DNA of 64,000 nt from Octopus vulgaris. Taxonomy: Eukaryota. Under the pieces are notes generated by a model. That model saw nothing but the letters and a program-made list of their open reading frames with translations, searched no databases and was not told the origin of the DNA. The stretch lies in assembly GCA_951406725.2 (NCBI GenBank), contig OX597821.1:55738001-55802000 (forward strand), in the 5' to 3' direction. Position 1 is the first letter of the stretch, and each line of letters starts with the position of its first letter. Positions 1 through 64,000 of the stretch are shown piece after piece. The translations under genes and the position numbers were made by a program.

Positions 1-655
1 GCGTACAACACAAGGTTCAGAAATATGAAGCAACGTATTCATATAACTTTTATGTCAAAAAGTGTATTTGACAACGTTGAATATTACTGAAATATGGACT
101 GGTTTCCATGGTAGTTAGTATATAAAGTAGAACAGATGAAATAGAATTTGATAAATTTCTATGGCTTCTTTTAATGCATTTCTATTCTGTTGCAATTATG
201 AACGGTGGATACAGATTCACAATGAACTAATTATTAATTCATTGATAAGGAATCATCAGTAACTCGATACATAAACGAATATTTCCAGTGGTATCTCTCG
301 CTTAATTTTGTTGACGTTTATTGTTAAGTATTGGCCAAAGATATATGCATAGACATAAGTACATACGTATACACTCACACATTCACACCTACATATTTGT
401 ATCTTTTCGGTAGACGAAAATACAGGAGGATCAGTTAACTATGATTTTATTCAACATATTCCCTTCTGACATTCACATATTTTTGGCAGCGGTCCTTTAG
501 TTTTTCTAAGCCCAGTAAAAAAACGCAGAAGGATGGGTCTCCAACGTGGTCTTTCGTGATAACTTTTCAGCACCCCTTCGTATATGCATATGAATATATG
601 TATGCCTACAGCTATGAAAATACACATACATACGTACATATATACATATATATAT

Positions 656-700
<45 letters not shown>

Positions 701-701
<1 letters not shown>

Positions 702-1546
702 TAGCAGAATTGCCCGGCGTTGCTCGGGGCTGAATTACTTGAAAGTACTGTTAATGATTGCACTGAATGATGATGATTATTCAGGCAAATATTGATATAA
801 GTTTACGCTGTGAGATAAGGACTTAACGATCAAACGTGTGCCATTGCATTGTTTTGGGGGAACCAAATTTCTGATGAGCATTATAGGGGCACCAACTTTA
901 AGTTTGAGAATATGTGGTGGTAGTCCGGGGTGCTCAAAGGAATTGAGTACCTCTATTGGATAGTTGATGACGTCCTCTGGGTCAGGAGTAGTATCGATAG
1001 ACTGATATACATAGACTTCCCCAGGAATGAGTTTTAGCATTTCATCATTAATATGGTGAACAGTTTTATTCCTTGGGGCCAGTATAGCCTTTTTGCCAAT
1101 CCAATCCATATTCTAATAATTAGCTTGTAGATCTTGGAACACTGCATCTCTGAGATCAGAAGGCGTCTTAACAATGGTACAAATGGAATCGATGGCAATA
1201 TTACCATTTTCATCCCCTGGTATTTTGCCTTCGCCAAGTGCAATGAGGGTGTGAGGAAATGCTGCTGATGTGATATTACGTCGCATATGAGCACGCATAT
1301 TGGTGTGAAGTTTGAGAGTTACTTCCCTTAATTTTAAAAAAATGCATTAAAATGGGAAAAAATGATGGTAAATTATTTGTAAAATCGTAGACTCATCGTA
1401 GACGCGCGCTAATACCCAGAAGGGCTCGATATGAATCACGACTATAAGATACTCGGTTTTGGTTAAACTGCATCGCAAAATGTGGGAGTAGTTAGGAATC
1501 TAAATCGGAGTAGACAGACACACAACCTTTCTTTTATATATAAAGA
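701..1546 (-). mobile_element. Non-autonomous Helitron with both termini
   Basis: Minus strand reads A|TCTTTATATATAAAAG at the 5' end (1546) and ends with the hairpin CCCGAGCAACGCCGGG then CTAG|T (701). This is the canonical TC...CTRR arrangement inserted between A and T. Confidence 0.9.
777..1310 (-). pseudogene. PIF1-family helicase fragment (Helitron RepHel C-terminal part)
   Basis: ORFs 1113-1298 and 777-1109 contain AILAPRNKTVHHIN and GLPPHILKLKVGAPIMLIRNL...CNGTRLIV, which are typical PIF1/Helitron helicase motifs. Broken by a stop and truncated. Confidence 0.9.
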
Positions 1547-2202
1547 TTTTCGTCCTAAAAAACTTTGTATGGAGTGAATGGTTACCTCTATGGAAATATA
1601 TACACACACATTATACATACATGTGTGCATAGATGAATATATAAATACATTTAAATATCTATATACACTTTTGGGCGATCTTTCTGCTTCTTAGAGATAA
1701 CTTTAGATGTTATTTTCGTCCTAAAAAACTTTGTGTGGAGTGAATGGTTACCTCTATGGAAATATATACACACACATTATACATACATGTGTGTATAGAT
1801 GAATATATAAATACATTTAAATATCTATATACGCTTTTGGGCGATCTTTCTGTTTCTTAGAGATAACTTTAGATCTTATATTCGTCCTAAATAACTTTGT
1901 ATGGAGTGAATGGTTACCTCTATGGAAATATATACACACACATTATACATACATGTGTGTGTCTATATACACTTTTGGGCGACTGCTACTTAGAGATAAC
2001 TTTAGATGTTATTTTCGTCCTAAAAAACTTTGTGCGGAGTGAATGGTTACCTCTATGGAAATATATACACACACGTTATACATACATGTGTGCATAGATG
2101 AATATATAAATACATTTAAATATCTATATACACTTTTGGGCGATCTTTCTGCTTCTTAGAGATAACTTTAGATGTTATATTCGTCCTAAATAACTTTGTA
2201 TG
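1547..2202. repeat. Tandem repeat, 166-bp unit, about 4 copies
   Basis: Anchor CGTCCTAAA recurs at 1551, 1717, 1883, 2016 and 2182 (spacings 166, 166, 133, 166). Confidence 0.92.
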
Positions 2203-2410
2203 AATTGAAATTCTAAAAGAAAGGAATTTGTTTACATACATGTGTAAAATGGCAAATGTTTGTGCAGTTGTCTGATGGAACTGATGTATTATAATGAATA
2301 GTCCTTCTTCTTGTGAATATTAATTTGATTAATATGAACTGAAAACCAGTGGTGTAGCATAGGTGATCTTCTAGCAAAAGGGATGACCAGTCTGAATGGG
2401 TCATCCCTGT

Positions 2411-2443
2411 CACACACACACACACACACACGCACCCTCACAC

Positions 2444-2481
<38 letters not shown>

Positions 2482-2507
2482 ACACGCACACACACACACA
2501 CACACAC
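2411..2507. repeat. (CA)n microsatellite
   Basis: Directly visible. Confidence 0.95.
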
Positions 2508-2624
2508 GTTAGCTTACAATGTCTGTCAACAATTGACACTGTCGTATATATTAGCGTGTCTATGTGTCTAAAGAGGAAGTGGGAGTAATAGGCAGAGTAA
2601 AGGCTTCAAAGTGAAATGTTAAAA

Positions 2625-3116
2625 TATTGAGTTTTCTCGAATTTTGTCTTAATTGGGGGTGAAATTGAAAGAAATTTTGTATGGCATGACCCAATGAAAG
2701 TTCTTTGAAAAATCATAGGTAAAGTCTAATTGAAGAAATTGTGTGAGGAGTAAATCGTTATGTATTTATTTGTTTCTGTTTGCTGCTTTTTTTTGAGTAG
2801 TGTTGTAAGGTAGACTTGCAAAGAGAAAGTCGTAGAAATGAGAGTGATAGCGTGAGTGAATCAGATCGCTCCCTTTTTGTGTGTGTGTGTGTGCGAATGC
2901 TGTAACCCACACTAAGAAATGCATTTGACTTATACACCACAATGTGAGTTTTCTCTAAATTTTGCTTAATTGGGGTTGAAATTTTAAAAACTGGACCTGG
3001 CACGACCCGATGCATTCTACTCTTAAAAATGCTAGGTAAATTGTAATTGAAGAAATCCTATATTGTAGATTTCTATAAGATACAAAGGAGGCAGATAAAA
3101 TCTGCCTTTTATAATA

Positions 3117-3119
<3 letters not shown>
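2625..3119 (-). mobile_element. Probable Helitron-like 5' end with an internal diverged duplication
   Basis: Minus strand begins A|TCTTATTATAAAAGGCAGAT with the hairpin AGGCAGAT-AAA-ATCTGCCT. Segment ~2630-2740 resembles ~2945-3058. The 3' end was not identified. Confidence 0.5.
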
Positions 3120-3154
<35 letters not shown>

Positions 3155-3156
<2 letters not shown>

Positions 3157-3454
3157 ACGCGCAATAGCCCAGTGGTTAGGGCAGCGGACTCGCGGTCGTA
3201 GGATCGCAGTTTCGATTCTCAGACCGGGCGTTGTGAGTGTTTATTGAGCAAAAACACCTAAAGCTCCACGAGGCTCCGGCAGTGGATGGTGGCGATCCCT
3301 GCTGTACTCTTTCGCCACAACTTTCTCTCACTCTTTCTTCTGTTGGCCTGCTCGCTTAGCCAGCGGGGTGGCGTAATTTAAAGGCTAAAACAATGCGAAG
3401 CGCATTGTGACCAGCGATGTGTAGCAACGTCTGATAGCCTGGTCGGTCACGGTG

Positions 3455-3455
<1 letters not shown>
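3155..3455 (+). mobile_element. tRNA-derived SINE (family D) inserted in (TA)n
   Basis: Pol III A box TAGCCCAGTGG and B-box-like GTTTCGATTC in the head, followed by ~230 nt of non-tRNA body; (TA)n on both sides. Confidence 0.8.
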
Positions 3456-3479
<24 letters not shown>

Positions 3480-3487
<8 letters not shown>

Positions 3488-3597
3488 TATTTACATACAT
3501 ACATGTACATACCAACTTTTATACATACATGCATACATACATACATACATACATACATACATACATACATACATACATACATACATACATACATACA
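3480..3597. repeat. (TACA)n microsatellite
   Basis: Directly visible. Confidence 0.95.
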
Positions 3598-4000
3598 GTG
3601 CCACAAAACAATGACCGACTTCTAAAATCTGATGCAATTTAAACGTAGTCTGCGCGCTATACACGGATACAAAATCAAATTATTTTGTGCATTGATTATA
3701 GTCTATTGCAGATGTTTTGATGAAAGAAATTTTGTGTTTCATTCTTTCTGCTGTCAACAGTTTTTAATCAAATAGTGAAGATTTTAAAAATGATTTTTAA
3801 AATGGTTCGGTTGAAAAATACAGAAAACCCGTTATATATTCGATTTTGTCTAGAGCTGATGTATAATATTGTGTACGGAGGCTACTGCAGTATTACCATA
3901 TACGAATGTTTAGAAGTATCCTGGCTGATATACAAATCAGGAAGTTACAAAGATTTTAAAGAAAACCGTGAATCAGGCAATTTAGAACTGGTGAATCTGC
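3595..4000 (+). mobile_element. Possible decayed mariner-type 5' portion
   Basis: TA|CAGTG start; peptide YIRFCLEL...KDFKENRES resembles the mariner N-terminal IKFC..L...KRFKEGRES. Confidence 0.3.
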
Positions 4001-5613
4001 TATTCATTTGTAGCAGAAATAACATGGAAAATGCTATTTCTGTTATTTTAAACGACGGTTCAAAAGCACTCTCATTGCCTTAGGTATCCAGAATTAATTT
4101 CCTGTTTGTTTTATGTCATAGCATCGCAGGTCCCCCGGGAAGCCAGTTGCGCTGGAGAAAGAAGAAGACTCACTTCTCACACTAATTAGAATAAATTATC
4201 TCTAGGCTTCTGATGAATTTCATTCCCTGAATTTGTTTTTGCATTTGTTGTTATATTTTTTATGGATGTGATATTCTGTGTTGCTGCTGTTTAGCCCAAA
4301 TTAGCAGTGATTAGGTAAAGTTATGATCAAAGACTGTCCTAACATAACCATCATTTTTAGGATTGGGTAAGTTTGCCGTTACCAGTGTGTCCTCTTGATG
4401 CAATAGGGTATAGGTTGTAGAAATTTGGCTGCTATGTCTAACAAATTGAATGACCACTTAGAAGCTTCTTAGTTAGCTTGCGATGCCTTCATCACTGATG
4501 GTGGTGTAGTGTTCATTAGTAGTACTCTTGTTGTTCTTGCTGTCATCCTCTTCGTCATCGTCGTTATTGTTGTCGTTGCAGTTGTTGTTCTTAGCCAGGG
4601 TTTCACAAGCGCTAACCCTTTTGATACTAACCATCCTGAGACCTCCCCTATTGTTATGACACAAACTACTTGTTTTTAAGTGGTCTGAATGAAAATCTCT
4701 CATCAAAATTTCATCTTAATTTGTTTCAAGTATCACATTTATTAGGACAAAATTATTTTAACTAAATTTTTAATTATTTTCAAAATTAATTAAAACAAAA
4801 GCAATGTGTTTCAATAGAAATACTAACAAAAGGTTTAAGAAAGCATTAAAGCCTGAAGATCATTCAAGGTTCCAAGATTTAAAATGAAACAGGTACAATC
4901 TGCCAGCGCCCCTCGCTAAAATAAAATCGAATCGAAAATCACGCTAAGAAAACATTGCAGATTTCTTTATTTAAAAGTGAAATTGAGAAAATATGTTCAG
5001 TATCTGACAGAGAGTGGTTGTTTGTGTTTCAAGAGAAATCATGCATATTCAAACTTTAAGACTGAAGCAACATTTGATTCGTAACTTTGTTTACAGGTTT
5101 CCTGACTCATTGAGTTGGAAATGCTAATCAAGAGCAATGTATTTCGCAAGCACGTACTTGTGGCAATGAAAAGCATCATTGTTGAAGTTTAGATAGCCTC
5201 CCTGAGGTATTATCATATTGGTTATTTGCTAAAACTGCCCTTTAAAAAGTGCTCTGTAACAGCTTAATAGACAATTTATTTTTAAACTGTTAACAAGCAA
5301 TTTTTAACCACTGGATGTCTGCATCGATAAACAATTTAAATATACGATTTATTAAAACCAATAATTTACAAATTCAGTTTTTTTGGTATCACTCAGAATT
5401 GCATACATTTCATGAACGATTATTTCAGTGACCAACTTCTGCATCAACGGGTTATATGATACAGGTTTATCTCTTCATTTCTGTTCCTCATGGCATTAAG
5501 CTGCCCAGCTATTCTTTTATGGCAGCATATCAGATTCTTTATCCAAAGCATTTGAACACCGTCAGGTCCAATTTCTCATCTTCCTACTTACTTGGTACAT
5601 ACTCTTTTACTTT

Positions 5614-5748
<135 letters not shown>

Positions 5749-5879
5749 TGAATGCGCGCTTTTGCTTGCTCGGAATTGTTTTGCTCGTAATTTTGTCTCT
5801 GAAAGTTTTTTTATTGCGTATTTTGTTACAAAACGTTTATTAAAACCACATTGTTTTCCAAGGAAGTGATAGCCTCCTG

Positions 5880-6960
5880 GAGGTGCAGGAGACCCGTCGC
5901 GAAAATTAGTCTTTTTAAACCAGACATAAGATCACTGACATCATTCGCCTTCTAAGAAGAAAAGGGCTACACCTTACGCTTGAGAATAGAAATCCACGGT
6001 GACATCTGTGTGGGGAGACGGGCTACTTGAGCGTTTTCTTCCTCCAATAGAAAACCATGGAAGTCACTTTCTGCCAACACCAGGTACGCAAAAGCCTCTA
6101 CAACCAAACCATTAATGACCAGCAAGTAACACAACTCCAGTCCTAGCAACAACGGCATCATCAACAACAGGAATAGCAAAATCAGTAAATGCTGGAAGAT
6201 AAAAAACGCCAGCAACAACAGAAACAGCAATCTCAGGAATATCAGCAATAATAAGAACACCATCAACGCCAACAACATCAACATCGCCAGCGACAGATGC
6301 ACCACCACCACTCCCTTCAACAACAGAATGAATAATAAAAACAGGTACACAAAGCACTCACGGGTTTTCCACACCCTCCCTCTCTCCCGCTACTCCAAAC
6401 CCAAATATAATCATCGACGTAGCCCCCGATTCTTAAGACACGAGTTTCATCTGCAACACGCAGATCAAGAAGAGTGAAATCAAGAAGAATGAAAAGGAAT
6501 CCCAATAAAACATCATACTCCTCATCAAACACACTCCAAAAATACAGAACATAGACCTACAACAGTCACAGGCACATTCACAGCTTCGCCAACCCCTCTA
6601 GCACCACATACGTCAACACATACACCGCAAGCACAACCAGCCCAACCAACAAAACCCCAACTGCAACAACCCATGAGAAGAAAGCACTCCAACAGCAACA
6701 ACCAACTAAACAAACACTAAACTTCGTGCTAGTGACGGGGGCTAAAAAAACAATCTATGGCCCTCACAGCACGAAGGAAGGACGTTGAGAGAGAGGGCGT
6801 GATCTTCAGCACCTTTCAAGTGTCAAAAACACTGTTGATGGTGCGAATGTCTATAGGGACATTTTAAGACATTAGGGAGAGCTTCCCTCAAGACGTTGGA
6901 ACCCCTAATATAAAATCCACGAATAGGCTTTTAAAGAGGTGCCAAGAGTAGCCCAAACAA
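5880..6960 (+). mobile_element. Decayed ORF1 (zinc knuckle plus low-complexity tail) of an L1/Tx1-like LINE
   Basis: At ~5965-6045 the + strand reads LHLTLENRNPR*HLCGETGYLS, a degenerate CX2CX4HX4C knuckle, followed by an ACA/CAA-rich Thr/Gln/Pro tract. Same layout as 36480-37500. Confidence 0.55.
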
Positions 6961-7320
6961 GTTATGAACGTTGAACCTTTCTATTAATGCAAAACTGTCA
7001 ACTAATAGTAATTCCACTCACAAACGCAATTCTATTTGTATTTGCACGCTACATGGAAATTTTCCAGTTTTTGTATTCTGTACCAAGATAGTGGTAAACG
7101 TTGACTCTCAAACAAACTTCTACCCTGGACTGACAGCCCATGTATTAAGATATATTACTTGTAATGACATTCTTTAATCAACTCTAACAGGAAGTTTTCG
7201 AGTAGATATTTGAAATGAATTTGAAGATTGAGCAAACATGTCACTGTATTTGGATCCTCCTTGCTTTTGCGAGCAGCAGAAACAAGCTGTATTATCATCT
7301 TAAACACAAGTATTTTGATA

Positions 7321-7539
7321 TTGGTTTCAAATTTTAGCACGAGCCCAGCAATATCGGGAATGGGGTCAATTCGAATTCATCGGTCATAGTGCACAACTGG
7401 TACTTATTTTATCGACCCGGAAAGGGATAAACGACTAAGTCGTTCTCGGCAGAATTTGAACTCGGAACTTATTGACGGGTGAAATCCCGCTAAGGATTTT
7501 CACTCGGCATGCTGCAGATTCTTCCAGCTCGCCACCTTC
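7321..7539 (-). mobile_element. tRNA-derived SINE family A
   Basis: Matches the well-preserved copy at 37836-38069 (GGTACTTATTTTATCGACCC...GAATTTGAACTC...CCAGCTCGCC). Confidence 0.85.
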
Positions 7540-7568
7540 ACAACATTTTTAGTATTATAACAGAAGAA

Positions 7569-7786
7569 GGCGGTGATCTGACAGAATCGTTAGCACACTG
7601 GGCGAGATGTGTAGCGATATTTCGTCCATCTTTACGTTCTGATTTCACATCATGCCGAATTTGACTTACCCCTTCACCCTTTTAGTGTCGATGAAATAAG
7701 TACCTGTTGAACACTGGGAACAATGTAATCGACATGATACGTTCTCTGAAATTGCTGGCCTTGTGCTAAAATTTGAAACGAATATT
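7569..7786 (+). mobile_element. tRNA-derived SINE family A
   Basis: GGCGGTGATCTGACAGAATCGTTAGCAC head and GTCGATGAAATAAGTACC core. Confidence 0.85.
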
Positions 7787-8424
7787 ACCACAGAAAGGAA
7801 AGAGTTTGAATACAGGAAATGTAATTCTTTATAAATATTTGCTTAAAGCAAAATAGCTTTTGAATAATATTCAAAAGGGAATCAGCCATATGAAATTTCC
7901 TACGAGGAGTTTCTCACGTTATCTCATTTTTTTGTTTCCATTACCGATTTTTGTTTGCGTCTTTTTACTTATCTTTCTTTTGACGCTTCTCTGGGTGTTT
8001 TATGGATTTCTGACAGTATTTAGAAAGTTAAGGTTTTCGCTATACATAAATACATACATGCATGCATACTCACACACGCACTCGCACACATACACACATA
8101 TATACTCTCTTACTCGCTTTCTTACTATATTCTTCTGTATTCTTTCATTATCGTCTTATTTCTTATACTATGGTAGAATTTTGTAATATCTGTGTGTAAA
8201 TGAGAACGCCCGGCAAGCATGCTTTCGTAAATTATTGTTTTAGATATCTATATATTCGCGAGCATACGTTCGCATATGCATACGAACTTTCACTGAAATC
8301 TCTCACCTTCTGAACCAGCGGCATATACAGAATATGACAGCTGACGATAGAAAGAAAAGTGACAGAAAGAGTAAGACAAAGAGAAGGAATGACATTGACA
8401 TAGAGAGTGAGACATTGTGGCATC

Positions 8425-8548
8425 CACTTTAAGCTGAGTAGATTAAAGCATAGTTAAACAAAGTGCTTTGCTCCGGAACACAGCGAGCTGCGCGTCTAGG
8501 AATTGTACCAACCACATTATGATATTCAACCGAACTACCTAACTGAAT
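8425..8548 (-). mobile_element. SINE family C 5' remnant
   Basis: Resembles 20810-20935 (AAGTGCTTTGCTC...AACACAGCG...GGAATTG). Confidence 0.5.
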
Positions 8549-8629
8549 CTACACGCGCGCGTACATACACACGCACACATGCACACACACACATACGCAA
8601 GCACACACACACACACACAAATGTATATA

Positions 8630-9882
8630 CAGGGGTTGGAGAAAATAATGGAAACACCTAAAAATTTCAAACAAATTTATTTTAATATGGGGTAGGACCG
8701 CCTTGGCAGTAATTACAGCTTGAATTATACGAGTTAGAGACTCGTACAAAGTTTGAATTTGTTTCCAAAGGAAAAATTCTTCAACTAAAACAGTTTCTAG
8801 TACTTGTAATGATGATGGTGGATGATATTGACTCCTTACTTGTTTTTCTAAAATGCACCATAAATGTTCAATAATGTTGAGATCTTGGAACTGTGGTGGT
8901 CAGATAATAAGTTCAACTTCAATAGAATGTTCCTCGTGCCATTCAGTAACAACTTTAGCTGTGTGAATTGGTGCATTATCATCCTGAAAGATTGCGATTC
9001 CCTCCAGAAACAGTTCCGCAACTATATGATGAATTTGATCAGATAAAATGCTTAAAAAGTCTTGACTATTAATTCTGCCATGAAGGGAAACCATTGAGCC
9101 GGCAGATTTCCAAGATATACCCCTCACCCCACCAGATCATCGAAGATCATTCCCCATGTTTAACAGTTGGAAAAAAGCAGTCCGGCTCAAATGCTTCTTT
9201 TGGCTGTCTCCACACGCACAGTCCGCCGATGGTCAGAAATAAGGTAAAAGATGACTCGTCAGAGAAAATAACATTCTTCCACTGCTCTGGGAACCAATTC
9301 TGTAGGTTTTTACTCCACTCTAAATGCTATGCAACGTTTGTTTTTGAAAGTAGTGGTTTTCTGATTGCAGCCCTCCCATGAAATACGGCTTTATGCAGCT
9401 CCCAGTGAACAGTTTTTGTCCAAACTGGGTGCTCGAGGTGGTCATTAAGATCCGCAGTAATTCTGGGAGCTGTACTTTTGTGATCCTTTCTAACAATTCG
9501 CGTAAGAGTCCGACGATACCTATCTGAAAGTTTTGGTTTTATTCCGGAGTTTTGTTTCCCTCTTTCTCAAAGGCTGTCATTACTTTCGAGACAGTACTTC
9601 TTGATACACCAAACATTTCGGCTGTTTTCGTTATGCTAGTGCCTGCCATACGAGCACCAACAATTTGACGTCTTTGAAAGTCCAATAGATCTGTCATTTT
9701 AATGAATTTGAATTACCTTTTGCTGATGACATCTGAAAAGAAATAGCAATTTTAGCAAACAATATTAAGCAACACTAATAATAAATATAAAAAAAATATA
9801 CAAGCTTTTGATAGTTTTATAGACATTCCAAAAATTCCGATGCTATAATGCTAGGTGTTTCCATTATTTTGTCCAACCCCAG
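8630..9882 (-). mobile_element. Full-length decayed Tc1-superfamily transposon with DD36E spacing (Incomer-like)
   Basis: TIRs CAGGGGTTGGAGAAAATAATGGAAACACCTA / TAGGTGTTTCCATTATTTTGTCCAACCCCAG with TA flanks; 1253 bp. Minus-strand transposase from ATG ~9697: MTDLLDFQRRQIVGARMAG, VIFSDES, FQDDNAPIH, DLNIIEHLW, with stops and frameshifts. Confidence 0.93.
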
Positions 9883-9899
9883 TATATTTGTATAATTTT

Positions 9900-10012
9900 T
9901 TTTATTTGTTTCAGCCATTGGACTGCAGCCATGTTGGGCACCACCTCGAAGAAATTTTAGTCGAATTCATCGACTCCAGGATATTTTTCAAGCCTAGTAC
10001 TTATTCTACCGG
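9900..10012 (-). mobile_element. SINE family B 3' fragment
   Basis: TTGTTTCAGCCATTGGACTGCAGCCATG matches 54195-54230. Confidence 0.75.
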
Positions 10013-10490
10013 TTTACTGGTTTACTGCTTTCCTCCTTTTAGGGGAGAAACTTGTATTTCAGTTGGAGTGTGGACAGCTTCATGAAACCAGTACTAAAAT
10101 GTTCGTCATGATAAAATTATTTTAGCATTTTCCACCTTGTCTTATTTTCCTAATATATATATATAATATATATAAGCTTTAATTGTTACAGAAGCGACTT
10201 AGAAATCAGAATAGTCGGGGTTTGCACTTATTAAGTGTATCATGCTATGCACAAAACTCGCCGCATGAATCGCTTTCCTAACTTACTGACGATTAAGTAT
10301 AAAAGTATTTCTACCTATGTATTGAGTTTTGTTTGCTCAACCAAATTTATATAAAGATTATGCCTGTGTATGTATACATAAACGTTTTCAAACATTTTAT
10401 ACACACGCACACACAAAATATTTTTGTCCACCCGATAGCAAACTTTGGTATTGTATGAAAAATAATCATTCTACATCAGTTCTACATCAG

Positions 10491-10533
<43 letters not shown>

Positions 10534-10911
10534 AAATATGTTCACATAATATCTACATATTTGTGTGCTGTGTGTATATGTATACACACACACATATACA
10601 TAATATGCATATATATTTATATACATTCCTATACATACACAGAAGCACACACACACACACACATCTCGAAATTAAACAGACACTATCTTTTTGAAGATTT
10701 ATTTCTAGAAAATGAAGCAATGTCATTTAATGCATTAAATACTTAATAATAGTATTAAGCAGATATGCCTTGCGCAGGGTTTTTTTTTATGATATAACTT
10801 TTGTGATCATATTACTACTTAGTAGTGTCCACAGAAATAAAGAAAAGGCTACTGAAGGTTGTCTATTTCCCTATGAATTGTTTGCGCATATCGCTTTCAC
10901 CATTCATGTTT

Positions 10912-11745
10912 TATCTTTTACTTGTTTCAGTCGTTTGATTGCGGCCATGGTGGGGCACCGCCATGAAGGGTTTTAGAGGAAAAAATCGATACAATGACTT
11001 ATTTTTGTATGCATAGGTGCTGGAGTGCCTGTGTGGTAATAATCCTGCTCACCAACCACATGGTTCCGGGTTCAGTCCCACCTCGTGGCACCTTGTGCAA
11101 ATATCTTCTGCTCTAGCCTCAGGCCGACCAAAGCAGATTTGGAAAACTGAAAGAAGCCAGTCGAATATATATATGTGTGTGTCTGTGTGTGTGTGCGTGT
11201 GTATGTGTGTGTGTGTGTGTTTGTGTGTCTTTGGTGTGTTTACGTCCCCGTAACTTAGCGATTCAGCCAAAAAAACGATAGAATAAGTACTAGGCTTACA
11301 AAGAATAACTCCTGGGGTCGAATTCTTCAACTAAAGGTGGTGCTCTAGCATACCCGCAGTCAAATGACTGAAACAAGTAAAAGAAGAAAAGAAGAAAAGA
11401 ATAGTACTTATTATATCGTTCTCTTTTGCCGAACCGCTACGGTACTGGGATATAAACAGACCAACATCGATTTTTAAGCGGTGGTAGTGGGACAAACACA
11501 GACATGCACATACACACACATACATGTAATATATCTATATATATTCGGTAGACGGTTAGAAGCCCATTATATATATATATATATATCATGGACTTGTAAT
11601 AGTCTACCGAATACACTCACAAGATTTTTGTAACCCAGAGGTTATAGTAGACGACATTTGCCTAAGGTGCCACGCAGGGAAACTGAACTTAAAACCATGC
11701 GGTTGGAAAGCAAGTTTCTTGCCACACGGCCAGGCTTGCGCCGGG
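10912..11745. mobile_element. Cluster of SINE family B copies: fragment (-) 10912-11005, copy (+) 11014-11395, copy (-) 11400-11745
   Basis: Head GGTGCTGGAGTGCCTGTGTGGTAA...GGTTCAGTCC, internal (TG)n and tail CAAATGACTGAAACAAGTAAAAG, all homologous to 54171-54623. Confidence 0.85.
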
Positions 11746-12299
11746 TAACTGATTTCCACAACTATACACAGTTTAACTTTTCTGTCCTATGTATGAGTAA
11801 CTGTGCATGTGTGTGTATGTGTGAATATATGTATACGACTATATATAAATATATTTACATATCAAGTATAAGCGCATACATATTCACACACAAATATATA
11901 GGTATATACGCATAAATATCACTGATGTGGTAGCGTTATTATTTTTCATAAATAGCAACGTTTGCTATAGGGTATACAAAAGTATTTTAGCCGTTACTAC
12001 CTTCATAATAATTTTTAAAATTAATTTAATTCACTAGACAGATAAGACATTAGTAAACATGTCATATTTATTGTATCATCTCAGCAAGGACAGAAAAAAA
12101 TATATATGTGCCTTTATGTTTATGTGTGTGTGTGTGTGCGTGATGTCTATCTGTTTGTATGTATGTGTGTATAAGTGTGCGTACGCGCGATGGTTTGTGT
12201 GCGTGTGTATACCATTATTCGATTTCTATAAAGTTTTTCTTTATTCGGCTGTAATATTTTTACTGATACGTGTCTTGTTGCAGGTACCCACATAAGATA

Positions 12300-13600
12300 T
12301 ATTTTCATCTACCTCTATATACCTATAACATTCCTCATCAGATATAGGGAAACAGTTAAGTCATTGGTGGAGTTGATGGAGATACTGTTAGTCTGGTTTA
12401 CAGTTTTCCCTCTTTTCACAACCATTTAGCAACATTTATCCTTACCAAACGCCAACCCTATAATCTTTGAGAATGTTGTAACCAGGTCAAGGCTCTTTTT
12501 CATTTCATGCATTTTCTTGGCAAATAGTTTCAAGTCATCCACAAAGAAACAGTGTGTATTTTTGGTATTTCTGTTTCCTTGTGAACGAGTGAGATATCGT
12601 TCAGACTTCCTTAGTAACAATGACGAGAGATTTACAGAAAGTATAAACAGTATCACAGAGAGGCTGTCCCCTTGGAATATACCACTATGATGTATTTTAT
12701 CAGTGATAATACAACCACTCCTAACATTTTACTTCAAAATGGTAGCCCATGATGAAACCAGGTGAGCTATTGTTTTGACTAAGGTCACTGGAAGTTTGGC
12801 AAGTCGAAGGGCATCTAGCAGACTTAAAGGCTTTCTTGGAGTCCAGCCTGATTAACACTAGGTTCTTCTTATGATCCCACACTCCTGAGATTACAGTTTT
12901 GTTCATTAACAATTGTTCGGCACATCCCTAGATCCCCTTCTTCCCATGTGCTTATTCTTGTGATAATAATATTACTTTCTCAATGGTTGTGGAGGAAGAA
13001 TTCTAAACTTGTTGCATATATTAATTTCTGGCATGTGGGTGGTCCTGCTTTGGGGCTCACTTTTGTCTCTGCCAGAGCTAAGCAGTGTGGTATGCTACTA
13101 TTCCCATCGAGACCTTGAAAAGATATCATCGGTAGAAGGTACCAGTATCCAATAATGAAGTCTATTCAAGGTGCATTTCCCTCCTGAATTTTCTGGATTA
13201 TAGTCACAAGGGCATTACCATCAATGCTGTAATTCTTATGCTCAATGCAGGGACATTTATAACTTCGAATTTATATCAGCTATATTGCGACTCGGTTAAA
13301 TTCTATCTCTTCACTCCTGATATTCCTCCAGAAGGAGTCTATCTCTTCTCTTCTCATAAAGTAGCTTCTATGATATTTACTGATTCTCCTCTCATGTCTC
13401 TGTATACTGCTACCTGGTCCTGGTACCGGTTAAATTCTTAGTTGTTTTTCTTTCGGTTATTCTCCTCCGATGTCAGAGTTTCTCACTGACAGATTTTAGC
13501 TCCTGCTAGAGGGTTATCAGTTCGCATTTCAGTATTCTCTTTTTGCTATCTACAAACCACTTCTATCTCCTTCTTCACTTTTTCTTAGCGTGACGTATAG
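12300..13600 (-). mobile_element. R4/Dong-like (REL-endonuclease) non-LTR retrotransposon RT fragment
   Basis: Minus-strand peptides LDSKKAF, GIFQGDSLSVILFILSVN and HCFFVDDLKLFAK...LDLVTTFSK; multiple stops. Confidence 0.85.
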
Positions 13601-13739
13601 TGATTTACTCATTTGCAAGCAATAAGCATCGTCACACGGCTGATAGTTTCCCGTAATTCAGCTAAATTTTTCTGTCTTCAAAATCCCATAATGGCACTTT
13701 CTTCGTTGTTTCGGTTTTGTTTACTTTTGAGTATCGTTC

Positions 13740-13845
13740 ATGTATGTGTGTGTATGTATGTATGTATGGATGGATGGATGGATGGATGGATGGATGGATG
13801 GATGGATGGATGGATGGATTGCTGATGGACGGACGGATGGATAGA
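13740..13845. repeat. (GGAT)n microsatellite
   Basis: Directly visible. Confidence 0.9.
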
Positions 13846-14711
13846 TACACTGCTAACTTGTAACATGTAAGCCAGTACAACTTATGATTTTCATTGGACA
13901 CCTTGTAGGACGAATAACAAAAGCTCTTAAAGAGTGGGTGAACTAATTCAGTAGAATGGCTATCCAACCGCTGGGAGTGAGTCATCCACTACCCTTGGTT
14001 TATTCATCATTGGTAAATCTCTGCAAAACTGTGTAGGTCCCTAGCAGAAATGAAAAGCCAGATTTGTTCTAGGCATTTTCTGAGAGAAGAATCAAACTAC
14101 AGCATTAGTTAAAATCGAATAGCAGTCATTATTTACGAATGTACGGGCATACACAGACAAGACATACACAAATACACACTCACACATACACACACTCACA
14201 CGCACACACATCATATAAGCAGTTTCACATCATGAGAGAGCATGAGTTTTTTCATCATTTAATCTCGGCTATTACAAACTGTAGTAACAAAAGCTGTTAC
14301 GACTGCAGTAAGTAACAGTAGTGGTATATGTAATATATATAGTAGAATGATTTCTTGCAAAAATGTTTCCACTGATGTCGTATGAATGACTTCTTGGAAA
14401 TATAAAAACCTATTGGTAGCCTGAAGTAGGGAATTGATGAATTATATGCAAGTACTTGAACACGTATGCTTTTGTTTGGAAATGTTTCGTCTTATTGAAG
14501 ATACTTGTCAAATATTTCTTCACTGATGTTATTTTGTTCCAACATAAGGAAACTAAAGATCAATCTGTTCAATGAGACGTACATGTACAACACGAAGAGT
14601 AATACAAAATGTCCAGTATACTTGTTTTCATGGAAGGATTGTAAACGAACACGCATTTATGTATACACTTTTATAATCTAGACATGTACACTTATACCAA
14701 TATTTATACAA

Positions 14712-14820
<109 letters not shown>

Positions 14821-15099
14821 TTATTTATTTATATTTGTATTTATATTTATATCAATATTAAATGCATGCCCTAAGAAATCGCACGACTCTACCGCGACGT
14901 ATCATTTGATGAAAGGATGAGCATATATCAGCAGAATGCGATATCCTAGATCCGCTGAAGTCGATTTTACCAGACAGTTTCATGCTCAAGAACTTAAGAA
15001 AACTAATCTCAGCATTCGTCACTAAGGCTGGTCGGATTTTTACCACAGAAAGTTAGAAAGTTTCACATCCAATTCATAGATATCGTACAAAATGGATAG

Positions 15100-15550
15100 A
15101 AAATACATGGCAGAAACTCAGAAGAGAGCTTTCTTTTATTATTCTCCTTCAATAAGTATGAGCCAGGGACCTATAGAGTGGCAGTGCACTGGCGTGCATG
15201 TGAGTTTGAGTTGGTTGAAAAGTTTATCGAAGCAACTGTGCATGTTCATTAAATAGCCAATGGAAGACAGAGAAACGTGTGATGTGCGAGGATATCATAC
15301 GATAACAGCACATAGACGGACATGTGGAAATATGTGGGCACGAGAGAAAGTCTTTTCAAGGATAGATTTAACAACTACAGATTCTCCTTTAATATCCAGA
15401 GAAATATGTATGTCACAGCCTTAGCAAACCACATATGGTCATTGAAACAAAGCACCACAGTAAAGATTAGAGAGTACTGGGGATGTACGCAACATACTTC
15501 AATAGCATTAGCAAACGCAGGTTATTTTTTCGGCAGAGAACTCTCTTAAA
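15100..15550 (+). mobile_element. Penelope-like element GIY-YIG endonuclease fragment
   Basis: KYVGTRESLFKDRFNNYRFSF...TALANHIWSLK matches the PLE pattern YIG.T...FK.R..NH..SF...TAL..HIW.LK. Confidence 0.75.
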
Positions 15551-15569
15551 TCGGCCTTCACTTCGTGTC

Positions 15570-15685
15570 ACATGTGAGATTAAGGGAACAACTTCAGGAT
15601 TTCCTGAAAGGAGGAGTTATACCTAACTGGATAGCGAGAGGGAGAACAGTACTCACTCTACATGAAAGACAAAATCAAGGAAGAT
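15570..15685 (+). mobile_element. Short R4/Dong-like LINE fragment
   Basis: HVRLREQLQDFLKGGVIPNWIARGRTVL resembles the pre-RT motif P.W...GRTVL of this clade. Confidence 0.6.
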
Positions 15686-15864
15686 ATAATAAGGTTATTA
15701 ATTGTAGCCCGATGTTAGGAAGTTTTTTTTTTCTTTTCCAGTAGCCTAATCTGATGTGTGACATCGATATGGAATTTAGATGGGTAGTTGCAATTGATAT
15801 ATTAGGCTTCGTATATTTGTCGCTTTGATGGCACATGCGACTTACTCAATAATAAAAAATAAAT

Positions 15865-16480
15865 ATGGTTTCGGATTTTTCCACAAGGGCAGTCATTTTA
15901 GAGGAAGGGATGTGTCGATTACATTGATCTCATTGTTCAACGGGTACTTATCTACCTCCAAATGATAACAGGCAAAGACGACCTCGGCGGAATTTGAACT
16001 CAGAACGTGGTGACAGACGAAATACCTATTTCTATTTCTTTACTACCCACAAGGGGCTAAACACAGAGGGGACAAACAAGGACAAACAAACGGATGATTA
16101 AGTCGATTATATCGACCCCAGTGCGTAACTGGTACTTATTTAGTCGACCCTGAAAGGATGAAAGGCAAAGTCGACCTCGGTGGAAATTTAACTCAGAACG
16201 TAGTGGCAGACGAAATACCACTAAGCATTTCGCCCAGCGTGCTAATATAACAATGATAATAATAATAATAATCTTTCCTACTGTTTTCTACTCTAGGCAC
16301 AATAACCGAAATCGATTAGATCGACTCCTGTACGCAATTGGTACTTAATTTATCAACCCCGTTAGGATGAAAGACAAAGCCGACCCTTGCGGAATTTGAA
16401 CTCAGAGCGTAAAGACAGACAAAATACCGCTAAGCATTTTCGCCCGCCGTGGTAACGTTTCTGCCAGCTCGCCGCCTTAA
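15865..16480 (-). mobile_element. Three stacked SINE family A copies
   Basis: GGAATTTGAACTCAGA or a close variant recurs at ~15990, ~16182 and ~16391, each with flanking family-A sequence. Confidence 0.88.
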
Positions 16481-16679
16481 CAATAACGATAATAATGACG
16501 ATGAGGTTATTGCTTGTTGTTGTTGTTGTTGTTGTTTATCGCCAGGACTTGACATGACGCGAGCGTTCTGAGTGATTGACTTGTTTTCATTGTTATAAGT
16601 CTATACTTGTTTCCTTTTTTTTTTGTTTCAGAGTGTGTCTTATTTTGAGCGGACCATCAAGTTCTGAGCAAACGTTAAG

Positions 16680-17500
16680 GTCATCTGCCCTAAGGGGAGA
16701 AAAGGAAGGCATTTCTTTTCGAAATACTGTTTACAAATTCAATATATAGAGCCTTCTACGCGAAAGAAAAGAGATTGGTGGGAGGGAGTTTTGAAGGTGA
16801 AATTACTTTTCACAGTCAACCTTACCTAGCTGAAGTAAAATACGTGGAAAGATGTACTAACAGTAGAATCAACATTAACAACAATAACAATAGCAACAAT
16901 ATTATTGCCACCAACACCGACAAAAATATACAAGCCAAAGCATCTGAAAACAGCTTCCCGGGTACCACGACCGCCGTCGCAAAAGCCCACAAAAGCAACG
17001 ACAAAAATGAAGAAGAAAATCGCGAAAAAGAAAAACGAAATTCTTCACACATAACAGGTGCAAAATCAACCACTACTACCATTAACGCCAACAGAGTCGC
17101 AGAAAATTACAAAAAAAAAAATTGACACAAATCCACTATTTACTGTTCCGCAGCTGTATGTGTCATACAGAAGAAAATAAGAATCTGGTGATGGACGATT
17201 TAAGAAATTCCAGAAATATATTAAAAAGAAATGGAAGAAGAGTAACACTTAACACTCCTGAAGCCATTGTACAGGATGCACTGTGAAAAACAGTAACACA
17301 TAGAACAATAGAAATAAAGAGTCGTAGATCAGATCTACACCGCAGCAGATTGAAAAGTGTCTACGTCCAGTGTGGGATAGAAAAAACTTACGTTACAAGA
17401 ACGAAAATATATGGCATTGTAGATGTGAGATTTACAACAGGGGAGGAGGGGAGGAAACACTCCATCTCAGAGTCGTGCACCATAACGGAAAGAATTGGGT
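16680..17500 (+). mobile_element. Decayed L1/Tx1-like ORF1 region
   Basis: Thr/Asn/Lys low-complexity ORF 16775-17125 with a layout similar to 5880-6960 and 36480-37500; the knuckle is not recognisable. Confidence 0.35.
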
Positions 17501-17733
17501 TTCTTTAGAAATTCAACTCTAGAAACTTCAGCCGAATAGCATACGCAGTCTGGCGATTGATTCTAATACAGGAACAAAATTGAAGTAACTACGGTAGAAA
17601 AGGCCCTTTATATTTCACTTTATATGTCTGTGTGTGTGTGTATATATATACCTACATATACAGATGCACACGTAGGCGAACGTACACAGAAGCTGGCGCG
17701 CACGTATGTGTCTCTGTGTGTACGTGTAAATTT

Positions 17734-18089
17734 GTTGGATATAAAGATTACCCTATGATATTATTACTGCTTCCGTCACTAATAATTAATAATTAATAAT
17801 CCTGGTGGCTAATTTGGCCATCAGCGTCTGAAAAGATGCTGGAATTCTGTATATCGATGTATCGCGATTTTACTGGACTGGCATGCGGTGAGTGGTGCTT
17901 TTCACTGAGATCCCATAGGCGGAAATCACGTGATACTGAAATTCCTGTACCCATGACAGAGGAATATCTTCTGCTACGATCTATGTGTGGGCTTTTACTC
18001 GTCAAGCGCTAATATGAGAGTATCTCTCGAGGCATCTATGTTAAGTTGGATATAAAAGTAACCTTTTGGTACTAATACTGCTTGCTTCC
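17734..18089 (+). repeat. ~311-bp direct-repeat unit containing a degenerate hammerhead motif
   Basis: GTTGGATATAAA..TACC...TACTGCTT occurs at 17734 and 18045; internal TTTCA CTGAGA ... GAAA TCACGTGA TA CTGAAA at 17900-17942. Confidence 0.55.
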
Positions 18090-18200
18090 GACACCAACCC
18101 CTAATATATGTGCGTGTATGTATGTGTATGTGTGAGTGTATTTATGTACGTATATATGTATACATACCTACATATATATATATGTATGTATATATGTATG

Positions 18201-18245
<45 letters not shown>

Positions 18246-18405
18246 ATAAATATTAGGAATAAATCCAAATTTACAGGAAAAAATATAGGATATATATAGT
18301 AAAATATATAAAATATTATTACCACTATTTTATAATGAAACTGATATATTGTATATATAGTCTTTCCTTGTTTGTTTTGCAAAATAGTGGTTTTGTCTCT
18401 AATAA

Positions 18406-18469
<64 letters not shown>

Positions 18470-20474
18470 ATAATTACAAACTCATTTGCACGTACATAAT
18501 TTTAAAACTTGTATGTACTTCTATTAGCTTGAGTGCATGTGTATGTGTGGGTGCGAGTGTGTGTGCGGGCACGTGCGTAATAAGACCGAGCGTGACAGAG
18601 GCAAGCCTTTCTTTTGTTTTCTTTAAGTGATATTGAACAAAAAATCCAAGTAAATAATTCTTTCGAGTAGTCACGAATGTAATTTAATGAATGCTGCGAA
18701 TTGAACCGTGAAATTACTGATTCATACTTCAATTCAATAAATATGTCTCTCCTGCCTACGAATTGAGAAGTGGGCATCTGGTAGAAATTGAAATAACTAT
18801 TTATTCACAATTTTTTGTTGATTCTTGTTTTGTTTTTTCATTGCTTAAGACAATTGAAAATAATTGAATTGCTAAAAGCATTTATTGAGCTTTCTAGTAA
18901 GTCTTTTGTTTAAATATTCAATTATTTCTGATTCTCAGACAAATTCAGACCCCATTAATGATACGTTAACTCTTTCATAATTTAGATGCAGTTTTTAGAA
19001 CATTATGTTGGTTATCAAATACACGTTTGATGAACTTTAACCTGAGCTTCAAAAAATCTTCATTCCAACAAAAGATCGTTCATTCCAACTTCAGTTTGTA
19101 TGCTTGTAGCTATAGAAAAATATTAGTAATTAATTCAGAGTATTGTGAATTATTATAGAGATAGCAAGTAAGAAATGGGGGAGGCGTGTGATTTGAATAG
19201 AATAGCGGATATGTTAAGTCATTTGATACATATGATTTACAGAGAGCCAAAACAACTGGATACTGATTAACACATAGAAGGATACAACCGGAAGATTAAA
19301 ACTTCATAGTAAATATAGTTAAATCATGTAATTCAAATATTCTTAGTTGCAGGTAGGTACTAACGAGTAATTCTGCATCCTAATATAAACATAGATAACA
19401 GTGTAGCCTGAATAAACGTTTAATTAACTTGCATTAGCTTAGTTTAATTTCAAATTAGTTTAATTTCAAATTAAAATCTAGAAACAGATAAGTTCTGTCA
19501 AGCTGGCTTAAACAACTTATATGAAAACGATGAGTTCAGTACTGCACCCTAAAACCTAAGAAATCATGTGACTTGTATACATGGTTTTCATTAAATTTTC
19601 ACTATCACACTTAAGTATACCACACTGAAGTATACCAAACCGTACAGTAAAAGTATTGTCAGTTGGCATAATAAGAGAATACACAACTGTTAGAAAGGCT
19701 AAAAACTTATAATGACAACGTTGTTATAACCTATTATTATATTTCTCAGCATGTTTCTAGATGTAAAATATTCAAGATTACGATATTGCCTATATCTAAG
19801 TCACATATAAAATCCCTCACATGATTCATGATTTATTATGAGAAAAATTTTTTTATTTTGTTTACATAATAATAATTTAGTTTGTTGTTAAACAATTGAT
19901 AGCAGTTAAAGCTTAAAATTATTGAAATTATTTGAACACAGCAAAAAAAAGCACACTTCACGAGCAAAGTGTGAAATACAGCATGCATCACTGTAATCAC
20001 CTTCAATTTTCTGTGGCAAAGTTCGATATCAGGATATCCTATGTAAAAGAATATTGTAAATAATTTCAGAACAAACATCCCAATCTTGTTTGTGCTCTCT
20101 CTCTCTCTTTCTCACTCTTTGTTTTATATATATATACATATCAATGATATTAATACGCTCAGTTTTTTTTTTTGTTTTTGTACGTATCTGTGGTGTGTGT
20201 CACATTTTAAAGGAAGTTGTGAATGACAAAGTGTCTGAGAGAGAGAGAGAGAGAGTAAGACAGAGAGAATTAAGAGAGAAACAGAGAGAGGGTGAGAGAG
20301 AAACAGAGAGAGTGAAAGAGACAATGAGTAGTGATGATGTTCGTTTTGTAGTTTTAAATGTTTATCACATCGCAAGAAAATGAGATGCATAGATCGAAAG
20401 AAAAGTTGATACATCGATACTTAAACGCAGCAAATATTGGATGTCACTTTCACTTCTCATTACCACACGAGGAT

Positions 20475-20935
20475 ACAATTAACACGCAAGTGGTTGAGTA
20501 TTTCACGAACATGCATATAATTAACGTAGTTCTCAGAGAGATCCAGTCTCACACAAAATATGACATCACTAGCCCCTTTGAATTACAGCTGCAACTCGTT
20601 TTTGCCAGCTGTATGGACTGCAGCAAGGTGAAATAGATTACCTTGCTCTTTATCTGATCAACGGAACAGTCTGCTCGTAAAATTAATGCGTCAAGTGGCT
20701 GAGTACTCTACAGACATACATGCCATAACGTAGTTCTCAGGGAGATTCAGCCTCACTCAGAATGTGACAAGGCCAGCCCCTTTGAATTACAGCTACAACA
20801 CATTTTTACCAGCTGTTTGGACTGCAGCAAGGTGAAATAGAATACCTTGCTCAAAAACACAGCGCTCCGCAAGGAATCGTACTCATAACTTTTCGATCGT
20901 GGGCCGAATACCCCTAAGTACTGAACCTCGCACCT
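20475..20935 (-). mobile_element. Two tandem SINE family C copies
   Basis: AACGTAGTTCTCAG...CCCCTTTGAATTACAGCT...GGACTGCAGCAAGGTGAAATAG occurs twice; tRNA-like head on the minus strand at ~20860-20935. Confidence 0.75.
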
Positions 20936-21284
20936 TCACTTTCCGGGTGCTCTCTAAACCTGCCAACCAACAACGCCCTTCCCCTCCATTGGTCATTTGA
21001 AGCTTAGAAAATCACGTGACAGCTGGTGCTGGCTGCTGAAGCCTACCGGCGAGTATTTAATTGAAGATTTGGTGGGATGGTCAGTCGCCCGCTGACATTC
21101 GTTGACGCTGCATCGAAGAAACCAAAGAACAAAAGGAAAAAGGAGTAAGTAGAAACCCACTTAACATCAGAGCTGAAGACACCAAAAGGAAGTGGGGCCG
21201 TCACGTCAAAAACGGTAGAGGAATACGGACTGAAACCGGACGTGGTTCCTCCTAATGATGTCTTTAGCCACTGGATCCTATAAA

Positions 21285-21337
21285 GGAGCTGATGAGGTAG
21301 CGAACGACGAAACGAGGTTGGAATTCCTCCCCCCTCC
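21285..21337 (+). ncRNA. Degenerate type-I hammerhead ribozyme motif
   Basis: GGAG CTGATGA GGTAGCGAACGAC GAAAC GAGG-TTGGAATT-CCTC CCCC CTCC. Both core boxes are intact and helices I and III can pair, but the cleavage triplet is replaced by a C run. Confidence 0.5.
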
Positions 21338-22089
21338 CAATGCTCCCTACCGAGTAAACATATGTAGCATAATACAGTTGCTTTCTAAATTTTTGTTTAT
21401 AAAATATAAACTATTTCGAGTCAGAATTCAATGGATTTCATTTTTCGTTTCCATAATACAAACAACAGTATTTGTTCGCCGCACTATTCTAGCATAACAA
21501 AACAGTGATAGGAATACTCCAGGTGTTTTTACTGTTTTCCCTTATTTCCCACTGCAGCTATTTTCCAGAATTGGAATCTTCATCAAATATTGACTTATCA
21601 TTTCAATTTCCTGTCTATTCTCAGTGTATGATTCCTAATTGTATTGATTATTCTATATCTCAATTTGGTCGATATTCTTTAGAAAATCTCATGTTCTACA
21701 TGCATAAGTTGTTCCAATAATACATGTGATGTTTATTCTTATATAAGTCAATAATAATGCAACAATGATTACCTTGTAGCGAGTTGTCCATGATTTAATG
21801 TGATGAGAAGCAGATTATGCACAGGCAATAATTACGTAGATACGTAAAATGTAATGATACATTATGTATAGTGTTGTCATAAAGTCTAATGTCTTCATCA
21901 CCAACAGTACTGTTTCTTTCCAAAGACATACATAGTTCAATATGTCAATTCCTACTTCCGTAGTGCTAAGCTACAGACATAAATCTTCTCGTTCGTAGAA
22001 TGTCAGTATGTGACAGTCACTCTTTTGCTGAATTAAACTCAAACTTAACAGTCGACACTTCAGTTCTACACTAGTTTATTACTCTAAGC

Positions 22090-22407
22090 CAGAGGTTCTC
22101 AGACATTTTGGACTACCACCACCCTCATGGCCACATAATACCCCCAGTTCCTTCACCCCTATTTTTATGTTTAAATAAATATTTTATATTTTACTAATGT
22201 ATATGCTATGACTCATTTGGTATTTGATATAATATATAATTTGTATACAATACTATAATACTATTATAATAAATTCATAGTGTACCCCAATCCATTGCCT
22301 TCCTCCCAACGCCTCTTTTTTCTCTACCACCTCTTTAGGCACCAGTGCCCACCTAGACCGTCTCAACGCCCACCAGGGTGCGGTAGCACCCACTTTGAGA
22401 ATCTATA
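22090..22407. mobile_element. Possible hAT-type MITE
   Basis: Imperfect TIRs CAGAGGTTCTCAGAC ... CTTTGAGAATCTATA; no clear 8-bp TSD. Confidence 0.45.
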
Positions 22408-22634
22408 TAGTTTCTGTTTTTGTGTCACTACAAGAAAATTGTAAGTAAAATTATTAAAATACTAACAAAGAACCACTTTTTTTGGCAATATTATTGGATA
22501 AGTTATCCGCTGTCTTTGGACATAAAATTTCATATTTTTATTTCTAATAATCCCTAAAGTTTTATATCAAAAACGTAAAAAGTATTATTTTAACAGTTCT
22601 TCTATTATATGACTACCTCAACTGCATTAGGTAT

Positions 22635-23168
22635 ATTGATTTCAAATTTTGGCACAAAGACAGCAATTTCGGGGGAGGTGATAAGTGGATCACATCAACC
22701 CCAGTCTTTAAAGGGTATTTTAACGACGCTGATGTGATGAAAGGCAAAGTCGAGCTCGGCGGAATTTGAACTCAGACTGTTGACACGGATGAAATGCTGC
22801 TAGGCATTTTGCTCAGTGTAGTAACGATTCTGCCAGCCTGCCGCCTTAATTGCATTAGATATATTGGTTTCAAATTTTGGTACAAAGCTAACAATTTTAT
22901 TGACGTTGTATGTCTCTCTAAACGGATATCCTCAATCAAAGAATGAAAAACAAAGTCGACTTCCGAGGAATTTGAACTCAGAACGTAAAGATAGACGAAA
23001 TGTGGCTAAGTAATTTGTCCCGTGTGCTAACGATTCTCTGGTCACCATCTTGATGGTGATGATGATGATGATGATTTTACTCAAGAGAATGAGACACTGG
23101 GGTCGATTTCATCGACTTAGCTCCGTTTCCAAAATGGCTGGCCTGGTACCAAAATTTTAAAGAAATAT
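22635..23168. mobile_element. SINE family A cluster: two (-) copies and one (+) 3' fragment
   Basis: AAGGCAAAGTCGAGCTCGGCGGAATTTGAACTCAG at ~22741, a second copy at ~22950, and CACTGGGGTCGATTTCATCGAC at ~23095. Confidence 0.85.
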
Positions 23169-23451
23169 TACAGCCATCATTGTCGAAGACGTAGTTTGCT
23201 GAAAAAAGAAGTGAAATAAGGGGACTTTCTAGCATTATACTATTTACAGCCAATGTCAACAAACGTTGTGTGTCTTTCTCAACTGATATGCTGAAGCAAA
23301 TATTTACACCTATTCAATATTTAGAACCACTTTTTGACTTAATCAAATACAAATATTGATTCTCTCACAAAGTGTTAAACCACAAAGGATTACAGTTTCC
23401 CTTTCAACACCAACAGCAAGAAAATGACAGTGAGTATGAAAACACACACAC

Positions 23452-23524
23452 TTACATACATACATGCATACATACATACATACATACATACATACATACA
23501 TACATACATACATACATACATACA

Positions 23525-23557
<33 letters not shown>

Positions 23558-23568
23558 GCATACATACG
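23452..23568. repeat. (TACA)n microsatellite
   Basis: Directly visible. Confidence 0.95.
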
Positions 23569-24650
23569 CAATGCTGAAAAAACATTTATAAAATTATGAA
23601 TTACTTAGAGCTAGGATACAAGCCAATACAATGAAAAAATAAACCTGTAGTGCACGATATTGAAGATAAGAGATTGAAAAATATTCTACACAATAAAGTA
23701 TATTCGCTAATTCTCTTAAAGAAACTTATCATTAATTCTTATCTGTTATCATAGTTCATATAATACAGCGATGGAAGTTTATTAAATGTGACTCTTTAAG
23801 CTATTAACAAAGAATAACTTTTTTAGTTACACTAATTACTAATTTGGTTGCCTTTTATTTGCTTGTACTGTGATAAACTCTCAAAATATTCGTTCTTTCT
23901 TTTCTCAGAATATGATTCTTTCTTTTCGCCAATTTCAATCAATAATCACAGTCATTACTTGATGCAAGAGAATGAATTATAGTGGGACATTATTCAAATA
24001 ATAGTTATGTAGAACTATATATAGATAAAGTAAATAAAAGGGTGTAGACAGTGAAAGAAGTCAAACGTATGTACAAATAATGCTTGAGAATAAAACAAAG
24101 ATCAGAGACATAAAGATAAGGTGATAGAAAGGACAGAGAGAGGAAGAAGGAATACACACACACACACACACACATAAATTGATACGAAAAAGAAGAGAAA
24201 GGAAACAGGGAAACTGTATTAGTATGTAAAACAGAAATGTAGCGTAATGATAAATATGAAACAAATTCAGAAATAGCAACGAAAACAACGGAAATATGAC
24301 TGGACTAATTGGTGGGAGTGACAGATACGCAGAAATGGAAAAGAAATGAAAAAAACATTTGATTAAAATAGGAGAAAGAGACATGATAGACACAGAAAGA
24401 TGCAAATATAAAACATACGACCATAGAGTATGTCGCGGGTGGAGATTTAGGAAATCTAGTTAACTTTTCATATCGCTGATGCAGACAAATTTAAAATGTA
24501 ACGTATTTAGTAAAACCAGTTATGATATGTGTTCAAAGATCACCATGTTCCCTAATCAACAACATAATTAATGCCATCCAGACACTAATTTTGAAAGGAC
24601 ATTACCCGAATTGTATATTTTTCTTTGTATGTACACATATGCTTATGTAT

Positions 24651-24676
<26 letters not shown>

Positions 24677-24681
<5 letters not shown>

Positions 24682-25440
24682 AGTTCAGCAAAATTTAGAT
24701 TCAGATGAATATGGTACTTAAGTTAAAGGCACCAGAATTTTGTATGGTATTATCCATATAAATCAAATGGGGTAATTATAATCAAAATGAGCAACAAAGA
24801 TATCCAAGGTAGTGTAGTACAATTGCTTCATGCTACTTCATTTTATTAAACACTGTAAGTATTACATCAGTTTTAAAATGTCGAGCAATCTTCAGCCACA
24901 TAGAATTTTTCAATTAAACTAACAATGCACATTATTATACATTTGCCAACATTACAAAGAGGGTAGATATATAGACAGAGAGGCTAATTTCATCATTAAG
25001 AACAGGATGGTAGTATGTTCGTTCTCCATCTGTAGATTTTACCACTAAGTTCACTTTGTTATTTAGATCTATTAGTGAGGAGGGGGCTTCTTTATTCTTG
25101 GTCGAATGAAGATAAACAAGAATTTTTCTATTTACAGATAGAGGAAGGGGTAGTACAAATGTCAAAACCATAAATCCATCCTTATTTGGGGGAATTTAGT
25201 TTTGACATATTTGAATGTATTATAGCAAAAAGCTAGTAGGCTGAAGTTAGTGGGATAGGGAGAATAGAGACTACTAATGCTCCAGAGGTTTTCAATGTCC
25301 CTTACCATTTAACAGTAAAATTTCATATTATGAATTTTAAGTAAATATCCTTTAGATAATTTTCCAAAGGATTTCAATAAATATTAGTAACTTATATAGG
25401 GATAGAAAATATAGAAATCATTTCATATTTATATAAATAA
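24677..25440 (-). mobile_element. Penelope-like element 3' portion flanked by (TA)n
   Basis: Minus-strand peptide ..RKILVYLHSTKNKEAPSSLIDLNNKVNLVVKS.. fits a PLE endonuclease C-terminus; 24677-24900 is homologous to 40185-40480. Confidence 0.55.
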
Positions 25441-25452
25441 ATACATATATAT

Positions 25453-25511
<59 letters not shown>

Positions 25512-25591
25512 TCTATTAATCTAGAATCATAATTAGTTAGTAAATAGTGATTTATTTTATTAATGAGTTCATACATATATATGAATATGTA

Positions 25592-25645
<54 letters not shown>

Positions 25646-27499
25646 ATTTTAATCCTTCAGCTATTCAATGTTATGGGAGGCCTGCAGTTGCCTATATTAT
25701 TGATTCTGTTATTGTTATTTTTTTTAAATAATTACACTAGATAATAACAGAATTAATGATATCTTCACACATTAACTTTACAGGGATTATTTTTCTGGTG
25801 AATTGTTTGCTCCATATCGAGATTTTTTTCACACTGGTGGCTGTCATGATTTCGGCGCAAAACAAATCAGTTGCAGCGCTGACTTCAAAACGACTGGTTG
25901 GGAGTCTCTTTCATGGTAACGCGTGCTGAGGAAGCTAAGGCTATTTTTGCCAGTGCAGAAACTGGTCGGTCCACGTAAGTCCAAATACTTAAATGTACGT
26001 TGGGAGATTGTGTTAACCTGATTTGCCTTCAGTTGATTTCTGTAGTTATCAGCAGTGTATTTTGGCGATGTAAATAAGAGTTTTGACTGTTATTTCCAGC
26101 AAGTAGACATACATAGTATGTCCTTTTATTAATTTCAATCCTTCAGTTATATATATATATATGAATGTTACACACACATGCACACGTCATAATTTATATA
26201 AAGAGCTTGAATCAAAGATGAATGACTTTAAGCTCCACTGATGGAAAAGTGCCTGATCGTTCAAACGCTTCCTTCTACTAATATAAATATTTAACCACTT
26301 TGCTACATATTGATTCCTACACGTTGCTACATATTGAGGCGGTGAGCTGACAGAATCATTAGCATACCAAACAAAACATGTGGACTCAGAATGTGAAGAC
26401 AGACGAAATGTTTAGCAGCATTTAGAATTATTACTTATACTATGCTTCTAAGAATAAAGTAAAACGTGCACTCAGCACATTTCCTAGAGTTAATATACAC
26501 TTTAATGGTTGTAGTTGCACATTCCGATATTTAAAGTTTCAGAAACCTTTGCATAGATAATCTTCAAATTTGGATGAGCTCATGGAGACAAAACCTTTCC
26601 AGTTGCTTCATATATAAATTATTTCCCTGTTCCTATACCCACAGTTAAATGAACTACGTAGAGGAACTATCTTGCTCTGAAACACAATGACACACTTTAA
26701 GAAAACTGAAAGTATTTCTTGCGAGACAATAAAGAAACGGTACGACTATTCGACTATCTTACAGAAGTTTTTAGATTGCTATGTTACTGGAACAAATACC
26801 TTCTAAACCTATCAATTTTAAGAAGAAAGTTATAAAGAAGAAATGTTATAAGATTTGACAACCTGTAGGAATTTTCCGATAAAATAATTTAAAGCATATA
26901 TCCACCGTAGAAATATGAGTTTAAAGAAAACATTGGCAACAGAAAAAGTAATAAAAGACTACCAATAATGTTTTGACAAAACGAAGTACTGTAAATGTAT
27001 CAAAAATATCGTCGACAACTGAGTGTAGTATTAGAAGAGAACAATGTTGAGCAATGGAATTTCAAATATACAGAATACTAGTGAACTGAATTTCTTAAAC
27101 TTCATATATAACTGATATGTTGAAAAACCAAAAACATCTCCGTAAAATGTATTCCGTTAGATTCAAATGAATAGCTACATCAAAATATAACTAACAATTT
27201 GTAACAATATAAATCACTCTACAAACTTGTGTTTATATTATTAGTAAATAATGTCCATCTATATTCGAATAACTTCTGTGATAAGATAAAGTAGAAGTCG
27301 AATTTGTTCATTACTTGAAATGTATCGGAATTATTTCTTTAACCGCTTTAGAGATATCTCCCCACTGTTGCAGGAAATCCATAGGTTATTAGTTTATTAA
27401 TTTTATCGCCAATAGTATTTCAGAACAATTAGCAGTATAATAATCTCTCCAAACCACTAGAAGGCTTTTGATTTTTCAGACTTCCCCACTTCATAGCAA

Positions 27500-28445
27500 A
27501 TAAAATGTTCGCAAAAGAAACGGAAGGACATGCTGTCGTTTTTGCTATATGTGCGCTACGTTGTGATTTCTAAATTTCCAACTTTCTAAAGATCTTTTGT
27601 ATACAATTGGAAGTCTTTGGCAAGAGTGTTTCAACTTTATCAAAGGCAAAGAATATTCTAAACGTTCGGACGCTACAAGGACGCCAGAATTCATCCAATG
27701 GATTCAAAATATCAATGAGGAGCCAAAAAATCAATGAATATCATTGCCATAAATTTCACATGTCAGAGTTAAGTAACAGAATTGTGCTGCCAAAGGACAT
27801 TTGATACATGCCATGTGTACTGAGAATAAGGCCATTTCATAGCTACAAAAATAGGAAAACAATTTGATTCGTTCCAAGCATTTATTTAACAAGTTTAGAC
27901 CCCATTCATCAAGAACATAGCATGCTTTGATTCTTTTCTGATGAGAAAAAGTTCAGGAGAAAAGACACATTATGTGCAGATCATTCCCATGATTCCAGTG
28001 TTATACACAAAATTTCCATAAACTATGATCGTTTTAGAAGGAGTAACAAATGTCATGTCATATCACTTCACAGCGTCCCATATTGTTTTTTTCTTTAATG
28101 CTGCTGCATAACTTGAAGTACTGGGGACAGTTGCAAAACACTTGGTGAATGAAGTATGCAGTTGAAGGCCATACATGTTTCAAGTAGACACATCACCTTG
28201 TCACATTGCGCACGGCATCCAAGAATGGATGTCATATAATCTTTATGATTGATCATATAACACCAAACTATGTCTCTCCAAACTCCTCACAAACTCCAAT
28301 GTTTGAAAAGTTGTTGAAAGGGTGACTAAATTGATATCGTCACACACTCATAGCTTTGCTGAAGGTGAATTTATAAAATAATATACGAACGTTTATCGAG
28401 GAGACGCGCTCATTTTTTTTTATTAAAATACATTTTCTAGATTAG

Positions 28446-28514
<69 letters not shown>

Positions 28515-28553
28515 GTTACTAGATATATCCTCAAATATCTCTCGCACACTGTA
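27500..28553 (+). mobile_element. Highly decayed DD37D (maT/Bmmar1-like) transposon
   Basis: FFSDEKKF (~27931-27954) and PYMFQVDTSPCH...QEWM..N...HITPN..SPNS (~28169-28290); ends ...GCACACTG|TA; interrupted by (TTA)n at 28447-28513. The DD37D assignment rests on motif similarity; the spacing cannot be counted. Confidence 0.65.
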
Positions 28554-28859
28554 TCGTATTCCGTTTGCCTGGGTAAGCCAGCTCTTTCATGCTTCAACTT
28601 TATTCTAAATATATCTATATCATGTATAATAATTTCCCTGGGATGAATGTGATATTCATTGGAAAGCTATTCGAGGGGACTAATGTAAACAAAATATTAT
28701 GCAAACAAGAGACCATCCCACTTACAACTTCATAAAAGAAATAACACCTGCATAAGCAAAGATTGATAAAATACCTGCATTATTCAACTACGGTTGCGTC
28801 TTGCAACCTTTTCAATAGACTTGACACTGTCCATTATTTACACTGCGTTCCTTTTTGTT

Positions 28860-29170
28860 TGTTTGTGTGCATGTGTGTGGGTCAGTGTGTGTGTGCCTAT
28901 GCATGCATGTACGTATGTATGTGTGTATGTATGTATGCATGTGTATGTATGCATATATGTGTGTGTGCGCATCTGTATGTATCATGTATATTCATGTGCT
29001 TGCATGTCCGTGTTCGTATGCACCTCTGTCTCCTTGTGTATGCATGTGTGTGTGTGTTATGCAACTATGTACCATGTTCTTAAAATTAAGATGCATACAT
29101 ATACAAACACATGCTCACACACACACACTCAAACATAGAAAATACACAAACACGGACATGCAAGCACATG
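28860..29170. repeat. Degenerate TG/CA low-complexity region
   Basis: Directly visible. Confidence 0.85.
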
Positions 29171-29499
29171 AATATACAGTTTATTTTTAAGATAAAAAAA
29201 GTTAATTATACTTAAATACAAATTTTTGCATTACTTATATATTTTTCATGATATTTTATCTCACAACTTTTTTGATTCACATTTTGGTTGCATGGAACCA
29301 AAACTATGAAATTCCCCATGCTTTCGTTTAACATTAAAGCTGAGTTAAATATATTTTGCTTTCAAAATAAAAAAAAGTTATTTAGATCTAAACTTGATTG
29401 TTGGCGTTACTTACTCTCCCATAACCGTGCTACAAATTTTGATGTAAACTTTTTTCTACTGAATCAAATCTCAATTTTTGTACTTCAAAATGTAGCTGA

Positions 29500-29615
29500 A
29501 TATACTAGAGTAATGTAAAATGAAGTGTTTTACTCAAGAGCCCAACGCACAGCCGGTATGGGAATCAAAACCATGATCTCGCAATCGTGAGTGCAACACC
29601 CTAACTATTAGCCAC
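29500..29615 (-). mobile_element. SINE family C 5' remnant
   Basis: GAAGTGTTTTACTCAAGAGCCCAACGCAC...GGAATCAAAACCATGATCTCGCAATCGTGAGTGCAACACCCTAACTATTAGCCAC gives a tRNA-like head on the minus strand. Confidence 0.65.
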
Positions 29616-30955
29616 ACTAGGTCCTATACTAGCTTTCCTCTATCTCTCTGTATTACTCAATTTCTCTTTCTCTAGATCTTCCGTTAACATCATTTTCTCA
29701 CCTACAATTTTGCAGATTAGTGATAAGATTGTTATTTCTTCTTCCTTACGACATCAATTATTTTTGCTGAATTCAGTTAATTTACTTGTTAAGTGTCCTA
29801 TTCTTACAACACATGTTTAGGCAGATTCATAGGAATACATTGACTTAATGATCTATTTATCCAAAACTGTTTAGTATCTAAAAGAAATTAATACAAAAAA
29901 ATATTACAAAAGCCATGTTTTCAGATTACTCAAATTGCTTGTGTAAATTGTGTAAGTTGTGTAAACTTACAAATTACATCCACTTACTAAGCAATTTGAA
30001 TCGCGGAACCAGTCATCGATTTTCTGTTTTAATTTCACTCGTGTAATTTAGAATCTTCACACCTCTTAATTTTAACTTCTAAGTACTATTCTTTTAAAAT
30101 CTAAATTACTATTTACAACTTTCTAAAATACTTTTAGAATGTTTATATGTATCTTTCGACAGTATCTGTGCCTAAGTAAAAGTTTAGTCGTCGGTTAGGA
30201 AGAACGTTTAATTGCTCGATCACCTGAAAACCAACGCATTTAATTCGCGTGGAAGTGCCTGAATATTCCATGTACATGCGCATTCTTATTGTAATATTTT
30301 AACAGAATAAAAGCGACACAGTGTGAGAGACGTGGAGTTTTGAATTGCAGGTACAATTTATACTATGGACTTCTGCAAAGATTATGTCTACCGAATTACT
30401 TCACTCGATTGGGATCGGCCCGAGGTTACGGCAAAAGTTTCTTGCCCAAGTGATTGCAAGTGGATTTGTAAACATTCGGCCATGCTAGGTCCATAAGTAA
30501 ATTTTCTGCTGAAAAGCCAGCGTAAAATATGTTTCCTGGTGAGTCTAACCAAGAATCTAGTTTTACTTTACGCACTTTAATAATAAACTTCAAAAAGAAA
30601 TAACTTCAAAATTTCTATTTCTCATTTAAATATTTCACCATGTATCTACAATATCAACAGTTCCTTCTCTTTGATTTCTAATTGTGAAACGATTATTTTG
30701 TATTTGAATTGCAAGATTCTTCAGGTGAACTTATGCGTTAACATAAATCTTTGTGTATCTCAGAATGGTCACTTTGCCAATAATAATCGCACGCACTGAT
30801 TCTGTTTTACTTCTTTTCTTATTATTAGTGAACACTTTACCCATTTAACTGATTAATTAATCGATTAACTGTCCGGCCAAACAATCACTCAGCCAAGTTC
30901 GTCAGTATCCTTTCGTCTCTATTTGACACTGCGTCAAAGACATAACTCACTAATG

Positions 30956-30957
<2 letters not shown>

Positions 30958-30998
<41 letters not shown>

Positions 30999-31055
30999 GA
31001 CGACGACGATAACGATGATGATGATGATGATGACGATGATGATGATGATGATGAC

Positions 31056-31100
<45 letters not shown>

Positions 31101-31425
31101 ACTTTTTACTATAATCAAAAGGTCTAAAACTTGGTGGGAGAGGATCAGACGTTTATATCGACCCCAGTGCGTAAATGGGTTTTAATTTAAGGACCCCGAA
31201 AGGAAGAAAGACAAAGTTGACCTCGGCGGAATTTGAACATAGCGGCAGACGAAATAGCGCTAATAATAATAATAATAATAATGAGGAGGAGGAGAGGGGG
31301 AAGGAGGAGGAGGAGGAGGAGAAGAAGAAGAAGAATATGAAGAAGAAGAAGAAGATGAAGAAGAAGAAGATGAAGAAGAAGATGAAGAAGAAGAAGAAGA
31401 AGAAGAAGAAGAAGAAGAAGAAAGG
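30958..31425. repeat. Trinucleotide microsatellite cluster (AAT/GAT/GAG/GAA) with an embedded SINE A fragment (-, 31115-31262)
   Basis: Repeats directly visible; GACCTCGGCGGAATTTGAAC at ~31220. Confidence 0.9.
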
Positions 31426-31499
31426 GAGGCGAAGGCGGATTCTGATCAAAATAAGTGGGGAAGCTGCCAAAGTACAAAGACTTCGAAATTAAAGTATTC

Positions 31500-31925
31500 A
31501 AGATGTGACAACAATACCAGTTACAATTGGAGCGTTGGGTATGATAAAAAAAATACGAACTAAAACGTAAAAACTATATCTGGACCCTCAACACTACACA
31601 CTATCCAAAGAAATTACCCAGTTCGAAACAGTCCATATCCTACACAAAACACTATCAATTCAATAATACAACACAAACAAAACGATCCACAAACACAAGT
31701 GACATTTTGTACAATAAAAATCCAATAAAATAAACATCCACCACATGTACTCTACAGACCGGAAAGCATTGCATAGCAAAGTGACGCAATATAATACCGC
31801 GAAGAGTTTGTACTCCCCCAACGACCAAAAGAGCAAACGATGCTTGCATACACGCCCAACAACACGGTGGTGTAGCAAGTGATGCAGTAGGAATCTGCCT
31901 GAAACTATCAAATGCTAAATAATAA
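31500..31925 (+). mobile_element. 5'-truncated R4/Dong-like LINE 3' end (older copy)
   Basis: TIPVTIGALGMIKK...ETVHILHKTLSIQ* followed by a 3' UTR running into (AAT)n. Confidence 0.8.
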
Positions 31926-31929
31926 TCAC

Positions 31930-32547
<618 letters not shown>

Positions 32548-32621
32548 TAGAATTAGAATTATAAAGAAAGTGACATCGTAATTTTGGAGAGACAGATTCT
32601 GGAGGTTTTAATTTTGTTGCA

Positions 32622-33201
<580 letters not shown>

Positions 33202-34132
33202 TATAATAATAATAATGATAATAATAATGATAATAATAATAATAATAATCATAATAATAATACTAAAAGAATTGAAATAGGACAAGTGTATATGATTGTT
33301 ATTAGCAACTAAGTTAAGAATTCTAGTGTCTGTCTTTCCAAAATTACGATGCCACATTTTTTAAAATTATTCTAATTTATATGCTTTGACATATTTATAA
33401 TATAATTCTGTTCTTGAACTGCAGTTTAAAAGTTTTCTCTTTAGTAAAGAGTATACGAAAATTTAGTTACACACAATCTAGTTATTTTGAAAAAGCATAA
33501 CTTTCTGACATTTCAGTTGCTTCTAATGTAATCAACTACATCTCTATAATGATATTCACGGTTCTTTCGTTCTTTACTATTTTTCTAATTAACATTAGCA
33601 TGTATATCGTTAATCATTAACACTGTGTGCCATACCTCGCCAGTTTGAACAAAATACTTATCTGTCGTTGCCAGAAGGAGAGGAAATATCGAATGTACTT
33701 TCTACTACAATGTTCGTAAAACTTTAATAACTATTAATCAGCTTATTTCCCTCCACAATAGGTTCGTCTGTATCTTCCTATATATCATTCTATCTCCTCT
33801 TACTGTTTCTTTTTATGCTTTCACTTTCTCTCTCTATTTCGAGTTCTATACCTCCATACAGTTATCTATCTATTTATTTATCTATCTAAAAGTATTGCAC
33901 TTCTTCGCCACAGCTTGCTATGAATCTATCAATGCATCTTACTCAGAGGTGACCTAGAGGTGGTTTAACCGTTTCCTCGTCTGTTTTAGTGCTGTGTGAC
34001 CGTTTATATGAAGTGAGACATTTGATAACACTTTCCAATAAATTTTCTATTATCACGGAAATGAAATCGTAGCTAATGGGAATTAACTGATCGTCATATG
34101 ATATAACACCCTGAAATTTGAATTTTACTGTG

Positions 34133-34133
<1 letters not shown>

Positions 34134-34183
<50 letters not shown>

Positions 34184-34230
34184 TACATACACACATACGT
34201 GCACATACACACATATGTGCACACAAACAC
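34134..34230. repeat. (CA)n microsatellite
   Basis: Directly visible. Confidence 0.9.
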
Positions 34231-34460
34231 ATGTACAAATAAACCAGTTTATCATGATATATTTAACATTTTTTTACGAAGTGCGTGTGTGTGTGTATAC
34301 GACAACTGATGAAGGATCGTTATTTATGTTGCTTTTTTTGCTTTCCATTTGTTTCTCGCGTTGATCACATATCCAGGTTTACCTTCATATATCATGTTGT
34401 TTTCGTATTTCATGCTGTTTACATTTTGTTACATCATGTGTCCATATATGCATATATATA

Positions 34461-35197
34461 CAGGGGTTGAACAAAATAATGGAAACACTTTAAAATTTCA
34501 AACAAATTTATTTTAATATAGAGTAGGACCGCCTCTTTAGGAGTAATTACAGTTTCAATTCTACGAGGTATGGACTCGTACAAAGTTTAAATTGTTTCCA
34601 AAGGAATATTTGTCTATTCTTCAGCTACAGTTCTTGTAGTGATGATGGTGGAGGATATCAACTCCTTACTTGTTTTTCTAAAATGCACCATAAATGTTCA
34701 ATGATATTGAAATCTGGGGACTGTGGTGGCCAGATAAGATGTTCAGCTTCACTAGAATGTTCCTCGTGCCATTCAGTAACAACTTTAGCAGTGTGAATTG
34801 GTGCATTATAATCCTGAAAGATTGCGTTTCCCTCCTGAAACAGTTCCGCAACCAGAAGATGAATTTGATTAGATAAAATGCTTAAATAGACTTGACTATT
34901 AATTCTGCCATGAAGGGAAACCATTGGACCGGCAGATTGCCCATCCCCCAGATCATCACAGATCCTCCTCCATGTTTAATAGTTGGAAGAAGGCAGTCTG
35001 GGTCAAATGCTTCTTTTGGATGTCCCCACACGTATACTCGGCCGGTGGTCGGGAATAAGGTAAAGGACGTCTCGTCCGAGAGAATAACATTCTTCTACTG
35101 CTCTAAGGACCGATTCTGTAGGTTTTTACTCCACTCTAAACGCTTTGCAACGTTTGTTTTTGAAAGTAGTGGTTTTCTGATTGTAGCCCTCTCGTGA
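34461..35197 (-). mobile_element. Truncated second copy of the DD36E Tc1 element
   Basis: TA|CAGGGGTTGAACAAAATAATGGAAACAC TIR; FQDYNAPIHTAKVVTEWHEEHSSEAEHLIWPPQSPDFNIIEHLW; colinear with 8630-9380. Confidence 0.92.
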
Positions 35198-36299
35198 ACT
35201 CCGACAACAAAATGAGATATTTTCTGTTTGGTTGCCAGCAGCTCCAAAAACTAAAGTTTACCGCAATTTTTAAAATTTGGTACAATAATACACTTGCCCA
35301 AACTGAATTACTGGAGTTATTTCATTTTTTCCAGAAAATGTTTTTAAAAAGTTATAGAGGCTTGAAATTTGATCATTTTCACCCAGTCAGGAAACAGAAT
35401 TTGGAAGCTGTCATTTTATGCGTGACTGCACATTTTGTCGTCAATATCCTGAAAATAGCACGGGTTGACAATATTTGTACAGAACACGTGTTATGTCTCC
35501 GGGAATTTTCTTTCTTGTAAATAAATCTTATTTAACTGTTATTTTTAGCACATCTCACTACCACCAGTGTTTAATGTAAATGCGATAAACAATGTTAGAT
35601 GCGATAAACACATTACAATTTTTAACAGAAAGATTTACAAGAATTCGATGAAAGTTCTCCGGTAATTTTCTTTCACGTGAAAATATTTATGTTGATTTAA
35701 AAGAGAAAAACAGCTAATTTAAAATCTCTGAGCGAGATATTGGCAAATAAACTTTAATTAAAAAGATTTATCCAAAAAAAATCTTATTTAGCTGTTATTT
35801 TTAGCATACCTCCCAACCACCTCAATACTAAATGACAAAAAAAAACATTAAACAAACAATTTAAATGTTTAATTACAACCTAACTATGCTTACAAAACAA
35901 ATATTTAACTTTCGGTTTTAATTTTTAAAATATCCTCCTGTTTTCAATGTTTCCATTATAGAAGCGAAGTTACTGGAACTTGCTGGCATAATCACACAGA
36001 ACACAGAACACAGCATCAAATTTGTCAACACGTGCTTCCATGCAGAGAAAAAAACCTTTCAAAGACTGCTCGGATTCGCTTCTTACTATGGCAACAGGCA
36101 CGTGGTGAGACAAAAGAGTTCTCATGTTCCACTTCTAACTATCGAAACTGCTGTGCATGTGTCTGTGGCTTACAATTGGCTAAAATTACCAAAATTTTCA
36201 AACTTTAATTACTGATAACTCACTCCTAATGTATTGATTTATAGCGAAAATTACTGTTATTAATTAGCCTATAAATGTGTATGAGTACACTGCATATAA

Positions 36300-38125
36300 A
36301 ATCAATTCGAACAGAAAATTGATGCTAGGAGCCGCTGGCAACCAAATAGAAAAGATCCACAAAAAGTAATAACAACACTAGTGAGAAGACTTCCAACTCC
36401 ACCACCACCGCCAGTGGCAACAGCAAACCCACCACCACCAACATTACTAACGAAACAAAAACAAGAACAAGGAAAACGAATCATGCAATCGGCTGTTGAC
36501 GGTTTCGCCGACGAGATGCGGCAAGTGTATAAATAGAAGTGAAATTAAAAAAAGCAAAATGTGGGTGACATATGGCACTGAATGACCCTAGATCTGTCCA
36601 GCAAGGAATTAATTTGCGGATAGTTCTATAGAAAACAATTAGAACAAATAGTAGAAGAATGAAACTGGCAATACAATAGCAGATAGAGAATGTCTGCGAC
36701 AAATTTGGAAAAGCATAACTTATATAGCTTGGGGAATAAATATGGAATTGTGAAATCCACTTTAGATGAAAAGACGAAAAGTCATTCAACAACGACTCTA
36801 ACAAATGACAAATCCTCCCCACCCCATTTACCTTGGCCGAAGGGTGGTGTCTAAAATAAGAATATTAAGTATGCCACCAGAAATCAGCATTTACTGGTTG
36901 GCCACAGCAGTTCTGTTTAACATAAAAGATTCTCTGCTGATTCAGAAATACAGAAGTAGAACTAGTTAGAACAGTGTATGTAGTTCCTAACACAGGCAGA
37001 TTATCAAGTGTCAAGGTCAGTCTGGTTTTCAGAACCCTAGCGGATAGCACAAAGTGTCACGTGGCTGTTGGGAACAGAAGGTAGAACTATCAACTGTACG
37101 GGGACATAAACCGCCTCAAAGAATTTTGCCCACAGCTAAGGAAACCAACACTTCGCCCCGTCAACACCACCACCACAACAAAAACAACAACGACAAAAGC
37201 AGCAAAGTTAGGAACAACAGAATCAGGTGGCCACAACATCATCAGCAAGAGGAAAGTAACAGCTGCAAAAGCAGCAGCAACAACAATTACTGCAACATCC
37301 ACAGCAGCAGCAGTTACCCACCACCAACATCAGCAAGAGAATCAGAAAACCACAAAACAACAACAGCTACGTCAACAAAACACCAAAAACCTCCCCAAGA
37401 CATACTCCTCCCTCTTTTGGACAATCCGCAATCATCTGTAATGAAGGAGTGGTGAAGAGCCTAAATGGCAAACGGTTAGCAGGGCCAAGAAAAGAAACAA
37501 GAGCAATAATACAGCAACACAAACAACAGGCAGATACGAACAAATGAGGGAGATGTCTTTGAGCGATACTCGACCCTGAGCAAATGTGTGTGGTACCCAA
37601 CTCTATGGGACGGATGGCAGTCCGGCATACAGATGGATAGACTTCAGTGTCTAACTCGACAGTAATCTACGACTCTCGTCAAGACGGTGGTTGGGGCGTT
37701 GCGAAATGCCGATAACAGCCATGGAAATACAGAATGCGATGCTGGGAAGCAAATCACCTGGTTTTGCTGATGTGCCCTACGAACTTTACTTTTATATGCT
37801 AAACTTGTTTGTCTGCATTTTAGCAGATGTATACCTATTTCTTTATTACCCACAAGGGACTAAACATAGAGGGGACAAACAAGGACAGACATAAGTATTA
37901 AGTCGATTACATCGACCTCAGTGCGTAACTGGTTCTTAATTTATCGACCCCGAAAGGATGAAAGGCAAAGTCGACCTCGGCGGAATTTGAACTCACAACG
38001 TAACAGCAGACGAAATACCGCTAAGCATTTCGCCCGGCATGCTAACGTTTCTGCCAGCTCGCCGACTTATAGCAGATGTATACCGCAACTGACAGCAGTA
38101 CGAGAGAATTCGTTGTTCTTTAAGT
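36300..38125 (+). mobile_element. Decayed, internally deleted Tx1/L1-like LINE (ORF1 remnant plus ORF2 fragment)
   Basis: Degenerate knuckle near 37060-37135. At 37691-37835, CEMPITAMEIQNAM..KSPGFADVPYELY matches the L1/Tx1 KSPG.DG.P.E.Y motif, and it continues as RN*QQYERI after the SINE insertion. Confidence 0.75.
37836..38069 (-). mobile_element. SINE family A, full copy with 15-bp TSD
   Basis: TAGCAGATGTATACC at 37821-37835 and 38070-38084; head GGCGAGCTGGCAGAAACGTTAGC and B box GAGTTCAAATTCC on the minus strand. Confidence 0.95.
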
Positions 38126-40079
38126 GGAAATGCTGAGAAGGGAAGCAAACGGAGGAGCAAATAGAAAATTTTATTTCCGACTGGAGCTGAAAAATGGATG
38201 AAACCATGATAAATTTGTCAATCTGATAAGCTAGTCTTCTATATTTGTATTGATATGTAATATGCAATTTACAGCATAGTTACTAGAGCAGTCATGTAAG
38301 ATAATATGTTATACACTAAAGTAAATTAATTTTTCATTATGTTGGTTTCGAAACGGCAGTCAGCCTATAGGTACCAACTGGTGAAATAAACATATTCATC
38401 ACATGTCTTCTGACTATTTTTGTTCTATATTAGTGTGAGTGTGCGTGTGTATATGTTTGTGTGTGTGCATGCGTGCATGTGTGTGTGTATGCGTGTGTGT
38501 GTGTATGACGTTCTTACCCCGGGTACTAAACTCAATCACTAAGATTTGAGGGCGTCGAGCAGTGGCTCTAGTAAGAGACAATTGCCTAAACTATGCCACA
38601 CTGCGCGACGGTGTGTGTAGTGAGTGGAGGTGTTTGTAAGATTAAAACTTTCATTTAACAGCATAAGTTTCATGTTTGAAGAAACATATGAGGCTAAAAT
38701 TTACCCTAGCCGCAACTAAATTCCATTAAATTAGATGTATTGCAGTATATATATTCCAGTATGTGTGTGTGTGTGCGTGTGACTGAGTATGTGTGTGTGT
38801 GCGCGCGCATGTGAGCGAGTATGTGTGTGAGTGGGTATGTGTGTGTGTTTTTGCGCACCTGTGTGAGTGAGATGTTTGTGTGTATGTATTTATGGATGTA
38901 TCGATGAATCGATGGATTCACTCTGCAAAAAGTATAAGTCGTGATTTTTTTTCAGTTCTACTTAAATTTGTTTTTCTTTTTCATTATGGGACTTAATCTA
39001 AATTTACTAATCTGACAATAAATGCTAAAAACAGATTTTGAAATATTAAACGAAAACTTTGACCCAGTTAGTTTGGATGTCTTGAATAATAAAAGAAATA
39101 TTTTTCAGACTCAGTAAACATTATTCTCAATAAAAATATATATTTCACATATTTAGTTTCCATAGTCCTGACAAATTCATATATTTGAAAGAAGCAAAAC
39201 ATAAGAAATCTTTTGATATCGTTGTCTTCCTGCTTTTGTATAAGTAAATTATAAAATGTCGCTTGATATTAGACTTTTTGAACATAAATATTTACACATG
39301 CATAAATATATGTACATCTGTGTGTGTGTGCGTGTGCGTATGTGTGTGTGTGTGTTTGTGTATGCTGTATGCATGTATGTGGATGGACAGTTGGTGACTC
39401 GAGTGTCCGTTTGTCGTAGTTTCATCACCATGTAAATATATTTGTATGTATATATACGCATTTATATTCATAAATGCTTACAGAAAGATTATGCACACAT
39501 ATTTATAATTATGTACGTATATTAAAATTTATCTTAGACATATGTATGTTCAAATAATATTTTTCATTGTCATTTCACGCGTCTCATCTTTTACTTTCAC
39601 ACACTACTTCCCAATTTATATTACCTTTCCTACAAATTCACATGATCTATTTGTACAAAAATTATATCAACTCTTGATGGAACGTATTTCTTTGACTATT
39701 CAACAAACAATTTTTTACCTGTGTTAGAAATATTTTTCACGCATGAAACAATATTCTCTCATCGATTCTCTCTCCCATTCTCCGAGTTCTCTCGCACTCC
39801 CTATGTGTCTATGAAAAAACATAACATTTACCCTCATCTATCTGCATGTGTATGTGTACGTATTTGAAATTTATTCCATTATGTCTAGCCATGCACAAAC
39901 TAATGCAGCCATTACACATTTTTTTCTATACAAAATTGTTTTTGTGAAAATTTAGTAGTTTTTCATTCAATAATTTATTTTCGTTTAATTACATAATTCT
40001 CTTTGATATTCCCATATCCTTCTCCACCCTTTTTCGACTGCTTTTTATTATACAAACACACACACATACATATATATGT

Positions 40080-40138
<59 letters not shown>

Positions 40139-40142
40139 ATTT

Positions 40143-40183
<41 letters not shown>

Positions 40184-40184
40184 T

Positions 40185-40480
40185 AATCAAAATAAGCAAC
40201 AAGAATAACTTCAGTAATTTTGTACGATCGTTTCACGCTATATCATTTTATTAAATGTTGTAAGTATTACAACAGTTTTAAAATGTTGAGCAATCATCAG
40301 CCATTAATAGATGTTTTCCATTAATACATAATTTTGGTAATACCAAATTACCGAAGTTATTCTTCTTGCTTATTTTGATTATAATCACCCATGGATTTAT
40401 ATGGATAACACCATACAAAATTCTGGTGCATCTAACTTAAGCACCATATTCATTTGAATCTAAATTTTGCTGAACTTATA
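40185..40480. mobile_element. Inverted pair of PLE-terminal fragments between TA tracts
   Basis: TAATCAAAATAAGCAACAAGAATAACTTCAGTAATTT versus AAATTACCGAAGTTATTCTTCTTGCTTATTTTGATTA; 40365-40480 is the reverse complement of 24677-24795. Confidence 0.7.
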
Positions 40481-40519
40481 TACATATATATATATATAAA
40501 AATATATATATATATATAA

Positions 40520-41180
40520 TATAAATGAGCAACAAGGATGTGTAAACATCAATTCATTACGGCCGTTTCGAGCGACTCCTTGAATTGATCAATGAAAGCA
40601 TTACATCATTACAAAGAAATGTTCTCATCACATGACCGCATAAACCTCAAGTATAAAGGCCAAGTTAGTTATTTAAACATATTCATATCCTCAACAGAGA
40701 GCATATATTCATGATTCCGTTACTAAAATTTGGGGCAGAATGAAAAAAGGGAACTAAAGCGACAGACAAGCCAGAAATTAGCATAGGCTAGAGTGGGGAG
40801 AGAAGGGATAAATGAGAGTAGTGACCCCGTTGTCTACTCATCGATGGCAATGGGGAGAATGTAGTCTGCAAAGAATCCAGAATTAGATCTTTAGAGATTT
40901 ATAAACTAATTAATATCATGACAGACCGTTCTACTGTCCGAGAAATTGGAATTTTACATCCTGCTGTATTAACACCTAAAGGGTAGGCCATGGGGTGGTA
41001 AAGGAGTGCGTCTGATGGGGCAGTGGTGATAATAGAAAGAGAAGAGGGAATAAGGCTGACAAATAAAGCTTCGTTTGATTGTCATCTTAAAGGGAAAGAA
41101 AAAGTGAACAGTTACAAGGAATACTTCTTAAAGGATTATGGGTAGGATATAAATTGAAGGAGTAAGATTTTACCTTAGTT
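40520..41180 (-). mobile_element. PLE-like 3' fragment (left arm of an inverted pair)
   Basis: Reverse-complement homolog of 42020-42585; contains GAAACGGCCGTA. Confidence 0.6.
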
Positions 41181-41504
41181 TACTCATGTTAAAGCAAAAT
41201 ATAAGTATGTTGATATATAAATGCTAGATACAAATTTCAAATACAATTAAATAAGGGGATAACGTATAATTACATTTATGATAACGAATTTTATGAATAA
41301 CATTTATGATAACGAATTTTATGAATAAAATTAATAATTATAAATTGCCATCAAATTTTTATGTTATACAAACTTTAAAAATATAAGGAAATAAAAAATA
41401 AAAATAAGAATATGAATATAAATATATATAATAAGAGAAAATATTTAAAAAATATGAAGGGTATAAATACAAATGCATAAAAATATAAAACAAAATATTT
41501 AATA

Positions 41505-41760
41505 TTACTTATATAAAGTCCGTTCTGTCTGTCTGTGTATGTGTCTTCCAGGATCTCGGGCATCCTCCATCCGATTGCACTCAAAACTTGATATGTAGAT
41601 ACCGACGGTATAAGGGCGTATATAAGTCTTGAAGAAATTATAAAAATTGATTCCAGGTGAGAATGCGATCGATAAAGCCGTGGGAAATCGTATTTCTTTG
41701 GAATAGAAATAAGTCTATCTTTATTTCTTCTTTTGCTGGTGTCTCAAATTTAGGTTAAAT
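41505..41760 (+). mobile_element. HINE/Helitron-like non-autonomous element 5' part
   Basis: TTATATAAAGTCCGTTCTGTCTGTCTGT start with a GTCT repeat, then CCATCCGATTGCACTCAAAACTTG, a DINE-1/HINE-like layout. Confidence 0.55.
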
Positions 41761-42019
41761 CAGTGTTTCTCAAAAGGGAGGCCTATTGGACGGTCGGACA
41801 AGTTGTCTTGAGAAAATTTGGTTTAAATGTTTGACAACTCAACACCGTCCATTAGACGGGATGGGGCGTTTTGTTCGTATATATATAAATATAATGAGTA
41901 AAAAATATAACTTGATAAGTTTAGGTTCACAGTACACAGTGGGACATATGAAAACAAATTCTGTGCAGCATTTATATATATATATATTAACATCTTGCTT
42001 TAAGGGTGCCAGTAAACTA

Positions 42020-42585
42020 AGGTAAAAACTTACTCTTTCAATTTACATCCCACCCACAATCCTTCACTTTTTTCCCTTGAAGATGACAATGAAACGAACC
42101 TGTATTCGCCATCACTATCTCCTCTTCTTTGTCTATCATCACCACTCCCCCCAACAGAGATTCTGGTTTACCACCCTATGACCTCAGATAGTAGAACGGT
42201 CTGTCATGATACTAATTTATTTATAACACTCTAGATATTAGATGTTCTGAAGACTGAATTCTTCGATGTGTAGATAACGGGGTCACTACTCTCATTCATC
42301 CCTCATACCCCACTCTAGCCTATGCTAACTTTTGGTTTGTCTGTAGCTGTACTGTCCTTTTTTCATTCTGCCAAAAGCTTAGCAACGGAATCATATTAAA
42401 TATCGATGATATGAATATGTTCATATAATTAACTTGTTCCTTATGCTTGAGATCAATGCACTCATTTGATAAGAACGGTTTTCTTTGTAATGATGTTATG
42501 CTTTCATTGATCAATCAGAGGAGTTGCTCGAAACGGCCGTAATGAATTGACGCTTATACACCTTTGTTACTTATTTATATTTTAC
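42020..42585 (+). mobile_element. PLE-like 3' fragment (right arm) with a degenerate hammerhead at 42511-42545
   Basis: CAGAGGA GTTGCTC GAAA CGGCCG TA is one mismatch from CTGANGA and has a palindromic helix III. Confidence 0.6.
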
Positions 42586-42823
42586 TCACGTACCCTGGAA
42601 TCTGAATATCGGAAGTATTTGCAAAGTATCATTATATAAAGTACATGTCTGAACAAATAAGAGCGGATTTATTCACTAAGTTAGTTGGACCGTGCCATCT
42701 GCATACACTGCTTGAAGATCGAGTGGAAAAAAATTATATGTAGCGTTTGATGCCCACCTAATATTGTTTGAGTGTGCAAATAAATGCATCAATTCTAGTA
42801 CCTAATTCAACTGAATCTAAATT

Positions 42824-42885
<62 letters not shown>

Positions 42886-44247
42886 TGCTCAGTGATTATT
42901 TCGACATCTGACACCTGGTACATGACACCTGGTCAGACAAAGTCGATCTGATGACGAGCGTGAGTTAATGGGCAGCACGAACATTTGATCAGTAGAACAA
43001 ATCCTTTATACAGGTCATTCGGCAAAAGCTGAACGCTCATACGTCGTCTTTGAGGGGAGAGTCCATCAAATATATATATATATATATAACGAAGATATTT
43101 GTAAAAATGCACTGTCGTGTAAGATAAATTAACAAAACGTTATATCAATAAATAGATTAAAATTACATTTACAACTTTTTAAAATCTCACTTTTAATTAA
43201 GGAAGATGCTGATTAGTGAAATTCTTCATTTCTATAGCTATACATCTTTTCTTCGAACTGTTATCAATTACCCTGCTTGCTCCAACACGAAAACAGTAAT
43301 ACAGAGTGGAACAATAATGTGATAAGCATTGCAATACAAGAAATTTACTAATTAGTTCTAATAACTTTAATGAAATATCAGTCGGAAAAATAACAATTGA
43401 ACAAACCAGTAGGAAGCAAAACATCCAAATCAAGAATATGAACATAATGATCAACTGTATCAACGTCAACAACACCATCTTCAATACTAAAAGCAGTATG
43501 AAAAACTATTTACCCTGTTGCAACTGGATATTCATATCTTCAAGATATACACGTACAACATTAATTACTTAGTTAATTAATTAATTACTTCACATCAATT
43601 TTTTTAAAAAACATCTTTCTCAACAAAGTATAGAATTTATATTTTTTATCAATAATTTCTGAGATACATTGCCTGAGCTAAAGAAATTGTTCATTAGATG
43701 GTTTCTGGACGATGCCCATTATTCTATTTCCATGATTTACCTAAGTGAATGTCAGATGGCGACGGAAGTGCAAAGAAGAGAGTGTTGTTGCCAACCCCTG
43801 TTAAAGATTTTCTAATTGATTTATAACTCAAACTATGTTAGATAACAAAACCAAAACTAGTTCTTTGTTTTACCCTTTTTCTCTGTAGGGACACAATCTG
43901 CACCAGTTCAAACAATCTGTTTACTAAAACAGGCATTTGTCTGACATTATTAAATTGACCTTATGGAAATCGACACTAACATATTCGAGCTAAAAGAAGA
44001 TAGTCTTCGTAACCACGTAACCTGCTGAATATAGCATCGAAACTTCTCGTAAACACACATTAATGTGTTAAAAATAAAAGGAGACATTGAACAATGTAAC
44101 CCGTGGTATATGAAGCCATAACTGAATAACCGAAACTATTTGTTGAATCACTCAGGACTGATCTAGGATTAGGGAATGGGTTATCATTCACTTGTATATC
44201 TGAAGAAAATTAGCATTAGGCGTACCTAATACACATACATTAGGCTC

Positions 44248-44281
<34 letters not shown>

Positions 44282-44454
44282 GTGCGTATATGATCAACTT
44301 TACTGACTGTGATAACCAACTTTCTATCATCCTAATTGTCAATATATAAAAAAAAATCTTGAACTGAGACTGTCTTAAAATCGAAATAACTACAACATAG
44401 AAGGACCCTTTTAGTCATTTTAGAATGCACAGAAATTACTATATTTCTTTTCCT

Positions 44455-44805
44455 TTTTCAGTCATTAGATTATGTCCATTCTAGGGCACTGCTTTGAAGA
44501 GTTTAGTCGAACAAATCGACTCCAGTATTTAATTCTTAGTACAGTACTTCATTTATTTTCATCGGTTACATTCGACGAACTGATTGGTTACGGTGGCGTA
44601 AACAAATGAACACTGGTGGTCAAGCAGTTGCGACAGCCATAAAGACCTACATACAACCATTGATACATACATGTACACGTCTACCAAATCGACTCACAAG
44701 ACTTTAGTTGGCCCGGGGCTATAGAAGACACTTGCCCAAGCTGCTACGCAGTGAAACTGGACCCTACACCACGGGGTTCGTAAGCAACCTTTTAAACTCA
44801 CAGCC
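44455..44805 (-). mobile_element. SINE family B, diverged
   Basis: GGCCCGGGGCTATAGAAGACACTTGCCCAAG and other blocks match 54171-54623. Confidence 0.8.
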
Positions 44806-47309
44806 AATTCTGTATTTCTTTATGTATCAAAAATTTAATTGCACTTTTGCAACTTGGTCAGTGACACAATTTCGACGCAGCTATTGAAAATATGTTACAG
44901 GTGAGATTTTATAAGCCTCATCTTGTTTTCGTTTCTTTGTTCTATTTTTATATGACCGCTATAGGGCTGTGGATATTCTGCACTGTTACCAGTTGGCTTA
45001 TGACATATGGGCCTCTGTTGGTTACTTTTAGATCCAGTTTTTCTGGGGGTTTTGTAATTTTTATTGAAAAATGAAACGAGAAGGAATAGTGAGAAGAAAT
45101 ATTTAAATAAATATAGATAGATAAAATACAGAAGTAATATAAAAGTGACTAACATCAGTCAAAAGTTTAGTCAGCAACTATGCATTAATCCCACATTTCC
45201 AAATTTTCAAAAAACAAACACTCCGAAGTTTATGAAATCTCACCAGTAACTGATTTTCAACCTTTACATTGGAATTGTATGAGTCGTTAGGATGAAGTAA
45301 TGTGATGAGTATTTTGACAAGAAATAAACAGAAACGAGATATTACAGTTTTGTACGTTCTTAATTAGTTAATGCTTCTTCCGCGATTTATAAAACCAATC
45401 AGCACGCATATGAAAGAAACCATTTCGCACTTCTCCATCCCCTCTCTCTTTACCTCTCAATCTCTCTCTTCATCTCTCTCTCTCTCTCTTTTCTTTCTCT
45501 TACTCTCGATTGTAAGCAGTACTTCAATGTTCAATATTAATTATTATCTGTTTCCACTACACACTTGACCATCTATAGTAGACTATTGAAGCAGTTCAGA
45601 AGTATTATATGGTATTTGTTATTTTGCTAAAGCGACAAACTGCTATGTTAGCCTTGATAAAATGTTCTGTTTTGTTTTTCAGAATATAGGGAGACAAGGT
45701 AATATATATGTTGTCGCACTTAAATGCTTATCCCAACTCCTATATCTTGTTCAAATATATGTTACTTGCCTATTTAATTGACAGATATTTACCGATTGAA
45801 ATCCTTGCATACAATAAGTTGTCGCTCTCCCTCTCTCCCTCTCTCTTTGTTCTCTCTCTCTCTCTCGCTCGTCTTTCTCTCCCCCTCTCTTGCGCTCTCT
45901 CTTTCCTTCTATTTAAGCAAAAGTAAAAGATCACCACGAAAAATTAGACTTCACAGATCCTTTAATAATCTTCTACAAGTGCTTCTATTCTGTTCTCTTT
46001 GCACATAATTTTTAATTCATTTTGAAATGAGGTGTATTAATCTCTCTTCAATATAATCCATTGAAGATGGCGTACTTGGTTTCTATGTGAAAAGCAATAG
46101 CCAGGAATAATTATCTAAAATAATTCGGGAAAATGTTCTGGAATTGATTATTCATGGCCATCATTTGAATCTGTAAAATAGAATAATTCTGAATGAATTT
46201 CTACTTAAATAATTTGAAATTCCATTCAGAACATGATTTCTTGTTTGGCCTTTACAAAACTAAACAAAAAAGTGGTATTCCGCCTTTATTTATTTTAATC
46301 CTCTTGTCATCCCCTTTTCAAACTCTTACATTGAATCGTTCCTAAATACTCAATCCGTTTCATTATTCACATTTTATCCATGTGAATTTGAATAAAAGCC
46401 ATTTTGTTCGTTCGGTCATGAACTTCAAATGTTGTAAGGTTTTGTCTTGCTTTTGTTTTTGTTTTTATTACATGTACTTTGAAGTAAACCGTTCACATGG
46501 AGAATGAGCACATAAAGCAAAGCATTTTTGACAGAAGCAAGAAGAAAGGTAAAGAATGCCTGTGAAAAGCAATCGGCATCATAATTGAATTGAAATGTAA
46601 ACTATAATAGAAAGCTATGAAAGTAAGCTTAAATGGTAAGCTAAAACACTCACAATGATACTGTCAGTATATCAATGAACACTTTCTTCGGTGGTTATCG
46701 TTGTTGTTCTCAACACTTCTTGTGAGTTTTCGGTGTTGTTCATAATAAATTTATTTCTATTGCTCATGCTTCCATTCATTTATGTGTCAATTGTTTTTGT
46801 TTCGCGTTTTCAGCATTGGAAACTGCTAGTTTCCTTTATCTTGTTCATTCAGTTGTCATTGTTGTTGTTATTATTATTATTATTATGATCGATGTTATAT
46901 AACTTTCCTCGTATTGATGGAGCTAAGGAATAGTTATAAATCAAATAGGGTTAAACAAAAATTGTTATCGGTGTTAAATTATATAAACACAAAACACAAC
47001 AACAACTTCAACAACAAAATAAAATATAATGATGCAGAATGCAATGAAAGGAACAATAATAAACAATAACAATTAACAGTAAAATAAACAATTTTTAAAC
47101 AACAAACTGAAAAGTGACAAGGAAAAGAAAAAAATCAACAGGTACAAAAACATTATCAAAATCAAAAACCACTAAACAGCTATAATAATAAATTCTAGGA
47201 AAAATATTATTTCAAGTAATTTTTAAAGGTTATTTCAGTTAATTTTTATTCCAGAATATAACTTTAAATAATGTAATATCTAGACAATATTTTTGTTCAG
47301 CTTGTTTTG

Positions 47310-47785
47310 AAGCCGACCTCGACAGTTTACCGCAACTATATGACAGGGAAAAGCTGATTTCTTCTAAAGAAAAATAGTGAAACCCAGTGTACGGCACAAA
47401 TCTCTAGCATAGTATGGCCTTCTCGACGAGCTGTACTTTCGCATACCTGACGTTTCATTCCTACCTGTCTTGGTAGTGTAATGTTGTCTGTTGTAGAGTC
47501 AGCCAGAGCGTGTTGACGCTGCTGGGAAAAGATCCTACCAAATTTGGCGAGAAAGAAAATTTCAGAGCCATAAACACTGTTCAGCACAAAGAAAAAAATT
47601 TTGGCAAAGGTTCTGTCGAGAAGCTGAAGCTTGTTGATGACAGTATAGTTGGAGACGTAGGAAACTGTACGGTCCCCCGCATATCTATCCAGAACAATTC
47701 ATGCGATATATCACTGCGCACTGGTCAGTTTGATTTACTCCAAAGCATTCGACAGGTTGAACTATCACAACTTGGCGGTAGGTAT
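47310..47785 (+). mobile_element. Tx1/L1-like RT fragment
   Basis: VLTLLGKDPTK...NFRAIN, CTVPRISIQNN and YSKAFDRLN match RT motifs (NFRPI, CA.PGRSI.DN, KAFDRV). Confidence 0.7.
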
Positions 47786-47794
47786 TGTAAGAGC

Positions 47795-47920
47795 TTTACT
47801 TATTAATCGACCCAGAAAGGAGGAAATACAAAGTCAACCTCAGCGGAATTTGAACTCAGGACGCAACGGCAGGCGAAATACTGCTAAGCATTTCACCCGC
47901 CGTTCTAATGATTCTGCCTA
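47795..47920 (-). mobile_element. SINE family A fragment
   Basis: AAAGTCAACCTCAGCGGAATTTGAACTCAGG...CTAAGCATTTC. Confidence 0.8.
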
Positions 47921-47924
47921 ATAT

Positions 47925-48260
47925 ATATGCGTTTGTCTGTTTGTTTGTCCTTGGACAAGATATCTCAAGAACCGCTGGATGGATTCAAATGAAACTTTCA
48001 GAGATGTTTGACCTCGTGACTAACTCGAACTGATTAGAGTTTAGGATCAATCCGGTACCAAACAAGGATTCGGGATTATTTTTCCGGTTTTTTTTACTTA
48101 ATTTTCTGAGAGCGATCGGGTTCATTTTAAGTATGCAGTTTTGTGAGAGCAGTTGAGTTTATTTCAAATATTCTCATTTTTAAAAATCATTTCTGGCTAA
48201 TCGTTAGGAGGACGTCTGTGTTGCCTTGGCAGAGGTTTGCGCTCTCTGAGTTTTCTTGTT
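47925..48260 (+). mobile_element. Helentron-associated interspersed element (HINE)
   Basis: GTTT/GTCT repeat, GATATCTCAAGAACCGCTGGATGGATT, and 3' end CCTTGGCAGAGGTTTGCGCTCTCTGAGTTTTCTTGTT, characteristic of HINE termini. Confidence 0.7.
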
Positions 48261-48389
48261 ATATTTATTATGTAGTTCATTGTTACATATATTACATATT
48301 ATTAGATTATATTGTTCTTTATTATATGTATTACATATTATTATAGTATGTTGTTCATTATACATATATTATTGTATTATGTTACAGTT

Positions 48390-48580
48390 CTATATTTAAG
48401 AGATGAGGAATTATGTACATTATTTACATTATTTACATTTGACGGATATATGTCCTCATCTTCTTTGTTAACACATTTCGGCTATTGAAGGCTGGAGGGT
48501 ATATCAGCCGAAACGTTGTGTTAACAACAAACAAGATGAGGACAAATATCCGTCAAATGTAAATAATATAAATAATGTTA
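48390..48580. mobile_element. Fold-back PLE-terminal element with a 5'-truncated hammerhead
   Basis: Inverted arms ~48417-48483 and ~48506-48578; TGA A GGCTG-GAGGGTATAT-CAGCC GAAA CG TT at 48486-48517. Confidence 0.65.
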
Positions 48581-48604
48581 CATTATGTTGTTCATTATTA
48601 TATG

Positions 48605-49375
48605 TTAGGTCATCACATAAATAATGCGGTTTTTTTTCAATCGCATGAAATAAAGAGGACGGGATAAACCACCTGCATCAACTTGCTATAAAAGCAGCTG
48701 TTAATTTTACCCTGTATTGATTCTTAGTGCAAGTTTTGAAGAGTGCAGTTCGATTATAATAGTTATTTTTTTCAAAGCTATAATGGAAGCGACAAAGGAG
48801 CATATTCGACATATTTTACTTTATGAGTTCAGTAAAGGTAACAACACAACGGTAAGTGCGAGGAATATCAATGCAGTATATGGGGATCGGACAATAAGCA
48901 TAAAGCAGTGTCAAAAATAATTCCAGAAATTCCGAGCCGGAAACAGTCTAGAAGCCGATACTCGTCCATGAAGATCTGTAGAGCTCGAAGAGGACATCCT
49001 GCAAACCTTGGTGGAACAAAATTCCACGTAACTGTTGAAGACTAGCAGAGAAGCTGGGATTTGGTCATTCAACCATTCATCGACACCTGAGTACAGTCGG
49101 AAAAGTCAGAAAATTAGATCAATGGGTCCCTCATGAACTTTCCGAGTCTAATCGCATGCAGAGCGTGAATGTGTGCTCTTCTGTGCTGTCACGTCTCACG
49201 ATTGAACCGTTTTGGGGCCTAATATTGACTGGTGACGAGAAATGGCTTCCCTAAAAAAATGTCAAGCGCTGAAGACAGCGGGTAGCGAAAGTAAAAACAG
49301 CAACACCCCAGGCTAAATAAACTCTTCACCTACGTAACTTGTTATCTGTTTGGTAGTATATGAAAGGTTTGGTCC
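48605..49375 (+). mobile_element. 3'-truncated mariner transposon
   Basis: TIR-like TTAGGTCATCACATAAATAATGCGG; MEATKEHIRHILLYEF..., WVPHEL (~49122) and ILTGDEKW (~49221); stops and frameshifts. Confidence 0.92.
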
Positions 49376-49685
49376 ACATATCAATAAAGTCATAGAGCGA
49401 ATCATCAGAAAGAAAGTGATCATGTTCCTAGAAGAAAATGACCTGCTGATCAATACACAGCATGGATTTCGTCCAGGAAGACGCTCTCTCACACAGCTCC
49501 TACAGCACTACGACTGGGTTTCGAAACAGCTGCTTGACCATTCAGATGTCAGCGTAATATACCTTGACTTTGCAAAGACATTTGATAAGATAGATCATGG
49601 AGTGATATGTCATTAGCTGCGAGACATTTCGCATTGCTAGTAAACTGGAAGACCGGTTGCATGACTTTCTTAAAGACAGAAGTCC
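49376..49685 (+). mobile_element. CR1/L2-group LINE RT fragment
   Basis: KVIERIIRK...QHGFRPGRRSLTQLL...VIYLDFAKTFDKIDHG. Confidence 0.88.
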
Positions 49686-50399
49686 TATATTTTCAATTTG
49701 GTACCTGTTTTCTTTACTTTGTATATTTTACTAAAGTTAAGTATATCTTCCTCATTCAGTCTTTAACATTAATTCTTTAAGTGAATGTATTAAATATTCT
49801 TGTAATATTCTGAAAGCATAAATCAAAATATGCCGGTGATAGCAATCATTAAACAGTTCTTATAATGAATATCTTAAGCAATATGTTTATGTTGTGCGTA
49901 GGAGATTAGTAGTTAAGTGACGATTTATTTGAAAAGTGACAGAATTATATAACAAAATTACTTCTGAGAATACAGCATAATTTCAAAATAGCATAAATAA
50001 GCGTAGACTGGAATTATTGTGGCTGATTTAATTCTTACTCATTAATATTTACGATACATCGTCAATCTGAATGGTTCTGTTCAAAACACTAGGTAAACAA
50101 CAAAATATGGGGCGGATTCAGGGAAAAGAAGTCATATGGTAAAAGAAACATACATATTTTTGTGTTATATAGTTAGTGATGATATATGATGTGTGTGTGT
50201 ATGTAACAATGTATCACAGTACCAAATGTAATAGTATAACTATAAGCAATCTGACAAAGTTTGTTATCTTATTATAACCATTCGCACAATAACAGTCTAA
50301 TACCTCAACGCAGAATCAAGAACAAGACTAACGCTCTCACAATTCGACCTCAACTGTCTACTAGCTCATCAATTATAAGACTCATCCAGTCCACTGACA

Positions 50400-52030
50400 A
50401 TCACGTGCGGGAATTTCAGTTCACACCACAACACTTTGTTGCACAGAGAAACTGAATATGTATTTCTTTGGATCCAATTCTCCTTCGCAATTCAGCGTAA
50501 AGTTCTGTCTGTCTTATGGGAGTGTGCCTCTACGATGCGGATGTCTACAGTAGTTGTTCGTGTGACTAAGACCAATGTTTTTATCAGTTGTTTAATATGT
50601 GCTGGAATGCTGCGCTAAGTTATGATGCTTGACAGAAGCATTCCCTTATTCTTAAGAGTAATTGATGTTGAGTTGCACAATCGTCTATCAGTCTTTACTG
50701 ATATATTTCCTAATATGATTCGACTACAGTAATGCGACACAATCCGAGGGCAGATATCGTCTCATTATTCTTGCAGAAATGCTAGATTTTTTGAGATAAC
50801 ATCTTAATTTATTTACTCTTTGCTCATCATGCAGAATCATGAAAATATAAGCATTTTATTCTTTAATATTCTTTAATTCTTTGCGTTTGTTTTCTCCTCT
50901 CACTATTCTCTCTTTTTCTCTCTCCATCCCTCTCTTCCTACCATTAATTCTTTTACTTTACACCTGACTGGCACTAGTAACTAACACCTTGCCATTCAAT
51001 CTCTGTTTTCTTTCTCTATGTTGGTCAAGGTTTCTGTCTGTTTATTTGCATGGTTGATGCCATGGTGTACTCGTTTCACAAAACCATTTTTGTGAAAATC
51101 TCGTTCAAAAAACATTTGGTTTGTAACATCTAGCGGAGGGCATCCACGCGAAGTTCTTTTCTCCGTACTGAGGTTTTCTGAGTAGGAGGTATTGTAGGAA
51201 AGAACTGTATCAATCCACGCAGCGAGTGAGACTGCTAGGTACTATGGTTTTGAGGCACGCGGAATTTAAGCGAAAAAAGATATCCTTCTTTGCTTGTTTC
51301 TCATAGAACTGAATCTGGTGGCCACTGAAGGAAAGGGCGTGGAGAAGTCAGCCACACTTAGGGAGCCCTCTGCTCTAAGATATTTGATAACAAACTTGAT
51401 ACCATTTTGAAGGGCAATAAAGGTTTAAGGATTTCTCGTGATCTCTTCACTAGAATATGTCAGCACAAGGGAATCATCCATGTATTTCCAATGCAGTGTA
51501 ATATATTAATATGTTGCCTGATGTGATATACACTGCGTTGATCTTGCTGTTGAATCTTGGTTAGCAGAGAGTACATGTTCCTTGATTGATAGAGTATAGA
51601 CAGTTAGACGGTAATTAAGTTATGCTTATCATCATTATTTTATAGTTGAGTTTTCCCAGATCATTTTTCTCACGATATACATAGTGATGATGCTGTTGGA
51701 ACTCTGAAATGTTATAGAAACCTAAAGACCTATAAGTGATTGCAGAGTTAAGTTATGTAGTTGCCAACTCTTCAGGAAGCAGATTCGTCAGTGGATTTGT
51801 TCCTGGTTACGATGTGGTCATAAAAGCATTTAAGGATATTTGGAACGCATATCTATTTGTTATACTTGGGTTAAAAGAGAGGGGCAAGTTTCTGAAACTT
51901 TTGGCAGGGCAAGAAGTTATTGTCAAACTGGAAATTTGACCCGGATATTTACAACAGAGTGGACTCCACTCAAAACAGCCGATAGCTAGATGGTGGTGTT
52001 AAACTGAACACTGGATTAAGTTTGTCATCC
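50400..52030 (-). mobile_element. Highly decayed Penelope-like element (RT plus GIY-YIG)
   Basis: Minus strand HWKYMDDSLVL...GIKF (~51395-51497) as the RT catalytic motif; KYISK/TDRRL (~50680-50710) as the YIG motif; CRH near 50545. Confidence 0.55.
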
Positions 52031-53124
52031 AAATAATATAAACATAACTGCTGATTGCTTTTGTTGCTTGTTTAAGTTTACATGCTTAACGTGAGCACTT
52101 TCCAGAGCATAAATCTTAATCAAAAGGTCACTTTGTGTTCTCATGAATAAAGTGGGTAGAAATGAAGAAACCGGACGCATTAGATGTCGGAGAACAGGGA
52201 AATATTTCTTTAATCACTAAATATGTTTATATTTTTCGATCCGCGATAAATCGTCAGTAATTGCATCGAGTAACCGATATATAAAACGACTGACAGAAAT
52301 TAGATGTTTTATATATAAGCATAGAATCGATATTTTAACTTGATATGTTGAGCACACATTAATTACAGTTAAAATTATAGAGCTTATAATAAATGGGTTC
52401 TGTATACTGGGTATTCAAGAGTACTTTTGTGTGTTAATATACTGTAGTGTCGTGCAGGCAAATTATGAACGCTATGAACAAAATCAGCATTAGTGGTGGA
52501 TTTAGCACTATTTTTAATATACAAACATGTATCCAGCAGAGATCTGAATTAAATTTTTTATCGTAATTTAAGCAATTAGGAAAATATTCAGAATCATCCT
52601 CCCGTGAGAACTTTCGTACTTTAATCATCTCATTCTCATTACAGGACCTTCTGAAAAATTACTGAAAATCTTATATAAAGAGCCTTTGAGTCAGCTGACT
52701 CAAGTCAAATATGAAATAACTATGTAATAGTAGTGATCAAAGGCAAAATACTGTTTTCGATATTTACAACAATAATGTAAATTACATCATTACTGACTAA
52801 CTATCGCAAGTAATCAGTAAAAACATCTCTAGTGGAATCTCCGACAGTTTCACAGAGCAGCAGATACGTAAATGTTACAGATAGACAAAGTAGTATCAAT
52901 AACCGCGGATCACAGTCTCTAAAATCAGATTTGATTTCGCAAGGCTTCACAGAGGAATTGTTGAAAAACCATCCTTAAAAAGCTACAAATATATGGAATC
53001 CGTGATAATATAGAAAAATAATGATGTTGATAATGACTGTAAAAATTATAATTGTTTTTAACACAGACACAAATTTGATAGAAATCAGTTGGACGATTAA
53101 ATAGAATCAAGTTCTAGATTAATA

Positions 53125-53250
53125 CTTAAATTAGTGAGCCCGAAGGGATCAGAGACAAAGTTGACCTGGGAGAGATTTGAATTCATAAGGCAAAAGATCT
53201 GGAAGAAATACAAGTTAATTTTGTCCGAACGATTCCGCCAATCTCTGTCT
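53125..53250 (-). mobile_element. SINE family A remnant
   Basis: CCCGAAGGGATCAGAGACAAAGTTGACCTGGGAGAGATTTGAATTC. Confidence 0.6.
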
Positions 53251-54170
53251 TAACGGCTACATTACATAAAGCATGGGAAAGGCAATAATGTTGATGTATA
53301 CAGAAAGTTGTTTGCTTTGTGGATGTAAAAGTGCCTATTTACTAATCTATGTACATGTTTGGTAAAACTAAGTACCGTTCATTATCAAATTTATATTTGT
53401 AACCAAAGTTTCAAAACAGAGACTTCCTTTTGAAAAGAATAAAATTAAATTCTTGAGTTTAGAACTAAAGATAATATATCATAAACCATATTCAACAAAA
53501 TATTCTTCATGTATTCATTTAATACTTAATTGTACAGCATTATTTCAAAACAGATTTGTCTCAAGACAATATGTTTTCTTAGCGACACGATGTTTCATAT
53601 TACTAAATCAGGGCTGTATTGTTTCTATTATTTATCAATCCTATGCTTAAACACATTGTCCTTTAGTCTTCTTGCACGAATAATTGAGATCCTGAACAAT
53701 TCTAACGTTTCAAAAGATTCACCCATGGAAATGAATACGTATGTCTTTAATTAACAGCAACCTTTAAGTTATTCGTCTTCATTTGAGGCATTATGCGTTC
53801 TATCAATCCGCCTCCTTTTTATCTCTATATCCAACAAACAAGAAATCAGTTACTGCGATAAGTCACCTGATTGTTTCATTGCTCGATCTGGTATTTCTTT
53901 AATTGACAAACATGTGTGTTTGTCAATGATTAATAACAAAGGTTCAAGGTGTCGATTGTTTTCACATTTTTCATATTTGATAAGGAAAACAGTTCTACTT
54001 CAAATGTAAAATGAAGTAGAATATCCGTGTTACTTTATAAAACGAAATTGCATGTAGAACGAAACACAAATATGTTCCCACATATATCCATAGCACTGCT
54101 GTTTCTTTCAAATATTTGTAGCTATAATTCAATAACAAACAAAGAATTAAAATCCTGACAACCTAATATA

Positions 54171-54623
54171 CTCTTCACTCTTTTACTCTTTTACTTGTTT
54201 CAGCCATTTGACTGCGGCCATGCTGGAGCACCACCTTTAATCGATCAACTCGACCCCGGGACTTATTCTTTGTAAGCCCAGTACTTATTATATCGGTTTC
54301 TTTTGCCGAACCGCTAAGTGACGGGGACATAAACACACCAGCACCGGTTGTCAAGCAATGCTAGGGAGACAAACACAGACACACAAACACACACACACAC
54401 ATACATACATATATATAAGACGCCCGTCGTGTATATATATATATATATATAAATATACACGACGGGCTTCTTCTAGTTTCCGTTTACCAAATCCACCCAC
54501 AAGGCTTTGGTCGGCCCGAGGCTATAGTAGAAGACACTCGCCCAAGGTGCCACGCAGTGGGACTGAACCCGGAACCATGAGGTTGGTAATTAAGCTACTT
54601 ACCACACAGCCACTCCTGCACCT
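54171..54623 (-). mobile_element. SINE family B, full-length well-preserved copy
   Basis: Minus-strand head GGTGCAGGAGTGGCTGTGTGGTAAG...GGTTCAGTCC (A/B boxes), internal TA/TG repeats and (GTAAAAGA)n tail. Confidence 0.92.
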
Positions 54624-54805
54624 ATAAATATAAATACATTCTTTTGCATTCATTTGACTAATATCAAGTCAAACATTTCTTCAGCTTCTGCAGCAGATTG
54701 TCAAAGGATGCAGCAATACCAACTTGTTTGCAACTGCTTCCCCTAACTCCCTTCTCGTTGAAAATAATCTATTTATAAAACATCGAGTGCATAAAAACCT
54801 TTGAC

Positions 54806-54981
54806 ATATAAACCTTTGAAGTGTACAATTGGCATATTATTTACTTATACATACAAACAAACAAACAAAAATACAGCGTTGTTGATGTTGAAATTCCAGT
54901 GAAGGAACCTTGGACTTAAGTCAGAAACCGGCTCTTTCTCTACTGGCAAGAAATCTTCAAATAAACCCGGGCAATCACCTA

Positions 54982-55055
<74 letters not shown>

Positions 55056-55229
55056 ATATATATATATATGTATATATATATAACGTAAATTATACTAGCC
55101 ATCTCAATATGGCTAACCACTAAGGGTAGGTGTTACTGAAAAATGTTAATAGGAAGGTTTGGAGATACATTTTTCAGTAACACCCACCCTTAGTGGTTAG
55201 CCATATTGAGATGGCTAGTATAATTTACG

Positions 55230-55298
<69 letters not shown>

Positions 55299-55467
55299 GG
55301 TGATTGCTCGGGTTTATTTGAAGATTTCTTACCAGTAGAGAAAGAGCCGGTTTCTGACTTAAGTCCAAGATTCCTTCATTGGAATTTCAACATCAACAAC
55401 GCTTTATTTTTGTTTGTTTGTTTGTATGTATAAGTAAATAATATGCCAATTGTACACTTCAAAGGTT

Positions 55468-55472
<5 letters not shown>
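54806..55472. repeat. Long near-perfect palindrome (arms 54806-55146 and 55167-55472, 20-nt spacer)
   Basis: Arms are reverse complements apart from a few substitutions and TA-tract length; part of the arm recurs at 56402-56545. Confidence 0.92.
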
Positions 55473-55514
<42 letters not shown>

Positions 55515-55588
55515 ATTCGGGGTGAGTACTTGATAATTGTAAGCACCTGTATATACCGTTTGGTGGTGTAGGTGGTGGAGTAAATTGT

Positions 55589-56299
55589 TCAAAATAAAAA
55601 CATGATGCCAAGGATTCAGCGGTACATATGTTTCGGGCCTTTATTAGACAGATTTATAACAATGCATAATGTATGTCTGTGGCCTTCTTCAGCCGCGCAC
55701 AACAACTTCCACAAGGACATGTGTTACATCAAAAATTCTTGGTTGGGGATGCAAATCCCCTCATTCGCGTACGACATAATGCGGCAACAGCATAGAATTG
55801 AAGCGTCCATCTCGTTCTTCTCTCAATGTAGAATGAGGAAATTTGGATGTTGAAGTAATGTAAATAAATTAATAAATAAATACATATATAGACGTGAAGG
55901 GACCTGGTAATAAGAGTAAATAGGGGTAAAGATGGAGGAGCGAGAATTCAGGACGAATGATAAAAAATATATAAAAAGTGTAAGTATAGAAAAATATAAA
56001 AGTGTAGAGTATAAAGATATAAAGAGATATAAGGAGATATAAAGGGGATATAAAGAATATAAAAAAAATATAAATGAATATAAAGGTATAAAGTTATAAA
56101 GTAAAAATAGAAATAGAAATAAAAGTAAAAATAGAAATAAAAATAAAAATAAAAATAGGAATAAAAATAATAAAAAATGTAAAAGAATATAAGGATACGG
56201 GATGTACATCCCGTATCCTTACGCATTGTTATAAATCTGTCTAATAAAGGCCCGAAACATATGTACCGCTGAATCCTTGGCATCATGTTTTTATTTTGA
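55589..56299. repeat. 77-bp inverted repeats (55589-55665 and 56223-56299) around an A-rich spacer
   Basis: TCAAAATAAAAACATGATGCCAAGG...TTATAACAATGC and its reverse complement; the ORF track shows the identical peptide [21 protein letters not shown] on both strands. Confidence 0.9.
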
Positions 56300-56301
56300 T
56301 C

Positions 56302-56340
<39 letters not shown>

Positions 56341-56545
56341 CACACATACTGATAAACAAAAAACAAACACAACACTGTGTGTGCATAAACACACACACGT
56401 TATACATACATACAAAGAAACAAACAAAAATACAGCGTTGTTGATGTTGAAATTCCAATGAAGGAACCTTGGATTTAAGTCAGAAACCGGCTCTTTCTCT
56501 ACTGGTAAGAAATCTTCAAATAAACCCGAACAATCACCTACATCA

Positions 56546-56690
<145 letters not shown>

Positions 56691-56724
56691 GTTTATTATG
56701 TTTATATATATATATATATATATA

Positions 56725-56935
56725 TAACGGGAAGCTTTATGAAAATAAACAAAAGACGAAGGCAGGTGGAATATAAACAAATAATTGTATTAGTATGACG
56801 CTCAGGAATATAAATAAAACAAGTCTTTTACGTTTCGAGCCTACGCTCTTCAACAGAAAGATACACAGAAAAGAAACACGGAGAGAAACAAGGAGAGAAA
56901 CAAGGAGAGAAAAAAAATGCGTGCAGAAGCTAAAA
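56725..56935 (-). mobile_element. PLE-terminal-type short repeat with an HHR-like motif
   Basis: Minus strand 56823-56860 reads TTGAAGA GCGTAGGCTC GAAA CG TA; adjacent to (TA)n. Confidence 0.45.
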
Positions 56936-56940
56936 GTATA

Positions 56941-57639
56941 CTACCCATCTCAATATGGCTAACCACTAAGGGTGGGTGTTACTGAAGCCCCAGGAGATCA
57001 TCGATCCAGCTGGCTTTAAACACACTTTCTGTGCCCTTATGGTATTCGCAAAAAGAGGTCATCCCCTCTCGTAAACCTAAGTGATACGCATGGACTATAG
57101 TTTCGAGGTTCTTGCCTCTCGTCATCGTACGGTAATTACCGGTTTTCGATGAGGGGAGACCTGTTTGCGAATATCTATTTAATGTTTTTCCCAGCAACCA
57201 CTGTCACTGATTTCGAAAAACTGTCTGAAAGCAATAATAAATCTCTGAACGCGATGTAAACAGTAACCGTTCGACAACGTAAAGTATATTAGACATCTCA
57301 ATATGGCTAACCACTAAGGGTGGGTGCTACTGAAGCTTTTAGCCCCAGGAGATCATCATCTCCAGCTGGCTTTAGACACACTTTCTGTGCCCTTATGATA
57401 TTCGCAAAGGGAGGTCATCCCCTGTGCGTATCACTTAGGTTTACGAGAGGGGATGACCTCCCTTTGCGAATATCATAAGGGCACAGAAAGTGTGTCTAAA
57501 GCCAGCTGGAGACGATGATCTCCTGGGGCTAAAAGCTTCAGTAGCACCCACCCTTAGTGGTTAGCCATATTGAGATGGTTAGTATACTTTACGATGTCGA
57601 GCGGTTACTGCTTACATCTCGTTCAGAGATTTATTATTG

Positions 57640-57640
<1 letters not shown>
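56941..57640. mobile_element. Retrozyme-like unit: ~1.4 tandem copies (-) joined head-to-head to a (+) copy
   Basis: CATCTCAATATGGCTAACCACTAAGGG at 56946 and 57294 (348-bp period); the (+) copy spans 57424-57640. Confidence 0.8.
57087..57131 (-). ncRNA. Minimal type-I hammerhead motif (C3 mutated)
   Basis: CGTACG ATGACGA GAGG-CAAGAA-CCTC GAAA CTATAG TC CATGCG: perfect helix II, palindromic helix III and GUC triplet. Confidence 0.72.
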
Positions 57641-57697
<57 letters not shown>

Positions 57698-57727
57698 GCA
57701 TGCATACATACATACATTCATACATAT

Positions 57728-58635
57728 GACTTAGTTACAACATTTTCAAAGAGAGTCTTGACCTAGTTACAATATTAGCTACAATATTCTCAAAGGATTT
57801 AGAATTGGAGTTTGGTCATATTAGTATATGGCTGTGAAAAAGGGGGGAAACAATAAACTAGGCTAGTAACATCTCAATCAATGATTTGACTGTTTGCCCT
57901 GTATCTGACGAGGAATGCTACAGGTGTCTAGGAGTGGAGAAAAATATATCTTACGGTGGCACCTGTAACAAAACACATGTAACTGAAGAATATTACAGCC
58001 AAATCAAAAAAACTTTGGACCTCAGAACTCTCTGCATTCAATAAAACAGTGGCTCAGTAAAACGTGACAAACGTTGCAGACTTTATGGAGTTAACACCGA
58101 AGATATCCCCCACATAATAAGCAGTTGTCCGAAAATATCATCACGGAATTATCTACCGATGAGATACGATGTTTCAGCAAGGATACTGTATAATAAGATC
58201 AGTCGGAAGTTTATCCGCGAAGAGAAAGATATAAGAACCCAAAGTATGATAGAAGCCAAAGCCACTCATAATAAAACGGAGTACTCGTAGAATGTCCCAA
58301 TGAAATCCTGGATAAAATGTAAACACAATAAACTTGATATAATGATTTGGGATAGAGAAAAGAAACTGTGTACAGTCATGTAAATCAGCTGCCCAATGGA
58401 TGCTAACATAAAGCTGAAGATCAGTGAAAGAGAGAATACCTATGCTGAACGAATTGTGAAATCTGACGTTACTCTATCCAGATTACAAGTTCAGGTTTAT
58501 ACCTATAATTATTAGGGCCCTTGGATACGTAATACACTTCATAAAAACAAAAAAAACAATTTTGAGAAATTAGTCTTCTCAAAACTAGAAAGGAGAAGGC
58601 TAATTCGAAGACTACAGATCCAAACCATCACAGTA
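57728..58635 (+). mobile_element. R4/Dong-like LINE C-terminal fragment (CCHC plus REL endonuclease)
   Basis: DLVTTFSK, CRLYGVNTEDIPHIISSCPK, KCKHNKLDIMIWDREKKLCTV and FIPIII.ALG; same family as 12300-13600. Confidence 0.85.
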
Positions 58636-58649
58636 ATAAACGGTCCGTC

Positions 58650-59430
58650 AGTACTCTTTTTTGAGTGGCTATGGCTTCTGCCATGCTGTGGGTTCTTATT
58701 TCTTTGTCCTCTGAGTTACCTTTCCGACGAATTTAATTATGGAGTGGTGTCCCAGCTACAACATCATATATCATCGGTAAATAATACTGTGCTGACATTT
58801 TCGGACAACTAATGTGGGTGATATCTTTGGTGCTGACTCCACAAAGTATGCATTGGTTGTCTCATGTTACTGCATTTCCTGCATCTCTATCCCTCTTGTG
58901 CAATTGGTTTTTCGTTGATGTTTCCAGTTCCTATATTGCAACCCAATGTATTTATGTATGTATGTATGTATATATACATGTATGTATGTATGTATGTCAT
59001 TGTTCGGTTCCGTTTCAAGATTTCTTGCCAATAGGCATATCTCCACGGCTTTTTTCGAAGCCATATCCAATTTCTTGCTTTTCATAATAAACGTTTTAAT
59101 ACAACGGGACGCGTTGTACGTCACTTCACTGGGACGGGTCACTTTCACCTCGTGCCTCTCCCTTTGAATTAGTCCTTTATACTTGATTAGTTCCTTTTGG
59201 TCTACATTCAGGTCTTTCCTGTTCACACAAGTTGCCGCTGCAAAATGTGTCACTTTGTTATTTCCCGGTTCGATTTCTGTTTCTTTCAGGATTTGTTTTC
59301 CGGTAGGCATGTTCAGAATTGGTTCAGTAGTGTCCTTGCCAGAGTAACTACTCATTTTTCAAATAATACTTTTTGGTGTAAGCACCCCACAAAAACAATG
59401 ATAATTTCCCCCTTCACGCAAGGGGCAAAA
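58650..59430 (-). mobile_element. Inverted, internally deleted copy of the same R4/Dong-like LINE
   Basis: 58655-58870 is the reverse-complement homolog of 58060-58275; the upstream ORF 58867-59355 is probably the element N-terminus, interrupted by (TACA)n. Confidence 0.65.
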
Positions 59431-60474
59431 ATGTTCAAAATTCTGCCAAATGCAGTAAAACAATGTGTTTATTTTTATTCACACAACAAATGGAAGAGCA
59501 AATTTAACAATTCAATTAAAAATTAATATAACCAGCAAATTACAATATAATACGTCAAACTCGGCGTCCAGATAACGAATTCTAGGAACGCAGTTCAAGT
59601 TGATTTTTATACCTTAAAACCTTCATTTCGGTTTTCATTTCGGTTTGCGACTGCCACCCACGGCATTCAACGCAGCTGCGTTTTGGCGTCTCGTTTCAGA
59701 GAAAGTTCAAGGGTTACCTGTAATTTGGATCTCAGCCATAAACCAGCATGTCTTGGAATATTTGCACTTACATCTCCGAAATAGATTTCCAGAATTTACC
59801 ATATAAAAATGACATTTGAAAAAATCGCGTTTCTTTTGTGGTTCAGTGTATATTCTCAAAAACGCTTTTCGAAAAGCGGTTTATTTATATTACTATGTTT
59901 GGTTATCAAAACACTATGCAAAATTAGAAAAATGAAAAAAAACAAAAGTTCTATAGAAACATTTGTGATTTTTGCTATCAGAGAAAGTAAAACAAACAGG
60001 GAAAATATATTTATTGTGCTTACATCTTCTCCTGAAATCGTTAATGATTAAAAGAGGTTTAGTAGTGAATATACTTTCCTTTTCTTGGTCATGCCATTTA
60101 CATGATGGTATATATTTGAACCGCAATAAATCTATACAAATGGTATGTCAGTTAGATTAACGAAAAGAGATTTTGAAGAACTTTTCTACTGTTAAGAATA
60201 GTTAAAATGTCGATTATAAGAATGAAAATCAAAAGGAGGAACGGATTATCTAAATCTGCTGCTAGATATAATGGCAGCTGTCACTATGTACTCTAAAAGT
60301 TCACATGCTTTGTTGCTAGTTTACTAGTCGATTTGATTGGTTTCACTGAGATGAACTTAAATTCTGTCTAACTTTAAAGTGAATCTAAACGTAAAAGCAT
60401 GAGAAAAGATTACTTGGAAGAATAATACACACGGTGCGCGCACACACACACACATATACATACATACATACATG

Positions 60475-60575
<101 letters not shown>

Positions 60576-60879
60576 TTACATATATATATATATTTACATG
60601 TACGTATTATAAACATACGTATACATGTGTGACACTCTGTATGCGAGCGTGTGTGCGTGGGCATGTGTGGGTTGAACTGGTTGCTGTTTAGCGGGCCGAT
60701 CCGCAGAACAAATTCACGACATGCGGCTTGGAAACCTGACCTCGATCTCTCACCACATCCGCCCCGCGGACAATTCGACACAATATCTTATGTGTTTAGC
60801 TTTACCAGGCTTCGAAGAGAACAACATTGTATTTTTCCTTCGAAACCCACACTACTTTCAGTCCCAGTTAATCATCCAT

Positions 60880-61875
60880 CCAACTCTAACACATATCCAC
60901 CTAACACACACTGCGCATACACTTCTCACACATTCTCTGTACTCATTCATACGGAAAAACACCGCACAAATACACATATGCACACATATACGCCATTCAT
61001 TCCATGACCCACATGCCTCACAAAATCCTACATACGTATTTTAACGCTCCCTTCCATACGCCTCATACACATACACACTGACTACAGCGCGCATGCATAC
61101 ACACACACACACTAATGCTATACTTATGCACATTTTCACAAATCCATATCAGATGCACAAATATATACGCACGCAGCGTGTAGACACACACACATACACA
61201 TATGTACAAATATACCTTGACTACTTACAACATACCTTTTTCCGTATCAAATACGCCTACACACGCACAGACTCACATAACTTTATGAAAGATATTTTTG
61301 ATTCATTATGCATACACACACACAGCAGGCCTGTACGTATATCAGCCATATAGAAACACACAAGGACATTCAGTCACACATACACACACACAGAAATTGC
61401 AAATGTACACACATTCGCACACAAATACACAGGCACAAAATAAGTGCACACATACACACTAAACGGTCTTATGTATCACTTATTACACAGCCAGTTAACT
61501 TCCATTAGAGAAGGACCAACCATTACACAAACACACGAACCCTCTCGCTATACAATATGGCCGACAATACATCCACATTCACACACATAGAGTCGTACAT
61601 AAACCAAACATAATAGCACACAAACACACACTAACATGTACACAGGTAACACAAACACGCATTCACACAGACACACCCTAATTCTCGCCTACACATTTGC
61701 GTCCACACACTGACATGCACACATGCACTGACACTCACATAAATATAGACACATAGACAAATACCCACCAACGCCCACACACAAAGCATCATGAATACAC
61801 AGAAATTACTTCTCAATTTCCCTCACGCATACATCATATTCATACGCGCGCGCGTACACACACACATACACAAAC
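60880..61875. repeat. Long degenerate CA-rich low-complexity tract
   Basis: About 1 kb of interrupted CACA/CATA motifs with strong strand asymmetry. Confidence 0.85.
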
Positions 61876-62094
61876 ACTTTCACAGACAGTTGACTGTACA
61901 TGTATGCGCTCATCTTTGTTAAAAGACCCCATACAGTCCATTATCCAACTTCCTGTGAGTCAACTGACAGCATTCGGCCAATACGAGGTGTTTCTTTTTC
62001 GGTATTTTCCAGATTGTTTTATCGTTTCTAGATTCTTGTTTCTTTTTCCAGTTTCTCCCACATCTTCCATTCTCTCATTTTCCAATATCTAAAG

Positions 62095-63420
62095 AAGTAC
62101 AATGCCCGAAACCATGGCATACAAATGCTCAGGAATCAATGAACTAGATACTGTACAACACACACACAAGAAATAAAGATAAGGAAGGAATATTATAGAT
62201 GAACTATATGCTATCATAGGTGAACTCGGTGATTACATAAAACAGAGCCAAATTCAAAAGATATGGTAATAGACATCAACACTTTAGCAGTCCCAGTTAT
62301 ATGTTACAGTTATGATATTCTTCACCTGGACACTAAATGAATAAGCATGACTAGGTGGAAAGGGAAGAAATATAATGACTGCATGTAGAATACACCACCT
62401 AAATTTGACCTAGAAAAGTTATATATATATATATATATAGCACGAATTGAAGGAGGTAGGGGTCATAGGAAATTATTATAAAATATCCCCCATAGGACTG
62501 CGAAAATAGTTAATTCAGAATCATGGAAAACCGATACAAATATCTACAAAACATAAACAAATCAAAAAGATGCTTTCTGTTTTCAAGGAAGCAATGGCCA
62601 TAATAATTTATGAAGCAAAAAAAGAAATAGCAAAAATTATAAAGCATCTAAAATCTATGCTAAAAATTGAGAAGCAGCTACAATCTAAGCTAAAATATAT
62701 ATCAGAATATCATGATAAAACGATAGCAAGGAATGTCAACCAGTGGAATAAGCTAAACAGAAAAGAAATAAGCAGGGTAAAATCCCAACACTGGCTGAGA
62801 AGCGCAGGACTCAAAGCAGAATTTGAAGGAGTTTTAACTCTGGTACGAGAAATTACCAAAAACACAAAATGAAGCAGAATACAATACGTAACTGCAGAAT
62901 ATGTGGTGATGGAAAAGGATAAAAAATCTAATCATATTGTCTATGACTGTCCAGTCTTTCCATGAAGGAATAAATTTACAAGCATGGGAGTACTGGGATT
63001 TACATACACTGGATGTTGTGCAAATACTACTGAATGCTAACAGAAAGAAAAATATGGTGTAGGCATGTTCCAGAAAAGGTTTCAGAAAACGATAGGGCAG
63101 CGATAACTCTAGGATTTTCCAGTACATACAGACAAATCAAAGTTAAGAGGCCAGATATTTTTGCTAAATGCTACTAAGGGGAAAATCGACAAATCAGTCC
63201 TAACAAATGGCAAGGTATTTCTAATAGAAAGCGGAAATAGAAATAATCCAGATGTGGAACCTGAGGACAGAAAACGATCCTAACAAGAACAGGTGTGTTA
63301 GGTATGGTCAAAAACATACGGACAAAACATGACGAGAAAAAGAGATAAAAGTACACACAATACACAAAACATGTGAACACAGTATTTATACCCACTTAAA
63401 CGTGGATTTTCTATTAGAAG
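62095..63420 (+). mobile_element. R4/Dong-like LINE fragment (post-RT to C-terminus)
   Basis: INTLAVPVICYSY, HHPK-like, RIEGGRG, SQHWLRSAGLKAEFEG, CRICGDG and DFPVHTDK; heavily frameshifted. Confidence 0.82.
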
Positions 63421-63530
63421 AAAAACATTACTGAGGTACATACCATGAGAGAATTTCCCACATCGGCTTTACGTGCAAAATAGACTATTGTTTGTATCTC
63501 TTGCGGTTTATAAATCACCACCATCTCCAG

Positions 63531-63583
63531 CGTCGAGACCCTGGATCACGTGATTTCGACCTTCTTTGGTCTCGTCAGTGACG
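63531..63583 (-). ncRNA. Type-I hammerhead ribozyme motif with intact core
   Basis: CGTCA CTGACGA GACC-AAAGAA-GGTC GAA ATC-ACGTGATCCAG-GGT C TCGACG: helix II has 4 perfect pairs, helix III is AUC/GGU, GUC triplet, and helix I has one bulge. Confidence 0.72.
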
Positions 63584-64000
63584 TTCATCTATTATTGAAA
63601 CCACTTCTGTGATCTTGCGTTAGAGGTCGTATGCTGTAATATCATTATCACCAACAAGTGACATTGATTACCCAGTAGAAAAGTGTGTTGAGATAATCTG
63701 TGAGAATTATTTCACGCTATCGATTCCAGTGCACTAGGATATCTCATAAAACTTATATATCACAAGGTGTACTTAAACAAATATAGTCTGAAACACTTTT
63801 GCTCTATTAGCACTCTATTCAGCACTAAAGAGTGTCTTCATTGAACGCTAGATTGAAAGGACTAAACCCATCTAAACTCCAAGAGACCGATAAGAAAGAT
63901 GCAAAATGATGGTTACTGTTAGTAGAGAGCACCTACAGAAAACAATGATGATGATATTATAGGCAGTTGCTTTCGGCTGGAAAAGAATTAAACAGATAAT

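Follow-up and report, generated by a model that had tools for sequence, protein, structure and literature searches.

Beside a predicted ribozyme cleavage site, an inverted, 5'-truncated copy of a hammerhead-bearing repeat begins within the window, the 64,000-nt stretch of Octopus vulgaris DNA analyzed here. The locus raises the question of whether this 5' end was made by self-cleavage of the template RNA, as a sequence-only reading of the DNA had proposed. We regard the locus as a head-to-head insertion of a non-coding hammerhead repeat of ~355 nt, likely mobilized by a Penelope-like reverse transcriptase (RT); the full account, in which the inverted copy came from ribozyme-cut RNA, has about the same chance of being right as wrong. 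Positions in the repeat were numbered from the predicted hammerhead scissile bond, with +1 as the first base 3' of GTC, and the features are listed in Table 1.

The window is AT-rich (GC of 28-42% per 2 kb; CpG observed/expected, 0.78) and contains many microsatellites. Its coding traces in 172 frames searched against Pfam were transposase and RT fragments only. Pif1 helicase domain and Tc1/mariner-type transposase fragments were found by Pfam at 780-1112 (-), 8903-9566 (-), 34661-34975 (-), and 48705-48917 (+). A dispersed repeat, which we take to be SINE-like, occurs at 7318-7785, 15866-16483, 22633-23037, 37835-38069, and 47797-47918, once as a diverged palindrome.

Table 1. Features of the hammerhead repeat family and of the 57-kb insertion (window coordinates; signed positions refer to the predicted scissile bond)
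Feature	Position	Strand	Description
Inverted 5'-truncated copy	57424..57641	+	218 nt, +2 to +219; ends on (TA)n
Palindrome loop	57424..57447	+	24 nt, +2 to +25, exclusive to the (+) copy; weak internal 4-bp pairing, fold -1.9 kcal/mol
(-) arm of palindrome	57230..57423	-	+26 to +219; 8 substitutions relative to (+) arm
Whole (-) copy	56934..57423	-	490 nt, 1.4 monomers, partial tandem (period 348-356); ends near +167
Predicted RNA hairpin	57447..57465	+	+25 to +43; kept with different letters in the 32.9-kb copy
(TA)n tract	57641..57692		At 3' end of (+) copy; likely target DNA
Fragment of another repeat with minimal hammerhead-like motif (56856-56829)	56727..56933	-	Between 3' end of (-) copy and left (TA)n-rich tract (56544-56726)
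Type I hammerhead motif	32877..32921	+	Canonical core with a 6-bp helix I, an imperfect helix II, and a palindromic loop on helix III; cleavage predicted 3' of 32915
Type I hammerhead motif of (-) copy	57087..57131	-	Core with A at position 3; 5/6 pairs in helix I, a 4-bp helix II, and a palindromic loop on helix III; cleavage predicted at 57093/57092
Second family copy	32622..33084	+	1.3 monomers, period 355; near +60 to near +167; ends on (TAA)n
Second head-to-head pair of the family 3' core	55082..55231		Loop of 20 nt (55147-55166); both arm starts, near +89 and near +109, are distant from the cut site

The hammerhead repeat family

The repeat unit is ~355 nt long (period 348-356), with a GC content of 0.43-0.44. 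The copies at 32.6-33.1 kb and 56.9-57.4 kb have an identical internal order and are 77% identical over 466 nt. No Pfam match was found in frames of at least 62 aa over the repeat units, which are non-coding; no GIY-YIG endonuclease was matched in the 172 window frames, and the RT and GIY-YIG ORF of an autonomous Penelope-like element is absent from the hammerhead repeat. Contigs of four sequencing runs (X1, X2, X3, and X5) were aligned on 56934-57340, and 2722, 2856, 2696, and 1600 contigs aligned, respectively. The family is therefore high-copy, at 1600-2856 contigs per run. The exact 22-nt core pattern gave no match in metagenome, viral, and prokaryote genome contigs. Monomers folded better than shuffles (z of -2.4 and -4.6; 60 shuffles).

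These properties fit a member of the metazoan non-LTR retrozymes, a known kind of element: a non-coding tandem unit within 150-450 bp, GC below 50%, and one type I hammerhead per unit. The non-coding ~355-nt tandem unit with 43-44% GC, its single type I hammerhead, and its high copy number resemble the retrozymes described by Cervera and de la Pena (2020, PMC7229834) and Li et al. (2026, bioRxiv 10.64898/2026.07.22.740005), among which mussel units are given as 350-390 bp. According to these sources, retrozyme RNAs of invertebrates undergo self-cleavage and build up in linear and circular form (PMC7229834), and non-LTR retrozymes have been proposed to derive from Penelope elements as non-autonomous forms (bioRxiv 10.64898/2026.07.22.740005). 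Unlike retrozymes with two full tandem hammerheads, the family has 1.3-1.4 units per locus here; each window locus carries one hammerhead, whereas Li et al. take at least two consecutive complete hammerheads per locus as their criterion of activity. In the available text of these sources, neither inverted copies nor 5' end positions are described. A 73-nt inverted pair (78%; 32551-32620 and 33305-33377), unrelated to the family, flanks the copy at 32.6-33.1 kb together with the (TAA)n tract of that copy.

The hammerheads were recognized by a relaxed scan, which returned three motifs; a scan demanding a closed helix II returned none, and an Rfam search gave no match at the gathering score. Measured against the type I definition (core CUGANGA / GAAA / NUH with helices I-III), neither of the loci at 32.9 kb and 57.1 kb is fully canonical. 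Helix II of the 57.1-kb motif is perfect, but the motif carries A where C3 is expected. The 32.9-kb unit had been described as intact, and this holds for its core, but its helix II is imperfect and it is only 77-85% identical to the 57-kb copy, for which the adjacent (-) unit is the closer comparator. In geometry, with the 6-bp helix I and the short palindromic helix III loop, the window motifs match the canonical metazoan type I form, which is reported to work as a dimer (PMC4209133). Helix I is paired at 6/6 and 5/6 positions using different letters in the two loci. The helix III loop occurs in two palindromic versions, which differ by a paired double change at 57097/57098; the two changes are of near-equal depth and are linked in all four runs. 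The hammerhead helices are thus preserved by covariation. The paired loop change and the monomer folds suggest that the hammerhead structure is under selection.

Core position 3 is U in 68-98% of the aligned depth, mostly opposite G8, with A at position 8 in a minority, and hammerhead activity in the subfamily with U at this position is uncertain. In run X1, five variants at 57118-57125 near the core have similar depth (about 3.6-4.0 thousand), which suggests a subfamily whose core carries U3-A8, a combination known as a natural hammerhead variant (PMC4209133). Hammerhead-like motifs of other families were also observed at 25926-25971 (+), 63578-63544 (-), 56856-56829 (-), and about 48482-48516 (+), and the one at 63.5 kb combines a canonical core with a helix II of 4 bp and a helix III that is palindromic. 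Behind an RT fragment at 12230-12728 (-) (RVT_1, E 3e-7) comes a motif that resembles a hammerhead core but has long spacing, and a related 3' part lies at 57780-58016, immediately to the right of the 57-kb insertion. This is possibly a Naiad-like remnant.

Structure and register of the 57-kb junction

The arms at 57230-57423 and 57448-57641 are 194 nt each and 96% complementary, separated by 24 nt, with 8 substitutions and no indels between them. Their alignment bore out the reported boundary, at which the (-) arm ends at 57423 and the (+) copy begins at 57424. Because the arms differ by substitutions and by no indel, the data argue that the palindrome would be real and aged, not a sequencing chimera. 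Of 138 comparable columns, 4 distinguish the two arms from each other, whereas 9 and 12 distinguish them from the adjacent monomer; three letters common to both arms are absent from both comparators. Judged from these letters, the arms likely go back to a single template or a single subfamily, and the (-) copy does not appear to be one circle copied 1.4 times.

The (+) copy opens at +2 after the predicted bond (GTC at 32913-32915, C at 32916), and the (-) arm opens at +26, the second base of the conserved hairpin at +25 to +43. The earlier claim that the copy starts one base 3' of the scissile bond was thus confirmed at 32913-32916, and the adjacent (-) unit (GTC at 57095-57093) gives the same register. 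The 16-mer that opens the (+) copy occurs at three sites in the window (57424; 32917, exact; and 57091 on the (-) strand, with one mismatch), where 0.23 are expected by chance, and its letter at +2 is found in 92-99% of the aligned depth. Since +1/+2 is a CpG, the start may be read as +1 or +2: T57423 may close the arm, or it may be a +1 C that has decayed. If ends were uniformly distributed, the chance of a 5' end falling no more than 1 nt from the bond would be 0.9-1.4% for one end and 2.5-4% for three ends.

Outer ends were also shared within the family. Ends at +167 to +171 are common to four arms in the window. At 57229 (+220), 40 contigs of run X3 diverge from the reference into diverse AT-rich sequence, so the 3' end of the (+) copy is a recurrent family end. 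In each of the four runs, 25-38 contigs depart at 57279 (+170) into a common 15-nt stretch, which may mark an end or a subfamily. The locus therefore combines a partial tandem with an adjacent, inverted, 5'-truncated copy, head to head, and a one-sided 3' extension of about 52 nt, measured from the ends near +167-171 in the four arms versus +219 in the inverted copy. The target flanks are (TA)n or (TAA)n, inside which a target-site duplication cannot be read. This back-to-back layout is a known mark of Penelope-type retroelements and needs no ribozyme.

Origin of the inverted copy

In the proposed route, tandem transcripts would self-cleave, probably as dimers, to linear monomers that start at +1. 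The RT would initiate within such an RNA at +219, on one nicked strand of (TA)n, and run off the cut 5' end; another antisense strand, beginning at +26, would then be joined to the end of this cDNA. This second strand could be a second cDNA on the other target strand, primed near +167 and extended through an uncut or circular junction, or it could be an older copy; the joining would possibly be a snap-back followed by annealing across the common 194 nt. A second antisense template is needed because the sense strand runs 270 nt beyond the content of the (+) copy.

That the 57424 end itself was made by the ribozyme cut is about an even call, and it rests on one event. Of the claim that self-cleavage had produced the 5' end of the RNA, the register was right and the reading is a fair one, but a single junction takes it no further than this balance. 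Among family 5' ends, one of three lies at the cut site (57424; those at 32622, near +60, and 55147, near +89, do not), and the same fraction holds for short-loop head-to-head inversions in the window. Both long copies, 32622..33084 (+) and 56934..57423 (-), read through the predicted cut site of the one hammerhead that each contains.

Contig data were also searched for marks of the cut. Aligned depth at -5 was 32-64% of that at +2, but this drop across the cut site was rejected as evidence, as an equal fall occurs on the other side (0.09-0.42 at +26/+28), the drop coincides with variant positions, and summed contig depth does not equal copy number. Piece starts at +2 (2 in the best 32 of 9937 pieces) were discounted, since contig branching could also account for them. 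No end, joint, or pile-up at 57090-57093 was found among the matches listed (24 of 562 loose-end rows; four runs); this blank neither supports nor refutes cleavage, because the 57423/57424 junction itself is also absent among the matches listed.

Precedents from other elements point both ways. For R2, a ribozyme cut shapes genomic 5' junctions (Eickbush et al. 2013, PMC3774820), and snap-backs are reported often to come after full-length cDNA (PMC11371274), a sequence of events that also has precedent in PMC11331408. For an anole element, hammerhead mutants are reported to be without effect on in vitro insertion, and no RNA-seq reads end at the cut site (PMC11167929). Among the papers listed in literature searches, no title or opening abstract reported that 5' junctions of Penelope elements or retrozymes peak at a hammerhead cut.

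The strongest alternative, to which we give somewhat less than an even chance, is an ordinary Penelope-type inversion whose 5' end is independent of cleavage. The RT would have stopped or switched template on uncut or circular RNA, near the cut by coincidence, either at random or at local structure such as helix I or the +25 to +43 hairpin. This would agree with the start of the (-) arm at the second base of that hairpin, with the commonness of read-through copies, and with the inversions shown by Naiad elements, which lack canonical hammerheads (PMC8557442). It also agrees with two other short-loop inversions in the window, which have the same 20-22 nt loop and sit away from a cut site; because of these, inversion needs no ribozyme. 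What it demands is the 2.5-4% coincidence estimated for uniform ends, and the cDNA end at +1/+2 is not specially prone to self-pairing. The ranks of that end in self-pairing were unremarkable (90-405 of 445 and 112-177 of 418 positions), which also disfavors microhomology-driven snap-back as the sole cause.

The short-loop palindromes in repeats of the window number three and belong to two families: 57424-57447 (24 nt), 55147-55166 (20 nt), and about 48482-48503 (about 22 nt). In the palindrome near 48490, the join falls within a degenerate core that belongs to a different hammerhead-like motif, and it lies upstream of the triplet of that motif. If the offset of 20-24 nt is fixed, its cause may be the geometry of snap-back or the footprint of an RT. 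The 55-kb palindrome (54806-55472) spans (TA)n and 179 nt of flank, is 97% complementary, and has the same flank again at 56406-56543, as if fold-back synthesis there had copied target DNA too. A recent inverted pair of 88 nt (55582-55669 and 56219-56306; 98%) is nested in the same region.

A stricter version, in which one cDNA reached the cut end, folded, and made both arms, is highly improbable. The sequence-only reading had assumed this order of copying to the end and then folding back, and its junction geometry does stand on the bottom strand, which runs antisense to +2 and then sense from +26, an order that self-priming can yield; on the top strand, antisense runs down to +26 and sense follows from +2, which self-priming cannot yield. 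The weak 4-bp pairing in the loop, the closeness of the arms to each other (4/138, against 9 and 12 of 138 to the adjacent monomer), and their three private letters speak for a single cDNA. The (-) copy, however, extends 270 nt that the 218-nt (+) copy cannot template, so the anatomy conflicts with strict fold-back unless a longer (+) copy once existed. Later truncation of the (+) copy is unlikely, as the end at +219/220 recurs in the family, and no target flank is duplicated at 57 kb, in contrast to 55 kb.

The least credible origin is a fold-back artefact of library or assembly, or else an inversion at a replication fork in which retrotransposition played no part. The absence of the junction among the matches listed for four runs would fit this origin, and palindromes are known to trouble assemblers. 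Against it stand 8 substitutions and no indels between the arms, outer ends that both coincide with ends of other copies, and a layout that agrees with published Penelope-like insertions.

Comparison with known elements

The insertion resembles those of endonuclease-bearing Penelope-like elements (Arkhipova et al. 2013, PMC3846280; Craig et al. 2021, PMC8557442) in its partial tandem, its head-to-head inverted 5'-truncated copy, its one-sided 3' extension, and its (TA)n targets. It differs from them in having no ORF and in an extension of about 52 nt versus the reported 30-40 nt. Self-priming has already been proposed for Penelope-like inversions in these two sources; here the junction is placed relative to the hammerhead cut, unlike in the accounts that their available text gives. 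The anole Poseidon element (PAc; Frangieh et al. 2024, PMC11167929) likewise has two 3' end positions downstream of its hammerhead and AT-rich targets, and its purified Penelope-like protein is reported to cut and extend both strands and to start inside the RNA at two sites. Its hammerhead, unlike the one here, overlaps the ORF start and was dispensable in vitro. R2 has a different class of ribozyme (HDV-like) and a different enzyme, with a site-specific rDNA target (PMC3774820; Zhang et al. 2024, PMC11371274), and its case rests on many junctions and in vitro cleavage, whereas the present one has one junction and a predicted cut.

The role of hammerheads in Penelope-like elements has been called unclear (PMC8557442), and in the single biochemical study insertion in vitro did not require cleavage (PMC11167929). 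If cleavage sets the template end, inverted arms across the family would start in a sharp peak at +1/+2, with partners about 20-24 nt further in; we hold this family-wide pattern only tentatively and think it unlikely on present evidence. Should 5' ends peak at the cut across the family, hammerheads would have their equivalent of the R2 case; if they do not, the 57-kb locus would be an ordinary insertion. If the pattern is true, the head-to-head offset would be fixed by the enzyme, as a snap-back loop or the footprint of a dimeric RT, and the +1/+2 peak would mean that hammerhead-cut linear monomers do serve as in vivo templates of a Penelope-like RT.
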